Of a stretch of DNA of 64,000 nt, positions 1 through 64,000 are shown one piece after another. Origin of the DNA: Candidatus Poseidoniaceae archaeon (GTDB taxonomy: Archaea > Thermoplasmatota > Poseidoniia > Poseidoniales > Poseidoniaceae); contig CASIAP010000009.1 in NCBI GenBank assembly GCA_949372645.1, positions 65,107 to 129,106 of the forward strand. Direction: 5' to 3'. Every line of letters begins with the position of its first letter. Position 1 is the first letter of the stretch. The position numbers and the translations under genes are program-made. The notes under the pieces are model-generated. The model did not search any database. It was given only the letters and a program-made list of their open reading frames with translations, and had not been told where the DNA came from.

Positions 1-72
1 TGGGAGGACCAATAGTAGGAGGCAGAGAATACCAGCTCCCCATCGAAAATACGATTCACGCATTCAAGACCC

Positions 73-1113
73 TCACATATCGTCCCAAACGTTCCAATCT
101 TTTGATTCAGTTTTTTTGCCTTTGAGTTCTTTCGTCTTTGAGTTTGCAGGACGATCTGTTGTTTTTACACCGTCACTCTCCCCACCAGTATCCCAGTCTG
201 ATATCTCAGAGATATTCGCTAACTTTTTCTTCAGTGGTTGTTGTTGAATTGGTGTTGGTGAGTCAGCAAACGGGTCCTGTACTTCTCGAACAGCATCAGG
301 AGTATCCCCTCGCATGAGCGCATAGACTTGTTCAGTTGTCATGAGTGTTCCCTGCATGACATCCTTCGACCCATCGACAAATCCATCATCAGGTTCCGAG
401 ATTTCACCAATATCTTCGTCAGCAATATCGCCCTCAAGCGGGATGTTCACACCCCGCATAGCAGCCATCATTTCTTCTTGACTTTCAAAAGATTTGAGCA
501 ATTCACCATCGCGCCCAATCACCCGTAATGCCCCATGAATCCTGTTGCTGCGAGTTGTATAAGCAACAACACCCGCAATTGGTAGTAAAATGAACCCTAA
601 GCAACAGATTCCAAATCCAAATATCAATCCACTTGATTCGAGCATTTTAAGCTCCCATCCATCAGTATGAACAATCCAAACAGTTTGTTCTTCACACCCT
701 TCATCAGGGCACGTGCTTTCGACCAACATTTGTCCGCTTTCTTCAGCAATCCATTGTTCATGAATTTCAAATTCAGTTCCATCTGAAGCCATTGGCCTCC
801 AATCCGAGAAACAGGAATTCGGGGTCAGCTCTTCGGTTGATGCATGGGTGACGTCAATGATGGGGCGCAATGTAATGTCCATATCATCCTCATCCTCCAA
901 GAAAATAGCCATGTAGCAGTCGCCTTTTTGGACATCAAAATTAGCTGAACCCGGTCCTTTAATTTGAGTAATAGCATTTTCTCTTGGGTCATAAACAGAA
1001 TCAAGCGCCTCGTCTTGTGCAGCAACAATGATACTTCCAATCACGAGTAAAAGAGCGCCCACAATTGCCAACCGCATTGGCCAGGATGACTTTCTTGCCG
1101 CCCCGTCTCCCAT
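73..1113 (-). CDS. hypothetical membrane protein (two TM segments, acidic/Lys-rich C-terminal region)
   Basis: 346-aa ORF. Hydrophobic segments LAIVGALLLVIGSIIVAA and GLIFGFGICCLGFILLPIAGVVAY. No family recognised. Confidence 0.5.
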   Translation of the reverse strand: MGDGAARKSSWPMRLAIVGALLLVIGSIIVAAQDEALDSVYDPRENAITQIKGPGSANFDVQKGDCYMAIFLEDEDDMDITLRPIIDVTHASTEELTPNSCFSDWRPMASDGTEFEIHEQWIAEESGQMLVESTCPDEGCEEQTVWIVHTDGWELKMLESSGLIFGFGICCLGFILLPIAGVVAYTTRSNRIHGALRVIGRDGELLKSFESQEEMMAAMRGVNIPLEGDIADEDIGEISEPDDGFVDGSKDVMQGTLMTTEQVYALMRGDTPDAVREVQDPFADSPTPIQQQPLKKKLANISEISDWDTGGESDGVKTTDRPANSKTKELKGKKTESKDWNVWDDM

Positions 1114-1155
1114 AGTTTGCCCTCAGCCTTCTTCCTCAATGAATCCTTGCGCCCG

Positions 1156-2253
1156 TCAAGCCAATCCTAATTCGGCTAATTTTTCCGGTAAATATGTTTC
1201 AGTCACGAAATCTAAGCCGTATTTTGCCAAGGATTGTTGTTCAGCTTTCATTCCGAGTTCTAACATCATGTTGATTTGTTCTTGCCACCAGCTGTCGGCA
1301 AATCTCGGATCTGTAAGTTCAGCATTTAATGCTTCAACATCCTTCTTTGACAACTCATCACTTGGCAATTCATACGCGACAATATCATCTGCAGTAATGC
1401 CCAGGTAGGTGGCCGATGGTGTTGCAAGATATTCGGAAATATGTGCAGTTTTAATAGCGCCATAAGCGATTGAAGCAAAGATACGGAAGGACCAGGGATC
1501 ACCGTCAAGGAAGACAACAACTGGTAAATCCCATTCTTCACTCATGCGTTTCATGATACGACGAGTTGAACGAGCAGGTTGTCCTTTGAGATGCAATAAA
1601 CCACAACGATACTCTTCATCAAACCCATTCTCAATCAAACGATCAAACATACCACCGGTCTCGATAGCCATGATGAAATCAATATCATGCTCAAGCAATT
1701 CTATTTTCTCTAATTCGACGTTATACGGTACGCCATATCCCGAATCACCGACGTCATCCCGGGCATTGATTCGCATCCATTCACCACGCCGATTGCGTTC
1801 ACGTAGAGTCAAATTTCCAATCATGCGCGCTCCGTCTTCTTCAGGGCGTAATTTGAAATCTTCTCGTAAACATTTGGTTACGATTTCTAAATCCTCTGCC
1901 AAGTTATTCGAATCATTTTGACTACCGAATTTACCCATGCCCCATCCTTCGGAGATATAGTACATTTCTCTCAAAGTAGAAGATTTTCCAGCGTCAAGCA
2001 TCTCCTCAATGAATTCAACAACGTGTAATGTTCGTAGCAATTGTTTAGCTGAACCAAGACTTGTTGCATCTCTTACTGATTGTTTTTTACCGTATTTGTA
2101 AACACCCAGCTTTTTATCAAAACCAATATTCGTTTTAGTTCGCACAGGGAGAGTCATCGTAGGAGGTTCACCTTTGACGATCCGATCATACATCTCTGCC
2201 ACGACGATGTGCATTGCGGTTTTTGTTTCTTCAGCGGTTCGTGTTCGAGACAT
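1156..2253 (-). CDS. top6A: DNA topoisomerase VI subunit A (Spo11-like)
   Basis: 365 aa with Top6A-type winged-helix and Toprim blocks (STLREMYYISEGW, IMAIETGGMFDRL, VVFLDGDPWSFRI). The start overlaps the top6B stop (TGATG at 2251-2255). Confidence 0.95.
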   Translation of the reverse strand: MSRTRTAEETKTAMHIVVAEMYDRIVKGEPPTMTLPVRTKTNIGFDKKLGVYKYGKKQSVRDATSLGSAKQLLRTLHVVEFIEEMLDAGKSSTLREMYYISEGWGMGKFGSQNDSNNLAEDLEIVTKCLREDFKLRPEEDGARMIGNLTLRERNRRGEWMRINARDDVGDSGYGVPYNVELEKIELLEHDIDFIMAIETGGMFDRLIENGFDEEYRCGLLHLKGQPARSTRRIMKRMSEEWDLPVVVFLDGDPWSFRIFASIAYGAIKTAHISEYLATPSATYLGITADDIVAYELPSDELSKKDVEALNAELTDPRFADSWWQEQINMMLELGMKAEQQSLAKYGLDFVTETYLPEKLAELGLA

Positions 2254-4343
2254 CAGACCTCACCTCCAAACAGGGTACGTTGGCCTTCAGGTGGGGCGAC
2301 AGCAGGCTCAACATTCTCTTCAACAGGCTCCTTTGAAACCTTTTTCTCTTCGGCTTCAGGTTCGGCCTCATCTTGAGGAGAATCGACGCCACTTTCTATC
2401 AAAATTTGTTCTTGACGACGAATTTCGAGAAGGAATTTTTCATCCATCTTTGTCGCTCCTATGACGTCTTGAGTCCCTCTAAACAAGACTTCAGTTTCTG
2501 TCCAATCTCCGCGTTCTAATCCGCCAAGGCTGTAAGCAATCGTTTTCTTTTCGCCAGGTTGTAATGATTCAAGTTTCCAAGCCCAGACGCCAAGCGCTTC
2601 CTTCCGACCCCCGGTTTCATTGTTCTCCATCACTGCCCCCGACTTTTCTGGCCATGTTGCCAGTATCGTGTAGGCGCGCACTCGGCTTGTATAATTGAAC
2701 AATACAATCTCAACATCGGTTTGCTTTGTTTGCTTATTCCATTCAGTAGTCGTCTCGGAGATAACTGCAGACATAATCTTGGTGATTGAGCCGGAAAGTT
2801 CCGGAACCGGGCGATCGAGAATTTCAGCTGATTTCTTAGCGATGGCTGGTAAAATATCATTGATGAGTTCGAACTTTTCCTTGGTTTTCGCCATTTTCTT
2901 TTTCTTTTCTAAATGCTTTCTTAAGCCTCGACCTACTTCGAGCATTGCCTTTCTTCCTTCTTCCATTACTTCCGCATTATCGGCGAGAGCTTCCTTTGCT
3001 TCGGAAGTAAACTGAACATTGGTACTGGCAAGGTGAACTAAGATTGCAGCAGGCCCTTTTGGCACACCCCTCCCTCCTGCTTGGTCTAATCCGTATTGGC
3101 GCCAATCAACACTCTCGATAGCTTTGGTAAGTAGGCAACCGCCTTGCTGATACATGAGTGGGACGCGATTGGCGAACCGTAGAATTTCAACAGGTTTATC
3201 TCCAGCCATAGCGCCTCCGAAAATCAATCCAACTTCAATTTGGAAAGGGTTCCCTTGCGTTACGCTTGGAACTCGAGTGAGCGTTGATACGAAACGAGAG
3301 TCAATTGTTTTCGAAAGACCTTTTTTAATGAGCAGTTCTTCAATTGGCGACAAACAATTCGTAGGAGGTTTGAGTAATTTTACGGGTAATCCGTTGAACA
3401 GCCGCTCACCCTGGAAGGCTTCCAAAAGTGCACGTATATCGTCGCCTTTGACCGTCTTGATTTTTCTAGTGCCGGCGATCTCTGCAGCTTCGCATAATTC
3501 TTTGCGGGCACGATTCGTCACACCTGAGAAATTATTGAGCAGGAAATGGTTCACATTCAAATCATTTGATTCAGCAACCATTCGTTGCAATTGACCCAAC
3601 TCAATGCCATGCGGATGAGGCTTGATACTTTCGACCTTTGTTGGAAGGCGTTCAGTGACTCGAGTCCAATGATGCTTTTCTCCATCGGGATCGGTAAAAA
3701 TTATTTCTGCGTGCGGGTTGACAATACTGGTCATGCGGAGGTATTGCCAAACACTCTGGCGGCCTTTCTGGTATTTTGCCTTCATTTCAGCAGTGACTTC
3801 AGTGCCGTGTTCTTTTCCAGTACCGTCCTCATTATACCAAATTTCACGTCCAGCGTTTGCCTTAGTCGCCTTATTCTTCCGTGTATCAAGCCCGATGTCA
3901 ACAAAAGCAGCTGTTGGTTCTGTAGCAATTTTTGAACGCACATGAGTTGTTCTACCGGTCGTGAGTTGACAATACATAACTACGCCAGTAATTCCGATTC
4001 CTTGCTGCCCTCGTGATTGGCGAATTGCGTGGAATCGAGAACCGAAAAGGAGCTGTCCAAAGACCTTCTCAATACTCTTTTGAGGTATTCCAGGGCCGTT
4101 ATCTTCAACAACCATTCGGATGATATCCTTCTGAGCATCGACCTTTGTGACTTGGATTCGGATGGTTGGCAGAATACGGGCCTCCTCGCATGCATCCAAT
4201 GCATTATCTACAGCTTCCTTTACTGCAGTGATGAGTGAACGTGCTAGGGAATCAAATCCGAGAAAATGCTTATTTTTTTCAAAAAACTCAGAAATTGCAA
4301 CTTGCTTTTGATTCGATGCGAGTTTTTGTGCGATGCCAGTCAT
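2253..4343 (-). CDS. top6B: DNA topoisomerase VI subunit B (GHKL ATPase) with long C-terminal extension
   Basis: 696 aa with a Bergerat-fold N-box (VKEAVDNALDACEE) and G-boxes (VEDNGPGIP, GQQGIGITG). It lies directly upstream of, and is coupled to, top6A. The C-terminal ~160 aa are extra and end in an acidic tail. Confidence 0.95.
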   Translation of the reverse strand: MTGIAQKLASNQKQVAISEFFEKNKHFLGFDSLARSLITAVKEAVDNALDACEEARILPTIRIQVTKVDAQKDIIRMVVEDNGPGIPQKSIEKVFGQLLFGSRFHAIRQSRGQQGIGITGVVMYCQLTTGRTTHVRSKIATEPTAAFVDIGLDTRKNKATKANAGREIWYNEDGTGKEHGTEVTAEMKAKYQKGRQSVWQYLRMTSIVNPHAEIIFTDPDGEKHHWTRVTERLPTKVESIKPHPHGIELGQLQRMVAESNDLNVNHFLLNNFSGVTNRARKELCEAAEIAGTRKIKTVKGDDIRALLEAFQGERLFNGLPVKLLKPPTNCLSPIEELLIKKGLSKTIDSRFVSTLTRVPSVTQGNPFQIEVGLIFGGAMAGDKPVEILRFANRVPLMYQQGGCLLTKAIESVDWRQYGLDQAGGRGVPKGPAAILVHLASTNVQFTSEAKEALADNAEVMEEGRKAMLEVGRGLRKHLEKKKKMAKTKEKFELINDILPAIAKKSAEILDRPVPELSGSITKIMSAVISETTTEWNKQTKQTDVEIVLFNYTSRVRAYTILATWPEKSGAVMENNETGGRKEALGVWAWKLESLQPGEKKTIAYSLGGLERGDWTETEVLFRGTQDVIGATKMDEKFLLEIRRQEQILIESGVDSPQDEAEPEAEEKKVSKEPVEENVEPAVAPPEGQRTLFGGEV

Positions 4344-4486
4344 GGTATTCCCCCAACACAGGTCCTCCTTTGTCCCAATGACATCGGGCCTTTGTGGTAA
4401 GCAACCATGCCGCTCGACGGTTTTTAATGTCTAAGACAGAACATCATCAATGAACTTCTTTTTTCAGGATTTTGAGTCCTTCCAAA

Positions 4487-6475
4487 TCATTGAAACAATT
4501 CTTCATGCCAAGAGGCAATGATTCCCATGAATGCAGATGCTGCAACGGTCAACGGGCTGGCGAGGTAGAGTTTACCAGGCCCTGAACGCCCTTGAAAATT
4601 CCGATTAATTGCCGAAACAGTCACTTGTTCGGGCGTGATTGATACTCCTGGACCTGCACCAATACAAGCGCCGCATCCAGGATCGATGAGTTTGACGCCG
4701 ACTCGCCCGAACAAGTCATGCCATCCTTCATTGACTGCCAAATCTTTAACGATACCAGATCCATATTGAATATAGAAATCAACTCCATCTTTGACTACGA
4801 GGCCCGCGTCTTCAGCAGCTTGGCAAACTTGAGCATAGTAGGCAACATCATCAGCTTTCCCAGCAGTGCATGAGCCGCCGTAAGCGATATCGATGGACAC
4901 ATCGCCAATTTCAGCAATGTTTGCACCGTTGGTTGGGTCACTCGGAATCCCTTCATCAGGATTGCCCGGGTGAGCAACCATTGGTTGAATCTCTGACATA
5001 TTGATGGTATGAACTCCACCATGGTATTGAGCCCCTTCATCGGCATGAACTGCCCGACTCTTCTGAGTCTCCAAATCCAAATGCGGTTGAGATTTAATCA
5101 TCCAATCGAACAGCGAGTCATCAGCTTCACAAATTCCAGTTCGACCAGAACATTCTGTGGCCATGTTACAGAGTGTAGCTCGCTCATCAACGGAAAGACT
5201 CGCTAATCCTTCTCCACCAAATTCCATACTTCGATTCAAGGTTAATTCTTCTCGTGCATGGTCTGCTAAGATGTAGAGGATGACGTCTTTGGCGGTGCAA
5301 CCCGGTACGAGTGTGCCGACCAATTCAAAACGAATTGATTCAGGGACTTTGATTGAGGTAAATCCAGCGCTGATGAGATTGGCATATTCAGTCGCCCCAA
5401 CACCCCAGGTAAGTGCGTTTGATGCGCCACCCATGCATGTATGAGAGTCTGTCGCCTGGATGAAATCACCCACTTCAATGAATTCTTCCCGAGCGACTTG
5501 GTGGCATATTCCTGGCGAGACGCCATCTTTAGCAGAGTAATCGCGAACCGAAGTATGCTTTTGGAATTCGACTTGCAGGTCGCGCAAAGTTTGAATTTTA
5601 TCCATATGCGGTACAAATTTAGGATTGTGATGGGCATAGAGTAGATGATCTTCAAAAACTGCGAATTTACTTGGATTTGGGAGCGTGTAGTCTTCACCGT
5701 ATTCATTTTGAAGGAAGGTATGAACCTGAGCGGTCGTGAACTCATGTGAATATCCACCCTGAACTTGGGCGATAACAGGGTCGCCCGGTTTGACGCATTG
5801 CCCATCAGCTTGCCCTACAAGATTACGCGCGATAATTTTCTCAGCCATGGTCATTGGGCGAGGAGGCGTATCCAGTGGTGGAAGTTCGATTTCTCCATTT
5901 TTGAGTGATTTCGCAAAAGCGAACAAACCGCCTTTCTCGAGAATAATTTGGGTGACTTTATCGTAGCGAGAAGTGAATTCCTCAAGGGCGATACTTTCGC
6001 CGTTTTGCAAACGTTTGAGCATTGAGTGGTCGCCCATAATTTGACCAAGGTTGATATTATTCTGTGCATGAATAGGGGCAAAAGATGCAGCTATGACGAT
6101 ATTAATCCCTGCCCAGCGTTCACATTGAGGGGCTGTTTCTCTTGAAGAGCCTGTGCCTTTCCGTTGTCCGGAAACAATCACTTCAAAGTTACCGTTTTTG
6201 AGAGCATTTTCATTGAAGACTCGTAATCCGTTATGCATCAATCCTGCGTATGCATTCTTTGCAATCTCGGCAGGATCATGATCAAAACAAACCCACGCAG
6301 GCGTCATGACGTCCGTATTGATGTCATCAAGTAAATCCTCAATCGTTAAATCTTCCATTTTTAAATCGAGCCCATCATACAATTGTTGCTTGATAAGTCC
6401 GAGGTCTTTGGTAAGAAAGAGAACCCTTTTCCCGGGGCTGAGGGAGATTTTTGCCGGCGGCCAATTGTCCCTCAT
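4487..6475 (-). CDS. aconitase-superfamily Fe-S hydro-lyase, single polypeptide with the swivel (LeuD-like) domain N-terminal to the catalytic domains
   Basis: 662 aa. The N-terminal ~160 aa carry a LeuD-like GQRKGTGSSRETAP block. The catalytic part follows, with ATDSHTCMGG, GGSCTAGK and DPGCGACIG cluster-ligand motifs. Confidence 0.85.
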   Translation of the reverse strand: MRDNWPPAKISLSPGKRVLFLTKDLGLIKQQLYDGLDLKMEDLTIEDLLDDINTDVMTPAWVCFDHDPAEIAKNAYAGLMHNGLRVFNENALKNGNFEVIVSGQRKGTGSSRETAPQCERWAGINIVIAASFAPIHAQNNINLGQIMGDHSMLKRLQNGESIALEEFTSRYDKVTQIILEKGGLFAFAKSLKNGEIELPPLDTPPRPMTMAEKIIARNLVGQADGQCVKPGDPVIAQVQGGYSHEFTTAQVHTFLQNEYGEDYTLPNPSKFAVFEDHLLYAHHNPKFVPHMDKIQTLRDLQVEFQKHTSVRDYSAKDGVSPGICHQVAREEFIEVGDFIQATDSHTCMGGASNALTWGVGATEYANLISAGFTSIKVPESIRFELVGTLVPGCTAKDVILYILADHAREELTLNRSMEFGGEGLASLSVDERATLCNMATECSGRTGICEADDSLFDWMIKSQPHLDLETQKSRAVHADEGAQYHGGVHTINMSEIQPMVAHPGNPDEGIPSDPTNGANIAEIGDVSIDIAYGGSCTAGKADDVAYYAQVCQAAEDAGLVVKDGVDFYIQYGSGIVKDLAVNEGWHDLFGRVGVKLIDPGCGACIGAGPGVSITPEQVTVSAINRNFQGRSGPGKLYLASPLTVAASAFMGIIASWHEELFQ

Positions 6476-6608
6476 CGCTCCCCCTCAAACCCTTTCAAGC
6501 GCTCAGTGTTGATAACCGGTTCGGGAAAAAACCATCAAGGAAAAGTCTAATTTTAGGATAAAAACACTGTTCCCGCAATCCACAAGTTTAATACTATGGA
6601 TAATCAAG

Positions 6609-6616
6609 TTTAAATA
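6609..6616 (+). promoter_or_regulatory. candidate archaeal TATA box (TTTAAATA) in the tfb / aconitase divergent intergenic region
   Basis: Exact match to the TTTAWATA consensus, ~76 nt upstream of the tfb ATG. A second TATA-like TATAATAA sits at 6633-6640. The TSS is unknown. Confidence 0.3.
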
Positions 6617-6691
6617 AGATTGGATTTCGGTGTATAATAAGGTTCCCTCGTACGCTGTGCCATAATGCTCGGCGAGGGCGAAAAATGAGGA

Positions 6692-7624
6692 ATGGATATG
6701 GATGAACAACAAGTAGAAGATATCGTAAAATGCAGTGATTGTGCAGGTCGAAATTTAACTCGTGACGAGACTCGTGGCGAAGTCGTTTGTGATGACTGTG
6801 GATTGGTTTTAGAAGACAATGTTATTGACCAAGGCGCAGAATGGCGAGTGTTCTCTCCTGAACAAGGAGATCAACGTGCCCGTACTGGTGCTCCAATGAC
6901 TGTCATGCTCCACGACAAAGGTCTCTCGACTGATATCGATTGGCAAAACAAAGATTACTCTGGAAAAACCATTAACTCCCGTTATAGATCACAATTCTAC
7001 CGAATGCGTAAGTGGCAAAAGCGAAGCAGAGTTTCTAATGCAACTGAGCGAAACTTAGCCATGGCTTTGGCTGAGCTGGACCGTATGGCAAGTCGACTTG
7101 AACTTCCGAAGTCTGTTCGTGAAGCAGCAGCAGTCAATTACAAGAAAGCAGTTGACAAGCGATTAATTCGTGGACGTTCGATTGAAGGTGTTGCAGCAGC
7201 ATCCCTTTACGCAGCTTGCCGCCAATGTGGAGTTCCCCGAACACTTGATGAAATTGGTCAAGCATCCCGTACTGGTCGTAAAGAAATCGGTCGTACCTAC
7301 CGTTTCATGGTTCGTGAACTCAAAATGAAGATTATGCCAACAGGCCCAGAAGATTACATCTCCAGATTCTGTTCTGGACTTGGACTCGATGCTGAGGTTG
7401 AAGCAAAGGCTTACGAACTCATCAAAGCAGCTCAAGAGAAGGAATTGACAAGTGGCCGTGGACCTACTGGAATTGCAGCCTCTATCATTTACATCGCTTC
7501 TGTCCTGTGCGGAAAGCGCAGAACTCAGCGTGAAGTTGCTGAAGTCGCCGGTGTAACTGAAGTAACTATTCGTAACCGTTACAAGGAACTCATTCAAAAT
7601 CTCAATATCGAACTTGATATTTGA
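6692..7624 (+). CDS. tfb: transcription initiation factor IIB (TFB)
   Basis: 310 aa. N-terminal zinc ribbon [25 protein letters not shown]-finger region, then two cyclin-fold repeats ([29 protein letters not shown]). Confidence 0.95.
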
Positions 7625-7657
7625 GCAGGGTGCCAGTTGAAACCTCGAGGTCTCATC

Positions 7658-9142
7658 ATGGGAAAAGAGCGAACTAAATTGTCAGACAATGTCTTCGAGG
7701 CAGTATCTGCTGGAATGGTTGAAGCATTGAAACGCGGCACGATTGCATGGCCTTTACCCCAACCCCCGATGACAGATCCAGACTTCCCACCAATCCCCCC
7801 GCAATCCCCCGAATCAGTTATTGAGCAGGGTATTGGTATTTTGCAAATGGACCGAGCAATGTTCGAATCAAATCTCAACACAGTTGTCGATTTGATCGTA
7901 CCCCATCGAATGAATCTCAGTGATGACCCCTTTACCGTTCATCAAAAATGGCTCCACCGGCGCGTTGACAAGGTTGCTGAAAGCCTCCTCTTTACAGTGA
8001 CAACCGATTGGTTGGCTCAAGCGTTTGACCACTCTGCTCCAAACACTGACCGTTGGTGGCTGGCAATATCACTCCTCAACGGCCTATCTACGACTGCTCA
8101 TGGCCAACCTGTTCACCAAGGATATCACCTTGTTGAATCGATTGCATTGGCTGAACGCCCTGGGACCTGGCACACACAACCGGATGCTGGCCCCCATCAA
8201 TCAGAATGGAACCCTCATGCAGTCATCCCTCGTAATTCAGGCGTTGTAGCACACGATGCTGGCGTTACAGCGGCACGTTGGTTGATTGAAAAATTGGAAA
8301 ACGATTCTCTCGATCGTCGTCTTTTGCTGATGGAATGGGTTCGCCTGCTCCTTCAACGACCAAACCTCATCGAACCTCTTGGACTTACCGAAATTCTTCT
8401 TCGCCGCGCCTCAGATCCCGAGGCTGAAGTCGCAGCACGCGTAACTCTTTGCTTGGCGAAGGCGATAGAATTCAACCGCGACACTGGACTTGAACTTGCA
8501 AAACGCCTCCATCAACGCGATGAACTTCTTGTCAAGCGAGGAATGGCGGATGTCCTCACTCGAATGTTCCGTCGACTCGAATGGGATGCAGTACCGTTTC
8601 TGAACGACATGCTCGCCGCCCAAGACGAAGGAGTCCTCGCTGCTGCAAGTGCAACCGTAGGGGATTTGAGATTCCTTGATTCTGAATTATGGGCCGACAC
8701 CATCGCCAAATTGGCACACCACCCCCTCCCCATTGTCCGGCGAAATTTGGTTCCCTTCCTACGCGATTATATCGAGCAATACCCCGAAGACCAACGCCAT
8801 CTTCTCCCAATTCTTTGGCAAGATGGTGACGAAGTCGTCCGTACACGGATGCGAGAATTATTGATGCGAATGGAAGAAGTATCGCCTGACCATTTTGCTG
8901 CACGCCTTCAAGACTTCAAAGCACAAGGCTGCTCACTCGAACCACTTTGGGAACCGCTCACACACCGGCGCCCTGAACGAAGCCGTCTATGGCAAGCTTG
9001 GTTTGCTGGCGAGGGTGAACAACCTACCCTGCCCGAAACACGCCCTGCACCTCACAGTGACATGGATGACTCAGGAGACTTACCGTCCGTAGAAGATGCC
9101 TATGAGATCTTAGATCAAGAACTCGGCTTCCTCGATGACTGA
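7658..9142 (+). CDS. hypothetical protein with HEAT/ARM-like helical repeats in the C-terminal half
   Basis: The ORF track starts at TTG 7637; the first ATG is 7658. Repeated helix pairs such as VKRGMADVLTRM, HPLPIVRRNLVPFLRDYI and DGDEVVRTRMRELLMRM. The family assignment is weak. Confidence 0.5.
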   Translation: MGKERTKLSDNVFEAVSAGMVEALKRGTIAWPLPQPPMTDPDFPPIPPQSPESVIEQGIGILQMDRAMFESNLNTVVDLIVPHRMNLSDDPFTVHQKWLHRRVDKVAESLLFTVTTDWLAQAFDHSAPNTDRWWLAISLLNGLSTTAHGQPVHQGYHLVESIALAERPGTWHTQPDAGPHQSEWNPHAVIPRNSGVVAHDAGVTAARWLIEKLENDSLDRRLLLMEWVRLLLQRPNLIEPLGLTEILLRRASDPEAEVAARVTLCLAKAIEFNRDTGLELAKRLHQRDELLVKRGMADVLTRMFRRLEWDAVPFLNDMLAAQDEGVLAAASATVGDLRFLDSELWADTIAKLAHHPLPIVRRNLVPFLRDYIEQYPEDQRHLLPILWQDGDEVVRTRMRELLMRMEEVSPDHFAARLQDFKAQGCSLEPLWEPLTHRRPERSRLWQAWFAGEGEQPTLPETRPAPHSDMDDSGDLPSVEDAYEILDQELGFLDD

Positions 9143-9144
9143 AA

Positions 9145-9621
9145 TCATTCTTCTTCAGAAGAAGAAGCCAATGGGCCAACGGTAACGAGCCCGACATAGA
9201 TTGCATTAAGAACAACTAAACTTCCGATGAGGGTTAGAATCATTCCCGTTGGTTCAGGTACCAACTCCTTTACATCAGCCCAGACCAGTACTTTGACACA
9301 TAATAAACATCCAAGTCCAAACAGTAAAACATTTCTCCACGTATCTTCAGGTGCTACCCACAAATTGATTGTCGGCGCTACACCTTTACGATCAAACGCC
9401 CATCGAAACCAAGCCAGGTAAAGCAATGTTAGACCGACTAATCCGAGCATGCCCCTTGAGAAAGAACGAGAGTCCCAAGGCCCTTCTGGTGTCAAATCAA
9501 CAAAAGATTGAGCCACCAAAACAACACCTACAACGGCGAACCATCGCCACTCATGAGTTCTGCCCATATTCCAAGGCAGAAGGGCGACGCTTGAAAGCCT
9601 ACGCCATCCAGCAGGTCTCAT
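9145..9621 (-). CDS. hypothetical integral membrane protein (about 4 TM), C-terminus SSSEEE
   Basis: 158-aa ORF, hydrophobic throughout. ATG 9621 overlaps the divergent ATG 9620 (CATG), so the internal ATG at 9567 may be the true start. Confidence 0.5.
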   Translation of the reverse strand: MRPAGWRRLSSVALLPWNMGRTHEWRWFAVVGVVLVAQSFVDLTPEGPWDSRSFSRGMLGLVGLTLLYLAWFRWAFDRKGVAPTINLWVAPEDTWRNVLLFGLGCLLCVKVLVWADVKELVPEPTGMILTLIGSLVVLNAIYVGLVTVGPLASSSEEE

Positions 9622-10486
9622 GGCGGTCGTTCAGGATGCCTTACTGGTTGCAGGAGGTCTTGGGACTCGAATGCTTCCGACCAGCGCCTCAGTGCCAAAG
9701 GAGGCCCTTCCACTTGTTGACGTACCAGCTCTAGTCCATCTTGCACGTGAGGCAGTCGCCGCAGGCGCACGGCGTCTTCACATCATCTCTTCTCCAAGAA
9801 AAGATATGAAGGCGTTGATTGGAGATCATGCTTGGCTTCAAGAAAAGCGACCAGACCTTGACCCTCAACTCCTTTCACCGTTCGCTGATGTAGAGGTCTT
9901 CATCCATATTCAGCATGAACCTCTTGGTTTAGGAAACGCTATCCAGTGTGCTTTAGACGAGGTTAATGGACCTTTTTTGGTCTTACTCGGCGATAATATA
10001 TTACTCGACCAACATACTTCGCCAAATGCCTTTTCACCTTCAAAAGCAAGCAAGAAATTAGTTGAAAGCTTCGAAAAGAATGGTCTCCCGTGCGTTGGTT
10101 TACTAACAGTCCACTCCGATGAAGTCTCAAACTATGGGGTCGTTCGTCAGGAAGGGGAAAGAATTCTTGAAATATGTGAGAAACCGTTGCCAGGAAATGC
10201 GCCATCAAATCTTGTTCTTTGTGGGCGTTATTTGTTTACTGCTGATGCCAAAAAATTATTGCAACACTACGACGTTGAAACCTATGGGGAACTTCAGTCG
10301 ATTGCTCTTCAACAGCATTGGATGAAAAACGATGGCCTCATCGGTGTTGAACTTACAAACTTCCAATGGTATGATTCTGGTAAACCCTTACCTTGGCTTC
10401 AAGCTCAGGTTGACCATGCTTTACGGCGTAACGATCTTTCGACATCATTCAGAGCATGGCTTCAAGAACGGCTTGCTGAAGATTAA
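9620..10486 (+). CDS. sugar-1-phosphate nucleotidyltransferase (UTP-glucose-1-phosphate uridylyltransferase-like)
   Basis: 288 aa. N-terminal LVAGGLGTRMLPTSASVPKEALPLVD signature of the GalU/RmlA fold, plus an LLGDNIL block. Confidence 0.8.
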   Translation: MAVVQDALLVAGGLGTRMLPTSASVPKEALPLVDVPALVHLAREAVAAGARRLHIISSPRKDMKALIGDHAWLQEKRPDLDPQLLSPFADVEVFIHIQHEPLGLGNAIQCALDEVNGPFLVLLGDNILLDQHTSPNAFSPSKASKKLVESFEKNGLPCVGLLTVHSDEVSNYGVVRQEGERILEICEKPLPGNAPSNLVLCGRYLFTADAKKLLQHYDVETYGELQSIALQQHWMKNDGLIGVELTNFQWYDSGKPLPWLQAQVDHALRRNDLSTSFRAWLQERLAED

Positions 10487-11028
10487 CGCTGACCAGGCTT
10501 CCAAAAGGAAAGTGGCACAGGTTGCTCCCCTTGCGCTTTACGAAGCGCCAAATGATCAGCACGTTCATTCCAACGATGACCGCGATGAGCTTTGACGTGT
10601 TCCCAAGTAAGTGTTCGAAGTTCAGAAACAGCATCCCATAATGATTGAACATGGGCTACTAATTCACGGTTAGCTTTCGCTTTCCAAGCACCGCATGCGA
10701 GATTTCCAGCATATTGAGAATCTGCACGGACGACAGCGGCATCATTCCCACCTTCGACCAAGAGCCATCGCAATGCAGCTGCAAATGCTGAGAGTTCCGC
10801 CGTGTTGTTTGAGCCCACTTCAGCGCCAATAAATTGTTCTGCACTTGTATCGGTTACAACGACATCCGCAAATTCATGATGAAGTTCTCCACTTCTCTTC
10901 CCTAATCCAGTATCACCCGTCACGACAACAACCGACCATGCGGCAGGTGTATTTTCATCAACGTTCTGGTTTCCAAGACAGGAGCCATCTACAAAGAGGC
11001 TCCATTTATGCTCAGTCACTCTCTTCAC
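10483..11028 (-). CDS. rnhA: ribonuclease HI
   Basis: RNase H type 1 motifs: LFVDGSC (Asp), NNTAELSAF (Glu), VRADSQY (Asp), WNERADHLA (Asp). ATG 11112 would overlap gcvH by 88 nt. A GTG at 11028 (GTGA with the gcvH stop) or at 11019 is the more likely start. Confidence 0.85.
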   Translation of the reverse strand: MKRVTEHKWSLFVDGSCLGNQNVDENTPAAWSVVVVTGDTGLGKRSGELHHEFADVVVTDTSAEQFIGAEVGSNNTAELSAFAAALRWLLVEGGNDAAVVRADSQYAGNLACGAWKAKANRELVAHVQSLWDAVSELRTLTWEHVKAHRGHRWNERADHLALRKAQGEQPVPLSFWKPGQR

Positions 11029-11408
11029 TCGCCAATCTCTGCTTTGTAAGCTGCAACATCCATCAGTGATGAAACAGCACTTGGGTCTTCTAATGACATT
11101 CGAACAATCCATCCTTCTCCATAGGGGTCAGAATTCATAAGTTCAGGTGCATCTTCAAGTGCATCATTGACAGCAGTAATTTTTCCAGCAAACGGGGCGA
11201 AAATCGGGGAGGCAGATTTTACAGATTCGACGATTGCAAATTCTTCCATATCTGTAAGAACTTCTCCTTCATCGGGGAGTTCAATGTAAACGATATCAGT
11301 GAGGGCATGCTGTGCATAGTCGGTAATTCCGATAATGATTTCATCACCTTCAAATCGTAACCATTCGTGTTCTTTTGTATAGTAATGTCCTTCTGGAATT
11401 TCGCTCAT
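11025..11408 (-). CDS. gcvH: glycine cleavage system H protein
   Basis: 127 aa from the internal ATG 11408 (MSEIPEGHYYTKEHEWL). Lipoyl-lysine motif VESVKSASPIFAP. The upstream part of the 163-aa track ORF looks non-coding. Confidence 0.9.
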   Translation of the reverse strand: MSEIPEGHYYTKEHEWLRFEGDEIIIGITDYAQHALTDIVYIELPDEGEVLTDMEEFAIVESVKSASPIFAPFAGKITAVNDALEDAPELMNSDPYGEGWIVRMSLEDPSAVSSLMDVAAYKAEIGE

Positions 11409-11571
11409 CCTGTCCGTCTCCGATTTGTCGAATCGTCGGCATTTGATGAAGCCACCGATTGAGCGATTCCCCAATTCATCGCTCCAATTCACTTTCAAAC
11501 AAGTGAGTTCCTCCAAAGTTTGAACAAAACGCAGTTTTCTTCATCGAACGCGTCGCGGTTCTTATTAGCAG

Positions 11572-11979
11572 ATGGAGGCCGCTTCAAAACGAAGTCGAGC
11601 GACTTCAAGGGATGGGACCCTCATGAGTAGAGCATTTAGAGAAGGCATTGCCAAAAACAAGAGAATACACGCACCGATTCGACGAAGAAATTGGAGCCCT
11701 GTTCGTGACCTTCAAGGTTTGAAAACCCGTACGCAAACAATTGGCACTCAAATGGGCCCATTAGTTGAAATTCCTGCAATGGTCCGTATTGAAAATGAAC
11801 ATTGGGTTTTCGAACGAATTGAAGAAGGTGTTCTTTACAACCTCACACACAAACTCATTCTTCATGACGATGAAGGCGAGAGAGTGATTGGCGGTACGAC
11901 GGATATGCGAACTGCAATGAAAGTTGCACAATGCATGGCACAAAAAGAAAACCGAATCATTATGATTCAACCTCTTTGA
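11572..11979 (+). CDS. hypothetical small protein
   Basis: 135-aa ORF (alternative ATG at 11623). Basic N-terminus; no recognisable motif. Confidence 0.4.
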   Translation: MEAASKRSRATSRDGTLMSRAFREGIAKNKRIHAPIRRRNWSPVRDLQGLKTRTQTIGTQMGPLVEIPAMVRIENEHWVFERIEEGVLYNLTHKLILHDDEGERVIGGTTDMRTAMKVAQCMAQKENRIIMIQPL

Positions 11980-11988
11980 AACAGAGTT

Positions 11989-12180
11989 TCAGAACAGGTC
12001 AAGAATCCAAGAGACAACGCCTTGGTTAACAAGGTAGAAAAATGTTCCAATACCGATACATGCTGCATATACTTGGAACGGAGTAATTTTCCAAGCATCT
12101 TCAGATTCTTCATCGAAATATCGAATAAGACCTGCAGCCTGTTGAATACCGCTACCATCGGATTTCTTCTTTGAAGCCAT
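11989..12180 (-). CDS. secG: preprotein translocase subunit Sec61-beta (archaeal SecG)
   Basis: 63 aa from ATG 12180. Signature AAGLIRYFDEE followed by one C-terminal TM (VYAACIGIGTFFYLV), as in archaeal Sec-beta (M. jannaschii SAGLIRYMDE, from memory). Confidence 0.8.
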   Translation of the reverse strand: MASKKKSDGSGIQQAAGLIRYFDEESEDAWKITPFQVYAACIGIGTFFYLVNQGVVSWILDLF

Positions 12181-12235
12181 GTGGACCAATATGTGCGAGT
12201 TGCCACCCCTTTATCAACGCGACGCGGCCAAGAAA

Positions 12236-13102
12236 CTACTCTTCACCCTCATTTACGGTCAAATCGACAAAGGAAATCTCTTGTTCAATGGTCGTTTGGT
12301 CGAGAACTTGCCCTTGGGGGGCCTCATACAAGTCATCCATCGAATACGCGCTGTTCGCTTCAGGATCAGCTTCGATAAAGTATGCTTCCGCTCTTGCCAC
12401 TGCGCGTTCAAAACCCGGAGCATTTCCATCAGCAAGAGCCCCCCTTGCCACCTCCAGATCATAATCAGCATGCTCGATAGATTTCTCTGCCTGCTTCACA
12501 CTCCACTCTTTTGAGTCAGATGTTTTTCTAATTCTCTTCAGTACTGCTTTCCCTTGTTCCTCAACCATGAATATTTGTTCATCAAATTTTGCCCGAGCAG
12601 TTTCAAAGGCCTCTTTCCACGTTTTTTCATTCGATTCAAGCGATACAGCCCCGTCTTGCTTTGAGAGATATTTCCTTGCAGCAGAAGAATGGATAAACTC
12701 CCATGGGCGATGCCCAAGAGATGCTGAAAGATCGAACAATAAACGAGCATATGATTGTGGTGAACCTTTGAGTACAATCCGATTAAGATATCCTGAATTG
12801 AATAAACCAAATCCCCAATATGAATCTGAGGAAATCGTTAGCCCTAAACCTCCGCTTTGGGTTTGAAAGGACCATTTCTGTTCATTGAATTGTGGAGGTT
12901 CAGAAAAGTGAGGCGTTTCAGGATGTTCGAGGTAGGCTAAGGCATGTGTCGCAACATCTCCGAGGTAAACCACTTTGCTTGGTAAACTGAATGATTTAGG
13001 TCTTAAAAAGCCAGTATCGTTTTCAACTCGGTGATTGGCTTTGGCTTGACCAACTTGGGCATACACCACAAGTTCGCTCTCGCCATAAACGGGGCTGCCC
13101 AT
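12236..13102 (-). CDS. hypothetical protein (helical, acidic C-terminal half)
   Basis: 288-aa ORF with coding-like composition. No family recognised. Confidence 0.5.
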   Translation of the reverse strand: MGSPVYGESELVVYAQVGQAKANHRVENDTGFLRPKSFSLPSKVVYLGDVATHALAYLEHPETPHFSEPPQFNEQKWSFQTQSGGLGLTISSDSYWGFGLFNSGYLNRIVLKGSPQSYARLLFDLSASLGHRPWEFIHSSAARKYLSKQDGAVSLESNEKTWKEAFETARAKFDEQIFMVEEQGKAVLKRIRKTSDSKEWSVKQAEKSIEHADYDLEVARGALADGNAPGFERAVARAEAYFIEADPEANSAYSMDDLYEAPQGQVLDQTTIEQEISFVDLTVNEGEE

Positions 13103-13205
13103 GGTACGTGGGCCCCTTCAAACATCATCAATCCAACGCCTTGCGACAAACTGTCGAAGAGAAGAATTGATGAGTCGCGCCCACCATGGAGTGATAGGTG
13201 AGCCA

Positions 13206-13742
13206 ATGACTGCAAAGGGTAATTCAAAAATTGACGCGTTAACAGCACTTCCAGGAATTGGAGCTGCGACAGCAAAAAAACTGATCGGTGCCAAAATGGA
13301 TACTGTCTCGAAGGTTGCTTCAGCAGGTTCTAAAAAACTCCAAGATGCAGGTCTTAGTGCAGCGGTTGCTAAGAAAGTAAGTACTGCTGCTAAAGGGGCA
13401 GAAAAGACCTCCAGTGCAGCAAAGAAAGCAACCTCAAAGGCAAAAGTCGCAACAAAGACAGCAACAAAAAAGACCTCTACTCTTGCTAAAAAGGCGGCCT
13501 CAAAAACCAAGTCGGCGACAAAGAAAGCAACTGCTACTGCCAAGTCAACAGCAAAGCAAGTCGCTTCAAAAACCAAAGTATCGGCCAAGAAAGCCTCCAA
13601 GAAGGTAACGGAAACGAAGAAGGCAGCTCTTTCGAAAACCAGTAAGGCTGTTCCATCATCCAAATCTTCAGATGGAAGAAAAGGATCTACGCTCCGTGTG
13701 CCACGTAAAGTGACCGATATGCCATGGTTCAATAAAAAGTGA
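13206..13742 (+). CDS. helix-hairpin-helix DNA-binding protein with Lys/Ala/Thr/Ser-rich histone-H1-like tail
   Basis: Two HhH motifs (LTALPGIGAATAKKLIG; GSKKLQDAGLSAAVAKKV), then ~100 aa of AKKATSKAKVATKTATKK-type low complexity. The track ORF starts at 13101, but ATG 13206 (MTAKGNSKIDAL) avoids overlapping the divergent gene. Confidence 0.65.
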   Translation: MTAKGNSKIDALTALPGIGAATAKKLIGAKMDTVSKVASAGSKKLQDAGLSAAVAKKVSTAAKGAEKTSSAAKKATSKAKVATKTATKKTSTLAKKAASKTKSATKKATATAKSTAKQVASKTKVSAKKASKKVTETKKAALSKTSKAVPSSKSSDGRKGSTLRVPRKVTDMPWFNKK

Positions 13743-13799
13743 AAGCATTCCATGAAATGATGCGCTAGCATTGAATACCGCCGTGACTCACAACTTTTC

Positions 13800-13982
13800 A
13801 TGCCACGACGGAAATATGGCCGGTTGAGAAAGACTGTTGAAATGCCGTCAAAAGAAAATTGTTCTCGATGCCGCTCAGGAAAATTTTGCCCAATAGAAGG
13901 TCACAGTGGGCAAGACATCACGCCGCATAAGGAATGGACCGGCCCAACAACTGTCAAAAAGCGAAAGCAAAAGCGCAGCTGA
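13800..13982 (+). CDS. possible small basic Cys-containing protein
   Basis: 60-aa ORF, very basic, with CSRCRSGKFCPIEGH (C-x2-C-x5-C-x4-H). It fills the gap before the convergent recombinase gene. There is no homology support. Confidence 0.25.
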   Translation: MPRRKYGRLRKTVEMPSKENCSRCRSGKFCPIEGHSGQDITPHKEWTGPTTVKKRKQKRS

Positions 13983-13983
13983 T

Positions 13984-15081
13984 CTAATCAATGCCAATCG
14001 AACTGGTCGACGGAGTAGTTTCAATGAGCTGCTCATCATCGAGAATACTTGCAGCCGCAGCCGCCTCAAGAGTTTCACGAGTAGCTTGAGCTCGGTGGTA
14101 GACTTCACGTAATGTTTGGTCCGATATCTCAAGATAAACGCGCGTTGTTGCAATACTGGAATGGCCGAGTAACCTTTGAATCGTGACTAAATCAGCACCA
14201 CGCTCCAACAATCCCGTCGCAAAATTATGTCGCAATACATGCGGTGTCAATTTCCCTTTAGGAAGTCCAGCCTCCACGGCGAGTGAGTCCATTAATCGTT
14301 GAACCCCACGTGGTTGTAGGCGTCGACCTGCAGAATTTAATAAAAATGCGAAATCATCATCTCGAACACGAGCATCTCGAATCGGAATCCAAGCATGAAT
14401 GCGTTCAAGCGTTCGACGTGTAAAGAGTACTAAACGATCTTTGTCACCTTTGCCTCCATAGACGCGGGCCGAGCCATCTTCAAGATCGATATCATTTCTA
14501 TCGAGATTACAAACTTCACTCACGCGTAGACCTGTGTCAAGCATCATGGTAACAACAATCGAGGCGACCGGGTTTTCACTTTGTGAAGAAGCCTCTAAAA
14601 CCATAGACATCTCTCTTCGATTCAAGGTTCGAGGGAGGCGTTTACCAGTTCGCGCTCGAACCAGATGATCGGGCCAGCGATGGCCGAGCCATTTGAGTAG
14701 GTGCCGAGCAGCAGCGAGACGTGCATTGTAGGTCGTTGGACGTAAGTCTGATAATCCGTGGGTCCAACGGTCCATTCGTCCATTGAGTGGTTCCATTCGC
14801 TCAGCTAATTCATACACAGTTATCGCTTGATAATCAGATTCACTTAATACATTTTCACCAGGAAGTGTTGTTTCAATAAGAGCACGTAATCCACTGGCAT
14901 AGGATTTTTGAGTATTCAACGACTTATTTTCAGCCTTCAAAGTCTGCATATAACAGGCGCTCCAAGGTAGGTTTTGCATGTGAATAAGGCGTGGCGGCAG
15001 CTCAACTGAGGCATCATTGAGCCGTAGTTGGCTCGGCCTCAAAGCCTTGCGATTCCGCTCCTCTCCTCTCCGTGTGTTCAT
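13984..15081 (-). CDS. xerA: tyrosine recombinase, XerA/XerC/D-like
   Basis: Core-binding SAM-like N-domain (NTQKSYASGLRAL). Catalytic residues in context: LDTGLRVSEV (Arg), HVLRHNFAT (His-x-x-Arg), LLGHSSIATTRVYLEI (His, Tyr). The start may be an internal ATG. Confidence 0.85.
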   Translation of the reverse strand: MNTRRGEERNRKALRPSQLRLNDASVELPPRLIHMQNLPWSACYMQTLKAENKSLNTQKSYASGLRALIETTLPGENVLSESDYQAITVYELAERMEPLNGRMDRWTHGLSDLRPTTYNARLAAARHLLKWLGHRWPDHLVRARTGKRLPRTLNRREMSMVLEASSQSENPVASIVVTMMLDTGLRVSEVCNLDRNDIDLEDGSARVYGGKGDKDRLVLFTRRTLERIHAWIPIRDARVRDDDFAFLLNSAGRRLQPRGVQRLMDSLAVEAGLPKGKLTPHVLRHNFATGLLERGADLVTIQRLLGHSSIATTRVYLEISDQTLREVYHRAQATRETLEAAAAASILDDEQLIETTPSTSSIGID

Positions 15082-15224
15082 TGGCGTTCACCGCCTTCCG
15101 CCTAGGGCGGTCGTGCATCCCGTGCTCCGTAGAGCAGAAGAGAAGAAGACGGACTCCCATATCAAACCACCGCGCGTTCAGCCGAAACAGGAATCGAGAA
15201 CTCAACCCTCGGCTTAACGCCGAG

Positions 15225-16478
15225 TCAAGCATTCGTCTCTTCAGAGGCGGGCCCATCGAACTCATTCACGTTTCCATCGAGCATTGCTTGGCGAAGGGAA
15301 GCCCTCAATTCTGTAAGCTCTCCATAGCAAATGAGCACATCTTCATATCGTAATTGCAGTTCATTCGATGGATTCCACAATAAACTGTTATCACGCGAAA
15401 GGGCAAAAACAGGGATCTCTAATTTAGAATTGAATAAACTGGCAAGCGTTTGTCCTACGAATGTTGGATGGTTTCGAATCTGAAGTGAAAGAACTCCTGC
15501 ACCGGGTACCGTTCGGAGTAATTGATCAAGGTCGACCTCTGCAAATGCAGTTTCACTTGTAACATAATCAATAATCTCTCCAGCGACATTGACTCCACTG
15601 GCTTTCTCGATACCTTCGAGGCCTGGAGAGGAATTGACCTCTAGGACCAAGGGGCCGTTTCTCGATTCAAGTAAATCAACACCTGCAATATGCAGGCCAA
15701 GAACTCTTGCAGCTCTGCATGCAGCCTCTTCGAATTCTTTTGGCAAGTCTACACTTTCAACCGTTCCATTGAGGTGGTAATTGCTCCTAAATTCCCTTCC
15801 ACGGGCGCGGCGCCGCATACTTGCAACGACCCGGTCTCCAACCACGAGTGCTCGAACATCTTTGCCGTGAGATTCAGCAATGTATTCTTGAATCAAAATT
15901 GAACGACCTGTGAGCAACAGTCCCTGGACAAGATTACGAGCTTCTCGAATCGTGTGGCGTAAAAATACGCCTTGTCCTTGCGTTCCTTGCGTGACTTTGA
16001 TGACAACTGGCAGACCACCAACAAAATCGACTGCAGTTTCAACATCAATAATGTCACGAACATAGGTTGTTCGGGGTACAGGGATTCTGTTCCGAGCAAG
16101 AATTTGAGTTGCATGAAGCTTATCACGACTTTTGAGAATACCAGTCCCAGTGTTCGCCGTCCAAATTCCTAGCTGTTCTAAATGCCGAAGTACGGCAACT
16201 CCGTGCTTGGTAATTGAATGGCCGATACGAGGAATCACAGCATCATAATCGAAAACTTCTCCGTTATGTAAAATATCAATATTGCCGTCAGCAACAAATA
16301 ATGAGAACTTCATTGGGTCGGCCACATAAGGGTCTAGCCCCCGTTTTCGTGCCTCTTCAACCAACCGTCGAGTGCTGTAAAGACGCGGTCCTCTTGAAAG
16401 GATAGCAATACGAAGGTCAACGCTATGCGACGCTCCTTCTTCGCCATTCACGCTATACTCCTCCATGCTTGACGACAT
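15225..16478 (-). CDS. rimK: RimK-type ATP-grasp alpha-L-glutamate ligase fused to a C-terminal TrkA-C (RCK_C)-like domain
   Basis: ATP-grasp blocks (VVIKVTQGTQGQGV, ILIQEYI, AGVDLLESRNGPLVLEVNSSPGLEGIE). The C-terminal ~90 aa (VLSLQIRNHPTFVGQTLASL ... YEDVLICYGE) resemble TrkA-C. Start taken at ATG 16478 because the longer track ORF overlaps the divergent gene. Confidence 0.85.
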   Translation of the reverse strand: MSSSMEEYSVNGEEGASHSVDLRIAILSRGPRLYSTRRLVEEARKRGLDPYVADPMKFSLFVADGNIDILHNGEVFDYDAVIPRIGHSITKHGVAVLRHLEQLGIWTANTGTGILKSRDKLHATQILARNRIPVPRTTYVRDIIDVETAVDFVGGLPVVIKVTQGTQGQGVFLRHTIREARNLVQGLLLTGRSILIQEYIAESHGKDVRALVVGDRVVASMRRRARGREFRSNYHLNGTVESVDLPKEFEEAACRAARVLGLHIAGVDLLESRNGPLVLEVNSSPGLEGIEKASGVNVAGEIIDYVTSETAFAEVDLDQLLRTVPGAGVLSLQIRNHPTFVGQTLASLFNSKLEIPVFALSRDNSLLWNPSNELQLRYEDVLICYGELTELRASLRQAMLDGNVNEFDGPASEETNA

Positions 16479-16520
16479 TCCGTCGCGCCTTTCAAGTGCT
16501 CGCTTGAAATCGGAGTAAAC

Positions 16521-17549
16521 ATGACCGAAGAAGGTGAAGTGGCGAGCGGTGAAGAAATCCCTACCGATACTGACCAAGAGGAAGTCCAAGAAACCATCAC
16601 CTTGGACCAACGTAAAGCGGAATTGAAAAAATCACGCTGGAATGTTTTTTTGTGGCTCGGAGTAGCAGTTTTGATGTTTACATTCGCTCTATTCCCAATG
16701 CCCTTCAGTGCTGATTATGATGACTTTACTCATTCGGTTGAGAAAGATATCGGGTTTGTGTGGGGCCCTTCTTTACCAGGGGATGATTTGTTTGACGCCC
16801 CCCTCCACCTCGAAGTTTTGACCTCAACCCCCCCGACTCATTCAGAGATACGCCTCGATGCATACGTGATCAAACAAGACAATTGTCAACAAAATCTTGG
16901 AGCTTTCACCGAAGAAGCAAAACTTGGAACCAATCATGCATATCAATACAAATCGATTGATTCGTTAATTGAAGATGAAAAATACACGTTCAAGTTCTCC
17001 GTTGACCCAGGGCAATATTGTGTTATTATCCAATATTTTAATGAGACAACCGGCGAGGTGGATAAAACATCGAATAACGATATGTCGGTCAAAGGAAAAG
17101 TTTGGCCAAACCAAGTCATCGCAGGGGTATTCGGACTCATTTGTCTTTCGTTATCGGCCTTCGCCTTTATTGGGGCTCAAAAACACGGTGCTCATCTCAA
17201 ACGAATTCTTGAAAATGGAGATGAGTCGACTGAAGACAAAGTATTGGCATCCGTAACCGATGCACGTGTCACTGCAGGCCCATCAGGGCCTCCTGGTCCA
17301 ACCGGCCCCCCAAGTGCAGGACCCTCTGGCCCTCCTCCCGCGGTTGAAGATCCAGTGTTAGAAACACCAAATGAATCAACTCCCCCTCCTGTTTTGGAAG
17401 CAGCAGAGGAGCCTCCAGCTACTCTTATCGAAGCTGTTTATGAACCAGCAGAAGGTGGTTATTTTTACAAAAAGTTACCAGATGGTAGTTATGAGCAGAT
17501 AGTTTATGTTCAAAATTCAGAGGGAGCCTACGTTCCTTATGAAGGCTAA
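16521..17549 (+). CDS. hypothetical membrane protein with Pro-rich C-terminal region
   Basis: 342 aa. Acidic N-terminus, TM (VFLWLGVAVLMFTFALF), a central ~150-aa domain, a second TM, then GPSGPPGPTGPPSAGPSGPPP. Confidence 0.5.
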   Translation: MTEEGEVASGEEIPTDTDQEEVQETITLDQRKAELKKSRWNVFLWLGVAVLMFTFALFPMPFSADYDDFTHSVEKDIGFVWGPSLPGDDLFDAPLHLEVLTSTPPTHSEIRLDAYVIKQDNCQQNLGAFTEEAKLGTNHAYQYKSIDSLIEDEKYTFKFSVDPGQYCVIIQYFNETTGEVDKTSNNDMSVKGKVWPNQVIAGVFGLICLSLSAFAFIGAQKHGAHLKRILENGDESTEDKVLASVTDARVTAGPSGPPGPTGPPSAGPSGPPPAVEDPVLETPNESTPPPVLEAAEEPPATLIEAVYEPAEGGYFYKKLPDGSYEQIVYVQNSEGAYVPYEG

Positions 17550-17640
17550 CCGAATCTTCATGAGTCTCAAAAACTCGTGTTTTCGAGGGCACAATTAGGG
17601 TCATACTTGAAAGGGAAAGGCGACAGGCCTCTGTTAGGGT

Positions 17641-19821
17641 TTGGTGATGTCGGGCGAGGAAACATCTTCTTTGACTGTAGCAAAACTCAAAGCATTGTGT
17701 ATTCTTAACGATTTATCCACCAGTGGGAAAAAGTCAGATTTAGTCGCCCGTTTACTTGACTCAGGCCTTTCAAATAAAGAAGTAGGTTTGCCCACAAAGG
17801 TGAGCAATCAATCTGTTTCAGTATCCCAAGAAGAGAAGAAAATCGTCGAAGAACAAGAAGAACTTATTCTTTCTATGGAAGATGAAGAAACACTCACGCC
17901 TTCGAAACAGAAACCAACTCCAGAAGTCGTTGTTGAATCCAAAGATGAAGAAATCCTTGATGCAGAGATTCTCGATGGGGAAATTTTGGATGAAGAGCCA
18001 ATGGCCATCATCAAGAAATCAAAACCATGGGTTACAAAAGGGCAGGTTCGAGAAGGTCCTGCAACTCTCATGGATATCATTCGAAAACCACAAGTTGCTG
18101 CGGTCTTGTTAACTTTGGTAATAATCGGTGCAGGTGGCTACTATTATTTGGGAAACCAACTCGACTCATTTACCGCTGAACAACTTCGTTATGGCGACAG
18201 TATGCAGTATCAAATCTCAGGTGATGAAAATGGTTTGGCAACTTTTGTTGCTACGGAGGGATTTGTTGAATTGGTCATGGACCAACTGGAGACCGAAGAT
18301 GATATTTGCAAAATCTCAACCGATTTCGGTGGCTCCGGCAGCCTTTCCATCACGAATGGCGGTACGGGTGAACTGATCAATGAAGGCGGTTCAAAAGACC
18401 GTTTAGGGGCAGTTCGCATCGTGGGTGGAATGGGTGCAGAATGGCTTTCGGTTGAGACGATTAACACGAACTCCCTCGACACATTCAAAGTGAACCGTCA
18501 TCTTTCAATTGGAACTACCTGCGATGTTTTTGCCATTACGGCTTCAGGAACAGCAGACCTTACATCAACCAAATATACTGAATTGAGGAATCAAGATACC
18601 AAAGCAACTCTGTTGGAATGGGGTTTTGATCTTCCTTCTCCAATTGGAAAATACCAGGGGACGACCATGAGTTATGGCGTTGGAGGCTTACTCGGTGGTC
18701 TTGAAACACTTGCACCCGGACTTGCCTTGATGATGCAACCCGTCGAAATACAGCATTTATTTGCCAACGACCTCATCGATGACGGTGCTTCAGGAAGTAA
18801 TCTTGGATGGGATTGGCGCGTAATTGGTATCGATGAATACGGGGGCGAACCAGCATGGAAGATTGTTGCCACACATCATGACATTGAAGCGTATTGTTTA
18901 GGTTCAGCAACGATGAACTTATGGGTTGAGGAAGGGAATCCCTGGGCAGCAAAACAAACAGTTGACGTTTTGATTTCCGAGGAACAGTCAGGCCAATCTG
19001 GTTGTTCTCCTGCATCTCAATTACTCAACGATTATGTCCTGCCTGAAGGAGAATTAGAGTTGCATCACACCTTTGCTAAGACCTCACTTGCTCGCGGAGA
19101 AAAGCAACTCGACCTTGGCTTGGCCTATGCTTCAAAACCTCTAGCGAATCAACTTGGCCCTTCAAACAGTGAATTAGAAGCATGGGGTGAATACGAATCT
19201 CACATGCCTGATGATTCTACACTTCGCCAGCACAGCTTTGAAGATGCTCTTTCGTGTTTTGAATATTGGCCAAGCACAATTGCACCAGGAGCATCGCGAG
19301 CCCTTGAAGAAAATGGTTACATTTGGCGCGGAACAACTAAGCAAATCACCTCCTCAATTTCTCAATGGAATCTTTCCTGGGTTGCATCTGATGAACAAGC
19401 AGGGTGGGTTCAATTTAATTTGACAGGATTGCCAAATACGGAGAATTGTCAATACGACAAAAGAGGTGACTTGGATACGACTTCATGGAATCGCGATTCA
19501 ATTCCAGAGACTCTGAATATCACCAAACTCGAATCACGATTTTCAGATTCGTCACGATACGATGTTTTGTTTGGCTCAGAACGTTTCTTCACCTCTTCAG
19601 GTGATTATCAAGACGATGTACAGGTAGGTTACTTGATTGCAGTCCCTGGCAATGACATAGGTTCCATCCTCTCACAAATTGGCGACGGTGGGAATGGAGC
19701 AGTCACCCTTGACCTTTCGCGTGCTTGGGATGAAGACGGTGAACATAAACAATTGAACCTCATTGCCGATGCAGCAGAAGGGCGAATCATTGGTTGGAGC
19801 ATGATTACCAATCGAATTTGA
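17641..19821 (+). CDS. membrane protein with N-terminal SAP-like motif, acidic EILD repeats, one TM and a large extracytoplasmic domain
   Basis: LTVAKLKALCILNDLSTSGKKSDLVARLLDSGL fits the SAP helix-linker-helix pattern. EILDAEILDGEILDEE follows, then TM VAAVLLTLVIIGAGGYYYL and ~550 aa of unassigned sequence. The track start is TTG; an ATG lies 2 codons in. Confidence 0.6.
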   Translation: MVMSGEETSSLTVAKLKALCILNDLSTSGKKSDLVARLLDSGLSNKEVGLPTKVSNQSVSVSQEEKKIVEEQEELILSMEDEETLTPSKQKPTPEVVVESKDEEILDAEILDGEILDEEPMAIIKKSKPWVTKGQVREGPATLMDIIRKPQVAAVLLTLVIIGAGGYYYLGNQLDSFTAEQLRYGDSMQYQISGDENGLATFVATEGFVELVMDQLETEDDICKISTDFGGSGSLSITNGGTGELINEGGSKDRLGAVRIVGGMGAEWLSVETINTNSLDTFKVNRHLSIGTTCDVFAITASGTADLTSTKYTELRNQDTKATLLEWGFDLPSPIGKYQGTTMSYGVGGLLGGLETLAPGLALMMQPVEIQHLFANDLIDDGASGSNLGWDWRVIGIDEYGGEPAWKIVATHHDIEAYCLGSATMNLWVEEGNPWAAKQTVDVLISEEQSGQSGCSPASQLLNDYVLPEGELELHHTFAKTSLARGEKQLDLGLAYASKPLANQLGPSNSELEAWGEYESHMPDDSTLRQHSFEDALSCFEYWPSTIAPGASRALEENGYIWRGTTKQITSSISQWNLSWVASDEQAGWVQFNLTGLPNTENCQYDKRGDLDTTSWNRDSIPETLNITKLESRFSDSSRYDVLFGSERFFTSSGDYQDDVQVGYLIAVPGNDIGSILSQIGDGGNGAVTLDLSRAWDEDGEHKQLNLIADAAEGRIIGWSMITNRI

Positions 19822-22800
19822 TTACTTCCATTGATTGGTATCCCAATCGTTGCTTGGTGGGGGCACATACTGACTCAACTGAGAGAAATCTGGAGCTGCT
19901 GGTACATCAGCGTACATCGGAGGGGGAGCAAATAGCGGTGGTGCCTGCTTCGGACGTGCTTGTTGCTTTGGATTCGGGTGTTGACGGCGAGTGATGAAGA
20001 GGACAATGAAAAGCAAGGCTACGACACCTCCAAGCATCCAAACGAGGAAGTACGAGCCGAAATCCAATCCTTTTGAATTTTGATTGGTTTCCAAGGTCGC
20101 TTTTTCATCCGCTTCTTCGAGAACTGGCGGATGCCACACTGTATAGGTTACCAACCATTTTATCTCGATAGATCCAGTGTCATCCGAAATAACAACTTTG
20201 ATTTCATAGGGCTCCAATGTCCCATTAAAGGCACATAATTCCTGCGAAAAGGTGATGTTGGGCTGCTGACAATTGTGAGCCATTTCTCCAAAAGAAAGTC
20301 CTTGACCCAACAGTGTTTGATTTCTATACCAGAGGGTTGTGAGGTTAAGTCGTTGAATTGACAAAGGATCAAGTTCGAGTACCACGCCAAGTTCCAGAGA
20401 ATCATTTGTAGCATTGAGGGAAACATCTCCCATTAAAGGCCCAGGAGTAATCCAAATTGCTCGATCGATTCCTTCATCAATCGCTCCATCACAATTATCA
20501 TCTAAACCATTCCAATCTTCAAGTGCATTTGGTGAACGGGCAGAATCGTTGTCATCACAATCAAGGAACCAACGGAAACCGTCTTGATCGGCATCTGGAT
20601 CGATTACGAACGGGTTTGTGAACGTAGAAAGAACTTCAATTCCATCCCTTAATCCATCACCGTCAGTATCGTCATCGAACGGGTCTGTACCGATTTCAAG
20701 AAATTCAACTAAATCGAGTAATCCATCCGCATCCGCATCTGTTCCGTTAAATGTCTCATCAGCTTCCCCGTCACAATTGTTATCGATGCCATCTAAGAGT
20801 TCGAGAGCATCCGGGTAAATGCTTGAATTTGTATCGTTACAATCTTCAAACCAATAGAAACCATCCATGTCAGTGTCGTTATCTTTGACCAATGGATTGG
20901 TCAGAAGAATCAGTACTTCTCGTCCGTCGTCGAGGAAATCTCCATCTGTATCGGTTGCTGAAATATTAGTGCCGAAGATGTGGAATTCACCAAAGTCAGA
21001 GAGTCCATCGCCATCTGTATCGGTGGCATTGAACCCTTCATCCCATTGGCCATCGCAATTATCATCGATGCCGTTGAGCACCTCAAGTGCACCAGGGTAG
21101 ACCATTGCATTGGTGTCGTTACAATCTTGGAACCAGTAGAAAGCATCCCCGTCATCGTCTGGGTCAGGCACAAGTGGATTGGTGCCATACAGCAAGACTT
21201 CTTCTCCATCGAGTAACAAATCATCATCTGTATCATTGTCCAACGGGTCGGTTCCATTAACATTGATCTCGACTCCATCTGTTAAGCCATCACCATCAGT
21301 ATCTGCAACCAACGGATTGGTTCCATACACCAGCACTTCCGTACCGTCATTGATGGTATCGTCGTCTGTATCAATATCATTGGGGTCAGTACCATAGACA
21401 TCGGTTTCATTGGTATCAGAGAGATTATCACCATCAGAATCGAGATTTATTTGGGTGCCATAGATAATCAGTTCCCAATCATCGAACGAGCCAACATCAT
21501 TGTTTCCTTGGTCTTCGACGGTAAGTGTCCAGTCACCACGGCTGTCTTCATCCCAGTTGTGCACGGTTGAAAAGCGCCAGTTGCTGTAATCGGAATTCTC
21601 ATCATCGTGTTTTTCACTCAAAACACTCTCAGTTCCAGATGGACTTGTTAAGATAATTTCCAGATCACCGCGGAAGTCATGAGGAATATCTACGATGATG
21701 TCGACATTTTCGACCAAGATTGCATCGGGGACTGTAGTATTGCTTGAGATATAGTTCGGACTGTTGTCTGGAATATCTGTATCGACGGTGGTTGTACCTG
21801 AAGAGAAGGAGATTTCTTGTTCGACGGAAGTCCAACTTTCTGCCATTGAAACTGCGGCACCAGCGTCGATTACGCCATACCCGTACTTGTGACTCACCTC
21901 ATGGCCAGCACCATTGACTCCCCAAGAAGAATCGGAAGCATCGTTTTTGCGGGAGGTGAGGACGATGATGTGTTGAACATCCCGCCATGTCAGGTTTGCG
22001 TTTGCCTCGAGCATCAGAGCAATGACGCCAGAAACAAGAGGTGTTGCTGAAGAAGTCCCCCCAAAGGAATCCGTGTAATCGTTATTCGTGTAGCCACCAG
22101 AACCTTCGATGTCGGTTGTAGTGATGCTTTCACCATCACCATTTGAGGGCGAGGCAACGAGGATATTTGCTCCAGGTTCAGCGTAGTAGGACTGTCTGCC
22201 TTTGTGATCGACGGCAGTTACTGCAATGGTGTAACGAAGATTTGCATATCCGTCATAATTAGAATTATCATCATCATCTAATCCATTCCCAGCGGCCCAT
22301 GTGATGATGTTTCCAAGTCCATTCCTTCCAACTAATGCATCGTTTTGCATGGCCGCTAACATCAGTGGACCGGGCCCTTCAAGAGTTTCTCCATTATCGC
22401 TCGGGCCCCATGAATTGGAATAGATATCAATATCTTGACGTTCGTGCCCTAATGCCCCTCCTTCGCGGACATCAGTTGTACTGCATGAAATCAATTGCAG
22501 TCCAGCAAGGCCTGCCTTCGGAGCTGAACCACTGACACCAATGTTGTTGTCGCCAACGCCTGCCGCGACTCCGGCAGAGGCTGTACCATGAGCGTTGTTG
22601 GAGCTCGGGGAAGGATCGCCATCATCGCCACAGAAATCGTAGTCAAGCGTCGATTCGTAATAATTATCTAAATCAGGGTGCGTCCAGTCGAGTCCATCAT
22701 CCACGATTCCAATGACAATGCCCGTTCCTCTGTATGAATTCCAGGCGCCCGTGATGTTGACGTCTTCTCCACTTGTCCCTCCGGTTTGGCCAGTGTTCTG

Positions 22801-23253
22801 AAGGTGCCACTGGTCGGAGAATTTGGGGTCATTTGGAACCCAACGAGGCTGCATGTCGTTTTCGACTAAAGGATAAGCAACCTCGATTATACCGTTTTCT
22901 ATTTGTTGTGAAAACAGCCTTGAGGCTTCAAACGGATTGACATCAACAATCCATGCACCGGCCAGATCTTTTGCCGGCTCGCCAGCATACTCTGATGCAA
23001 TAACGACCCATTGGGTAGCGGATTCCAACTGTGTTTCTGAATAGATTGACAGGTCGCTTTTCTGGGCGAGGGCTGCTTGAATTATTGGAGAATACGAATC
23101 GACGATCGTCCCATCCCCCGCTTCTTCTATTCCAGTTTCGAGAGGTTCAGAGGACGGCGTGGTTAATGCGCTTGCCATTGGCGAGAGCAATGAGCATACC
23201 AGGACAAACAGTATGGCACAAGTGCGCATACCTTCTTGTCGTCCTTGGTCCAT
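19822..23253 (-). CDS. secreted, C-terminally membrane-anchored subtilisin/kexin-like serine protease (S8) with P-domain, TSP3-like Ca-binding repeats and MopE-like Cys repeats
   Basis: Catalytic triad contexts IGIVDDGLD, HGTASAGVAAG and GGTSSATPLVSG. P-domain block GDLEIILTSPSGTES...GDWTLTVEDQG...DDWELIIYG. DxDxDGxxD repeats, then 3x (F/Y)WFxDCNDTN...NGIDDNCDG. C-terminal TM and Pro-rich tail. Signal peptide from the alternative ATG 23229. Confidence 0.9.
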   Translation of the reverse strand: MDQGRQEGMRTCAILFVLVCSLLSPMASALTTPSSEPLETGIEEAGDGTIVDSYSPIIQAALAQKSDLSIYSETQLESATQWVVIASEYAGEPAKDLAGAWIVDVNPFEASRLFSQQIENGIIEVAYPLVENDMQPRWVPNDPKFSDQWHLQNTGQTGGTSGEDVNITGAWNSYRGTGIVIGIVDDGLDWTHPDLDNYYESTLDYDFCGDDGDPSPSSNNAHGTASAGVAAGVGDNNIGVSGSAPKAGLAGLQLISCSTTDVREGGALGHERQDIDIYSNSWGPSDNGETLEGPGPLMLAAMQNDALVGRNGLGNIITWAAGNGLDDDDNSNYDGYANLRYTIAVTAVDHKGRQSYYAEPGANILVASPSNGDGESITTTDIEGSGGYTNNDYTDSFGGTSSATPLVSGVIALMLEANANLTWRDVQHIIVLTSRKNDASDSSWGVNGAGHEVSHKYGYGVIDAGAAVSMAESWTSVEQEISFSSGTTTVDTDIPDNSPNYISSNTTVPDAILVENVDIIVDIPHDFRGDLEIILTSPSGTESVLSEKHDDENSDYSNWRFSTVHNWDEDSRGDWTLTVEDQGNNDVGSFDDWELIIYGTQINLDSDGDNLSDTNETDVYGTDPNDIDTDDDTINDGTEVLVYGTNPLVADTDGDGLTDGVEINVNGTDPLDNDTDDDLLLDGEEVLLYGTNPLVPDPDDDGDAFYWFQDCNDTNAMVYPGALEVLNGIDDNCDGQWDEGFNATDTDGDGLSDFGEFHIFGTNISATDTDGDFLDDGREVLILLTNPLVKDNDTDMDGFYWFEDCNDTNSSIYPDALELLDGIDNNCDGEADETFNGTDADADGLLDLVEFLEIGTDPFDDDTDGDGLRDGIEVLSTFTNPFVIDPDADQDGFRWFLDCDDNDSARSPNALEDWNGLDDNCDGAIDEGIDRAIWITPGPLMGDVSLNATNDSLELGVVLELDPLSIQRLNLTTLWYRNQTLLGQGLSFGEMAHNCQQPNITFSQELCAFNGTLEPYEIKVVISDDTGSIEIKWLVTYTVWHPPVLEEADEKATLETNQNSKGLDFGSYFLVWMLGGVVALLFIVLFITRRQHPNPKQQARPKQAPPLFAPPPMYADVPAAPDFSQLSQYVPPPSNDWDTNQWK
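20440..21470 (-). repeat. in-frame tandem coding repeats inside the protease gene (~285-nt unit x ~2.5, plus shorter TSP3-like units)
   Basis: Protein-level repeats DGDAFYWFQDCNDTNAMVYPGALEVLNGIDDNCDG, DMDGFYWFEDCNDTNSSIYPDALELLDGIDNNCDG and DQDGFRWFLDCDDNDSARSPNALEDWNGLDDNCDG, each followed by DTDGDGL-type loops. Confidence 0.8.
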
Positions 23254-23570
23254 ATTAGCACTACCTGTCTTCTGTTAGTAATTGGCCAGATAAACGAAGG
23301 GCAAGTGCTTGGAGAGTTTCCTCACTGCTTTTCAACGACCGAATATACCGTGGAATGGTATGTCTCGATTGAGCGAGGTCATCAAGGGAGCCTACCCATT
23401 CAAGTGATTGTGTCGGGCGAGATAATGAAGCAGTAGTGGAAGAATGAACACTCCATACTGAACACCCATCGCCATCTTCTGACGCAGTTTGCAAGCACCA
23501 TTGTTGCGGTAATGGAGATGATTTACACTTCAGAGAATGCCTTTCTGCAAATCGAACAAGGCAATCGTGT

Positions 23571-23963
23571 TCAATGAACGGTACCCCCCATTTCTTCGAG
23601 TGCTTGTCGAGATTGCTCGTCTTCTGCACCCAATTGAAACCACACCAGTGGAAAGTCTTCTTTTGGGAACCGAATGATGAGATTGCGAACAACAGCTCGG
23701 GCGCGTTGTGGGGCAAGGAACAAAACGACAACTTCAGGAATGATACCGTCATCTATGTTGGGGCGAATTGGGAATCCTTCAATGGTTGCACCCCCGTCAC
23801 GTGGGTGAATGGGAGCGACTGCCCACCCGCGCTCCTTCAACTCTGAAACAGCAGAATGAGCAGGGCGCTCTGTATTCAGGCCGGCGCCATAAATGTGAAT
23901 CACATGAGCCGAGGATAAGACCGACTTGAGCGAAACAATATCATCTTCATTTCGTGAATCCAT
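23571..23963 (-). CDS. CoA-binding domain protein (YccU/YneT-like), C-terminus apparently frameshifted
   Basis: VIHIYGAGLNTERPAHSAVSELKERGWAVAPIHP and VVLFLAPQRA resemble the CoA-binding Rossmann fold. The expected C-terminal block (G-VPFIEHDCLVRF) is in the +1 frame just after a G6 run (C6 on the plus strand, 23584-23589). Confidence 0.7.
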   Translation of the reverse strand: MDSRNEDDIVSLKSVLSSAHVIHIYGAGLNTERPAHSAVSELKERGWAVAPIHPRDGGATIEGFPIRPNIDDGIIPEVVVLFLAPQRARAVVRNLIIRFPKEDFPLVWFQLGAEDEQSRQALEEMGGTVH

Positions 23964-24064
23964 GATTGTAAATTTTCGGTTCCACTTATCAAAACTTGTA
24001 CAGGCACTCCCTCAGTGACAAACGCATCTGCATGTTTCAAGACACCAAACCCCCAGCCCGTACC

Positions 24065-25006
24065 ATGGCAGCCTCAAAGCGACCTCCACATGACCGAGGT
24101 CATGAGTTATGGACGGCAGAAGAAGGCCCCTCGCGCTTGCTTTTAGCAAGCATTGACCGATGGGTGAGTGCTTTGCTTGCAGACGATGGGATAAGTATGC
24201 CTTTCATGGGTGGTTCATCGAAAGTCACCGCAACAATTTCTGCGCGTGCAGATGGAATCATCGTTGGTACGGCTGCAGTCGACCATATGTTGCAGATTTG
24301 GGCCCCCTCTTTGAAGATTTCTTGGATGGCGAGCGATGGTAAGAAAGTGTCTCAGGAAGATGAAGTCGCAGTCCTTTCAGGAGATCGTGAAACCCTTCTG
24401 GCCATGGAACGCAGCATCCTCAATATCTTAGGGCAACTTTCTGGAATTGCAACAGAAGCAAAGCGTTGGTCTGCACGTGCTCCAGGCCAAATTGCTTGCA
24501 CGCGAAAAACAGTATGGGGCCTCTTAGACAAATGGGCAGTCCATCTTGGCGGTGGTTTGACTCACCGCTTACATCGTGACGATGCTATGATGCTGAAAGA
24601 AAATGATCTCGCCTCCATGCACCAAGAATTGGACACACATGCAAGCCGTATTGTTGCCTATTTGCAAGAAGTTTCAGGAGATGATTGCGGTGCATTCTTA
24701 GAAATTGAAGTTCGAGAGGACAAAGAAGCCATCATGGCTGCTGCTGCTTGGGCTCAACGAGAAGGAGCCTCCCTCCCTCGACTTGTCATCATGTTGGACA
24801 ATTTCGGTCCTGAACGCAGCCGCGAGATTGTCGCCCAGTTAGTTGAGATGAATTTGAGAGACCATATTTGGCTTGAAGCGAGTGGCGGGATTGTGTATGA
24901 CCAACTTGACCAGTGGCATGAAAGCGGAATGGATGTACTTTCGACAAGTGCAGTGAATCGAGGCGTTTCACCACTTGATCTTTCGATGATTGTCGATGAT
25001 GCTTGA
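24065..25006 (+). CDS. nadC: nicotinate-nucleotide (quinolinate) pyrophosphorylase family protein (NadC/ModD-like)
   Basis: Type II PRTase blocks: ISARADGIIVG, ILGQLSGIATEAKRW, ACTRKTVWGL, LHRDDAMMLKEND, IMLDNFGPE, LEASGGI. Start chosen at ATG 24065; the track begins at TTG 23996. Confidence 0.7.
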   Translation: MAASKRPPHDRGHELWTAEEGPSRLLLASIDRWVSALLADDGISMPFMGGSSKVTATISARADGIIVGTAAVDHMLQIWAPSLKISWMASDGKKVSQEDEVAVLSGDRETLLAMERSILNILGQLSGIATEAKRWSARAPGQIACTRKTVWGLLDKWAVHLGGGLTHRLHRDDAMMLKENDLASMHQELDTHASRIVAYLQEVSGDDCGAFLEIEVREDKEAIMAAAAWAQREGASLPRLVIMLDNFGPERSREIVAQLVEMNLRDHIWLEASGGIVYDQLDQWHESGMDVLSTSAVNRGVSPLDLSMIVDDA

Positions 25007-25015
25007 GGGGATGCT

Positions 25016-25768
25016 ATGAGCAAAATCGCTGCAGACCCGAGCCACCCGCGGTATCAATCATTATTGATGCGACATCGACTCGAAGAGGCTGAGAAGAAAG
25101 GAATGCTCGCTGGAAGTGCATTGATTGCACACGGTAGAGGCGAGGCTTTCGATTATTTGCTCGGTGAACAAACGATTCCCAGCGCTTTGATAGCGACACA
25201 ACAGGCCCTTGCTCTTTTGTCTTCAGCCAATCATCCAGTCATCAGCCTCAATGGTAATGTCGTGGCTCTTGCCGGTAAGGAGGTCCTCCACCTTGCGCAC
25301 CAACTCAAGTGTCCCGTTGAAATCAATATATTTTATCGAACTCCAGAACGAATGGAGGCATTGCTCGGCCATCTTAATGAAATTAAACTCCGAGAAGAAT
25401 TGGATGTCGAGATTCTTGGAGCAGAACCTGATGCCCGAATTCCAGGTCTCGAAGGGCCACGTGCTAATTGTTCAAAGCGAGGTATTTTCGATTCGGATGT
25501 AATTCTCGTACCGCTCGAAGATGGCGACCGCTGCGAGGCTTTAGTGGCGATGGGGAAAACCGTTCTCGTCATTGATTTGAATCCTCTTTCCCGCACTGCT
25601 CGAATGGCTTCAGTTACTATTGTAGACGAGTTATCAAGAGTTATTACAAACATGAATAAAATGCTTCTCTCAGATAAGGTAGCTCAACCGGGCGACAATT
25701 ATCAAAATGCTCAATGTATCCAAGAGGCGCTTACCCACATCGCAACTTTTCTTTCTTCGGAAGGGTAA
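25016..25768 (+). CDS. archaeal phosphopantothenate synthetase (4-phosphopantoate--beta-alanine ligase, COG1701 family)
   Basis: HPRYQSLLMRHRL...AHGRGEAFDYLLGEQT...ISLNGNVVAL...VPLEDGDRCEAL...VIDLNPLSRTA match the conserved blocks of this archaea-specific CoA-pathway enzyme, as I recall them. Confidence 0.8.
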   Translation: MSKIAADPSHPRYQSLLMRHRLEEAEKKGMLAGSALIAHGRGEAFDYLLGEQTIPSALIATQQALALLSSANHPVISLNGNVVALAGKEVLHLAHQLKCPVEINIFYRTPERMEALLGHLNEIKLREELDVEILGAEPDARIPGLEGPRANCSKRGIFDSDVILVPLEDGDRCEALVAMGKTVLVIDLNPLSRTARMASVTIVDELSRVITNMNKMLLSDKVAQPGDNYQNAQCIQEALTHIATFLSSEG

Positions 25769-25844
25769 TTCAGGCCTTTAAATTTCATTTGAAAGATATT
25801 GCCGGCAAACTCTTTTTATCCAAGAACGATGATTATCCATCGAA

Positions 25845-26465
25845 ATGAGCGAAATTCCAACTCCTAATCTTAAAAAAAACAAATTTGGGGCATCCGTTTC
25901 GTTTGATCTTGAAAAACCACCAGAGCCGAAACGACGAGAAAAGAAAGATTCAGAAGAAGAACATATCGAACTTCCTCTCGAAGTACGCTCCAACGCTACA
26001 GAGGCCGGTTGCCCGGGGTGCGGTCAAGATATTTCTGAAGATGAATGGGTTGAAGCATTGGTAGGTTTTGTTTCAGGGGTTCGAGATTTTGAAATCGGTA
26101 ATTCTGTTCGTTCGCGAATAGTACAAACATTGAGGAATACGGTGACAAATATGGACACTCCGCATCCCCGGGATGTATGGGAATTAAGTGTTGTTGCACG
26201 GCTTATGGACGAAATTGAGCGAATTGTCCAGGCAGAAATCCTTCGAAATTCAAACGAAGAATCCGAGCCAAATTTTTCTGCAACTGAAGTTCAAGAAATG
26301 ATTCAATCTACGGAACTCCAAACTCGAAATTCAATGGCAGTCGAAATATGGGAGGACGTAGTCGTTCAGGTCCAAACCGCATTAGAGCCTGAATTACGCA
26401 AGCAAATAGAGCAAGAATTGTGGAGTGAATTTGAAGCGGAACTCCGTCGACGTCAAGAGATTTAG
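25845..26465 (+). CDS. hypothetical acidic protein
   Basis: 206-aa ORF with a single CPGCG motif and a helical, Glu-rich C-terminus. No family recognised. Confidence 0.4.
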   Translation: MSEIPTPNLKKNKFGASVSFDLEKPPEPKRREKKDSEEEHIELPLEVRSNATEAGCPGCGQDISEDEWVEALVGFVSGVRDFEIGNSVRSRIVQTLRNTVTNMDTPHPRDVWELSVVARLMDEIERIVQAEILRNSNEESEPNFSATEVQEMIQSTELQTRNSMAVEIWEDVVVQVQTALEPELRKQIEQELWSEFEAELRRRQEI

Positions 26466-27646
26466 AACGTGTCTTGTAATTTCGTTGCAAGCCGAGCAGC
26501 AATACTTTCCCCGACACTTGAACATGAAGCATCGCCGCCCAAGTCATAGGTGAGTCCCTTCCCATCTCGCAAATGGTCTGCAACACTTTGATCGATAAGA
26601 CTGCCAATTTCCGTCAACTCATCATCATTGTTCTTCCGACCGAGCCAATTCATCATCAATTGAATTGAATTGATACTCGCAATTGGATTGACTTTATTCA
26701 TGCCAGCATATTTTGGAGCCGAGCCATGAACTGGTTCAAAGAATGCATTCTTGTCGCCAATATTTCCAGATGCTGCCATGCCCATTCCTCCTTGGAGGAC
26801 AGCACCCAAATCTGTTGCAATATCGCCAAACATGTTTGAAGTCACCACTACATCATAACTTTCTGGGCTTCGAGTGAGCCATTGCGTAAAAGCGTCAATG
26901 TATCCGTAATCGAGTTCAGTACCTGGGTAATCAGTAGCCACTTTGTCAAATGTTCGGCGGAACAACTGACATCCACGAGTTACATTGGATTTGTCGATGC
27001 ATGAAACGCGCTTTTGACCATCGATCGGAGCGCCATTACGAGTTTCTGCAATTTCAAAACCCATTCGAATAAGACGTTCACTGCCATGTTCAGAGATTGG
27101 GCGAGGATCGTAAGCAACTTCGCCTTTCAGACCAGGGAATGTCATTTCTGGAGGTTCGTAGGGCGGGCGACCCATTGCGCGGTCGGCACTGCGTCGAAGA
27201 AGAGAATGATACAACCCTTCTGTGTTCTCTCGTAGGATAGTCATATCCACCATTCCAGGTTGCCAAATCTGAGTGAATTTACCATGAACTTTGTGCGGGA
27301 CTCCTTCATAGAGTTTAATCGGACGAAGATTTGCATACAGATCTAGACCACTGCGCAGTCCTAGAATCACAGAGCCACCAGCAAGGTCGCCGTTTGGGAG
27401 GAATGCACCGGGATGTCCAATTGCTCCAAGATACAAAGCATCAGCTTCTTCTCGGCAAAAATCAAATGAACCTTCAGCCCATTCTTCTCCAGTTTCGACA
27501 TAATGCTGTCCACCGCATTGAATGACAGTTTGCTCAAACCCTTGGTTTGTATGCTGTTCGATGGTGTCGAGTATCCGTTGTGCTTCAATCGCAACTTCTC
27601 GACCAGTTCCATCGCCCGGTAATATGCCAATGCGATAGTCTGCCAT
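26462..27646 (-). CDS. isocitrate/isopropylmalate dehydrogenase-family beta-decarboxylating dehydrogenase (LeuB/TtuC-like)
   Basis: YRIGILPGDGTGREV at the N-terminus; NMFGDIATDLGAVLQGGMGMAASGNIG and FEPVHGSAPKYAG. Start at ATG 27646 (the track start 27664 is TTG). Substrate cannot be assigned by eye. Confidence 0.85.
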   Translation of the reverse strand: MADYRIGILPGDGTGREVAIEAQRILDTIEQHTNQGFEQTVIQCGGQHYVETGEEWAEGSFDFCREEADALYLGAIGHPGAFLPNGDLAGGSVILGLRSGLDLYANLRPIKLYEGVPHKVHGKFTQIWQPGMVDMTILRENTEGLYHSLLRRSADRAMGRPPYEPPEMTFPGLKGEVAYDPRPISEHGSERLIRMGFEIAETRNGAPIDGQKRVSCIDKSNVTRGCQLFRRTFDKVATDYPGTELDYGYIDAFTQWLTRSPESYDVVVTSNMFGDIATDLGAVLQGGMGMAASGNIGDKNAFFEPVHGSAPKYAGMNKVNPIASINSIQLMMNWLGRKNNDDELTEIGSLIDQSVADHLRDGKGLTYDLGGDASCSSVGESIAARLATKLQDTF

Positions 27647-27871
27647 GTTTTTTCGCAAGAGCAACCCCTACATGAACGCGCCCCCTTTTACCAAAGGGGC
27701 TCGCATTTCATCATCTTTTGATTTCAGGCCGTTGGCAATGGCATGAGGTTTGTAGCCAGTGGAGCCGTACTTTACCACGCGTAGGAGAGGCGCGTTTCGA
27801 TTCTGCAATGGAACCCAAGGTCCCTTTCAAACGAGAGGTTTCATAGGCCGTCATTGAGGAGAGTAGCTAAC

Positions 27872-28519
27872 ATGAGCGACAAGCAGCACAAGGTTTCCGA
27901 GGAGCAAATTGCGGTCGAACACATGCCCGAAGAAGTTCAACGATTGGTTGAAGTCATGAGTGGCGTCAATCCAGAATGGAGTCTCGGGAAATGGTTAGCA
28001 GAACAAGCGGACATGGCTCTTGAACTCATTACAATCGACCTTACTCGTGAAAGAATGGCTATTGAACAAAGGTTACACAGGCTTGAAGCGATTGGTCGAC
28101 GACTCAATGTACTTGACAATCAAGACACAGATCCTTTTCAGCGGAATATATTCGATTGTTTTGACCTTGAAGTTGACCCGAGTTTGAATGGGCTTGGGAA
28201 ACGAACTGCAGACAGTGAAGACAGCATTGACTTTTCAACAAAGGCCGAGGTCGTCATGCATCCTGCGAACAATTTCATCGAATTACTGCCTGATGAAGAA
28301 AGTGACGACCCTCTTCTCGCTGTAGTTTGCCAAATGTTACTCATTCATGTTGAAACTGAAATGTCACAAGGGCAACCCTGCGCAACGCTTGAAACTATAT
28401 TCAAACACTTGAATTCAAGCGGAATTAGCCCAGAAGAAATTGATGAGGCGCTGGATCATTTACTCATGAACGGCACGTTAGTTGAAATCGATGACGACTG
28501 TTTTGTTCCAATGAATTGA
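27872..28519 (+). CDS. hypothetical acidic cytoplasmic protein
   Basis: 215 aa from ATG 27872. Helical N-part; the C-terminal ~60 aa (ISPEEIDEALDHLLMNGTLVEIDDD) could be a winged-helix-like module, but this is a weak call. Confidence 0.45.
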   Translation: MSDKQHKVSEEQIAVEHMPEEVQRLVEVMSGVNPEWSLGKWLAEQADMALELITIDLTRERMAIEQRLHRLEAIGRRLNVLDNQDTDPFQRNIFDCFDLEVDPSLNGLGKRTADSEDSIDFSTKAEVVMHPANNFIELLPDEESDDPLLAVVCQMLLIHVETEMSQGQPCATLETIFKHLNSSGISPEEIDEALDHLLMNGTLVEIDDDCFVPMN

Positions 28520-28558
28520 TTCCGACATATTGACACGAAAGCACTTCTTCGCCGATTC

Positions 28559-28873
28559 ATGGCCAGTAAAAAGGAAGGCGCTAAGCGACTTCTTGACACT
28601 TTAGATTCGAAAGGAAAGTTGTCGAATCGACTTCGATTTGCGATTAGCCAGGCAGTAATCTTGAGCTTTTTCATCGGTTACTTCACCGAGCAATGGCGTT
28701 TTGGTTTAGCTGCCTTACTTCTGTTTGGTTTATTGATTCAGTTTTCGTTTGAAAGAATGAAAAACAGCATTGAAGCAAGCCGGATTCAAGCAATATCGGA
28801 TCTCGGTTGGAAAGAAACCTCTCTTTCAGATGAAGAGTGCAAAACGCGGCTGATGAAGATTCTCAACGGGTGA
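28559..28873 (+). CDS. hypothetical small membrane protein (2 TM)
   Basis: 104 aa. TM segments AISQAVILSFFIGYF and FGLAALLLFGLLIQF. The stop overlaps the next start (TGATG). Confidence 0.45.
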   Translation: MASKKEGAKRLLDTLDSKGKLSNRLRFAISQAVILSFFIGYFTEQWRFGLAALLLFGLLIQFSFERMKNSIEASRIQAISDLGWKETSLSDEECKTRLMKILNG

Positions 28874-29580
28874 TGACTCCGATGCAAAACCCAGGCGCTT
28901 ACTTTCTTCAACACTATCGTTTTGAAAACAAGAGGAAAAAACAACAACGTTTCCGTCTTCAATCGCTTACTCTTTTACTCCTTCTTTTGGGGGTGGGAGG
29001 ATGGTTCTCCGAACCGATTTCACTCAGCATGATATTCGTATTCGAAGGTTTAGCATTTGGATTCGTAATTCTTCTCGCCGTTTCAGGAAAAAGAAAGGCC
29101 ATTGAGCGCCAAGAAGCACTCTTCATGTTGCTTGAAGTTGACCCGGCCATACTTGAACAATCAAACCGAATGGAACTCGCTTTCCAAGCAGTACAATCTG
29201 GTGGCTTAGAATCGATTCAAGTTTCGAAAACCCAACGGCGTAACCGTGGTTCCGATGAGAAAGGGTTCACTTCGGGGCGAAACGAATCCAAGTTGGACGC
29301 CTCACAACCTCGTAGAGATTCCTCCCTTTCTGAACCATCCTATCAAGGATTAGAAGATGATTTACGCCCATCAGAACTCTTGGTCAATGAAGCCAATACT
29401 CGATACGGTGAAAGAGCACAAGAGCGATGGCAAGAGGCTGAATCCAAGGATACAGATCTCATCGAAGCAGGTGTTGAACGGTTGGGGGATTTGGTCAAAA
29501 CCGATTGGTTTGAGAAAAATGCAAAGGATGGCGCAGTCCAAGATTTAATCGATTCTAAAAACTCAGAAGAAGAATATTGA
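28873..29580 (+). CDS. hypothetical membrane protein (2 TM plus charged cytoplasmic tail)
   Basis: ATG 28873 is coupled to the upstream stop. TM segments LTLLLLLLGVGGWF and FEGLAFGFVILLAV. C-terminus NSEEEY. Confidence 0.45.
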   Translation: MTPMQNPGAYFLQHYRFENKRKKQQRFRLQSLTLLLLLLGVGGWFSEPISLSMIFVFEGLAFGFVILLAVSGKRKAIERQEALFMLLEVDPAILEQSNRMELAFQAVQSGGLESIQVSKTQRRNRGSDEKGFTSGRNESKLDASQPRRDSSLSEPSYQGLEDDLRPSELLVNEANTRYGERAQERWQEAESKDTDLIEAGVERLGDLVKTDWFEKNAKDGAVQDLIDSKNSEEEY

Positions 29581-29616
29581 GGCAACCCCAATAACTACGA
29601 CCACCTCGGATGAGGT

Positions 29617-30372
29617 ATGGTGATGAATGCCATCTTGGTTGCTGGGGGGCGTGGAAGCCGTTTGTACCCATTTACTCGGTATACTCAAAAGACTCTCTTG
29701 CCATTATACAATCGACCAGTTCTTGATTTTGCACTCGGGACAATACGTCGTGCAGGCATTAAGAATATCACGATCATATCGAATGAATTCATTGGACAAA
29801 TCGCACGCCATATTGGCTCAGGTCTAGAAGGTGAGAAAATTCACTACGTACTCGAGGAAGAACCACTTGGAGTTGCCCATGCACTGAATTTAGCACGCCC
29901 GTACAATCAGAATTGTCGAGTATTGGTATATTTTTCAGATAATATCACCACGCTGGAACTGTCAGACGAAGTAGCCCGATTTAACAATGAAACAGAGAGC
30001 CCAGGGTGCGTATTAGTCGCCCGGGAAGAATCAAATCCGGAAGCATTTGGCGTAGCTGTATTGGATGAAAACGGAAACGTCACTGACATTGTTGAGAAAC
30101 CAGAAAATCCTCCTTCGAACCTTGCGATTGGAGGAATCTATCTGTTTGATGAACACTTTTGGGATTACTTAGACCTAGCAGTCTCCAGAAAGGGTGACTC
30201 TTTTTCCATTTCTGATATTACCCGGCAGTATGTCCAACTCGATAAAGCAAAACTATTGTCAATTGGTGAAGAAACATGGGTTGATTGCGGTACGCCCGAA
30301 TCACTCCTCTATGCATCACAAATGGCACAAGATGGGAAATTAAACCCCGAACCATTCCCAAGAGATCGATAG
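29617..30372 (+). CDS. sugar-1-phosphate nucleotidyltransferase (glucose-1-phosphate thymidylyltransferase-like)
   Basis: ILVAGGRGSRLYPFTRYTQKTLLPLYNRPVL signature, plus LGVAHAL and EKPENPPSNLAIGGIYLF blocks. Confidence 0.8.
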   Translation: MVMNAILVAGGRGSRLYPFTRYTQKTLLPLYNRPVLDFALGTIRRAGIKNITIISNEFIGQIARHIGSGLEGEKIHYVLEEEPLGVAHALNLARPYNQNCRVLVYFSDNITTLELSDEVARFNNETESPGCVLVAREESNPEAFGVAVLDENGNVTDIVEKPENPPSNLAIGGIYLFDEHFWDYLDLAVSRKGDSFSISDITRQYVQLDKAKLLSIGEETWVDCGTPESLLYASQMAQDGKLNPEPFPRDR

Positions 30373-30406
30373 TAAAAACAATACCTATGGGCGCGACCCT
30401 TGAGAC

Positions 30407-31231
30407 ATGAAGGTCGGTATTATCGGTGCAGGAATGGTCGGAGGAGCCATCGAGATTTGTTTCGCAGATGCGCATGAATTGTTTGTTCACGACCCCGCCC
30501 GAGGCACCCAATTATCCGATGTCACCGACCATGTCGATTTTGCATACATTGCAGTTCCAACCCCTCCGCACCCAGAAACTGGAGCGTGTGATACACGTAT
30601 CGTCGAAGGCGTTTTGGATGAATTACCGGCCGGGTTTACTGCGGTCATCAAGAGTTCAGTTGTCCCAGGCACCACTGAATCATACCACGAAAGGTACCCA
30701 CACCTCAAGATTGCTTACTCGCCAGAATTTTTGGTTGAACGGCAACGTCTCGAAGATTTTGCAAATCAGGATTTACTTGTTTGTGGAACCCACCATGCAG
30801 ATGTAGCAGAACGGGTGTTTGCCCAGCATAAAGAAGCTGGAGTCCTACGCCAACAAAACCTCTTTCATGTGACTCCTACTCAAGCAGAATTAGTCAAGTA
30901 TACTAAAAATACATTTTATGCAATGAAGGTAATTTTTGCCAATCAGATGTATGATATATGCCAAGGGATGGGCCAAGATTGGTATACAATTCGTGACATG
31001 ATTACCGCTGAACAAGCTCAACCCATTGGCCCCTCTCACCTTGACCCGATTTTCGGCCTTAACCGAGGCTTTGGTGGCAAGTGTCTCCCGAAAGACTCAC
31101 AGGCTCTTGGGGTATTGGCAGAGTCTATGGATTGTAAATATGAATTCATGGATGCGATTCAAATTGACAACTCTAAACTTCGCAATGTCCTGACAGGTAA
31201 ACCCAGTGACGTCATCACAAATGACGATTGA
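30407..31231 (+). CDS. short UDP-glucose/GDP-mannose dehydrogenase-family protein (N-terminal NAD and central domains only)
   Basis: [15 protein letters not shown] Rossmann start, [10 protein letters not shown], and the catalytic-Cys block FGGKCLPKD. At 274 aa it lacks the usual C-terminal UDP-binding domain. Confidence 0.7.
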
Positions 31232-31241
31232 GGATGCTAGG

Positions 31242-31667
31242 ATGAATCGCCCCAAAGTAGCAGAAGTTCTTCCGAGAGGAACGTTGCAACGTTTTGGAAT
31301 CGCCGGGGGTTTCAACACCTTTCTATTCTGGATCATATGGGAGATTCTCCGATCAACTTTTCTTCTTGATCTTTTCAGTGAAACGGCAATGTGGTCTATA
31401 TCGTGGGCCATTTCGAGTATGTTCGCTCATTTTGTCCATCGAACTTTTACATTCGATGGCCGGAAAAATGTCAAGAATACTATTCTCGGGGCACTTTCTG
31501 TATATGCGTTTGGAATGGCGGGCTCAACGCTCTCATATGATGCACTCATCACGCTCTTTGATGCCCCGATTCGCTTGATGTTCTTGATTAACATGCTTGG
31601 CTGGGGCTTGTTCACATGGGCTACAATGCGATGGCTTGTCTTCGGATATACATCTGAAGAAGAATAA
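31242..31667 (+). CDS. GtrA-like membrane protein
   Basis: 141 aa from ATG 31242, 4 predicted TM. FGIAGGFNTFLFWIIWEIL is typical of the GtrA family. C-terminus YTSEEE. Confidence 0.65.
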   Translation: MNRPKVAEVLPRGTLQRFGIAGGFNTFLFWIIWEILRSTFLLDLFSETAMWSISWAISSMFAHFVHRTFTFDGRKNVKNTILGALSVYAFGMAGSTLSYDALITLFDAPIRLMFLINMLGWGLFTWATMRWLVFGYTSEEE

Positions 31668-31668
31668 A

Positions 31669-32031
31669 TTAAACAGCGTGCGTCTCAATAAGGTCGAATG
31701 GAATAATTTCCAATGCCTTTTGGTGCGTCGACTCCATGTCGATGGGGCATGCCGTTCCTGCATTGACAGCATCCAGCCAGGTTTGTGCACAGACGCACCA
31801 CGAATCCCCAGGTTTGAGCCCCGGAAATCCATGCTGAGGCATTGGCGTAATCAGGTCATTTCCTTTTGATAGAGCATAACTTAGGAATTCTTCTGTAACA
31901 ACACAACAAACGGTATGTGAGCCTCTATCATTAGAGTCAGTGTTACATTTCCCGTCCCTATACCAACCTGTCATCGGGGCACAGGAACATGTGTCGAGCG
32001 GCTCTCCCAGGACATTGAGGCTTTCATCCAT
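31669..32031 (-). CDS. DUF2237 family protein
   Basis: 120 aa from ATG 32031. NVLGEPLDTCSCAPMTGWYRDGKCNTDSNDRGSHTVCCVVTEEFL...GFPGLKPGDSWCVCAQTW closely follows the DUF2237 pattern, as I recall it. Confidence 0.75.
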   Translation of the reverse strand: MDESLNVLGEPLDTCSCAPMTGWYRDGKCNTDSNDRGSHTVCCVVTEEFLSYALSKGNDLITPMPQHGFPGLKPGDSWCVCAQTWLDAVNAGTACPIDMESTHQKALEIIPFDLIETHAV

Positions 32032-32180
32032 GTCATAAGCAGGCACACCTCTGCCATGAAGTCTTGCTTTTAGAATTGTCAAAGAGGAGTATTTTGGCTG
32101 ATTATTTTTCGGTTAAGAATCCCTTTACGTAACGAAGAATCAGCGTTGGGTTCTAAGTCTATGTCGAATACGCAGGTGTA

Positions 32181-32612
32181 ATGCTACCGGACACAGTACA
32201 CAAACTCCCTCGAGAAGAACGTTTTGCTTATGCGCGTTTACTTGCGTTTATGGCGAGGGTTGACAATGAATTGACCGTTGATGAGATGGCTATGTTCGAG
32301 CAACGACTTGGCACAGCCCTCCTCTCCCCCCCTCAAAGGAAAATGATACGTAGTGCTTTGAAATCACCGCCTTCGTTAGAAGAATGTCTTTCAGCAATGG
32401 GTGAAGAAACGGGTCGGCTCGCTTTGCGCGATGCAACTTTGATGGCTGCTGCCGATGGCACTGTTGATGAAGATGAGCGTGAAGTATTGGATATGATTGT
32501 CGAACATTTTGGACTGGCCCCAGATTCAGTTGACCATCTACTCAAATGGACTGCGAAAGGCTACCGTTGGATGCAAGAAGGATACGATATCCTCAACGAG
32601 ATATCGGAGTGA
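32181..32612 (+). CDS. TerB-like domain protein (paralogue 1)
   Basis: 143 aa. YARLLAFMARVDNELTVDEMAMFEQ and LRDATLMAAADGTVDEDEREVLDMI match the two-repeat TerB/DjlA-N helical pattern. Confidence 0.6.
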   Translation: MLPDTVHKLPREERFAYARLLAFMARVDNELTVDEMAMFEQRLGTALLSPPQRKMIRSALKSPPSLEECLSAMGEETGRLALRDATLMAAADGTVDEDEREVLDMIVEHFGLAPDSVDHLLKWTAKGYRWMQEGYDILNEISE

Positions 32613-33043
32613 ACTCCGTGTATCTCGACCTTGCAGTGGATTTCGCTCAAGAAGATGTCAAAGGGTATGCTGAACTCATGGTCATCATCGCTTCAGCAGA
32701 CGGCACACTTGTCAAAGAGGAACTTGCCATTATTGAGGCACTTATGGGGCGATGCATGATGCACCCTGAAATGAGAGTAAATATCCGTAATTTACTTGAG
32801 AAACCCCCCGCGCTCGACTTGGTGATTTCGAAATTAAATCCTATCGTATTGAAGATTGCTTTACGAGACGCAATCCTTGTTGCAGCAGTAGATGGGGAGT
32901 ACGATAAATCGGAGCTGAAAATTATTAAAATCTTGGCCAAAGCGGCCGGAGTTCGTAAAAAAGAACTTTCAGCCTTATTTGAGTGGGTTAAAACGGGCTG
33001 GGAATGGCATAACGAAAGTTTTCAACACCTCGGACTTCTTTGA
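32609..33043 (+). CDS. TerB-like domain protein (paralogue 2)
   Basis: GTG 32609 overlaps the upstream TGA (GTGA). YAELMVIIASADGTLVKEELAIIEAL and LRDAILVAAVDGEYDKSELKIIKIL. It shares the C-terminal W-x2-G-x-W motif with paralogue 1. Confidence 0.6.
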   Translation: MNSVYLDLAVDFAQEDVKGYAELMVIIASADGTLVKEELAIIEALMGRCMMHPEMRVNIRNLLEKPPALDLVISKLNPIVLKIALRDAILVAAVDGEYDKSELKIIKILAKAAGVRKKELSALFEWVKTGWEWHNESFQHLGLL

Positions 33044-33131
33044 AAAACCCATTTTTTGGTAATTTTAGGACCCTCAATTCAAGGGTCACATTCAAACCGG
33101 AAAAGCCAGCCCGCTGGTTTGGGTGGGGTCC

Positions 33132-35126
33132 ATGCAAAGCGGAGTAAGCGGATGGTATGCAAGACTAGACAGGTGTCTTGGAGATCGTACCGAACAAATC
33201 CATATTTGGCTTGCCGCATGGGAGCAATCCCTTCTCGTTCATCAGCCAATTGCAGCTCTTCTCCCTGAAGATTGGCCAACCCTGCCAGCAAATCTCTTAA
33301 CCGACCCTGGCCATGTCCTTGACCATCTCTTAGCACGCCATGACGCTGAGGCTGACGGACGCTCCCCCCGCGGTGCTCATCCAACCCCTCCACGTTTGGC
33401 AGATGCAGTCATTGCCTCTGAGTTATTGGAAAGCTTGACGCGCCCCAAAGCCCCGACTCAAACCTCTTCAATGCATTTGAACAACCTTCCACCAGGTTTC
33501 CGACAACACCTCGAAAAACTCAATCTTCCTCAACTTACCCAAGAAACTGAAGTCGATGACGAATCAGAATTTGAACGGGTAAAACTTGGCCTCCGAACGC
33601 TCAGTGGAATACCTCTCCCAGTTGCAGACACTTCTTGTGGCGGCGGAATCTTCCACGCACGCTTGATTCGCCGGCATGCTGAAAGTCACAGCGACAGCCC
33701 CATCGAGCGAAAAGTAGCTGATACCAAAGCTCTTCTTTCTTCATTCCAATTACTCGACAATGACGATTTAGTCGTCTCTTCGACACGGCAACGTCTGTTG
33801 CTCGAATGTATTCGTTTTGATTTGGTAAGTTTGAAATCAAACAAACCGGGATGCCTGCCCCGTAATGAAGCAGAACAATTACTTGAACAAGCAGTTCGAC
33901 AAGGTGACACATTGCAAGGCGGTTGGCCTTGGAGTGAAGCACCCCGCCTTATTGTTACCAATCCACCTTGGCTGAGAATTAAAGACAGGTTTCGCGGAAT
34001 GGAAGAGGGTAGCAAACTTCGCCGAGAACTTGGTGAGCAATTGCGAGCGCTCTCTGATGACGGAGTTCCACGCTTCTCAACTATGCGAGGGAACGTTAAC
34101 CTCTACCGCCTTTTCATTGAACGGGGATTACAAATCTTAGAACAAGGCGGACGCCTACGCTTAATTGCCCCAGATAGCATTCTCCGAGAACAATCTTCTC
34201 ATCCCCTTCGCCAACTGCTTGTCGAAGGGCATGGGTGGAGTGAGGTTTGGGCTATTGAAGAAGCAAACCACTTGTTCCCTGGAATGACTCAGGGGGTTGC
34301 CGTTCTTGGCATTACAGCAAAACAAGAAACCGAGAAACTGGTGATTCACGGGCCAATCAGCCGTGCTGATTTACGCCGTGATCAAAAAGGTCTTTCAAAC
34401 CGAGTCCCTTCCTTCGAGATGGAAAAAGAGCGTTGGGTTGCCTGGGCTAAAGACACCTGGGCTATTCCTCGCCTACCTCGTGATCGTGTCGAGCGTAAAC
34501 AAACATTGCAAATTCTTGACCACCTCGCTAGCCTTCCACGAATGGGGGAGCAACAGCATGCCATCGCTACCAACGGACACACTATCCGTGTTCGTGTGGG
34601 GGAGATCGATCAAACAGCACACTCCAAATCCATTGAAACATGGGTCAAGGGACGTGGCTCACGTCCTTTTATCCGCGGCGTACACTTTTCTGAAGATGAA
34701 GATGGCCAAGTCTTTGTCCGCCACCCAGCTTTCCGAACAGATATTCCTTCAAGGGCTAATGAACGGCAACTTGCTATGTGGTGTGGAAGTGCTGAACCGA
34801 AATTCGGCCCTCGACTTGCTTGTCAAGCCATCGTCAATGCACACCAAGAACGCCGACTTCGCTGGGCAGTTATTCCGTCAGGTTGCGTTCTCGGGAACAG
34901 TGTGAATCATATCGAACTCCATTCTGATATCCAAGAACGTCTTATTCGAAGCCATGGAACGCTTGAGAAAGCCCTCCACTGGATGTGCGAATTGTTGAAT
35001 GCGAAAGATCTCGATGAATGGGCTCGTGCTTGGTCTGCAAATAATAACGTCAATAATTACGAATTAGAAATGCTTCCAGTGGAAACCTTGTCCGAAATAC
35101 CGGAATTGATGCTTTCAGTTCAGTAA
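33132..35126 (+). CDS. N6-adenine DNA methyltransferase, Eco57I/PglX-like architecture (MTase plus TaqI-C-like specificity region); no nuclease domain seen
   Basis: GAHPTPPRLADAVI block, motif I VADTSCGGGIF, motif IV VTNPPW, later LYRLFIERGL...GGRLRLIAPDSIL. The C-terminal end ...NNVNNYELEMLPV is typical of this class. Confidence 0.8.
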   Translation: MQSGVSGWYARLDRCLGDRTEQIHIWLAAWEQSLLVHQPIAALLPEDWPTLPANLLTDPGHVLDHLLARHDAEADGRSPRGAHPTPPRLADAVIASELLESLTRPKAPTQTSSMHLNNLPPGFRQHLEKLNLPQLTQETEVDDESEFERVKLGLRTLSGIPLPVADTSCGGGIFHARLIRRHAESHSDSPIERKVADTKALLSSFQLLDNDDLVVSSTRQRLLLECIRFDLVSLKSNKPGCLPRNEAEQLLEQAVRQGDTLQGGWPWSEAPRLIVTNPPWLRIKDRFRGMEEGSKLRRELGEQLRALSDDGVPRFSTMRGNVNLYRLFIERGLQILEQGGRLRLIAPDSILREQSSHPLRQLLVEGHGWSEVWAIEEANHLFPGMTQGVAVLGITAKQETEKLVIHGPISRADLRRDQKGLSNRVPSFEMEKERWVAWAKDTWAIPRLPRDRVERKQTLQILDHLASLPRMGEQQHAIATNGHTIRVRVGEIDQTAHSKSIETWVKGRGSRPFIRGVHFSEDEDGQVFVRHPAFRTDIPSRANERQLAMWCGSAEPKFGPRLACQAIVNAHQERRLRWAVIPSGCVLGNSVNHIELHSDIQERLIRSHGTLEKALHWMCELLNAKDLDEWARAWSANNNVNNYELEMLPVETLSEIPELMLSVQ

Positions 35127-35249
35127 TCAAGTAAACTACGCCCCACTTCTTTCAGTATTGCAATCCCACGCGACTGCATTGGTGTGCAACATCATTTATT
35201 ACTGATAAGCCACTGCATTGACCGTTAGCGATTGTTCGTGGTGAGTTAT

Positions 35250-35831
35250 ATGGGTATTCATCCAAAGATCGGCATAACAGGCTTACCTCGTAGCGGCAAA
35301 TCTGCCGTTATGGAAAAAGTTCTTGAAATGCTTCACGATGAACGAACTCGTGAGATCAAGATGAGAGGTAGTTTGACTGAAGCGCCTATTATCGGTGGGA
35401 TGCGGACTGAGCCTATTTTAGACGGCAGTGAACGATTAGGATACAGTGTATTTAACATCGTTACTGGCGAAAATGCAATTATGGCCCACAAGGATATTGA
35501 TTCACGCCTTCGTGTCTTGGGCTATGGAATCGACACAGAGGCACTGGAACGAATCGCAATTCCCGCAATTGAATTCGCTCGGGATGAATGTGAAGTTTTG
35601 GTGATCGATGAGATTGGGAAATTCGCTGTAGAAAGTGAAGCATTCGTTAGCACTGTTCGTAGTGCACTTGAAGTTGACAAACCGACACTCCTGACATTAC
35701 ATAAGAAAAGTCGACATCCTTTGTTGCAAGACATCCGCCGTCGTGACGACGGCCGTATCCTTGAAGTTACACCTGTGAATCGGGCATTACTGCCTTACAA
35801 AATTCACAAACTCATGAGAGAAACCTACTGA
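35250..35831 (+). CDS. P-loop nucleoside-triphosphatase, THEP1/COG1618-like
   Basis: Walker A IGITGLPRSGKS, Walker B VLVIDEIGKF. Size (~193 aa) and the LGYSVFNIVTGE substrate-loop region fit THEP1-type NTPases. Confidence 0.7.
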   Translation: MGIHPKIGITGLPRSGKSAVMEKVLEMLHDERTREIKMRGSLTEAPIIGGMRTEPILDGSERLGYSVFNIVTGENAIMAHKDIDSRLRVLGYGIDTEALERIAIPAIEFARDECEVLVIDEIGKFAVESEAFVSTVRSALEVDKPTLLTLHKKSRHPLLQDIRRRDDGRILEVTPVNRALLPYKIHKLMRETY

Positions 35832-35879
35832 GCGCAGGCTTGCCGTTGGGTTCATTGCCTTGTTCCTCCACGCAGGTCT

Positions 35880-36218
35880 ATGAGCAAACCATCCGATGCA
35901 GCTTCGACGCTCTTGCTCGGCACCGGAGTTGGTTGCTTTCTTATCACTGGGTTTGGACTTGTTCAGGGGAGAATGAATCTCGAAGTGATGAGTTTAGGTT
36001 GGCTCTTTCCATTCATTGGTCTCTTCATGATCATACTTTCAAAAATGATTCTTTCTGGAACTGGTCCCTTTTCTCACGCCTTTCCTGACGAAGATGACGA
36101 CATGTTAGCTGAACGTGTACGAAGCGAAATTGAAACCACTGTAAAGGATGGAAGTGTTAGTTCTGCTTGGGCGGAATTAGAAGCTGCCGTACTTGAATCT
36201 GAACTGAGTGAAGAATGA
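35880..36218 (+). CDS. hypothetical small membrane protein
   Basis: 112 aa with 2 TM (LLLGTGVGCFLITGFGLV, LGWLFPFIGLFMIIL) and an acidic tail ending ELSEE. Confidence 0.45.
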   Translation: MSKPSDAASTLLLGTGVGCFLITGFGLVQGRMNLEVMSLGWLFPFIGLFMIILSKMILSGTGPFSHAFPDEDDDMLAERVRSEIETTVKDGSVSSAWAELEAAVLESELSEE

Positions 36219-36238
36219 AGTTGAGGGCGATAAACCGC

Positions 36239-37651
36239 TTATTCTTCCGTTAAATCCGGTGTTGAATATTCCCCATTACGCTTGACGTGGAGAGTAAGTC
36301 CTATACTTGCCATAGCACCGGGAATCCATCCAAACCATAGCGAAGCAAGGAATGGTTCATTCCACCAAAAGGGAAGTATTGCGCACATCACTGTGGTGAA
36401 AAGAACCGGATAGAATACGAATGAAGCAGAAGGCGAAGCCACATCACGTTCGATGAACCATGGAGTGAGACTCGACCATGGCAAAGCAAGCCAAATTGCA
36501 GGGATCAGGAATACAGCAAAGGGTGTAAACAGGCAAAGAAGAATCGGAGAGAAAACAAGGGTCATTTTCATCCACCATATTTCTGGACGTGGGGCAGCAT
36601 CAAACCCAAGTGCAGGTAAGAATTGCACCAGCATCATTGCAGAAACGGCAACAGCAGCTACCCAAAACCCATACACATAAGCTCCAAGACCAGATCCAAA
36701 TACCTGAATTTGATCGAGGTGAAGTGGTGTTAAAACGAGAATTAGAAGTGCCATTATTGCAGCCAAAACCAACATCCCCCAACTCCGCCCATCACCATGA
36801 TTGAGTTCGGATTCTATTTCGACTGCAGGATGAATGGTTATTGCTAAGCATATGCCCAAGTGGAGCATGAGGATAAGCGGCAAAAGCATTCCCATTTCAG
36901 GGATTTTTTGCAACCAATTCCCATCCACATCCATCGAAATCGAGAGCCAAATAATGGTTGCTAAGGAGATGAGAAGTACTTTATTCCGAGCCCTCCGAGC
37001 AAGCTTTTGAAAATTCCCCCCTGCAAAAAACAATGTCGAGACTGCAAAAAGTTCACCCCCAAACATCGTAATTCCAGCAAAGAGAAGGAGTGGCACAAGC
37101 GTATACCAGGAGGGGATCACCCCTATCGGGTTGAGAGGCAATGTAATGGTGTCATAATAGGCAGGCTCGGGGAAAAGAATGGCAGAAAAGAGCAAGATAG
37201 TCAACCCTGCAAACATCATCATACGATTGCGAAAACCTTGCCGTAAATCGATACGTGCATTCACCAAACTTGGTAATCGTTCCGAAAACAACGCGAACAG
37301 GAAGACGATCAAGACAGTCAACTCAACACCACCATTTCCAGTTATTATCAATTTCAAATGGTGAGCTGAGAACTCACCAGGACCCAGATACTGTGCGATT
37401 TCAATATGTGACATGTCGTGCTGAATCAATGACTTGAGGCGAAGAACCAATATGAATAATACCTGAATCGGAGGTAACCAGCGTATGGCAAAAATTGCTT
37501 TCGACCAGAAGGGAGTGTTCTTCTTTTTTGCATATTTATCGATTGCCTCATAGAATATCCATGCGAAGAGGCTAATCACGAACAGCGGCAAAAACCACGG
37601 CATTGTGTCCCCCAACATGGTTGAGGCGTAGGGTGCAAAGCCCTTGAGCAT
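36239..37651 (-). CDS. hypothetical polytopic membrane protein (>=12 TM)
   Basis: Highly hydrophobic ORF. Start set at ATG 37651 because the 498-aa track ORF overlaps the divergent gene at 37690. No transporter signature recognised. Confidence 0.55.
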   Translation of the reverse strand: MLKGFAPYASTMLGDTMPWFLPLFVISLFAWIFYEAIDKYAKKKNTPFWSKAIFAIRWLPPIQVLFILVLRLKSLIQHDMSHIEIAQYLGPGEFSAHHLKLIITGNGGVELTVLIVFLFALFSERLPSLVNARIDLRQGFRNRMMMFAGLTILLFSAILFPEPAYYDTITLPLNPIGVIPSWYTLVPLLLFAGITMFGGELFAVSTLFFAGGNFQKLARRARNKVLLISLATIIWLSISMDVDGNWLQKIPEMGMLLPLILMLHLGICLAITIHPAVEIESELNHGDGRSWGMLVLAAIMALLILVLTPLHLDQIQVFGSGLGAYVYGFWVAAVAVSAMMLVQFLPALGFDAAPRPEIWWMKMTLVFSPILLCLFTPFAVFLIPAIWLALPWSSLTPWFIERDVASPSASFVFYPVLFTTVMCAILPFWWNEPFLASLWFGWIPGAMASIGLTLHVKRNGEYSTPDLTEE

Positions 37652-37689
37652 GGCGGAAGCAAGATAGAGAGGGGACAAGACCCCCAAAC

Positions 37690-39480
37690 ATGTCCCGCGA
37701 CCAATGGCAAGAGCAGGATTTGCTGGTTGTAGCACGCGATACGCCTTTGGCTAATCTTGCCAAGAACTTAGGCTACGATTTAGATTCTTGGATTCAGTCA
37801 GCAACCACCTCCTTGCCAGAAACACTCCGTGTCACGGGTGCGCGCCACGATAAAACTTGGACAGAATCCCAACTTCGTGAACTTGGAGGTCAACCTTTGC
37901 CTTGGGCTGAAGATGGATTTGCTTGGCAAATGTCCTTTGCACGCGGCCAAGCGCCGGATGAGCGAAGCAAGTATATCCTGAGTTTACTGCATGAATCCGG
38001 CCGAATAACCCGCCAAGAAGCAGCCAGTATGATTCCAGTTGTTGTCTTAAACCCTCAACCAGGGGAGTTAATTCTCGATTTGTGCGCTGCTCCGGGCTCT
38101 AAAGCCACTCAAGTCGCCGAAGCAGTCGCCCCACATGGCGTTGTTGTGGCGAATGAACCAATATCTGGCCGAGTCAATATGCTCGTGTCAAATCGAGGAC
38201 GCCTTTCGACCACAAACATGCTCATCAATCAACAAGATGGCCGGCATATTGGCCGTATTCCTCCACCCGGTTATGATGGCATTGTTGCGGATGTTCCTTG
38301 TACAGGCTCCGCAACAACTCGAAAGAATAGGAATGTATGGTGGAAATGGTCACCAAAAGAAAGCCGAACCTTGTTTCGTTTACAAGTTGAAATTACTTTG
38401 AGAGGTGCGAGCCTTTTACGGCCTGGTGGTAAATTAGTGTATTCGACATGCAGTATCGATCCTTGCGAAAACGAAGCCGTAGTTGCCCAGTTACTGCGCC
38501 AATTACCCTATTTGGAACTCATTGAAATCGATGAATCAAGGCTTCCAGGTCTGAAACTTCGACCCGGTCTTACCGATTGGGATGCACTTGATGAACAGGC
38601 AGAACCACTCCCAAGAGGCGAAGAAGTCGCTCAAGCAACATTCCTCCAACCCCCCCACATGAGTCCTGCAGCGCGCCTCCATTGGGGCGAGTCGTTTGAT
38701 GAGGAGATTGACGAGTCCACTGAATTGCGCATACAATCCGAACTTTCGAAATGCCGACGACTCATCCATCATGATAACGATACTGGCGGCTTTTTTGTTG
38801 CTTTATTTCGCCATCGCCCAGAGGCAACCCCGGAAGGAATTGCAAAGTCTTTCATTCGGAATCGAAAATCTTCCCTCCATTCTGAATGGGTGCCTTTGGT
38901 TCTTGATCAACCGCAAACCAACCGTCACACCATCTATGCAGCAAATCCAGAAACCGTCGCCGAAGCTAAAACACGGTATGGGCTGGATGGAAATGATTTG
39001 TCTTGGTGGACGCGCGGTAAACGACTGAACATCGCACCGAAAATGGTCGAAGACCGTATTTTCAATCAAAAGTGCCCAAACAAGCGTGGTAATCTTTGGC
39101 CTGAAGGAACCTTCCATCCTCTCAAATTAATTCATGTTGGTTTGCCGGCTTTTACCAAGAAGAGGGATGCTTGGCGCTCCCGCCAAGAGGCGGTTCCCGC
39201 TCTTCAGTCTCTCATTACTGAGTCGAAACACAGTATTTCTACAGATACATTAACTCGATTGCTAAAAGGCTGGGCTCCAATGATAGAAGAGTATAACAGT
39301 GAATTCGAACCAATTGAAGTCGATGGACCTCTCTTGCTTTCCAGTCAGTTGTCAAGCGGTGAGGCTCTCATTTCAGCATGGGCTGGAGCGCGTTTGACTT
39401 TGATGTTGGATGAGAAAGGTAGGGATATTTTGCGACTCAAACTTGGTATGCCTTTCCAAGCTGATGATGAGGAAGAGTGA
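37690..39480 (+). CDS. NOL1/NOP2/Sun-family RNA cytosine-C5 methyltransferase with C-terminal extension
   Basis: SAM motif LILDLCAAPGSKATQ; catalytic Cys motifs DGIVADVPCTGSATTRKN and LVYSTCSIDPCENE. ~230 extra C-terminal residues. Confidence 0.9.
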   Translation: MSRDQWQEQDLLVVARDTPLANLAKNLGYDLDSWIQSATTSLPETLRVTGARHDKTWTESQLRELGGQPLPWAEDGFAWQMSFARGQAPDERSKYILSLLHESGRITRQEAASMIPVVVLNPQPGELILDLCAAPGSKATQVAEAVAPHGVVVANEPISGRVNMLVSNRGRLSTTNMLINQQDGRHIGRIPPPGYDGIVADVPCTGSATTRKNRNVWWKWSPKESRTLFRLQVEITLRGASLLRPGGKLVYSTCSIDPCENEAVVAQLLRQLPYLELIEIDESRLPGLKLRPGLTDWDALDEQAEPLPRGEEVAQATFLQPPHMSPAARLHWGESFDEEIDESTELRIQSELSKCRRLIHHDNDTGGFFVALFRHRPEATPEGIAKSFIRNRKSSLHSEWVPLVLDQPQTNRHTIYAANPETVAEAKTRYGLDGNDLSWWTRGKRLNIAPKMVEDRIFNQKCPNKRGNLWPEGTFHPLKLIHVGLPAFTKKRDAWRSRQEAVPALQSLITESKHSISTDTLTRLLKGWAPMIEEYNSEFEPIEVDGPLLLSSQLSSGEALISAWAGARLTLMLDEKGRDILRLKLGMPFQADDEEE

Positions 39481-39485
39481 GATTG

Positions 39486-40724
39486 ATGCGCACTCAATTA
39501 TTCCTCATTGTTCTTTTCTTGAGCATCGTTGCAGTGCCCTTCGCCTCCCCTGAAGAGACTGGTGGTTTGAACCTCGTCGCTTCGAAAAACCTCCCCGGAC
39601 AAAGCAGTCTCGATACAGTGATCCATGAGAATTTCCTTCCTCAAGATGGACCTTATGACTCTAGGAGTGACCCCGAGATGGTGCTTTTTTCTTGGTGGAA
39701 GTGGAGTGAGGAAACCAATTCTGATTGGCCTGACGATGATGCCCAGTCTCGACTTGGGGAATTAGGACTTGGTGATGAGACATCATCTCTTTTTAATGAA
39801 GAGCAAGGCGACAATCTCTCTCTCGAGGAAGGACTTCATTTGGGCCGTCAACATTCGTGTGAAGAGCAAGTTTTGACCTTGAACGGGTCGATAGAAATAG
39901 TGAGCGATGAATACAATCAATGGTTTCTGCGTTTCCCAGTTGAAATGACGCCCCTTGTGAATCTAAGTGACAATACAGTCCTCTATTTTTTCATCACTGA
40001 GGATGATGCTACGGATCACCATGGCCGCCAAGCCTCTCATTTAGTTCGTGACATGAAACCCGAACTTGGATTTTCAAACAGCCAAGGGAATACAACCGAA
40101 ACCGTATGGGAAATCTCTGCCGAACATCTGCTTGCAGCAGGTGTCAATTTGGAATCCAATCCATATGGATGGCACATCACGTTAGCTTTTTTTGGTGAAA
40201 TTGAAGGCGACGATACCAATCGATTACTGGCCATGTACCGCACTTCTTTACCAACGCGGTGGGAAAACAGTTCAGCTGGACATTTTGCCTTACCGGTATT
40301 TCTCCTTATTTTCGCCAGCGTTCTTGCTTCAGGGGCGGTGAGTAGTGCGAGAAAAAGAGAAAAAGGGATGCCGAAATTGAATGCTGAATGGGTCATAGGT
40401 GGGCACCCAGCCGCTCATTTCACTCTCCGGTCAGGCAACCAAAAAGTCACGCTCAAGTCCTGTGAATCCGAACACCCTTGGCAAATCAAAGGCGGTTTTA
40501 AAACCAAAAAAATCGCCCCACATTCAGAATTGAAATTCACCCTCCGATTCAAAGAACAACTTGATGCCGACTGTCAGATTTCCTTGGGCCTTGAAGTTGA
40601 AGAACTTGGAACATGGACTCAATACCTTCGTCTTTCCACTTCAGCCCATCTTTCAGCAGAGAACAGGCAAAGCGTTGAAACCTATGAACAAGAAGCATCG
40701 AGTGGTGGACCCAGTGAATCTTGA
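39486..40724 (+). CDS. hypothetical secreted/membrane-anchored protein
   Basis: Signal peptide MRTQLFLIVLFLSIVAVPFASP, an acidic ectodomain, a late TM (FALPVFLLIFASVLASGAV) and a cytoplasmic tail domain. Confidence 0.5.
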   Translation: MRTQLFLIVLFLSIVAVPFASPEETGGLNLVASKNLPGQSSLDTVIHENFLPQDGPYDSRSDPEMVLFSWWKWSEETNSDWPDDDAQSRLGELGLGDETSSLFNEEQGDNLSLEEGLHLGRQHSCEEQVLTLNGSIEIVSDEYNQWFLRFPVEMTPLVNLSDNTVLYFFITEDDATDHHGRQASHLVRDMKPELGFSNSQGNTTETVWEISAEHLLAAGVNLESNPYGWHITLAFFGEIEGDDTNRLLAMYRTSLPTRWENSSAGHFALPVFLLIFASVLASGAVSSARKREKGMPKLNAEWVIGGHPAAHFTLRSGNQKVTLKSCESEHPWQIKGGFKTKKIAPHSELKFTLRFKEQLDADCQISLGLEVEELGTWTQYLRLSTSAHLSAENRQSVETYEQEASSGGPSES

Positions 40725-41172
40725 TGAAACCGACCGTGCGCTTTTGTCCGCAATGCTCGAAGATGCTCGTACGAGTCAACGAGCCTTGGCCCGTAAGGTT
40801 GGAATTGCACAGGGTACAGTCCTCAATCGAATTCGTCGAATGGAAGATGCAGGCATCATAAAGGGCTACAGTGTCATCTTAGACCCAGCATCGATGGGCT
40901 GGACGATGACCATTATGGCAGGGCTACGCATCGTCAAAGGAAGGATGATTGATGTCCAGACTAAAATCGCCGCAGACCCCCGTGTTTTTGCTGTGTATGA
41001 CGTGACAGGTGAATGGGATTCAATGGTTCTTGCCCGAGTCAAAAACCGTGAGGACCTCGATAACTTGACAAAAACAGTCTTCACACTCGATGGTGTTTCG
41101 CGCTCTTTCACACATGTCGTACTCAATACTGTCAAGGAAGACGGAATGCCTAAACCTCCTTCCAAATCTTGA
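40684..41172 (+). CDS. lrp: Lrp/AsnC-family transcriptional regulator
   Basis: HTH LDETDRALLSAMLEDARTSQRALARKVGIAQGTVLNRIRRMEDAGIIKGY, then a RAM domain (YDVTGEWDSMVLARV). ATG 40684 overlaps the upstream gene by 41 nt. Confidence 0.85.
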   Translation: MNKKHRVVDPVNLDETDRALLSAMLEDARTSQRALARKVGIAQGTVLNRIRRMEDAGIIKGYSVILDPASMGWTMTIMAGLRIVKGRMIDVQTKIAADPRVFAVYDVTGEWDSMVLARVKNREDLDNLTKTVFTLDGVSRSFTHVVLNTVKEDGMPKPPSKS

Positions 41173-41173
41173 T

Positions 41174-41623
41174 TCACGCGTTAAAATCACAGGGATCTTC
41201 TTGTTCAATAAAGGGCAATAATTGTATGGATAAACTCTTCAAAGATTCCACAACACGCGTTTCAGGCTTCAGTGCCTTCAACAACTGATTACGCAATTCA
41301 TGGCAGACTTTCGCATCGAGACTTTCAAGGCGTTGTGTGAGAGTTTTTTGTAATCGCCCACCGGTTCTATCCCAATCCATAAGGAGACAAATACTCGATC
41401 CACCTTCTGCGTTTCGGGTGCCGTACTTTTCGTAGAGGTGGGTGGTGAAACGGTCTAAATCCCAACCGCGATTGAGCACTTCAAGCGGCCCAACGAAGCC
41501 GAGTGCTTCCAAAGCCTCACGGTCCCGTTTTCCTTCAAGAATAATCGGCCAGTTGTGTTCCCGGTTTTTTTTACGTGCCTCGCCCAATGCCAAACCGGCG
41601 ACAGCAAACCGTCTCTGCGGCAT
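41174..41623 (-). CDS. small Toprim-domain protein (COG1658, RNase M5/primase-like)
   Basis: WPIILEGKRDREALEALGF (Toprim Glu) and LLMDWDRTGGRL (DxD). Start taken at ATG 41623; the frame stays open upstream into the DUF167 remnant. Confidence 0.7.
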   Translation of the reverse strand: MPQRRFAVAGLALGEARKKNREHNWPIILEGKRDREALEALGFVGPLEVLNRGWDLDRFTTHLYEKYGTRNAEGGSSICLLMDWDRTGGRLQKTLTQRLESLDAKVCHELRNQLLKALKPETRVVESLKSLSIQLLPFIEQEDPCDFNA

Positions 41624-41715
41624 TACCACTGCCCAGTGGCGAGCGATGTTTTTGGTCTCGCATTCACTCCTCCTCCAAGTGGGGTTCAAGCAACTGAACC
41701 AATGCGTCTGCAGAT

Positions 41716-41987
41716 ACATTTTCGATACGCACTTTCTTACTTCGTGACGTTGTTCCAGCTCACGATCTGCAATTGACTTTCTGGGTATTTGGAGTGAGGT
41801 AGAAAGTACATGCAGGACAGCATTATTTGCTTTTCCTTTTTGAGCCTCAGCACGAACAGCAATCGGTCAGCCGTCCTCGCCATTCATTGAAACCAAGAAT
41901 GCCCTGTCTTTTCGCACCCGGCTGCACATCGACCTCGAGCATGACAGCCCCGTCCAATGTGGATTGAACGCACGAGGAAACCGCCAT
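41716..41987 (-). pseudogene. DUF167 (YggU-like) gene interrupted by a +1 frameshift
   Basis: From ATG 41987: MAVSSCVQSTLDGAVMLEVDVQPGAKRQGILGFNEWRGRLT, stopping 5 codons later. Skipping G 41864 continues IAVRAEAQKGKANNAVLHVLSTSLQIPRKSI...RHEVRK. This matches the DUF167 pattern (E. coli YggU L-V-x-P-x-A-x-R ... APP-x-G-x-AN, from memory). Confidence 0.55.
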
Positions 41988-42228
41988 CAGAATCAATCAA
42001 TCGGAGGCCGTTTATCAACCTGCTATCTGCTTCGTTGCACTCCGTCAATGCCAAACTATGCTGATTTTGAAGCGCTTAGGCAGTATTTCAGCATTTGCAA
42101 GCCAACTGCCTGAAAAGAGGCATGACAAAAGCCGTGAAAACAGAAAAGACAAATATGTCGCGCAGCACCTCGTATTCCACAAGGGTTTAAGTTCGGGTAC
42201 CACCGGCCCTCAATACTGAGGATAATCT

Positions 42229-43211
42229 ATGCCTGCTGAAGACACTGTTTTCAATGTCGTGTATGACAAATATATGTTTTGGAGTATCCTCGTAGGTATC
42301 TTCACCTTCGGCTGGATGTTTATCGCTATGCTGCGATACCGCGACGGCGTTGAGCCCGATACGTCACTGAAAAGTACCACATCGAAGTTGGCTCCTTCCC
42401 AGTTGATAGCCACAATACCAAATTGGAAGTCGCCTTCTATGTTCTGCCGACGATTCTTGTCGTCTGGCTCACAATGATTGCCTTGGCCTCGAACTATTCC
42501 GCTTGGACCATTCCAGACGATGAAGACACCTTCAACGTCGATGTCATCGGTAAGCAATGGTTCTGGGAATTCCACTACCAAGAAGAACTCACTTGGGAAG
42601 ATGACCCAAGCATCACCTACGTCAATGTTGATTGGTCTGCAACGGATCTTACAGTCGATACTCGTGGTTCCGAGGCTACGAATGTAACCGTCGAAATAGA
42701 CGGCGTAAAATTCGATTATGCCATAGATTTAGTTGCGGAGATGGCTTCGATTTCAGATTTCTATCTGGATGTTAATCTTCACAGCGTCGTTACTGTCTAT
42801 GACGCGAATGACGTGTTGCTTCACACCTGGGAACACCTTCCAGTTGGCACCATTCTTTCAACAGCCGGTGGGCAACATTTGATCATCCCTTGCGATGAGA
42901 GTTCTACGTTAGACCTCTATTCTCGCCCACACGACGACTCCAATCCGGCCTATGTCGGTGTTCAGCACGCCTTCTGGTTGCCAGAATGGGGCGTTAAGGA
43001 AGATTTAGTTCCTGGACTTGAAGCAGGTACAGTCATGACGTTTGATCCGGACGATGCGGGTACCTTCCCGATTCGCTGTGCAGAATACTGTGGCCTTTAC
43101 CACTCAAAGATGGTTGGATTCATCGACATCGTCGCTCGTGACGGTGCATCATGTGCAGCAGACACGGGAATTAAGAAAACGGATACCGGCGGCGATGGAG
43201 GCGGGTACTGA
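42229..43211 (+). CDS. coxB: cytochrome c oxidase subunit II (cupredoxin, CuA), split by a frameshift near 42354-42375
   Basis: Frame 1 gives TM1 (MFWSILVGIFTFGWMFIAMLRYRDG). The next frame gives HNTKLEVAFYVLPTILVVWL (TM2), IGKQWFWEFHY, and the CuA ligands FPIRCAEYCGLYHSKM. The frame change lies at or near an A4 run. Confidence 0.85.
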
Positions 43212-43939
43212 TGTACAAGCGGTTCACTCTTCTTGCTCTCGTGCTGGTCATGCTTGTAGCAGCTCCACAATTCGAGGCTATGCCTACTGGAATCGGTAGT
43301 GCGGCTGACGGCGGTTGCAGTTGTCACGCTGGAGCTTCTCCCGACACCAACATCATCGTAACCGGATTGCCGGGCTCTTTCAATGCAAGTGAAACCTATG
43401 CCTTCACCGTCACCGTTCAAAACGATGTGATGGAAATTTGGAACGGTGGTAATGCCGAAGATACTGTTTCCGTAGATGAAAACGGCGATACAGTGATAAT
43501 CACTGGATGGAATGGCCGTGCAGGTGGATTTAGAATCCTCACCACCGGCGGTATGGTTTCGACCGTCAATGAATCACTCGGGCATGAAATGGACGGCGGA
43601 CTCACGCATACAACAGAAGGAAATACCGTCCGAACTTGGGATTTTGAATGGGTCGCTCCTGCTGATGACTCCAAAGTTGTCGATTTCACCATCTATGGTA
43701 ACGCCGTCAACGGCGGTGCCGGTGCTGGTGGCGACTATTGGAATCAAGCAGACCTTTCTATTCCTGGATTGAATGCAGATGATACCGGTCCAAGCGCTCG
43801 AGCCTTGGTCGTTCTTCTTATCGCCATTGGCCTTTCTCTCGGAATGGTTTTGCTTGGCGTTCTTGTGGGTCTTTTACACCCGCTCCCCTCAAAACGTTCA
43901 CGATCTCTAACTTTTGGTCATACCTCAAGCCTTGGTTGA
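43211..43939 (+). CDS. secreted, C-terminally anchored beta-sandwich protein, Reeler/DOMON-like with GCSCH motif
   Basis: Signal peptide; GGCSCHAG; GGFRIL; LTHTTEGNTVRTWDFEWVAPAD; VDFTIYGNAVN...GDYW; C-terminal TM. The pattern resembles the Reeler domain (C-x-x-x-H, F-x-G-F, TH...W-x-AP), which is an inference. ATG 43211 overlaps the coxII stop (TGATG). Confidence 0.5.
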   Translation: MYKRFTLLALVLVMLVAAPQFEAMPTGIGSAADGGCSCHAGASPDTNIIVTGLPGSFNASETYAFTVTVQNDVMEIWNGGNAEDTVSVDENGDTVIITGWNGRAGGFRILTTGGMVSTVNESLGHEMDGGLTHTTEGNTVRTWDFEWVAPADDSKVVDFTIYGNAVNGGAGAGGDYWNQADLSIPGLNADDTGPSARALVVLLIAIGLSLGMVLLGVLVGLLHPLPSKRSRSLTFGHTSSLG

Positions 43940-45587
43940 CCACGACTGACCACAAAGCAAGTCGGTATTCTTTACTTCTTGTATGGATTTACGTTCTTCC
44001 TTGTCGGTGGAGTGTTAGCACTCTTATTCCGTATTCAACTTGCTTTACCGGAAAATACATTCCTGACCGAGACTGAATACAACTCCTTTCTTCACCCTTC
44101 ACGGAACGACGATGATTTTCTTGGCAGCAATGCCAATGATTGCAGGTTTCATGAACTATGTTTTGCCGCTTCAAATTGGCGCCAAAGACCTCGCTTTCCC
44201 TCGAATTAACGCTATGGGTCTCTGGCTCTTGGTTTTCTCAAGCCCGCTGATTTACACTGGAATCTGGTCCGGTGAAGGTGCGGATATTACCTGGGTCATG
44301 TACCCTCCATATTCCTCTTTGACAGAAGGAAGCCTTGGTGCAGAAATGGCCCAATACGGTTCGAACCCCGGGACAACTGCTTTCCTCTCTGGAATGCTGA
44401 TGCTTGGCGCCTCTTCGACGCTTGGTGGTGTCAACTTCATCACCACGGTGTTTACCATGCGCGCCCCTGGTGTTGGATGGATGAAGATGCCATTGTTCTC
44501 TTGGTCAGTCTTCGTCAGTGTGTTCATGCTCTACATGTCCTTGCCTGCATTTATTATCGGTGTGGCGTTCTTGTTATTCGATCACACCATAGGAACGGTA
44601 TTCTTCACCTCAGGAGGAGACAGTTTACTGTTCCAACATCTGTTCTGGTTCTTCGGACATCCTGAAGTTTACGTGGTAATTGTGCCTGCCTTCGGTATCG
44701 TCTCTGAAGTTTTAGCAACCAGTGCGCGCCGTTCGATTTTCGGTTACAAATCGATGGTCTTTGCAATGGCCGGTATTGGAATTGTTGGTTTCGTAGTATG
44801 GGGCCATCACATGCTCACTTCTGGAATGGACCCATTCTGGCGTGCCGCTTTCATGATTACTACAATGGCCGTCGCGATCCCAACGGGTGCGAAAGTCTTC
44901 AATTGGCTCGCAACAATATGGGGCGGTAGCCTTGTCATGCGCACCCACACTCTGTGGTCGCTTGGATTCCTCATCACCTTCACGCTTGGTGGCATTTCTG
45001 GAATGTTCTTCCCAGTTGCCGGCATGGACATGCACTTCCACGATTCATACTTCGTCGTTGCCCATTTCCACTATGTTTTCATCGGCGGAACTGTCTTCGC
45101 CCTGTTCTCAGGCGTTTACTATTGGTATCCAAAGGCAACTGGCAAGAAACTCGATGAAACACTCGGTTTGTGGCATTTCTTGATTGGATTCTCGGCATAC
45201 AATGCTACGTTCTGGCCAATGCACGCTCTGGGGATTATGGGTATGCCTCGTCGAACACACAGTTATACTGTGGAAAGTGGCTTTGCAGAATACAACATAG
45301 CCATCAGTATCTTCTCGTTCATCTTTGGATTAAGCCAACTCTTACTCGTATGGAACATCATCAAATCAAACAGACATGGTGAGCCTGCCGGCAAGGACCC
45401 ATGGGGTGGATGGTCGCTTGAATGGGCAACAACTTCCCCACCACCAACTCCATCCTTCGACATCATTCCGACCCAGGGCGATATGAACATCAAGCATGGC
45501 CACAATGAACCTTCAAAGGCTTCCATTGGTGATACATTATGGAAAGTGAAACCCAAGGCCACTACCATCAAGGAGGCGGAAGAATGA
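43933..45587 (+). CDS. coxA: cytochrome c oxidase subunit I (heme-copper oxidase), 5' end fragmented over three frames
   Basis: WLTTTDHK (frame 1, from 43933), VGILYFLYGFTFFLVGGVLALLFRIQLALP...EYNS (frame 2), and FFTLHGTTMIFLAAMPMIAGFMNYVLPLQIGAKDLAFPRIN onward (frame 0, intact to 45587, with WFFGHPEVY and HHM/FVVAHFHY motifs). No in-frame start codon is found upstream of WLTTTDHK. Confidence 0.9.
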
Positions 45588-46894
45588 GTGGACATGGAGC
45601 GCACGTTGAAAATGGAATTTGGATGCGCGCAGTCATGATGGGAGGAATTATCCTCACCATTGGTGTTCTGTTATTCGCAACCCTCGGTGTTGCCATGGCT
45701 GATGGTAAACACGATACTTGGGCAGACTTAGAAGACGACTACCACCATGAAGAAACTGTGCTTGCAGCACAAGATAATATTTCTACATCCGAGGCTGAAG
45801 AGCTTGAACACCTCCATCATGAGGTCGAGCAAGCCCATCTCTCGTACTTGTCATACCGAGTCTCTGGAATTACTATACTCTTGATGTCGATTGCTTATGC
45901 TTCCTTCATCGGCTTTGGTGGATTCCTTAACGCCAGTAAATCAAACGGTGACGACGACCATGGCGATGACCATGGCGATGGTTACGGTGATGACCATCAC
46001 GGCTCTGCTTCACCAATCATCTTTGCTTTCGGTATCCTGCTCTTTTTGGCAGGATTCCCTGACTTTGCTATCGCTTGTAAGGCGATGTTGAATGCAAGTG
46101 TCACAGCAGATCTTGGTATGTTGAGTTTGAGTTTAGTTGGCTTATTGACCATTGCTATCGCAGTGTCGAATTGGTGGTTTGAAGATTTACCTTTCAACGG
46201 TGAGGGTGAACAAATAGCCACATCATATCCCTTTGAAGGCGAACATATCCGAAAGGCAGGACTGTGGGTCTTCATTATGTCTGAGATCATGGTTTTCGCA
46301 ACCTTCTTTTCCTCATACCTTCGTATGCGAACGGAATGGTGTACTGACTGGGCTATCCGTGATGGAGTAGAAGCCTGTAAAGACGTCCCTGAAGGAACGG
46401 TTGTAACAGCATCGGATTTATTGCGATATGATTTTGCAACCTTACTTCCAGGTGCAATCAATACCTTTGCACTGATCATTTCATCCTATACGATTGTCTT
46501 GGCATTAAAGACTGCACGAAACAAGGATTGGAAAGCCCCTACGGGACTTATGGGCAAATTCATGCCAACCCGAAAGGCAGCAATCCGGAATTATCTGATT
46601 GCTACTCTCATGCTCGGTTCGCTGTTTATCGTTCTCAAGCTTGTTGAGTGGAGCCATTTGGTTGCAGAGGGCTTCGATATCGGAACCGTTCAAGGTTCCA
46701 TCTTCTACATCGCTACGGGAGCGCACGGACTGCACGTCTTCGTCGGACTGCTTGTCATGTTGTATCTCGTCTTCAAGGCCGACACAGTTGGCTTTGATGA
46801 AGACAATGCTCAGGGGATTGAATACTTCGGCCTCTATTGGCACTTTGTCGACTTAGCTTGGGTTGTTATCTTCCCAGCATTCTATCTGTATTGA
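45584..46894 (+). CDS. coxC: cytochrome c oxidase subunit III with ~190-aa N-terminal membrane extension carrying an Asp/His-rich loop
   Basis: The C-terminal part has CoxIII blocks (GLWVFIMSEIMVFATFF, ATGAHGLHVFVG, FGLYWHFVDLAWVVIF). The N-terminal part has extra TMs and NGDDDHGDDHGDGYGDDHHG. ATG 45584 overlaps the coxI stop (ATGA). Confidence 0.85.
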   Translation: MSGHGAHVENGIWMRAVMMGGIILTIGVLLFATLGVAMADGKHDTWADLEDDYHHEETVLAAQDNISTSEAEELEHLHHEVEQAHLSYLSYRVSGITILLMSIAYASFIGFGGFLNASKSNGDDDHGDDHGDGYGDDHHGSASPIIFAFGILLFLAGFPDFAIACKAMLNASVTADLGMLSLSLVGLLTIAIAVSNWWFEDLPFNGEGEQIATSYPFEGEHIRKAGLWVFIMSEIMVFATFFSSYLRMRTEWCTDWAIRDGVEACKDVPEGTVVTASDLLRYDFATLLPGAINTFALIISSYTIVLALKTARNKDWKAPTGLMGKFMPTRKAAIRNYLIATLMLGSLFIVLKLVEWSHLVAEGFDIGTVQGSIFYIATGAHGLHVFVGLLVMLYLVFKADTVGFDEDNAQGIEYFGLYWHFVDLAWVVIFPAFYLY

Positions 46895-46903
46895 GGTGAT
46901 TAA

Positions 46904-47266
46904 ATGGGCGAACACATTGAATTTATGGGCAAAGACATCTACTTCTGGAATTTCTTGGTCTTGATGTTTTTCACTTTATTCGAAGTCGGTGCAGTCTTTT
47001 ACGACACTGTCCCCGGTACGGAAATTGAGATTACGAAAATGACGGTCTGGATTATTTTAATCGTCGTTGGTATCGTCAAAGGATTCGGAATTGCGGCTTT
47101 CTTTATGCACTTGAAAGACGACCCTCGTATCTATACTCGTACAGCACTGTTCCCAGTGCTCTTTGTCATCTTGATGCTTTGGGGTATTGGATTATCGAAC
47201 CCCGCAGGCGTTACTGAACTTCCAAGTTGGTGTACACCAAACTGGGATTATGCAGAGACGCGTTGA
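46904..47266 (+). CDS. small cytochrome oxidase subunit IV-like membrane protein (COX4_pro-like)
   Basis: 120 aa with 3 TM. AAFFMHLKDDPRIY resembles the FMHL motif of prokaryotic subunit IV. The position after coxIII supports the call. Confidence 0.6.
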   Translation: MGEHIEFMGKDIYFWNFLVLMFFTLFEVGAVFYDTVPGTEIEITKMTVWIILIVVGIVKGFGIAAFFMHLKDDPRIYTRTALFPVLFVILMLWGIGLSNPAGVTELPSWCTPNWDYAETR

Positions 47267-47321
47267 TGTCTTTTGCATATGTGGCAAAGTATTGATAAAC
47301 ACTATTCTTCGAGGATTAAAC

Positions 47322-48866
47322 ATGAACAAAAAAATGCTTGTAACCGTTGTAATGGCGAGCCTTCTTCTTGTCGCCTCCCCGCTCTCATCCGCCTACAAAG
47401 GGCATCAACTTTCACGGGCAGAAGTTGTTGATTTCACACTTATCGATCAGCATAATGAGAACTTCACCTTTTCTCAAAGCCTTTCCGAAGTCCATGTGGT
47501 TTCATTTATTTTCACGCGCTGCATCGATACTTGTCCAGTGATTACTCAATCACTCAAATTGGTTCAAGAAGGTCTTTCCGAATCCGATGCTGAAGAAGTC
47601 CAATTCATATCAATTTCAGTTGACCCGAGCTATGATACCCCTGAACGCCTCACGGAGTTCACGGACCTTCACGGAGTCGAATGGCCTCATTTGACCGGCG
47701 ATTCTGAAACGCTTACTGATGTCTACAACTCCTTTGGAATCATCGTACAAGAAGACGTCATTGAAGCCCATGTAGCAAATTCTGAACCGACAGTTACTTT
47801 TGTCGATACCTCTGGGAATTCAAGTGAAATGATGTGGGAACCAACCGGTTGGACCATGAATGAAATCATTGCTGAAGAAGCAAACTGGACAGTAAATGCC
47901 TCCTATGGCCAATACGGGCACTTCGTTCAATCCATCAATGGTATCGCCTCTCCTGCTGACTGGTCCTGGTATTGGGCTCTGAACACATTCAACACTTCTT
48001 CTGAATCTTGGGAAGAATCGATGCTCGGAATTGATGGTATTGATGCATTGGAAGAGCAACACCTTCTTTGGGCATCATCGACTTCGAATGTCTCGCTGGT
48101 GCCACCGCCTCAGTTGAACGATAGCACCCCTTCAGTTGAGATTCTGTATCCAGACAACACAACTGAAAACCATTCACTTCAAACTGATTTCAATGCTTAC
48201 CAGCTTACCAAAGGTGCATTTGCTGGGGCCGGCATGAACGTTTCATTTTCCAACGATCCTACGTATGGGCATTTTGTGGAAGCACTCGATGATGTCAACA
48301 GTCCCAGCGACTGGTCTTGGTATTGGTCATTGTACGCTTGGAACACAAGCAGTGCAGGCTGGGAAGCTTCAATGGTCGGCGTTGACGACTTTGTAGACCC
48401 AGGATACATTGCATGGGCACCAAACTCGACCAACCTCTCTTCAATTCCGATGCCGAAATCCCTTGAGCCAAAAGACGCAATGGCCCCAATTGTTTGCAAC
48501 GGCAATGGTTGGGAAATGGGTACAGGTGACGGGAAACACTGCATGTGTGATGAGGGCTATCAATGGGGTGAAGATGACCGTTTGTCTTGTATTGGCAACG
48601 GTGAGGTCGACATCGACTTTTCAGTTGGCCATTCAACGATTACCTACATCATGGATGGTATGAAGCCAAAAATTGCTTGGACAGGAGATTCATGGAAGGC
48701 TGATGATTTCCGAGCAGACCTCGAGGATGTGATTTCCTCTCAGTCCTCTTCTTCGAATTCTGAAGGAGCCCTACCAGGCATGACATTCCTCGCCGCTGTT
48801 TCAGGTTTGAGTCTTGCCGCAATCATCGTTCACATCAGTTCAAGTGATGAAGAAGATGAAGCGTAA
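47322..48866 (+). CDS. SCO1/SenC copper chaperone fused to two DUF4430-like repeats, an EGF-like Cys module and a C-terminal TM anchor
   Basis: Signal peptide, then the thioredoxin-fold block VVSFIFTRCIDTCP...ISISVDPSYDTPERL. Repeats GHFVQSINGIASPADWSWYWAL and GHFVEALDDVNSPSDWSWYWSL. Then CNGNGWEMGTGDGKHCMCDEGYQWGEDDRLSC, a TM, and SSDEEDEA. Confidence 0.8.
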   Translation: MNKKMLVTVVMASLLLVASPLSSAYKGHQLSRAEVVDFTLIDQHNENFTFSQSLSEVHVVSFIFTRCIDTCPVITQSLKLVQEGLSESDAEEVQFISISVDPSYDTPERLTEFTDLHGVEWPHLTGDSETLTDVYNSFGIIVQEDVIEAHVANSEPTVTFVDTSGNSSEMMWEPTGWTMNEIIAEEANWTVNASYGQYGHFVQSINGIASPADWSWYWALNTFNTSSESWEESMLGIDGIDALEEQHLLWASSTSNVSLVPPPQLNDSTPSVEILYPDNTTENHSLQTDFNAYQLTKGAFAGAGMNVSFSNDPTYGHFVEALDDVNSPSDWSWYWSLYAWNTSSAGWEASMVGVDDFVDPGYIAWAPNSTNLSSIPMPKSLEPKDAMAPIVCNGNGWEMGTGDGKHCMCDEGYQWGEDDRLSCIGNGEVDIDFSVGHSTITYIMDGMKPKIAWTGDSWKADDFRADLEDVISSQSSSSNSEGALPGMTFLAAVSGLSLAAIIVHISSSDEEDEA

Positions 48867-48930
48867 GCCTCATATTCAACAGTCATCCGACCTGCACATG
48901 CGATAACGGGGTTTTGCATCCCGACTTCTT

Positions 48931-49013
48931 GCCGAGATCGCATAGCCCGGTATTGCGGTGGACTTGAAATCCACTGTCCCTTGGACTCGGGGGTTCGAAT
49001 CCCTCTCTCGGCG
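48931..49013 (+). tRNA. tRNA-Ser (anticodon UGA)
   Basis: Acceptor GCCGAGA/TCTCGGC. Anticodon stem-loop GTGGA-CTTGAAA-TCCAC (anticodon TGA). Long variable arm. T-arm GGGGG-TTCGAAT-CCCTC. Discriminator G. CCA is not fully encoded. Confidence 0.85.
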
Positions 49014-49020
49014 CCTTCGG

Positions 49021-49026
49021 TTTTTT
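49021..49026 (+). terminator. oligo-T tract downstream of tRNA-Ser
   Basis: TTTTTT lies 8 nt after the tRNA 3' end. Archaeal RNA polymerase terminates at oligo-T. Confidence 0.5.
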
Positions 49027-49088
49027 ACATCGAGTTTCCTTAGGAATGAATGGAAGAGTTCTCAAACTAAAGCACCCCTCGGTCAATC

Positions 49089-50582
49089 ATGCGCCGAGGC
49101 CGATTCGCCGTCTTACTCGTCCTCAGCATGGCTCTTGCTGGATGTTTAGGCCCTTCTACAGCCTCATGGGGGACAGATAACAGTGAAATTGACGTTCAGT
49201 TTTCTCAAGAGTCGACGAATATCACAAGTGGCCTCGGTCCTGAAAGTTCGACAATAACAGATCTCAAAGCGATAGGTTGCGCCTCGGAATGGAAAACGCT
49301 TGGAGTGAATAATTCAGCTCCATTATCCTTCACCGGTTATCTCGCTGCAAGCCAGTATCATTCAGCCCATTCCGAATCAACTGGAGCGAGTGGGCTTGAC
49401 TTTGGCGTAACGACAAGTGTTGCAATACAAAGCCTGACTTTTCAAGAAGCAAAAGATGTGATTGATGGAGAAGGGTCCAGAATATCCGTTAAGAATTGGG
49501 ATGTGCCGCTTAATCCGGAAACGGGAACAGGCACAGTTGATCTTGAGGAAATAGATTCAGATTCAGATTCCGAGTGGTATATACTTGGATTGATTCCAAC
49601 CACTGAAAATATCCACGATGGGATGATCTCTTTGGATGAGTGGCATCAGCCTGTCACCATCAAAGGCTATTTGATTCAATATTCAAGTGGAAACAATCTC
49701 GGATATTTCAATACTGCACAACATAAAGTAGACGATAATTGCAATCTTCAAATCGGTGAAGGTAACAAGGAAAGTGTCTATGTCTTTGTCACCAGCATTG
49801 AATTGGATGGAGCAACAGTTAGTTCAAACGGGAACTCAGATGACGAATGGGTCTACGGCGATGTAGCCTTTTTGGGTCGAACGGGATACATCCTGTTTTT
49901 CTTGGCCTTTGGAATCGGAGGAGGAATTGGGGCATTTATTCTCTCGAAAATGTTTGTTCTTCAAGGTGCGAAGTCGACAATGAAAACCCTCCTCGGTGCA
50001 TCGGGGATGAGTGCTGTTAAACAAGTAAAGAAAGATGTCAAATCGGCTAAATCCTCTGGACTAGTATCTCCTCTTGAACGCAAAAAGGAAGCGCGACAAC
50101 AGGCTGTTAAAAACCAGCCACAGAGCTCGAATAAAACCTCCTCAGAACCTGCACTGGCTGGCTTTGACCTCGACAGCGTTCTTTCCTCAAGTCCAAGCAC
50201 GGGATCAACAGTCGAATTTGGCAGTAAGAGCTCATCTGTCGTGGTAACCGCTGAATCACAACAAATGAAGCGAGAAGTATCTGAGCAACCCTCGGTCACT
50301 TCCGTTTCAACAGCTTCATCTTCAGCCCCACCTCGAGAGACCCGTTCAAGTGTAACTTCGAGCGAGCCTCCAAGGCAACAGAAAGAGCATTTCACCTCAT
50401 CTGTTCCAACATCAAAAAAATCATCTGGACCTCCTAAAAAGAAATCTGTTCGAAAGCGAAAAGCAGCAGTTCAAGCTACGGCCGGAGAAGAACACGTGCA
50501 GGAAGAAGTACTACCTGTGCCACAAGAGACACGCAAGACCTTTGATGAGCCCGAAGACGACTTTTCAGACTTCTCATTTTGA
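49089..50582 (+). CDS. hypothetical lipoprotein-like surface protein with TM and Ser/Lys-rich cytoplasmic tail
   Basis: Lipobox-like MALAGC after a basic N-terminus. ~260-aa ectodomain, TM (ILFFLAFGIGGGIGAFIL), then low-complexity S/K/P-rich sequence. Confidence 0.5.
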   Translation: MRRGRFAVLLVLSMALAGCLGPSTASWGTDNSEIDVQFSQESTNITSGLGPESSTITDLKAIGCASEWKTLGVNNSAPLSFTGYLAASQYHSAHSESTGASGLDFGVTTSVAIQSLTFQEAKDVIDGEGSRISVKNWDVPLNPETGTGTVDLEEIDSDSDSEWYILGLIPTTENIHDGMISLDEWHQPVTIKGYLIQYSSGNNLGYFNTAQHKVDDNCNLQIGEGNKESVYVFVTSIELDGATVSSNGNSDDEWVYGDVAFLGRTGYILFFLAFGIGGGIGAFILSKMFVLQGAKSTMKTLLGASGMSAVKQVKKDVKSAKSSGLVSPLERKKEARQQAVKNQPQSSNKTSSEPALAGFDLDSVLSSSPSTGSTVEFGSKSSSVVVTAESQQMKREVSEQPSVTSVSTASSSAPPRETRSSVTSSEPPRQQKEHFTSSVPTSKKSSGPPKKKSVRKRKAAVQATAGEEHVQEEVLPVPQETRKTFDEPEDDFSDFSF

Positions 50583-51638
50583 CTGAGGCACGCAGATTTG
50601 TACTGCACTCGGCAAAACTTCCATATTCAGCGGAGTTGAGCCGATGTTCTCACCATCAACATTGATTGCAGCCGAATCCGGTGTTTCGATGGATAAACTT
50701 TTGAATTTGTGATAATCAACGCGTGGATGGAACACATGCCGCCCTTCACTCTTGAGCATACCAAAGGCTTTGAGCACATCTCTGCGCGTCATTTTCTTCA
50801 AGATACCAATGTCCATCATTCCATCATCAAGCGAGGCTCCAGGCGCTAAAGGCAACATAGAGCCTCCAGTTTGACTGTTCTGAATCAAAAAGAGCGTATA
50901 ATCATCTTTCATTTGTGCACCGTCGATAGTCAATGTTGCTTGACGGCGGTTGTTGGCCATGATTGCCATGAGAATGCCAACATCATACCTGATTGGACCC
51001 ATCCATCGCATTTTTTCTGCCTTAAGAGTAGAATCAACGCCTAGCCCCCATGTGACGAGGTTGTGACTGTATCGGACCGTTCGTCCATTTTCAGAACCTG
51101 GAAGCCCATTGCCCATTTCCACCCTTGCTAAATCGAGGTTTTGACGCGCACCATGAACCAGACTGTGAACGGCCTGCTCAGTAGTTGTTAGACGCAGATC
51201 GTTTGCCATTGAGTTGCCAGTACCTGCAGGAATGAGGGCAAACACGTCACCTCCTTCTGATTTTGCGTTCATTCGTCCCGTGATGACTTCAGATAGGCTT
51301 CCATCCCCCCCGACAACAGCAAAGATGTCGTCATCAGATGCATGAATTCCTTGAGCGATTTCAATCAAGTGTCCACTGTAGTCTGAAAAATGGATGTCGA
51401 CCGTTTTCCCATCTTCTTCGAGTAGAGTTTTGGCGTGCTCGCCAATTTTCCTCCCTTTTCTTTTACCAGCGAAAGGGTTTACCAAAAGATGAACGTGTTT
51501 ATTGTCTCTCGCTTTCACCGGTTTTTGAGTGAATACTTCTGCATAAATCGGTTTGTGTGCACCCTTTTTCTGTTTCGTCGAAAGATCTGGTTCGAATCGA
51601 AGAGCAGCGGGTCCTTGCCCCACATCATCGTTTGACAT
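50574..51638 (-). CDS. diacylglycerol-kinase-family lipid kinase (DAGK_cat / LCB5 / YegS-like)
   Basis: HLLVNPFAGKRKG, the AVVGGDGSLSEV (GGDG) motif and IPAGTGNSMANDL are typical of the DAGK catalytic domain. Confidence 0.8.
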   Translation of the reverse strand: MSNDDVGQGPAALRFEPDLSTKQKKGAHKPIYAEVFTQKPVKARDNKHVHLLVNPFAGKRKGRKIGEHAKTLLEEDGKTVDIHFSDYSGHLIEIAQGIHASDDDIFAVVGGDGSLSEVITGRMNAKSEGGDVFALIPAGTGNSMANDLRLTTTEQAVHSLVHGARQNLDLARVEMGNGLPGSENGRTVRYSHNLVTWGLGVDSTLKAEKMRWMGPIRYDVGILMAIMANNRRQATLTIDGAQMKDDYTLFLIQNSQTGGSMLPLAPGASLDDGMMDIGILKKMTRRDVLKAFGMLKSEGRHVFHPRVDYHKFKSLSIETPDSAAINVDGENIGSTPLNMEVLPSAVQICVPQSK

Positions 51639-51837
51639 GCTTAGAAGAGTTGGGTACTTGGTTTCAAACCTTCTCTACTACTGACCCATATATGCTTAAT
51701 TTATATTGGGTCGGAAACGATTCACACTGCATAAACAGGTATTTTCTATGGTGAACATACTCGCAGGAGTCCTCTTACATACAGTGATGGTGGGGTGAAA
51801 TGCAAGAAGTCTTGAACCCGACCGATGTGGAAGGGAT

Positions 51838-52860
51838 ATGGCGAGTCTTTGGACTGCGGACCAAAAGGGGTTCATGCAACGTGCTCTTGAAGTCGCAGAA
51901 CGCGGCAGAGGCAAGGTCAGCCCCAACCCGCTTGTTGGTTGCGTATTAGTCAAGGATGGGGAAGTGATTGCTGAAGGATGGCATGACCACCTTGGAGGAC
52001 TTCATGCTGAACAAATGGCGATTCATGATGCCGAATCAAACGGCCACTCTTCTAACGGCGCTGTTGCTTATGTGACACTCGAGCCCTGCAATCATTTTGG
52101 CCGAACACCTCCATGTACCGAGGCATTGATGTGGGCAGGAGTCAAAGAGGTCATTGTTGCTCACTACGACCCAAACCCAACTGTTCGTGGTAAAGGAATT
52201 CAAGTCCTTCAAGATGCAGGAATTCAAGTTCGCCAAGGCCTCATGCAGGCAGAGGCAGCAGTTCAGATGCGCCCTTTCCTCCATTGGTGCCAACACCGCC
52301 ATCCTTTGGTGACGGTGAAAATGGCCATTGATGCCAATGGCTCGGTCGATGATCGAAGTCAGCAAGCTCAACGTTTCACTTCTGAAGGCTGTCTTGACCA
52401 GGTTCACATCCTTCGAAATGAATGTGACGCAGTTCTTGTTGGAGTCGAAACGGTAGTCCGTGACAACCCTCAGTTGACGGTACGTCGCGTGAAAACAGAC
52501 CGTCAACCGCTTCGTATCATTATTGACCCGAACCAGCGCACTCCTGAAGATGCAACGTTGCTCAATGATGAACATGAAACACTTGTGATGGGGGAAGAAT
52601 TCAGTTCTTTACCTGGACTTCTCAATCTCTTAGGCGATCGAGATATTCAGCGCCTCATGGTCGAGGGTGGCCCGTCAACGATTGGTTCTTTTCTTGACCA
52701 GGGTCTGGTTGATGAGTTCTACCTCATCCACAGTGAAGTCATGCATCAACAACCTGTAGCTTCAAACATCGATGCAGGCCGTCTTTCTTCAGCAGGACTT
52801 TCCCATACGTCTACAGAAACGTGGGGAGAGGAAACCGTTCATATCTGGACGCACTTGTGA
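51838..52860 (+). CDS. ribD: bifunctional riboflavin biosynthesis protein RibD (pyrimidine deaminase / uracil reductase)
   Basis: The CMP/dCMP deaminase zinc motifs HAEQMAI and LEPCNHFGRTPPC, followed by a reductase domain (VTVKMAIDANG, VEGGPST). Confidence 0.9.
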   Translation: MASLWTADQKGFMQRALEVAERGRGKVSPNPLVGCVLVKDGEVIAEGWHDHLGGLHAEQMAIHDAESNGHSSNGAVAYVTLEPCNHFGRTPPCTEALMWAGVKEVIVAHYDPNPTVRGKGIQVLQDAGIQVRQGLMQAEAAVQMRPFLHWCQHRHPLVTVKMAIDANGSVDDRSQQAQRFTSEGCLDQVHILRNECDAVLVGVETVVRDNPQLTVRRVKTDRQPLRIIIDPNQRTPEDATLLNDEHETLVMGEEFSSLPGLLNLLGDRDIQRLMVEGGPSTIGSFLDQGLVDEFYLIHSEVMHQQPVASNIDAGRLSSAGLSHTSTETWGEETVHIWTHL

Positions 52861-52960
52861 ACGTGCCCTCATTCGCTCACTTTTGGGCAATTCTACTTCT
52901 GAATCAGGTTTTTCATGATGAATAAAGAATAAATAAAGCCTTTATGTATGACGCCAAGGG

Positions 52961-54307
52961 GTGTCTGTGAGGCTTCTTTTCCCTTTGCTTACAATTTTAC
53001 TTCTCGCACCCTTGGCTCAAGCCCAAGGCATCGCTGAAGCATTGCAAGAATGTCCGAGCACCGTCACTGGAAGTTCACAGCCAGAGCAGATTCATTTGCA
53101 GATCACAGATAACCCAAACGAGATGGTTGTGGTTTGGGCTACTGAGCAAAGAGGCGATGCAGTCGTTGAATGGAGTTCTGAAACTGGTTCGAGTTCTGCT
53201 ACTGGTGATTCATATTGTTACAATCACGATAAGGCATTCCATATGGTGCTGATGAACGATCTAACTTTGGGTGAAGAAGTAACCTATCGTGTAGGAGATG
53301 GCAATGTTTGGTCTAGTGAATTTACCTTTACGCCGTTCGACCCTGATGCGGACCGCTTTGAATGGATCTCTATTGCAGACCATGGCCTTTCTTCTGAAGC
53401 ACTGGATGTTACAGAGGCAATTATTGCAGATTCACAAGCACAACTGGTAACAATCTCTGGCGATATTGCATATGCAGATGGCAATCAAAATATTTGGGAT
53501 GAATGGTTTGCAACTCAGCAAGAAAGCATGGCCTCAATACCGTGGGTTACTGCAGTTGGCAATCATGAAAACGAGCCAGCCGTTGGTTTCGAGGCATACG
53601 AGCATCGCTTTGATTCAGATCAAGTAATCGAAAGCGAGACCTTCTGGTTTTCACGAAACATTCCTGGAGTTCATCTTATTTTCATGTCCACAGAACACGA
53701 GTTTACCCCCGGTAGTACGCAGTATAATTGGCTTCAAACTGATTTACAGTCAGCAAACACTCCCGATGCTCGAACTGAGAGACCTTTCATTATCGTAATT
53801 GGTCACAAACCGATGTATTCAAGCAACGATTATCACGGTTCCGAGGTTGAACTTCGTGCTGCACTTGAAACTCTTTATGTTGAAAATGGAGTAAACCTTG
53901 TCATTGCTGGGCACGACCATTTCTATGAACGTACATGGCCGGTTAATGGCGAGAAGGTTTCAGACAAAGGAGGTGGGGATGTTTTTGGCCAAGGTCATGA
54001 ACCTATACATTTGGTAATTGGTATTGGTGGAAGGTCCGCATACGAAGAATTGGAGGAGCCGCAACCAGAATGGAGTGCTTATCGAGAGAACAGTAGTTAT
54101 GGCTGGACTCGTCTTGTCTATGACGATACTACCCGTGAACTCGAATTTTCGCATCACCGAATTGACGGAACAATCGGTGATTCGTTCACCCTTCAAGAAT
54201 CATTCCTCAGCAGTGAATCTGAAGAATCGAATGCACTTGGAATCGCTGGTATAGATTCTGTATTCGCAATCATTGCTCTTTTAGGTGCTGCATTTCGCAA
54301 GAAGTAA
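52961..54307 (+). CDS. purple-acid-phosphatase-like metallophosphoesterase, secreted with C-terminal TM anchor
   Basis: Signal peptide and an N-terminal PAP Ig-like domain (PEQIHLQITDNPNEMVVVWAT). Metallophosphatase motifs IADHG, SGDIAYADG, GNHE, GHKPMY, AGHDHFYER. Confidence 0.8.
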   Translation: MSVRLLFPLLTILLLAPLAQAQGIAEALQECPSTVTGSSQPEQIHLQITDNPNEMVVVWATEQRGDAVVEWSSETGSSSATGDSYCYNHDKAFHMVLMNDLTLGEEVTYRVGDGNVWSSEFTFTPFDPDADRFEWISIADHGLSSEALDVTEAIIADSQAQLVTISGDIAYADGNQNIWDEWFATQQESMASIPWVTAVGNHENEPAVGFEAYEHRFDSDQVIESETFWFSRNIPGVHLIFMSTEHEFTPGSTQYNWLQTDLQSANTPDARTERPFIIVIGHKPMYSSNDYHGSEVELRAALETLYVENGVNLVIAGHDHFYERTWPVNGEKVSDKGGGDVFGQGHEPIHLVIGIGGRSAYEELEEPQPEWSAYRENSSYGWTRLVYDDTTRELEFSHHRIDGTIGDSFTLQESFLSSESEESNALGIAGIDSVFAIIALLGAAFRKK

Positions 54308-54391
54308 ACCTCACTCAAAACGAATTCTTGAGTTAGAGCCTACTGGAGTTTTGTCCAAAGCTGAGTAGGTTTGCACTTTCTCGATAATCTC

Positions 54392-55508
54392 TTAATCGAA
54401 AAGTTGACTCAGCATCCGATGGAAATGATGCACACCTTGCTCTCTTGTTGGTGAATATCTCCCTCGGTCATAGGCCTTTGAGGCCATGCCCTTCTGCACT
54501 TCTTCAATCACCCACTGGTCTTGATGCTCAACGGTATCCAAGACCGAGCCGGCTCCTTGGCTGGCAAGTTCTGCATCGCTGACATAGCCGCGATAGAGGA
54601 TTCTGCATTGCTTGTGCGAGACTGGAATTACCACGTTAACCGATAATCCCCAGGGATAGAAATTGAACATCATGTTCGGGAATAACCACAGATAGTACGC
54701 TGCAATATCTTGGCCTTCATCTGGATGGCCTTTGGGTAAATCGAACTTGACATCACCTTCCATTGCCTTACCAATTTGCAACACTCCGCCGTCAAACGTC
54801 TCCGTAACATAGCCTGAATAATCGAGAGCTTGATTGAGTTCAGGATGAACATAAGGGATGTGGAATCCTTCCAGGAAATTATCGACATAGAGCAACCAGT
54901 TCGCCTCAACACTGTGGTCTCGGTCTCGGCTTGCATCGTGCGTGAACGATTCTGGTTTGAGAAATCCGAGGCGTTCTTCGAGCATTGCCCACGGCAGGTC
55001 TGGTACTTCTTCTTGGGCGGTGAAATACATCCCCATCCATTGTTTGAGAGGGAAATTCTTGAGATTGTCGGTATCGCTTGGGAAATCAATCGCTTGCTCA
55101 AACTCTGCCATGTGTCGGAAGGTTCCATCCAAATTGAAGGTCCGACCGTGATAGCGGCACTGCAGCGTTTTCTTCGTGCATGGCTCAAGCGCTAGGCGCA
55201 TTCCTCGATGAGTGCAGACATTGGAAAGACATCGCGTCTCTTCACCTTGAATCAAGACCAGTCGACTCACCATTGACCGCTTCAATATGTTCCAAAGGCA
55301 AGATGGTATCGGCCTCAAACTCCGATTGGTGAGCAGCAAATTGCCAGCCAGAAAAGACATGTTTGAGCCGCTCAAACTCTTCTGACTCAGTGTAGAATCG
55401 AGAGGGGAGCGTTCTGGCCACTCGGATGTCGGCATCAATCAATTGCTCCGACATGATTCGCACATCTCGCAGGTGGTATTGAGGGTTCGGGCACTTATAC
55501 CCAAACAT
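54392..55508 (-). CDS. Rieske [2Fe-2S] non-heme-iron oxygenase alpha subunit, interrupted by a +1 frameshift near 55262
   Basis: Rieske motif CTHRGMRL...CRYHGRTF in ORF 54392..55438. The expected N-terminal segment (MSEQLIDADIRVARTLPSRFYTESEEFERLKHVF...LEHIEAVNGES) is ORF 55242..55508 in another frame. The join is ...NGES/LVLIQGEETR. Confidence 0.8.
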
Positions 55509-55854
55509 CGTTTTCTGCTGTTAACTGCCCTTCTGCATCGCCCGTATTCACGACACCTCGTGGCTCTACCAGTAAAACATGGCATTCTTCTGCAGCGTAT
55601 GGTTTGTGCATGATTCCTTTTGGAACCACATACATTTCTCCTTCATTCAGCGAGATGGTTTCATGCTTCATTTCGATGCACATCGAACCTTTGACTACGA
55701 TGAAGACTTCATCGGTATCAACATGGTTGTGCCAGACGAAATCGCCTTTCATTTTTGCTAGCTTGAACTGGTAATCATTCATTTCAGCGATCACCTTTGG
55801 CGCCCAGAATCCATCAACTAAACTCAACTTATCCCCGATATTGACCTTGGCCAT
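55495..55854 (-). CDS. cupin-domain protein
   Basis: 119 aa. GDFVWHNHVDTDEVFIVVKG and GEMYVVPKGIMHKP correspond to cupin motifs 1 and 2. Confidence 0.75.
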   Translation of the reverse strand: MAKVNIGDKLSLVDGFWAPKVIAEMNDYQFKLAKMKGDFVWHNHVDTDEVFIVVKGSMCIEMKHETISLNEGEMYVVPKGIMHKPYAAEECHVLLVEPRGVVNTGDAEGQLTAENDVWV

Positions 55855-55909
55855 GGACTACCGAAGACTGAGGCCCTCAAATGAATGTATTGAGCATCAA
55901 TTGTTAAAT

Positions 55910-56767
55910 CTAGAAGAATTCATTTTTTACAACAAACACCGTTGATTTTAGCATAAAGAGCAGGGCGATTACCCCTATCAACGGAAAGATCAAGAAGATA
56001 AAAATGAACAGGTCAACTCCCGCCAGACCCGCCTCTAATACAGCCTCGTCATGAGCGTCTGGGTTCACAAAAACAGTGACCTCCTTTTCAGGTGGATACT
56101 CGTCGTTACTCGCCCAAGAGCTACAACTCGAATCCTTGCTGAAACTCACTAAGTCTCCATCATACGTCATATTGTCAATCGTATAGTTGTAGGTAACCCA
56201 TAAGCAGTATGTATCTCCTCCTTCACTGCTTGAAGAAACGGTCACTCCACTATCGATAATGGTGCCGTCAGTAGCTGTCCAGTCCTCCGTCCCAAGGTCT
56301 GAAAGAACCGGTCCACCGATGAGTACAGTTGCAATGAGGGAGACACTGCACCAAATTATCGCAAAAACCCAGCCTCCAAGGAGGCCCCCAATCTTCGCTC
56401 CCCGAGTCCCAAATTCGGGGGGTTGGTTTGGCTTATCCCATGCCGTACAGCCTTCATCTTGGAGAGTGGTGATTGCCGCATCCAATAATTTCTGTGCATC
56501 TCGAGTCGAACTGATTCTTTTCATTCCACTCAACTGTTTGAACTCTGCAAGACTTTTTTCTTCAGAGGCTAAACGGTTTTGGTTATACCAATCAACAATT
56601 TCGTTCGCATCATTGTCACTGTCCCAAGTATCCACTGGGAAATCTGCCAAATCCACTTCGATTTTGGGAACAGGAGTTGTAGCCTTTCTTTGAGAATCGT
56701 CTTCTTTCGCTCGTTCTGCTGACTCATCCTTTTCGTTAAGTTTAACATCCCAGAAATTGTCCGACAT
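55910..56767 (-). CDS. membrane protein with C-terminal DUF3592-like domain
   Basis: Start at ATG 56767 (the longer track ORF overlaps the reductase gene). The segment from TM WVFAIIWCSVSLIATVLIGG, through a beta-rich region (YCLWVTYNYTIDNMTYDG...VTVFVNPDAHDEAVLE), to a second TM fits DUF3592. Confidence 0.6.
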   Translation of the reverse strand: MSDNFWDVKLNEKDESAERAKEDDSQRKATTPVPKIEVDLADFPVDTWDSDNDANEIVDWYNQNRLASEEKSLAEFKQLSGMKRISSTRDAQKLLDAAITTLQDEGCTAWDKPNQPPEFGTRGAKIGGLLGGWVFAIIWCSVSLIATVLIGGPVLSDLGTEDWTATDGTIIDSGVTVSSSSEGGDTYCLWVTYNYTIDNMTYDGDLVSFSKDSSCSSWASNDEYPPEKEVTVFVNPDAHDEAVLEAGLAGVDLFIFIFLIFPLIGVIALLFMLKSTVFVVKNEFF

Positions 56768-56834
56768 AAACGAACCCTCAGGGAGCACACTTTTGTTCTT
56801 TTTCCAAGCAACTGCGCTGAACCGACCGGCTTGT

Positions 56835-57671
56835 TTACAGTTCCGTGGTTGGGTCCCAACCTGAAACATAGTTCTCTTCCAGTGCCATGATGGCTTCCAT
56901 TTCACTTGAAATATCAACGTTGAGTGAAGCGATGTTCTCAATGATCCGCTTTGGATTGCTCGACTTGGGAATCGTAATGCATCCTTGGTCATAACAGAAC
57001 TTGATGGCAACTTGGGCAGGCGTACAGTTGAGTCGTGTGGCGATTTCTGCAAGTCGAGGGTCATCGACTTTCTCGCCGCGTGCAAGTGGAGAGTAAGCCA
57101 TTAATCGAGCCCCTGCGTCTTCAGTGGCTTGCTTGAGATGAGGTCGTTGTAGCCAAGGGTTGTACTCGACTTGATTGACACTTGGCATGTAATTTGCATA
57201 TTTTTTCATCGCATCCAAATGGGCAACGCCATAGTTGGAAACACCGATTGATTTGACCCATCCTTGCTCAAGGCAGTATTCCATCGCTTTCCAAACGGGT
57301 GCGCGGTGTTCAGGATCAAGAGGCGGTGCATGGACCAAATAGAGGTCGATGTATTCGGTATCAAGAAGTTCGAGCGATTTCTTACATTGCTCAATGGTTT
57401 CTTCATACCCAACAGCATCTCCACGGCGAATTTTGGTCGTGATGAAGACTGAAGAGCGCTCAACACCCGTTTCTTTGAGGGCCCGGCCAACGTCACGTTC
57501 ATTCTGATACATGCTTGCAGTATCGATGTGCGTATAGCCCGCCTTGAACGCAGCCAAGATCGAAGATTTGCATTCTCCACCATCCGGCATCAAAAAGACG
57601 CCAAGACCAAATTGTGGGATTTGAGTAGGATAGGCTTCCTTGCCTTCCGGTGTTTGATGACTGATGTGCAT
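56835..57671 (-). CDS. aldo/keto reductase (DkgA-like)
   Basis: IPQFGLGVF, GYTHIDTASMYQNE, VFITTKI and IDLYLVHAP are AKR signature blocks. Start is ATG 57671, or upstream at 57722. Confidence 0.85.
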   Translation of the reverse strand: MHISHQTPEGKEAYPTQIPQFGLGVFLMPDGGECKSSILAAFKAGYTHIDTASMYQNERDVGRALKETGVERSSVFITTKIRRGDAVGYEETIEQCKKSLELLDTEYIDLYLVHAPPLDPEHRAPVWKAMEYCLEQGWVKSIGVSNYGVAHLDAMKKYANYMPSVNQVEYNPWLQRPHLKQATEDAGARLMAYSPLARGEKVDDPRLAEIATRLNCTPAQVAIKFCYDQGCITIPKSSNPKRIIENIASLNVDISSEMEAIMALEENYVSGWDPTTEL

Positions 57672-57754
57672 ATCTCGGCCAAAAGGTGGAGATTGATGAA
57701 TCCGCCGATTCATTCGACTCAAGTTCGAGGTGTGGGGTTCAGCACACTGTTGAC

Positions 57755-58414
57755 TTATTCCGCTTCGAATAGATCCGAATCTGTTGAGCTTCGAACAATC
57801 AGCAGGCCCAGGAGCAATACAGCGGCACCCCCGGTACCAACCGCAACATACAGCAAAACCTCTTCGGGGGTCAACGGTTCATCTGTGTCGGAACTTTCAA
57901 CAGATTGCTCTTCTTTATTGACGCCAAAGCTACTCCCGATTTGAGGAGCAGTTGAAGCGTTATGGCTGTCCATGTCTTTGAACAGGCGGATAGTAGCATT
58001 GACAGATGTACCGTCCTCACGAAGGTCTTGGTATGCATAATCGCCTTCAGTCCAGTTGATATCGAATTCAAGGACAAAACTTGTTGTGCAGTTTGGTTCG
58101 ATTTTACTGTTATTTTCATCAGTCTCGCAATAAGCGTGAAGTTCTCCAGAATCCCAGTCAAAGGTTCCGTTGTACAAACCGTCTCCGTCATGGTCGTACA
58201 CCAAGCGATGAGTGAGGTTCGAAGCATTGTCCGTGTTATACCAGATGATTGAATCGTTATGGAAGATCTCTGGTGCAGTCTGTGAAAAGCCACCTTCTTT
58301 TACGAGGACGGTAAACGAATTTGCTGTGTGCGCACTTGACTGCAGTGGAGTGACTACGACAGCAGCCAAGAGGACGAAAAGAAGAACGGGCAAAGCCATG
58401 CGTCGCATGAACAA
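57755..58414 (-). CDS. hypothetical secreted protein with C-terminal TM anchor
   Basis: Signal peptide MALPVLLFVLLAAVVVTPLQSSA, a ~140-aa beta-rich ectodomain with many N-x-S/T sites, and a TM near the C-terminus. No Cu-ligand pattern is present. Confidence 0.5.
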   Translation of the reverse strand: MFMRRMALPVLLFVLLAAVVVTPLQSSAHTANSFTVLVKEGGFSQTAPEIFHNDSIIWYNTDNASNLTHRLVYDHDGDGLYNGTFDWDSGELHAYCETDENNSKIEPNCTTSFVLEFDINWTEGDYAYQDLREDGTSVNATIRLFKDMDSHNASTAPQIGSSFGVNKEEQSVESSDTDEPLTPEEVLLYVAVGTGGAAVLLLGLLIVRSSTDSDLFEAE

Positions 58415-58490
58415 AAGGTCGGGCCACAGATAGATAAATCATCGCATGTGATGGGCGAATTCAAATACAACCCCTTGTTGAAACCTACCT

Positions 58491-60497
58491 ATGAAATCCA
58501 ATCTACTGTTCATAAATCGCGATGCAGCGGACAGAATTATCACGTATGCTTTCGTTGGTTTGGTGACCATATGCCTGCTTTCTGCAACAGCATATCTTGC
58601 CCTTGGTGGAGAAAAAAATGCAGATAAAGCCGATACAGCTACTGCGTGGGTCGACCCTGTTGTTGAAATTGAAGACGAACAGCACAGCCACACCGACCTC
58701 TTAGCCCACCGGTTGAAAACCGACAACATGGAACTCATCGACTATCATAATCTCAACTGCGACGGCAACGTTGCCCCGCCAGCCGAACTTGACAACGTCG
58801 CAGGACGGCCTTGTCTCCCAGAATACAAGAACATCGGACCGACACCTGGTGATTCTTCTGAGATCTCAATTGAAGGCAATTTCATGGAAGATTGCGTCAA
58901 GAACCCTGACGGGTCCGGTGGATGCTACGCCTATGTTTCTTCGTACAACCAATTCGAAATTTTGGACATCTCGGAACCAAACAACATTGTCCTCCTCTCG
59001 ACCTACTACGCTGAGATTGGCCGTATGATTGACATCAAGGTCACACCAGATAACAACTGGGTGCTGGTCAATCACGAATTGACAAACAGTGATCTTGACC
59101 CAATCCCAAATGACGATGACGCCAACAGCGGTGCAAACCGACTCGATGTCATCTCTGTGGTCAACAAGAATGAACCAATCAAGGTCGCTGAATGGAACAA
59201 TCCCCCCGCGGGATTCCACAATCAAGACATGCACGTGGACTGCGAGTGGGAACCAACAAACCCTCTATGGTCCATTGAAGAGTGCCACCTGTTCCTCTAC
59301 GGTGCAGACCCCTATCCAGAAATGGTCGAAGGCGATTCTGGAACCTTTTACAAAGGCACACAAATCTTCTACGTCCCTCTCGGTTTTGAATCATGGATTG
59401 ATCCAACTGCAACAGACGAAGAGCAAAACAACAGCCGCCAAATCCTTCGCTGGGGAGGATACTCTCCAGAACCAGAAACAACCTGCGGTGGCTCGATTTT
59501 CAACCACGATAACGTGTTCCATATCCATCCAATCACCGGACAGAAACTCCTCTACATTTCCTACTGGGATGCTGGACTAAGAATCGTCGATGTCTCGAAC
59601 CCACCAGAAGTTCCTGACCCTGAAGGCATCAGCTGGCCACAGGACAACGAAGTTGGACGATGGCTTGGATGCCCGAGCGCTGATGATGGCTGGTACGGCC
59701 CTGACGGTGGTGGCCATGCGAACATGTCTTCCGAAGAATGGGGCGGCAGCAGCGGCGCCCTCAACGGTAACGGCTGGATCCACTACGCGGTTCCTTACGA
59801 CCACTTGTTGTGCAACGGAGCCAAGGACACCGACCCAACGGAAACATGGGATGCTGAATGCGGCACAGGACCAAACGACGCTGAATTCGGTATCAACTGG
59901 CGCCACTTGACCATGATCGCACCGGAGTACGGCACCAACACCAACCACACCGGTTACATCTGGACCATTGACACCACCGATCCTGCCAAGCCGTTCTTGA
60001 TGAGCAAGTGGAAGCTTCCCGGTTCAAGCATCTTGCCTGACGGTAGCGAACACCCTCACCACTACATCCCAGGTGGCTATATTTACAGCCCCCACAACGG
60101 AGACACTGGAACCCACGGTAACGTCTACTGGACGCACTACCACGCAGGAAACTGGGTCACCGACCACAGCGATATTTGGCAAGACCTCGAGTGGGTTGAT
60201 GGCACTCCAGCCCCTGAAATCGGCTACCCTGCTATTGCTAAGATGTCTGAAACCAAGACGTTGGGATACTACCTTCCTTCAGGCCCAACTTGGATTGACG
60301 ACCCTACAACGACCTTAGGCTACGATATGGCTGATTGTTGGGCTTCGTGTATGATTCCATTCGACTGGGGCCTTCAATACGACCCTCGAGGCTATCTGTT
60401 CATTTCAGAGATGGTCACTGGCGTCTATGTGGTGCAAATGGAGGAGGACAAGAATCCGAACTTTGTCTATCCACCTCTTTACCCAAGTGACGATTGA
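58491..60497 (+). CDS. LVIVD-repeat beta-propeller-like surface protein
   Basis: N-terminal TM anchor. FEILDISEPNNIVLLSTY and YISYWDAGLRIVDVSNP match the LVIVD repeat consensus. The protein is rich in W, G and D. Confidence 0.6.
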   Translation: MKSNLLFINRDAADRIITYAFVGLVTICLLSATAYLALGGEKNADKADTATAWVDPVVEIEDEQHSHTDLLAHRLKTDNMELIDYHNLNCDGNVAPPAELDNVAGRPCLPEYKNIGPTPGDSSEISIEGNFMEDCVKNPDGSGGCYAYVSSYNQFEILDISEPNNIVLLSTYYAEIGRMIDIKVTPDNNWVLVNHELTNSDLDPIPNDDDANSGANRLDVISVVNKNEPIKVAEWNNPPAGFHNQDMHVDCEWEPTNPLWSIEECHLFLYGADPYPEMVEGDSGTFYKGTQIFYVPLGFESWIDPTATDEEQNNSRQILRWGGYSPEPETTCGGSIFNHDNVFHIHPITGQKLLYISYWDAGLRIVDVSNPPEVPDPEGISWPQDNEVGRWLGCPSADDGWYGPDGGGHANMSSEEWGGSSGALNGNGWIHYAVPYDHLLCNGAKDTDPTETWDAECGTGPNDAEFGINWRHLTMIAPEYGTNTNHTGYIWTIDTTDPAKPFLMSKWKLPGSSILPDGSEHPHHYIPGGYIYSPHNGDTGTHGNVYWTHYHAGNWVTDHSDIWQDLEWVDGTPAPEIGYPAIAKMSETKTLGYYLPSGPTWIDDPTTTLGYDMADCWASCMIPFDWGLQYDPRGYLFISEMVTGVYVVQMEEDKNPNFVYPPLYPSDD

Positions 60498-60503
60498 TTG
60501 AAC

Positions 60504-60520
60504 ACAAGGTCCTCCCTTGT
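60504..60520 (+). terminator. perfect hairpin ACAAGG-TCCTC-CCTTGT 7 nt after the stop codon
   Basis: 6-bp stem and 5-nt loop read directly from the sequence. A termination role is assumed only from its position. Confidence 0.35.
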
Positions 60521-60755
60521 ACATGGCGTCGTTGCCGTGGGTAGCGTTCAATATGGCCCATAGAGAGCCCATGTATGCACTAAATCTGTTCACAAAGATG
60601 TTATGGTGAAACCCTCGTGAACATATGCTATCCATTTATCCACTTCACTAGATCACATTCATTTTGAGCGTACTCTTGTAATCAAGTGATCTCTATTTTT
60701 GGGAAATGGTTGGGCCAAAATTTAAGTAATCTATTCTTGAGATTGTCATGAGTAT

Positions 60756-61070
60756 ATGTCTATATCTTCTGTGAAGGAAACTTTCGCACAAGCGAAGAAG
60801 ATGGGTTTAGAACTAAGTTCTGATGGGAAATCGTGGGTTCCAGTTGAGGAACTTGTCGTTAAATTACCTCCAGAGAAACATAAACAAGTTCGAATTAGCG
60901 TGAACAAGAATAAAGGAGATTCAACATGGTTACAATGGATATTTCAAATTGGAATCGTCGCCTTACTCCTTGTAATCATTGGCACCTTTATCGCAGCAAG
61001 GTTGATTTACGAGATGGTTATCTTCTTTATGCTATTTATTTCAAGTCTAGGTGGCTCAGCATTCGGTTAA
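60756..61070 (+). CDS. possible small membrane protein within an AT-rich island
   Basis: 104-aa ORF. Lys-rich N-half, two hydrophobic segments (IFQIGIVALLLVIIGTFIAA, MVIFFMLFISSLGG). No homology support. Confidence 0.35.
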   Translation: MSISSVKETFAQAKKMGLELSSDGKSWVPVEELVVKLPPEKHKQVRISVNKNKGDSTWLQWIFQIGIVALLLVIIGTFIAARLIYEMVIFFMLFISSLGGSAFG

Positions 61071-61164
61071 AAAACAAGCCAAAAAGACTGTTTAAAAAAA
61101 GTCAACAATTCCGCCAAAAAAATTATTCAAAGGGATAAAAAAGAAATTCAAGAAATAATTGACG

Positions 61165-61242
61165 TACACAAGGGGACCCGTTGTATACGTATACAGCCAC
61201 AAGGGTACCGTTGAAGTCGCCCGTGTCTACAACGGGCCCCTT
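61165..61242. promoter_or_regulatory. array of three related quasi-palindromic 15-19-bp sites at 30-31-bp spacing
   Basis: CACAAGGGGACCCGTTGT (61167-61184), CACAAGGGTACCGTTG (61198-61213) and ACAACGGGCCCCTT (61229-61242, an inverted copy). GTATACGTATAC lies between sites 1 and 2. Confidence 0.45.
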
Positions 61243-61479
61243 ATGTTCGCTGACTTATGCAGAAACACATATATCAATCATAATCTAGGATAATACATGG
61301 GTTTGTCCATAAACCCAAGAAAAGAGGAACTCCCTATCTGAGAACTCTTAATGGGTCATATACAACGCTAGCATGAGCAAACCAGAGATTAGATATTGAT
61401 GAATCGGTCACTTCACTAGAGTTATCATAATACGCTTAAACCTCTTAGATTGTTTGTGGCCCGAGTCCTCTATAACGGA

Positions 61480-62280
61480 ATGACCTTGCCCGGTTCAGGA
61501 AGTTCTCCAAAGAATTGGTGGTGGACTTCAGGTATTTGTTTTGGCCTTTTTCTGTTTTTTGTTATGATTGATGGGACGCTTGAGTCCTCAGATAGTGGCT
61601 ATGAAATACCAGGCTCTTGGGTGAATGATGGATTCGAGGACTGTAATGATGGTAGTGATGAAACATACGGAGGTTTGTATTACAGCGATACTTTCACCTG
61701 CGATCAAACATCAACGTCCGGCAATGCTGCATTTGCCTTCCTTGGAACGGGGAGTTGCTGTTTTTCTGTGATTGCTGGCATAGTTGCTCTTTCGATTGGC
61801 AATTCTAAACAAACTGTTATTGTTCAACAAATGCCTCAAATGTATGCTCCTCAGCCGATTATTCAACAGGTTATTCACCAACCAGTCCAACAAGCACCAC
61901 GAGGGCAAATGCCTATCCAACAGCGCCCTCCTCAACAAGCACCACGAGGGCAAATGCCTATCCAACCGCGCCCTCCAAAACCCACTGTAAACCCTCAAGG
62001 ATTTGCACAACAAGCAAAGAATCTCGAAATGGCAAGAGATTTCCAGGGAGCTGCAGACATGTTCCAGAAAGCAGGATTATTTGCAGAGGCTGGAAGAGTG
62101 CGTCAAAAATTCCTTGAGAAAGAGGACAAACCAGTTGTTCAGATCGGACAAGTCGGCAATTCAGTGGTCCAAGACTCAGTGATTATGGGCAGTTCCCCTC
62201 AACCGAATATCTGTAATGGATGTAATTCTTCAATCCAACCGGACTGGAAGTTTTGCCCAAGCTGTAATGCCCCAATTTGA
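61480..62280 (+). CDS. membrane protein with LDLa-like acidic motif, Pro/Gln-rich tandem repeat and C-terminal zinc ribbon
   Basis: TM1 WWWTSGICFGLFLFFVMI. WVNDGFEDCNDGSDE. TM2. 2x QQAPRGQMPIQ(Q/P)RPP. C-terminal CNGCNSSIQPDWKFCPSCN. ATG 61480 is preferred to the TTG at 61450. Confidence 0.55.
   Translation: MTLPGSGSSPKNWWWTSGICFGLFLFFVMIDGTLESSDSGYEIPGSWVNDGFEDCNDGSDETYGGLYYSDTFTCDQTSTSGNAAFAFLGTGSCCFSVIAGIVALSIGNSKQTVIVQQMPQMYAPQPIIQQVIHQPVQQAPRGQMPIQQRPPQQAPRGQMPIQPRPPKPTVNPQGFAQQAKNLEMARDFQGAADMFQKAGLFAEAGRVRQKFLEKEDKPVVQIGQVGNSVVQDSVIMGSSPQPNICNGCNSSIQPDWKFCPSCNAPI
61888..61977 (+). repeat. 2 x 45-bp near-identical in-frame tandem repeat
   Basis: CAACAAGCACCACGAGGGCAAATGCCTATCCAAC(A/C)GCGCCCTCC(T/A) occurs at 61888 and 61933. 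Confidence 0.85.
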
Positions 62281-62428
62281 ACAACTGGCTTATACTCTCT
62301 TCAGTTCAAAGTGAAAATTGGAGCCATAGCGAGGTTGTTGCTGCATACCATTGGAAAGAGAACCGACTGAAGGTGTTTGAGTTTTTGTCGGCTCAATCTT
62401 TAACAACCAAAAATATCTATCGATTCTT

Positions 62429-64000
62429 ATGCAGGTCTTCTACTCGAACAAGATTCTACTCGGTGCTGCTACCTTTTTACTACTCATCAATGTAACATTC
62501 TTACCAATGGTTTTCACGAGTGCGGTCCCTGATGCAGTGGAAGAAAATTTTGCTACCTTTCCTCTCGATTCTGCCTGTGGTGATGACGGAAACTGCGACA
62601 GCGTCGAAGATTCGTGGGCCACAACGACTGTAACTCGTGATTATTATGCCTGGGATTTAGCGAATTTAGAAGACGTGTTAGCAGAGGGTGCTGAGCCAAG
62701 ATATGTGGAAAAAGGCCCTTATACCTATGAAATAACATCGGAAAAAACCCTCTTAGAACATGATGAACAGAACGGTGAACTCACCTATAATGTTGTCAAA
62801 AGTTACCGCTGCTCCACCGAGAGTACCAACTCTTGTGATGAGGATTTGACTCAATTGAATATTCAGTTTCGACCACAATTAATTGGCGCGACTGGAACGG
62901 CATTCAGAGGCATCATGGATTTGACGAAAGTTGGTTTTTCAAGTGGAATGATGAATCAAGATTTGAATACAACTCAAGCCGGAATTGCTACTGCAGCGTT
63001 CATTGAATCGATGACCAGTACCGTTGGAGGGGCAGGTTTTGGCTCGTATTCATACGCAGCATTAACTGCAGCCGAAGCCGTTGGGCAAGTGAGCGTATTG
63101 TTGCCAAATACCCTTGATGGAAACATATTGCCAATAGCGAACTTCTTGGGAGGTCTCGATAAAGCACTGAATTCTTCATTCCATCCATCAGATCCTCTGT
63201 TTGATATTTCATTACTGAATGATTTGGGCCCAGTAGCCTTTGTTTCAATGGGAGAACCAGATGCATTATTATCAGAACTTGAAGCAAACCCAACCAATTC
63301 AATCTCGGTCAAACGAGCGAGAGCTTACGGCTACTTGGCTGCTGAAATGGTTGATACGGATGGTGATGGTTTGGACGACTCAGAAAGCATTGATTATGCT
63401 CAAACGCTGATTCGAGATTGGGCATTATATGTTGGAATTGGTTTTGAATTTCAATCGAATGGTGGAGGCTCGCCATACACCGATAGTGATGATATTGCTG
63501 ACCGTTTGAATAATTTATTTGGGATTGATTTCTCCGATGTTGACTGTCTAAATTTGATGCTGAATGGTGATGGAACCAGTAGCCCACTTGGTTTGTTAGC
63601 TACAAATTCAGGAGGGACGGGATTTGGATTAAGCAAATTTTTAGAATTATCATCATCTGAAGCAATGTCGGCTTTTGGTTTAAGTCAAGACCAATACGAT
63701 GTGATAACCCCTTGGGCAAATGGCTGGTCGAACTCCACCTCTTCACTTCAAATGGCTTTACTTGGAGGTAATGGTACACTCAATGCCAAGCAATTTGTCA
63801 ACACAAGTTTTGGTGCTCAAGATCCAATCGGTGGTGGTTTTCTGCAGTACAGTTTGAATCAGGGTGGTGATTGGGGTTCGCAGAATTCGATTCCTGACAT
63901 TGCACTCACCCCTGAACAATCGGCTGAAATATTGTATGGGCCAATGGGTCTGACCACAACGGATGGAGCACTGTTCTTCCTTTACGGTGAATTGTCCGGT
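62429..64000 (+). CDS. CD36/LIMP-2/SR-B family-like membrane protein (5' partial; runs off the window)
   Basis: My own translation from ATG 62429 shows no stop through 64000. It has an N-terminal TM, then YYAWDLANLEDVLAEGAEPRYVEKGPYTYEI...QNGELTYNVVKSY...LTQLNIQ. This aligns to the CD36-family N-terminal signature. The ORF is not in the supplied track because it is open-ended. Confidence 0.6.
   Translation, partial: MQVFYSNKILLGAATFLLLINVTFLPMVFTSAVPDAVEENFATFPLDSACGDDGNCDSVEDSWATTTVTRDYYAWDLANLEDVLAEGAEPRYVEKGPYTYEITSEKTLLEHDEQNGELTYNVVKSYRCSTESTNSCDEDLTQLNIQFRPQLIGATGTAFRGIMDLTKVGFSSGMMNQDLNTTQAGIATAAFIESMTSTVGGAGFGSYSYAALTAAEAVGQVSVLLPNTLDGNILPIANFLGGLDKALNSSFHPSDPLFDISLLNDLGPVAFVSMGEPDALLSELEANPTNSISVKRARAYGYLAAEMVDTDGDGLDDSESIDYAQTLIRDWALYVGIGFEFQSNGGGSPYTDSDDIADRLNNLFGIDFSDVDCLNLMLNGDGTSSPLGLLATNSGGTGFGLSKFLELSSSEAMSAFGLSQDQYDVITPWANGWSNSTSSLQMALLGGNGTLNAKQFVNTSFGAQDPIGGGFLQYSLNQGGDWGSQNSIPDIALTPEQSAEILYGPMGLTTTDGALFFLYGELSG

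Follow-up and report, generated by a model that had tools for sequence, protein, structure and literature searches.

The locus at the end of the 64,000-nt stretch of Candidatus Poseidoniaceae archaeon DNA considered here (the window) raises two questions: (i) is the protein encoded there a true member of the CD36/scavenger receptor class B (SR-B) family and (ii) what would such a protein do in an archaeon? The latest family-wide study of SR-B/CD36 proteins covers Eukarya only and leaves prokaryotes unmentioned (PMC10715195). The 5′ part of the gene lies at 62429..64000 on the forward strand, to which all features below belong. As a preliminary description of the sequence had proposed, the frame runs from the ATG at 62429 to the window end, where it is cut, with 524 codons and no stop, and each of the strings quoted there (the TM segment ILLGAATFLLLINVTFLPMVF, TVTRDYYAWDLANLEDVLAEGAEPRYVEKGPYTYEITSEK..., DEDLTQLNIQ and DTDGDGLDDSE) is found in its translation. 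The relative P0001 (901 aa) is 99% identical to the window fragment over 100% of the fragment length. Judged against P0001, the complete protein would be about 901 aa long, with the 5′ 58% (codons 1–524) contained in the window. The upstream intergenic region (62281..62428) has a GC content of 0.392 and carries an A/T-rich stretch, AAAAATAT, ~16–23 nt ahead of the start codon, possibly a TATA-like element of the archaeal type.

For the first question, the Pfam profile PF01130, whose use had been suggested at the outset, scores above its curated gathering cutoff (26.5 bits) both in the window fragment (E = 5.1e-13, 48.7 bits) and in 9 of 9 full-length relatives (47–71 bits), 8 of which show two matching stretches. 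The first stretch covers profile positions 41–134 and the second places P0001 residues ~566–685 on profile positions 142–260. The precomputed PF01130 annotation is also present on nearly all of the 240 homologues listed. C-terminal fragments searched alone against Pfam give weak or no matches for profile positions 260–463; those from divergent members match positions 142–222 weakly and positions 260–463 not at all. The C-terminal ~285-aa block is the region where the sequence evidence is weakest.

The two Pfam stretches are separated by an insert of ~400 aa. When the insert is kept in, only the N-terminal block is recovered by phmmer against the PDB, by hmmsearch of the PDB with a family profile and by hhalign against human CD36, and its removal is therefore needed for comparison of the remainder. 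Single-sequence searches see just 55–100 aa, an extent that could also be produced by a spurious or convergent likeness, in which a short motif accompanies a generic half-barrel for lipid binding, as in LolA, LppX and LmcA. Against this stands the insert-deleted family profile. In local mode, hhalign aligns it with CD36 (5lgd) and LIMP-2 (4q4f) over 336 columns (probability 96.8%, E = 2.9e-10), and in global mode over 365 columns spanning CD36 residues 34–459 (98.4%, E = 4.1e-14). Hallmark motifs are matched in order: GPYTY, NWLLGWHDPV/ELLWGYRDPF and VKGIPV/LKGIPV, with FYLDTR/TYLDIE and PVFEI...DAE/VPILWLNE...DEKA as further pairs. The extracellular domain is thus homologous to CD36 and LIMP-2 along its whole length, interrupted by a domain of ~400 aa. 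The preliminary description had recognized the homology but confined it to a block of ~70 aa; once the insert is accounted for, it spans the whole ectodomain.

The predicted structure bears on the same point. An AlphaFold model built on a 54-sequence alignment (pLDDT 85.5, pTM 0.74) supersedes an earlier one from a 35-sequence, MGIIa-only alignment (pLDDT 65.6), for which Foldseek already returned LIMP-2 (TM 0.21). In the current model the fold of the extracellular domain is that of CD36, an asymmetric antiparallel β-barrel. The structural comparison proposed in the preliminary description places all 13 LIMP-2/CD36 chains in the PDB, and nothing else, at the top of the Foldseek list (E = 3e-7 to 6e-4, probability 1.0), with alignments of 297–331 columns, moderate TM scores of 0.39–0.44 per target and rmsd values of 6–11 Å. 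As ~320 aligned columns are too few to bridge a 400-aa insert, the alignment probably lies mainly on the C-terminal ~285-aa block. The vertebrate CD36, LIMP-2 (SCARB2) and SR-BI structures (5lgd, 4f7b, 4q4b, 4tw0, 5uph) share the asymmetric barrel and are the only significant fold matches of the archaeal model; identity between CD36/LIMP-2 and the archaeal protein over the structural alignment is 13–15%. The first match outside the family has E = 0.087, a gap of more than 100-fold. It falls among the mycobacterial proteins LmcA and LppX (7n3v, 7shw, 2byo), whose partly open β-sheet lipid-binding fold could be cited in favor of convergence. These matches rank below the CD36 family and are non-significant (E 0.09–0.6, TM about 0.3, 155–224 columns), and the proteins are single-anchor lipoproteins of ~250 aa without sequence similarity to the archaeal protein; the likeness is one of fold class only, not of membership. 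Given also the shared two-TM topology and Pfam scores above the gathering threshold in every member tested, a spurious or convergent likeness is largely refuted and we rate it as very improbable. We are highly confident that the ORF product is a true CD36/SR-B homologue, as first suggested: PF01130 is significant, profile–profile homology continues well past the N-terminal block, and the model folds like LIMP-2/CD36.

The protein is a membrane hairpin, with a short N-terminal stub, TM1, an extracellular domain of ~810 aa, TM2 and a short acidic C-terminal tail, and vertebrate CD36, LIMP-2 and SR-BI have the same two-TM arrangement. The window shows TM1 only, the gene being cut, and TM2 is read from P0001. 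TM1 (aa ~9–29; 62453..62515) follows an 8-residue cytoplasmic stub, reaches a Kyte–Doolittle 19-residue maximum of 2.12 and corresponds to helix 2–31 of the model. TM2 (aa ~843–863) corresponds to helix 842–875. Hydrophobic TM segments occur at both termini in 54 of 54 family members. A membrane-proximal linker (aa 30–60; 62516..62608) carries Cys50 and Cys56, which are invariant in an alignment of the MGIIa subset (A1) but not in alignment A2. Next comes the N-terminal block of the CD36 domain (aa 61–157; 62609..62899), equivalent to PF01130 positions 41–134 and supported by Pfam, the LIMP-2/CD36 matches in the PDB, hhalign and the model. It consists of long β-strands (65–77, 92–112, 117–128 and 139–143 in the model) and bears the motif RDYYAW.L.N...GPYTYE.

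Cysteines distinguish the archaeal proteins from their metazoan relatives. The archaeal proteins lack all three metazoan disulfides, and in the hhalign alignment no archaeal cysteine is aligned with CD36 C243, C272, C311, C313, C322 or C333. MGIIa members have cysteine pairs of their own, not conserved in MGIIb (C50/C56, C128/C136, C644/C651 and C712/C726), and alignment A2 contains no invariant cysteine column. The two to three conserved ectodomain disulfides are reported as metazoan-specific and missing from all non-metazoan SR-Bs (PMC10715195), and are therefore no defining trait of the whole family.

The insert is the main departure from the vertebrate proteins. Its first ~367 residues occupy 62900..64000, and at full length it extends over aa ~158–553. 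It is flanked by the counterpart of the CD36 strand ‘FTVLNLAV’ and by a helix (aa 554–581) that aligns with the CD36 α5 region, with the ~400-aa domain taking the position of α4. This places it at the membrane-distal apex, where eukaryotic SR-Bs bind their ligands. With ~400 aa inserted where vertebrate SR-Bs have their short α4/α5 apex helices, the archaeal ectodomain is about twice the length of a vertebrate SR-B ectodomain. The insert is mostly helical in the model, opening with a 71-residue helix (aa 147–217), and is predicted with pLDDT values of 81–95 (means of 10-residue blocks, aa ~151–520). It is present in 54 of 54 aligned members, at lengths of 359–505 aa, and matches no known family and no Pfam entry. 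Extra sequence had been noted before as ‘long unassigned inserts’; there is indeed such sequence, but it forms one conserved domain rather than several. The accompanying remark that no animal gene has simply been copied here holds as well, in view of the insert and of the missing metazoan disulfide pattern. Within the insert, the acidic loop DTDGDGLDDSE (aa 309–319; 63353..63385) looks like a Ca-binding loop. The loop is present as described, but in the 54-member alignment P0095 and every MGIIb-type member lack it or have another sequence in its place, and we reject it as a family feature in favor of a variable, subclade-specific one.

Can the apex domain be traced to expansions seen in eukaryotes? 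The apex has expanded independently in eukaryotic SR-B lineages, and non-metazoan members also deviate from the canonical three-helix apex bundle (α4, α5 and α7; PMC10715195). The ‘TM-CD36-CD36-TM’ proteins (Dictyostelium LmpA-C, Bathycoccus, Micromonas and Cafeteria SR-B_2; evad218, Genome Biol Evol 2023) have the same split Pfam architecture, and the non-metazoan expanded SR-Bs resemble the archaeal proteins in the place of expansion (the apex, α4/α5), in the missing metazoan disulfides and in length (755–1202 aa). Nevertheless, a profile of the archaeal insert scores below 0 bits against the Bathycoccus, Micromonas, Coccomyxa, Nannochloropsis and oomycete expansions. Homology of the inserts is therefore rejected, and the archaeal expansion is independent. 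The cores give a similar picture, as those of the protist expanded SR-Bs (15–31 bits) are no closer to the archaeal proteins than human CD36 and LIMP-2 are (30–32 bits).

How, then, does an SR-B gene come to lie in this DNA? The preliminary description placed it in a genuine archaeal neighborhood, and this is borne out: the window carries Topo VI B and other typical archaeal genes, and relatives lie beside genes for RNA polymerase A′/A″/B, L7Ae, TyrRS, MCM and GatB. Two queries returned 281 and 218 homologues, and every named one is from Poseidoniales/Thalassarchaeaceae; GTDB species genomes yield 230 loci, and 79 of the 80 top-ranking ones carry an archaeal label (Poseidoniales or broader). 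The family extends across both families of the order, MGIIa and MGIIb, with two to three paralogues in some MAGs and housekeeping synteny within subclades. The gene is thus an old resident of the Poseidoniales.

Some features of the locus could nonetheless be taken to indicate eukaryotic contamination, a chimeric join or very recent horizontal acquisition. The gene was described as AT-richer than its surroundings and as following an AT-rich island, and both points are correct, the first only slightly so: GC is 0.436 in the ORF against 0.467 in the window (z = −1.6, the lowest 3% of equal-sized windows) and 0.388 in the island at 60498–61449. The closest contig also differs by two indels of ~830 bp, and neighbors vary among orthologues that are 88–99% identical. 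However, the tetranucleotide distance of the ORF is ordinary (z = 0.07), and recent transfer on grounds of composition is rejected. The earlier argument from composition for horizontal acquisition does not stand, given this ordinary signature and the spread of the family, paralogues included, over the whole order; any transfer would have to be ancient. An independent contig from another sample (L005), carrying a 99%-identical orthologue, reproduces the upstream junction, with the same 668-aa gene end, zinc-ribbon gene and CD36-like gene, and differs by an ~885-bp segment with a 274-aa gene inserted at the position of the 62281..62428 intergenic region. Hundreds of Poseidoniales assemblies carry the family among core archaeal genes, and no viral copies are found in IMG/VR or BFVD. 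Nor was a high-identity donor found: in a sample of 8 of 279 published sequences, eukaryotic SR-Bs score 11–32 bits against the archaeal profile with none standing out, and marine picoalgae, stramenopiles and oomycetes offer no candidate above human CD36/LIMP-2. Contamination and chimerism are already refuted, and together with very recent acquisition they make an explanation that we consider extremely improbable.

With membership established, the second question concerns function. Taken as a whole, the reading of the protein as an archaeal SR-B long resident in Poseidoniales, which would capture ligands at the apex and pass lipids through a putative tunnel, is one that we hold as somewhat more likely than not. 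In eukaryotic SR-Bs, ligand recognition depends on the apex, and the tunnel carries cholesteryl esters as well as long-chain fatty acids (PMC10715195). By analogy, hydrophobic ligands would be captured at the apex of the archaeal protein and would pass through a putative internal tunnel in the β-barrel to reach the cell membrane at its outer face, and the archaea-specific apex domain may set ligand specificity. Particles and dissolved organic matter would supply the likeliest cargo, long-chain fatty acids or other lipids. Poseidoniales are photoheterotrophs. Fatty-acid degradation is described as encoded in all Poseidoniales genera in parts of two comparative-genomics papers (PMC6461757; PMC6336850), which name no fatty-acid importer for the order in those parts. 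The more specific role, uptake of lipids or other hydrophobic ligands, is one that we hold with slightly less than even confidence. The neighbors of 83 loci include no partner gene common to the family, for example one for acyl-CoA synthetase or β-oxidation, so gene neighborhood provides no tie to lipid catabolism. In unsupervised clustering of these neighbors the most frequent are housekeeping genes, and none is common to more than 17 of the 83 loci.

Transport is not the sole precedent in the family, as adhesion and recognition roles are also known for CD36-family proteins. The archaeal protein might accordingly be an adhesion or recognition receptor with the CD36 fold, its apex binding particles, phytoplankton surfaces, polymers or partner surface proteins, and no lipid being transported. 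The apex of eukaryotic SR-Bs is a ligand-recognition site that binds proteins and cells as well (PMC10715195), and the most conserved segment of the archaeal protein by invariant columns, IGATGTA...MMNQDLNTTQAG (aa 152–185), is counted to the insert. Poseidoniales are regarded as living on particles and as well supplied with surface proteins of the adhesion type, among them thrombospondin-repeat proteins and flotillin (PMC6461757), and genes for surface proteins (TSP_3, LVIVD, FG-GAP) lie near several loci. On the other hand, no specific binding partner is conserved nearby, and among distant members the barrel core (32–36% identity) is at least as conserved as the insert (29%), suggesting a functional barrel and not a mere stalk. 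We consider a purely adhesive role rather unlikely.

The direction of lipid movement could also be reversed, with the protein handling endogenous hydrophobic compounds outward or in envelope maintenance (isoprenoid lipids, carotenoid or retinal precursors, quinones), possibly received from RND-type exporters. Lipid flux through SR-BI runs in both directions, and LIMP-2 works alongside NPC1, an RND-like protein. RND genes accompany close orthologues in two arrangements, a divergent MMPL gene (L001-3/L009) and a Patched/SSD gene two genes downstream (L006-8). Neither the window nor any of the other ~75 loci shows such adjacency, and lipid-biosynthesis genes are not consistently linked. Since tblastn and neighbor clustering find only these two species-level contexts, an operon with RND proteins is rejected as a family-wide trait, and we judge outward handling to be improbable. 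Inward capture and tunnel passage remains our preferred reading.

SR-B/CD36 proteins have been linked to the ancestral eukaryotic phagosome, and one has been inferred in LECA (PMC10715195). The archaeal host, in contrast to those of the vertebrate SR-Bs, provides no endomembrane or lipoprotein context. NCBI labels a few archaeal members ‘CD36 family protein’, and a full-text search, with most subscription journals outside its reach, turned up no account of archaeal CD36 proteins, so that the literature lags behind the databases here. The archaeal clade changes the known phyletic range of a fold that the literature treats as eukaryote-only, and its insert is an independent example of apex expansion as a route of ligand-specificity evolution. 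A more far-reaching proposal, to which we give well under even weight, is that the Poseidoniales SR-Bs are ancient, order-wide, duplicated and about equidistant from the sampled eukaryotic SR-Bs, that the fold is consequently not eukaryote-only and that the proteins provide the most abundant archaea of the surface ocean with an unrecognized route of fatty-acid or lipid uptake. If this were true, the CD36 tunnel fold would either have been acquired very early from a eukaryote or be older than assumed. For Marine Group II, abundant archaea of the surface ocean, the family would offer a testable candidate for lipid or fatty-acid capture.

The frame at 62429–64000 (+) translates to 524 codons without a stop and continues past the end of the window. 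It begins with a stub of 8 residues followed by a strongly hydrophobic segment (aa 9–29), and it contains every peptide string quoted in the preliminary description. P0001, a 901-residue protein from an independent metagenome with 99% identity, was used as a proxy for the complete protein. The window fragment matches the CD36 family of Pfam (PF01130) with 48.7 bits (E = 5.1e-13; curated cutoff, 26.5 bits), in a match that spans only profile positions 41–134 of 463. Nine full-length relatives score 47–71 bits, and two stretches are matched in eight of them; a fragment scan of P0001 places the second at aa ~566–685 (profile positions 142–260). The two separate stretches indicate that the CD36 homology is interrupted by ~400 residues (aa ~158–553), a segment in which no Pfam family matches.

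Searching PDB sequences with one sequence or with the family profile returned LIMP-2 and CD36 as sole matches, through the N-terminal block only, and hhalign detected the N-terminal block alone when the insert was retained. With the insert columns deleted, the archaeal profile aligns with CD36 plus LIMP-2 over 336 columns locally (probability 96.8%, E = 2.9e-10) and 365 columns globally (CD36 residues 34–459; probability 98.4%, E = 4.1e-14). The human CD36 sequence used is identical to PDB 5lgd_A at 472/472 positions, and LIMP-2 was taken from the same comparison. The hallmark motifs are collinear (archaeal/CD36): RDYYAWNLTN/RQFWIFDVQN, GPYTYE/GPYTYR, NWLLGWHDPV/ELLWGYRDPF, VKGIPV/LKGIPV, FYLDTR/TYLDIE and PVFEI..S.I.D.DAE/VPILWLNETGTIGDEKA.

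A shallow alignment first gave an AlphaFold model of low quality (pLDDT 65.6), and addition of divergent Thalassarchaeaceae (MGIIb) members raised the pLDDT to 85.5, with a pTM of 0.74. The top Foldseek matches of the model in the PDB are all 13 CD36-family chains (E = 3e-7 to 6e-4, probability 1.0), with 297–331 aligned columns and TM scores of 0.39–0.44 per target; no chain outside the family scores better than E = 0.087. Because an alignment of ~320 columns cannot span a 400-residue insert, we infer that it lies mainly over the C-terminal block, where the sequence evidence is weakest. The proposed homology to CD36 is thus borne out by a PF01130 score above cutoff, by insert-deleted profiles and by the fold search, and the whole archaeal ectodomain is CD36-like. 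Terminal transmembrane segments are found at both ends in all 54 aligned members, and the protein has the architecture by which scavenger receptors class B (SR-Bs) have been operationally defined, a CD36 ectodomain between two transmembrane helices (PMC10715195). The disulfides of metazoan SR-Bs are missing, as they are from all non-metazoan SR-Bs (PMC10715195).

According to the model and hhalign, the insert (aa ~158–553) separates the strand LTQLNIQF, the counterpart of FTVLNLAV in CD36, from a helix equivalent to alpha5 (aa 554–581), and its predicted position is the membrane-distal apex. AlphaFold models it with confidence as mostly helical, opening with a 71-residue helix. An insert of 359–505 aa is found in every aligned member (n = 54). 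It is about as conserved as the barrel among distant members (29% versus 32–36% identity) and holds the best-conserved segment of the entire protein, IGATGTA...MMNQDLNTTQAG. The previously described DTDGDGLDDSE loop is real, but limited to part of the Poseidoniaceae (MGIIa) clade. Non-metazoan eukaryotic SR-Bs (Bathycoccus, Micromonas, Dictyostelium LmpA-C, Cafeteria) share the split TM-CD36-CD36-TM arrangement and are expanded at the same site. Against the expansions of eight such proteins, an HMM built from the archaeal insert scores below 0 bits throughout, so the archaeal insert is an independent expansion.

Two queries returned 281 and 218 homologues, and an exhaustive search of 1.84 billion cluster representatives gave 271 matches. 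The best 150 of these are full-length (843–969 aa) or shorter, and all match the family profile over part of its length; the shorter ones are probably fragments. Named sources are all Poseidoniales, from both MGIIa and MGIIb, and a few members already bear the NCBI name 'CD36 family protein'. GTDB species genomes contain 230 encoding stretches, the best 80 of which belong to Poseidoniales-type MAGs except for one contig binned as Rhodobiaceae. This 13-kb contig (CALDQY010000126.1), which encodes a 41%-identical member, belongs to a MAG named 'uncultured Rhodobiaceae bacterium'; in all likelihood it is of Poseidoniales origin and was mis-binned, and the member is not bacterial. Some MAGs carry two or three paralogues, so the family has split into paralogous groups within Poseidoniales; examples are L014 and L057 in PSPR01 and L022, L036 and L071 in JAACDL01 (42–71% identity to the query).

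The archaeal setting described earlier is genuine: the window's own genes include Topo VI B, aconitase, COX1 and subtilase, and relatives lie among genes for RNA polymerase A'/A''/B, L7Ae, TyrRS, MCM, GatB and tRNA methyltransferase. A chimeric join of an archaeal core with the CD36-like gene is ruled out by L005, an independent contig from another sample, which shows the end of the 668-aa gene, the zinc-ribbon gene and the CD36-like gene in the same order at 97–99% identity. Horizontal acquisition had been suggested from AT-richness, which proves only slight (GC 0.436 versus 0.467 for the window, z = -1.6). The ordinary tetranucleotide distance (z = 0.07), the order-wide distribution and the paralogy speak against the gene having been acquired recently. 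Scored with the profile of the archaeal core, human LIMP-2/CD36 and Coccomyxa reach ~30 bits, compared with 15–19 bits for marine picoalgae, Nannochloropsis and oomycetes. This small eukaryotic sample points to no donor lineage, and no viral copies were found in IMG/VR or BFVD.

The region upstream of the gene looks like a small flexible one, with two ~830-bp indels between the window and L005, whose orthologue is 99% identical. An AT-rich window segment (60539–61370), carrying a 104-aa membrane ORF (60756–61070), is not in L005. Facing window positions 62282–62334, L005 has a 274-aa minus-strand gene (995–1879) just upstream of the CD36-like gene, without a Pfam match or a homologue in the other 86 loci. 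The 276-aa ORF directly upstream in the window (61450–62280, +) still adjoins the CD36-like gene in L005. It comprises a hydrophobic segment, the repeat QQAPRGQMPIQ twice in tandem and a zinc ribbon at the C terminus, with a sub-threshold LDL-receptor class A-like motif at aa 53–71 (20 bits; cutoff, 24.1). A secreted 668-aa LVIVD-repeat protein (58491–60497, +) has unusually high GC (0.514; GC3 0.572), and its gene abuts the AT-rich island (GC 0.388), where the composition changes more sharply than anywhere else in this part of the window. Farther away, a 667-aa ORF (33123–35126, +) has an Eco57I-type restriction-modification methylase domain.

The family has no universally conserved partner gene; of its commonest neighbours (AIR-synthase-related, tRNA methyltransferase and pyruvate kinase genes), none is present at more than 17 of the 83 loci. 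RND transporters neighbour the two closest groups of orthologues, in differing arrangements: an MMPL gene divergent from the CD36-like gene (L001 7398–9755, -) and a Patched/sterol-sensing-domain gene two genes downstream (L006 13345–15933, +). They are absent from the remaining loci and from the window. This adjacency, reminiscent of the LIMP-2/NPC1 pairing, is suggestive, though confined to those two groups. A 1178-aa thrombospondin type-3-repeat protein adjoins the CD36-like gene in L001 (12814–16350, -), and the window encodes a subtilase with bacterial TSP3 repeats (19822–23253, -). Such proximity is probably coincidental, since the thrombospondin repeats that animal CD36 binds are of type 1 and not type 3.

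By family analogy, the best-supported mechanism is capture and passage: a hydrophobic ligand would be caught by the apex domain and then conducted to the membrane within the barrel. Its main rival is a pure adhesion or recognition role. For capture and passage, fatty acids or other lipids would be the likeliest cargo, given that fatty-acid degradation is encoded in every genus of Poseidoniales (PMC6461757, PMC6336850).

As a domain assignment alone, the finding is not new, given the public Pfam annotation and the NCBI name on a few members. In the full-text, mainly non-subscription literature searched, no paper connects CD36 with archaea, Poseidoniales, MGII or Thermoplasmatota, and a family-wide SR-B study of 2023 covers Eukarya only, with prokaryotes unmentioned (PMC10715195). 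Undescribed so far are an archaeal SR-B clade that is both abundant and ancient, the CD36-likeness of its full ectodomain and its conserved archaea-specific apex domain.
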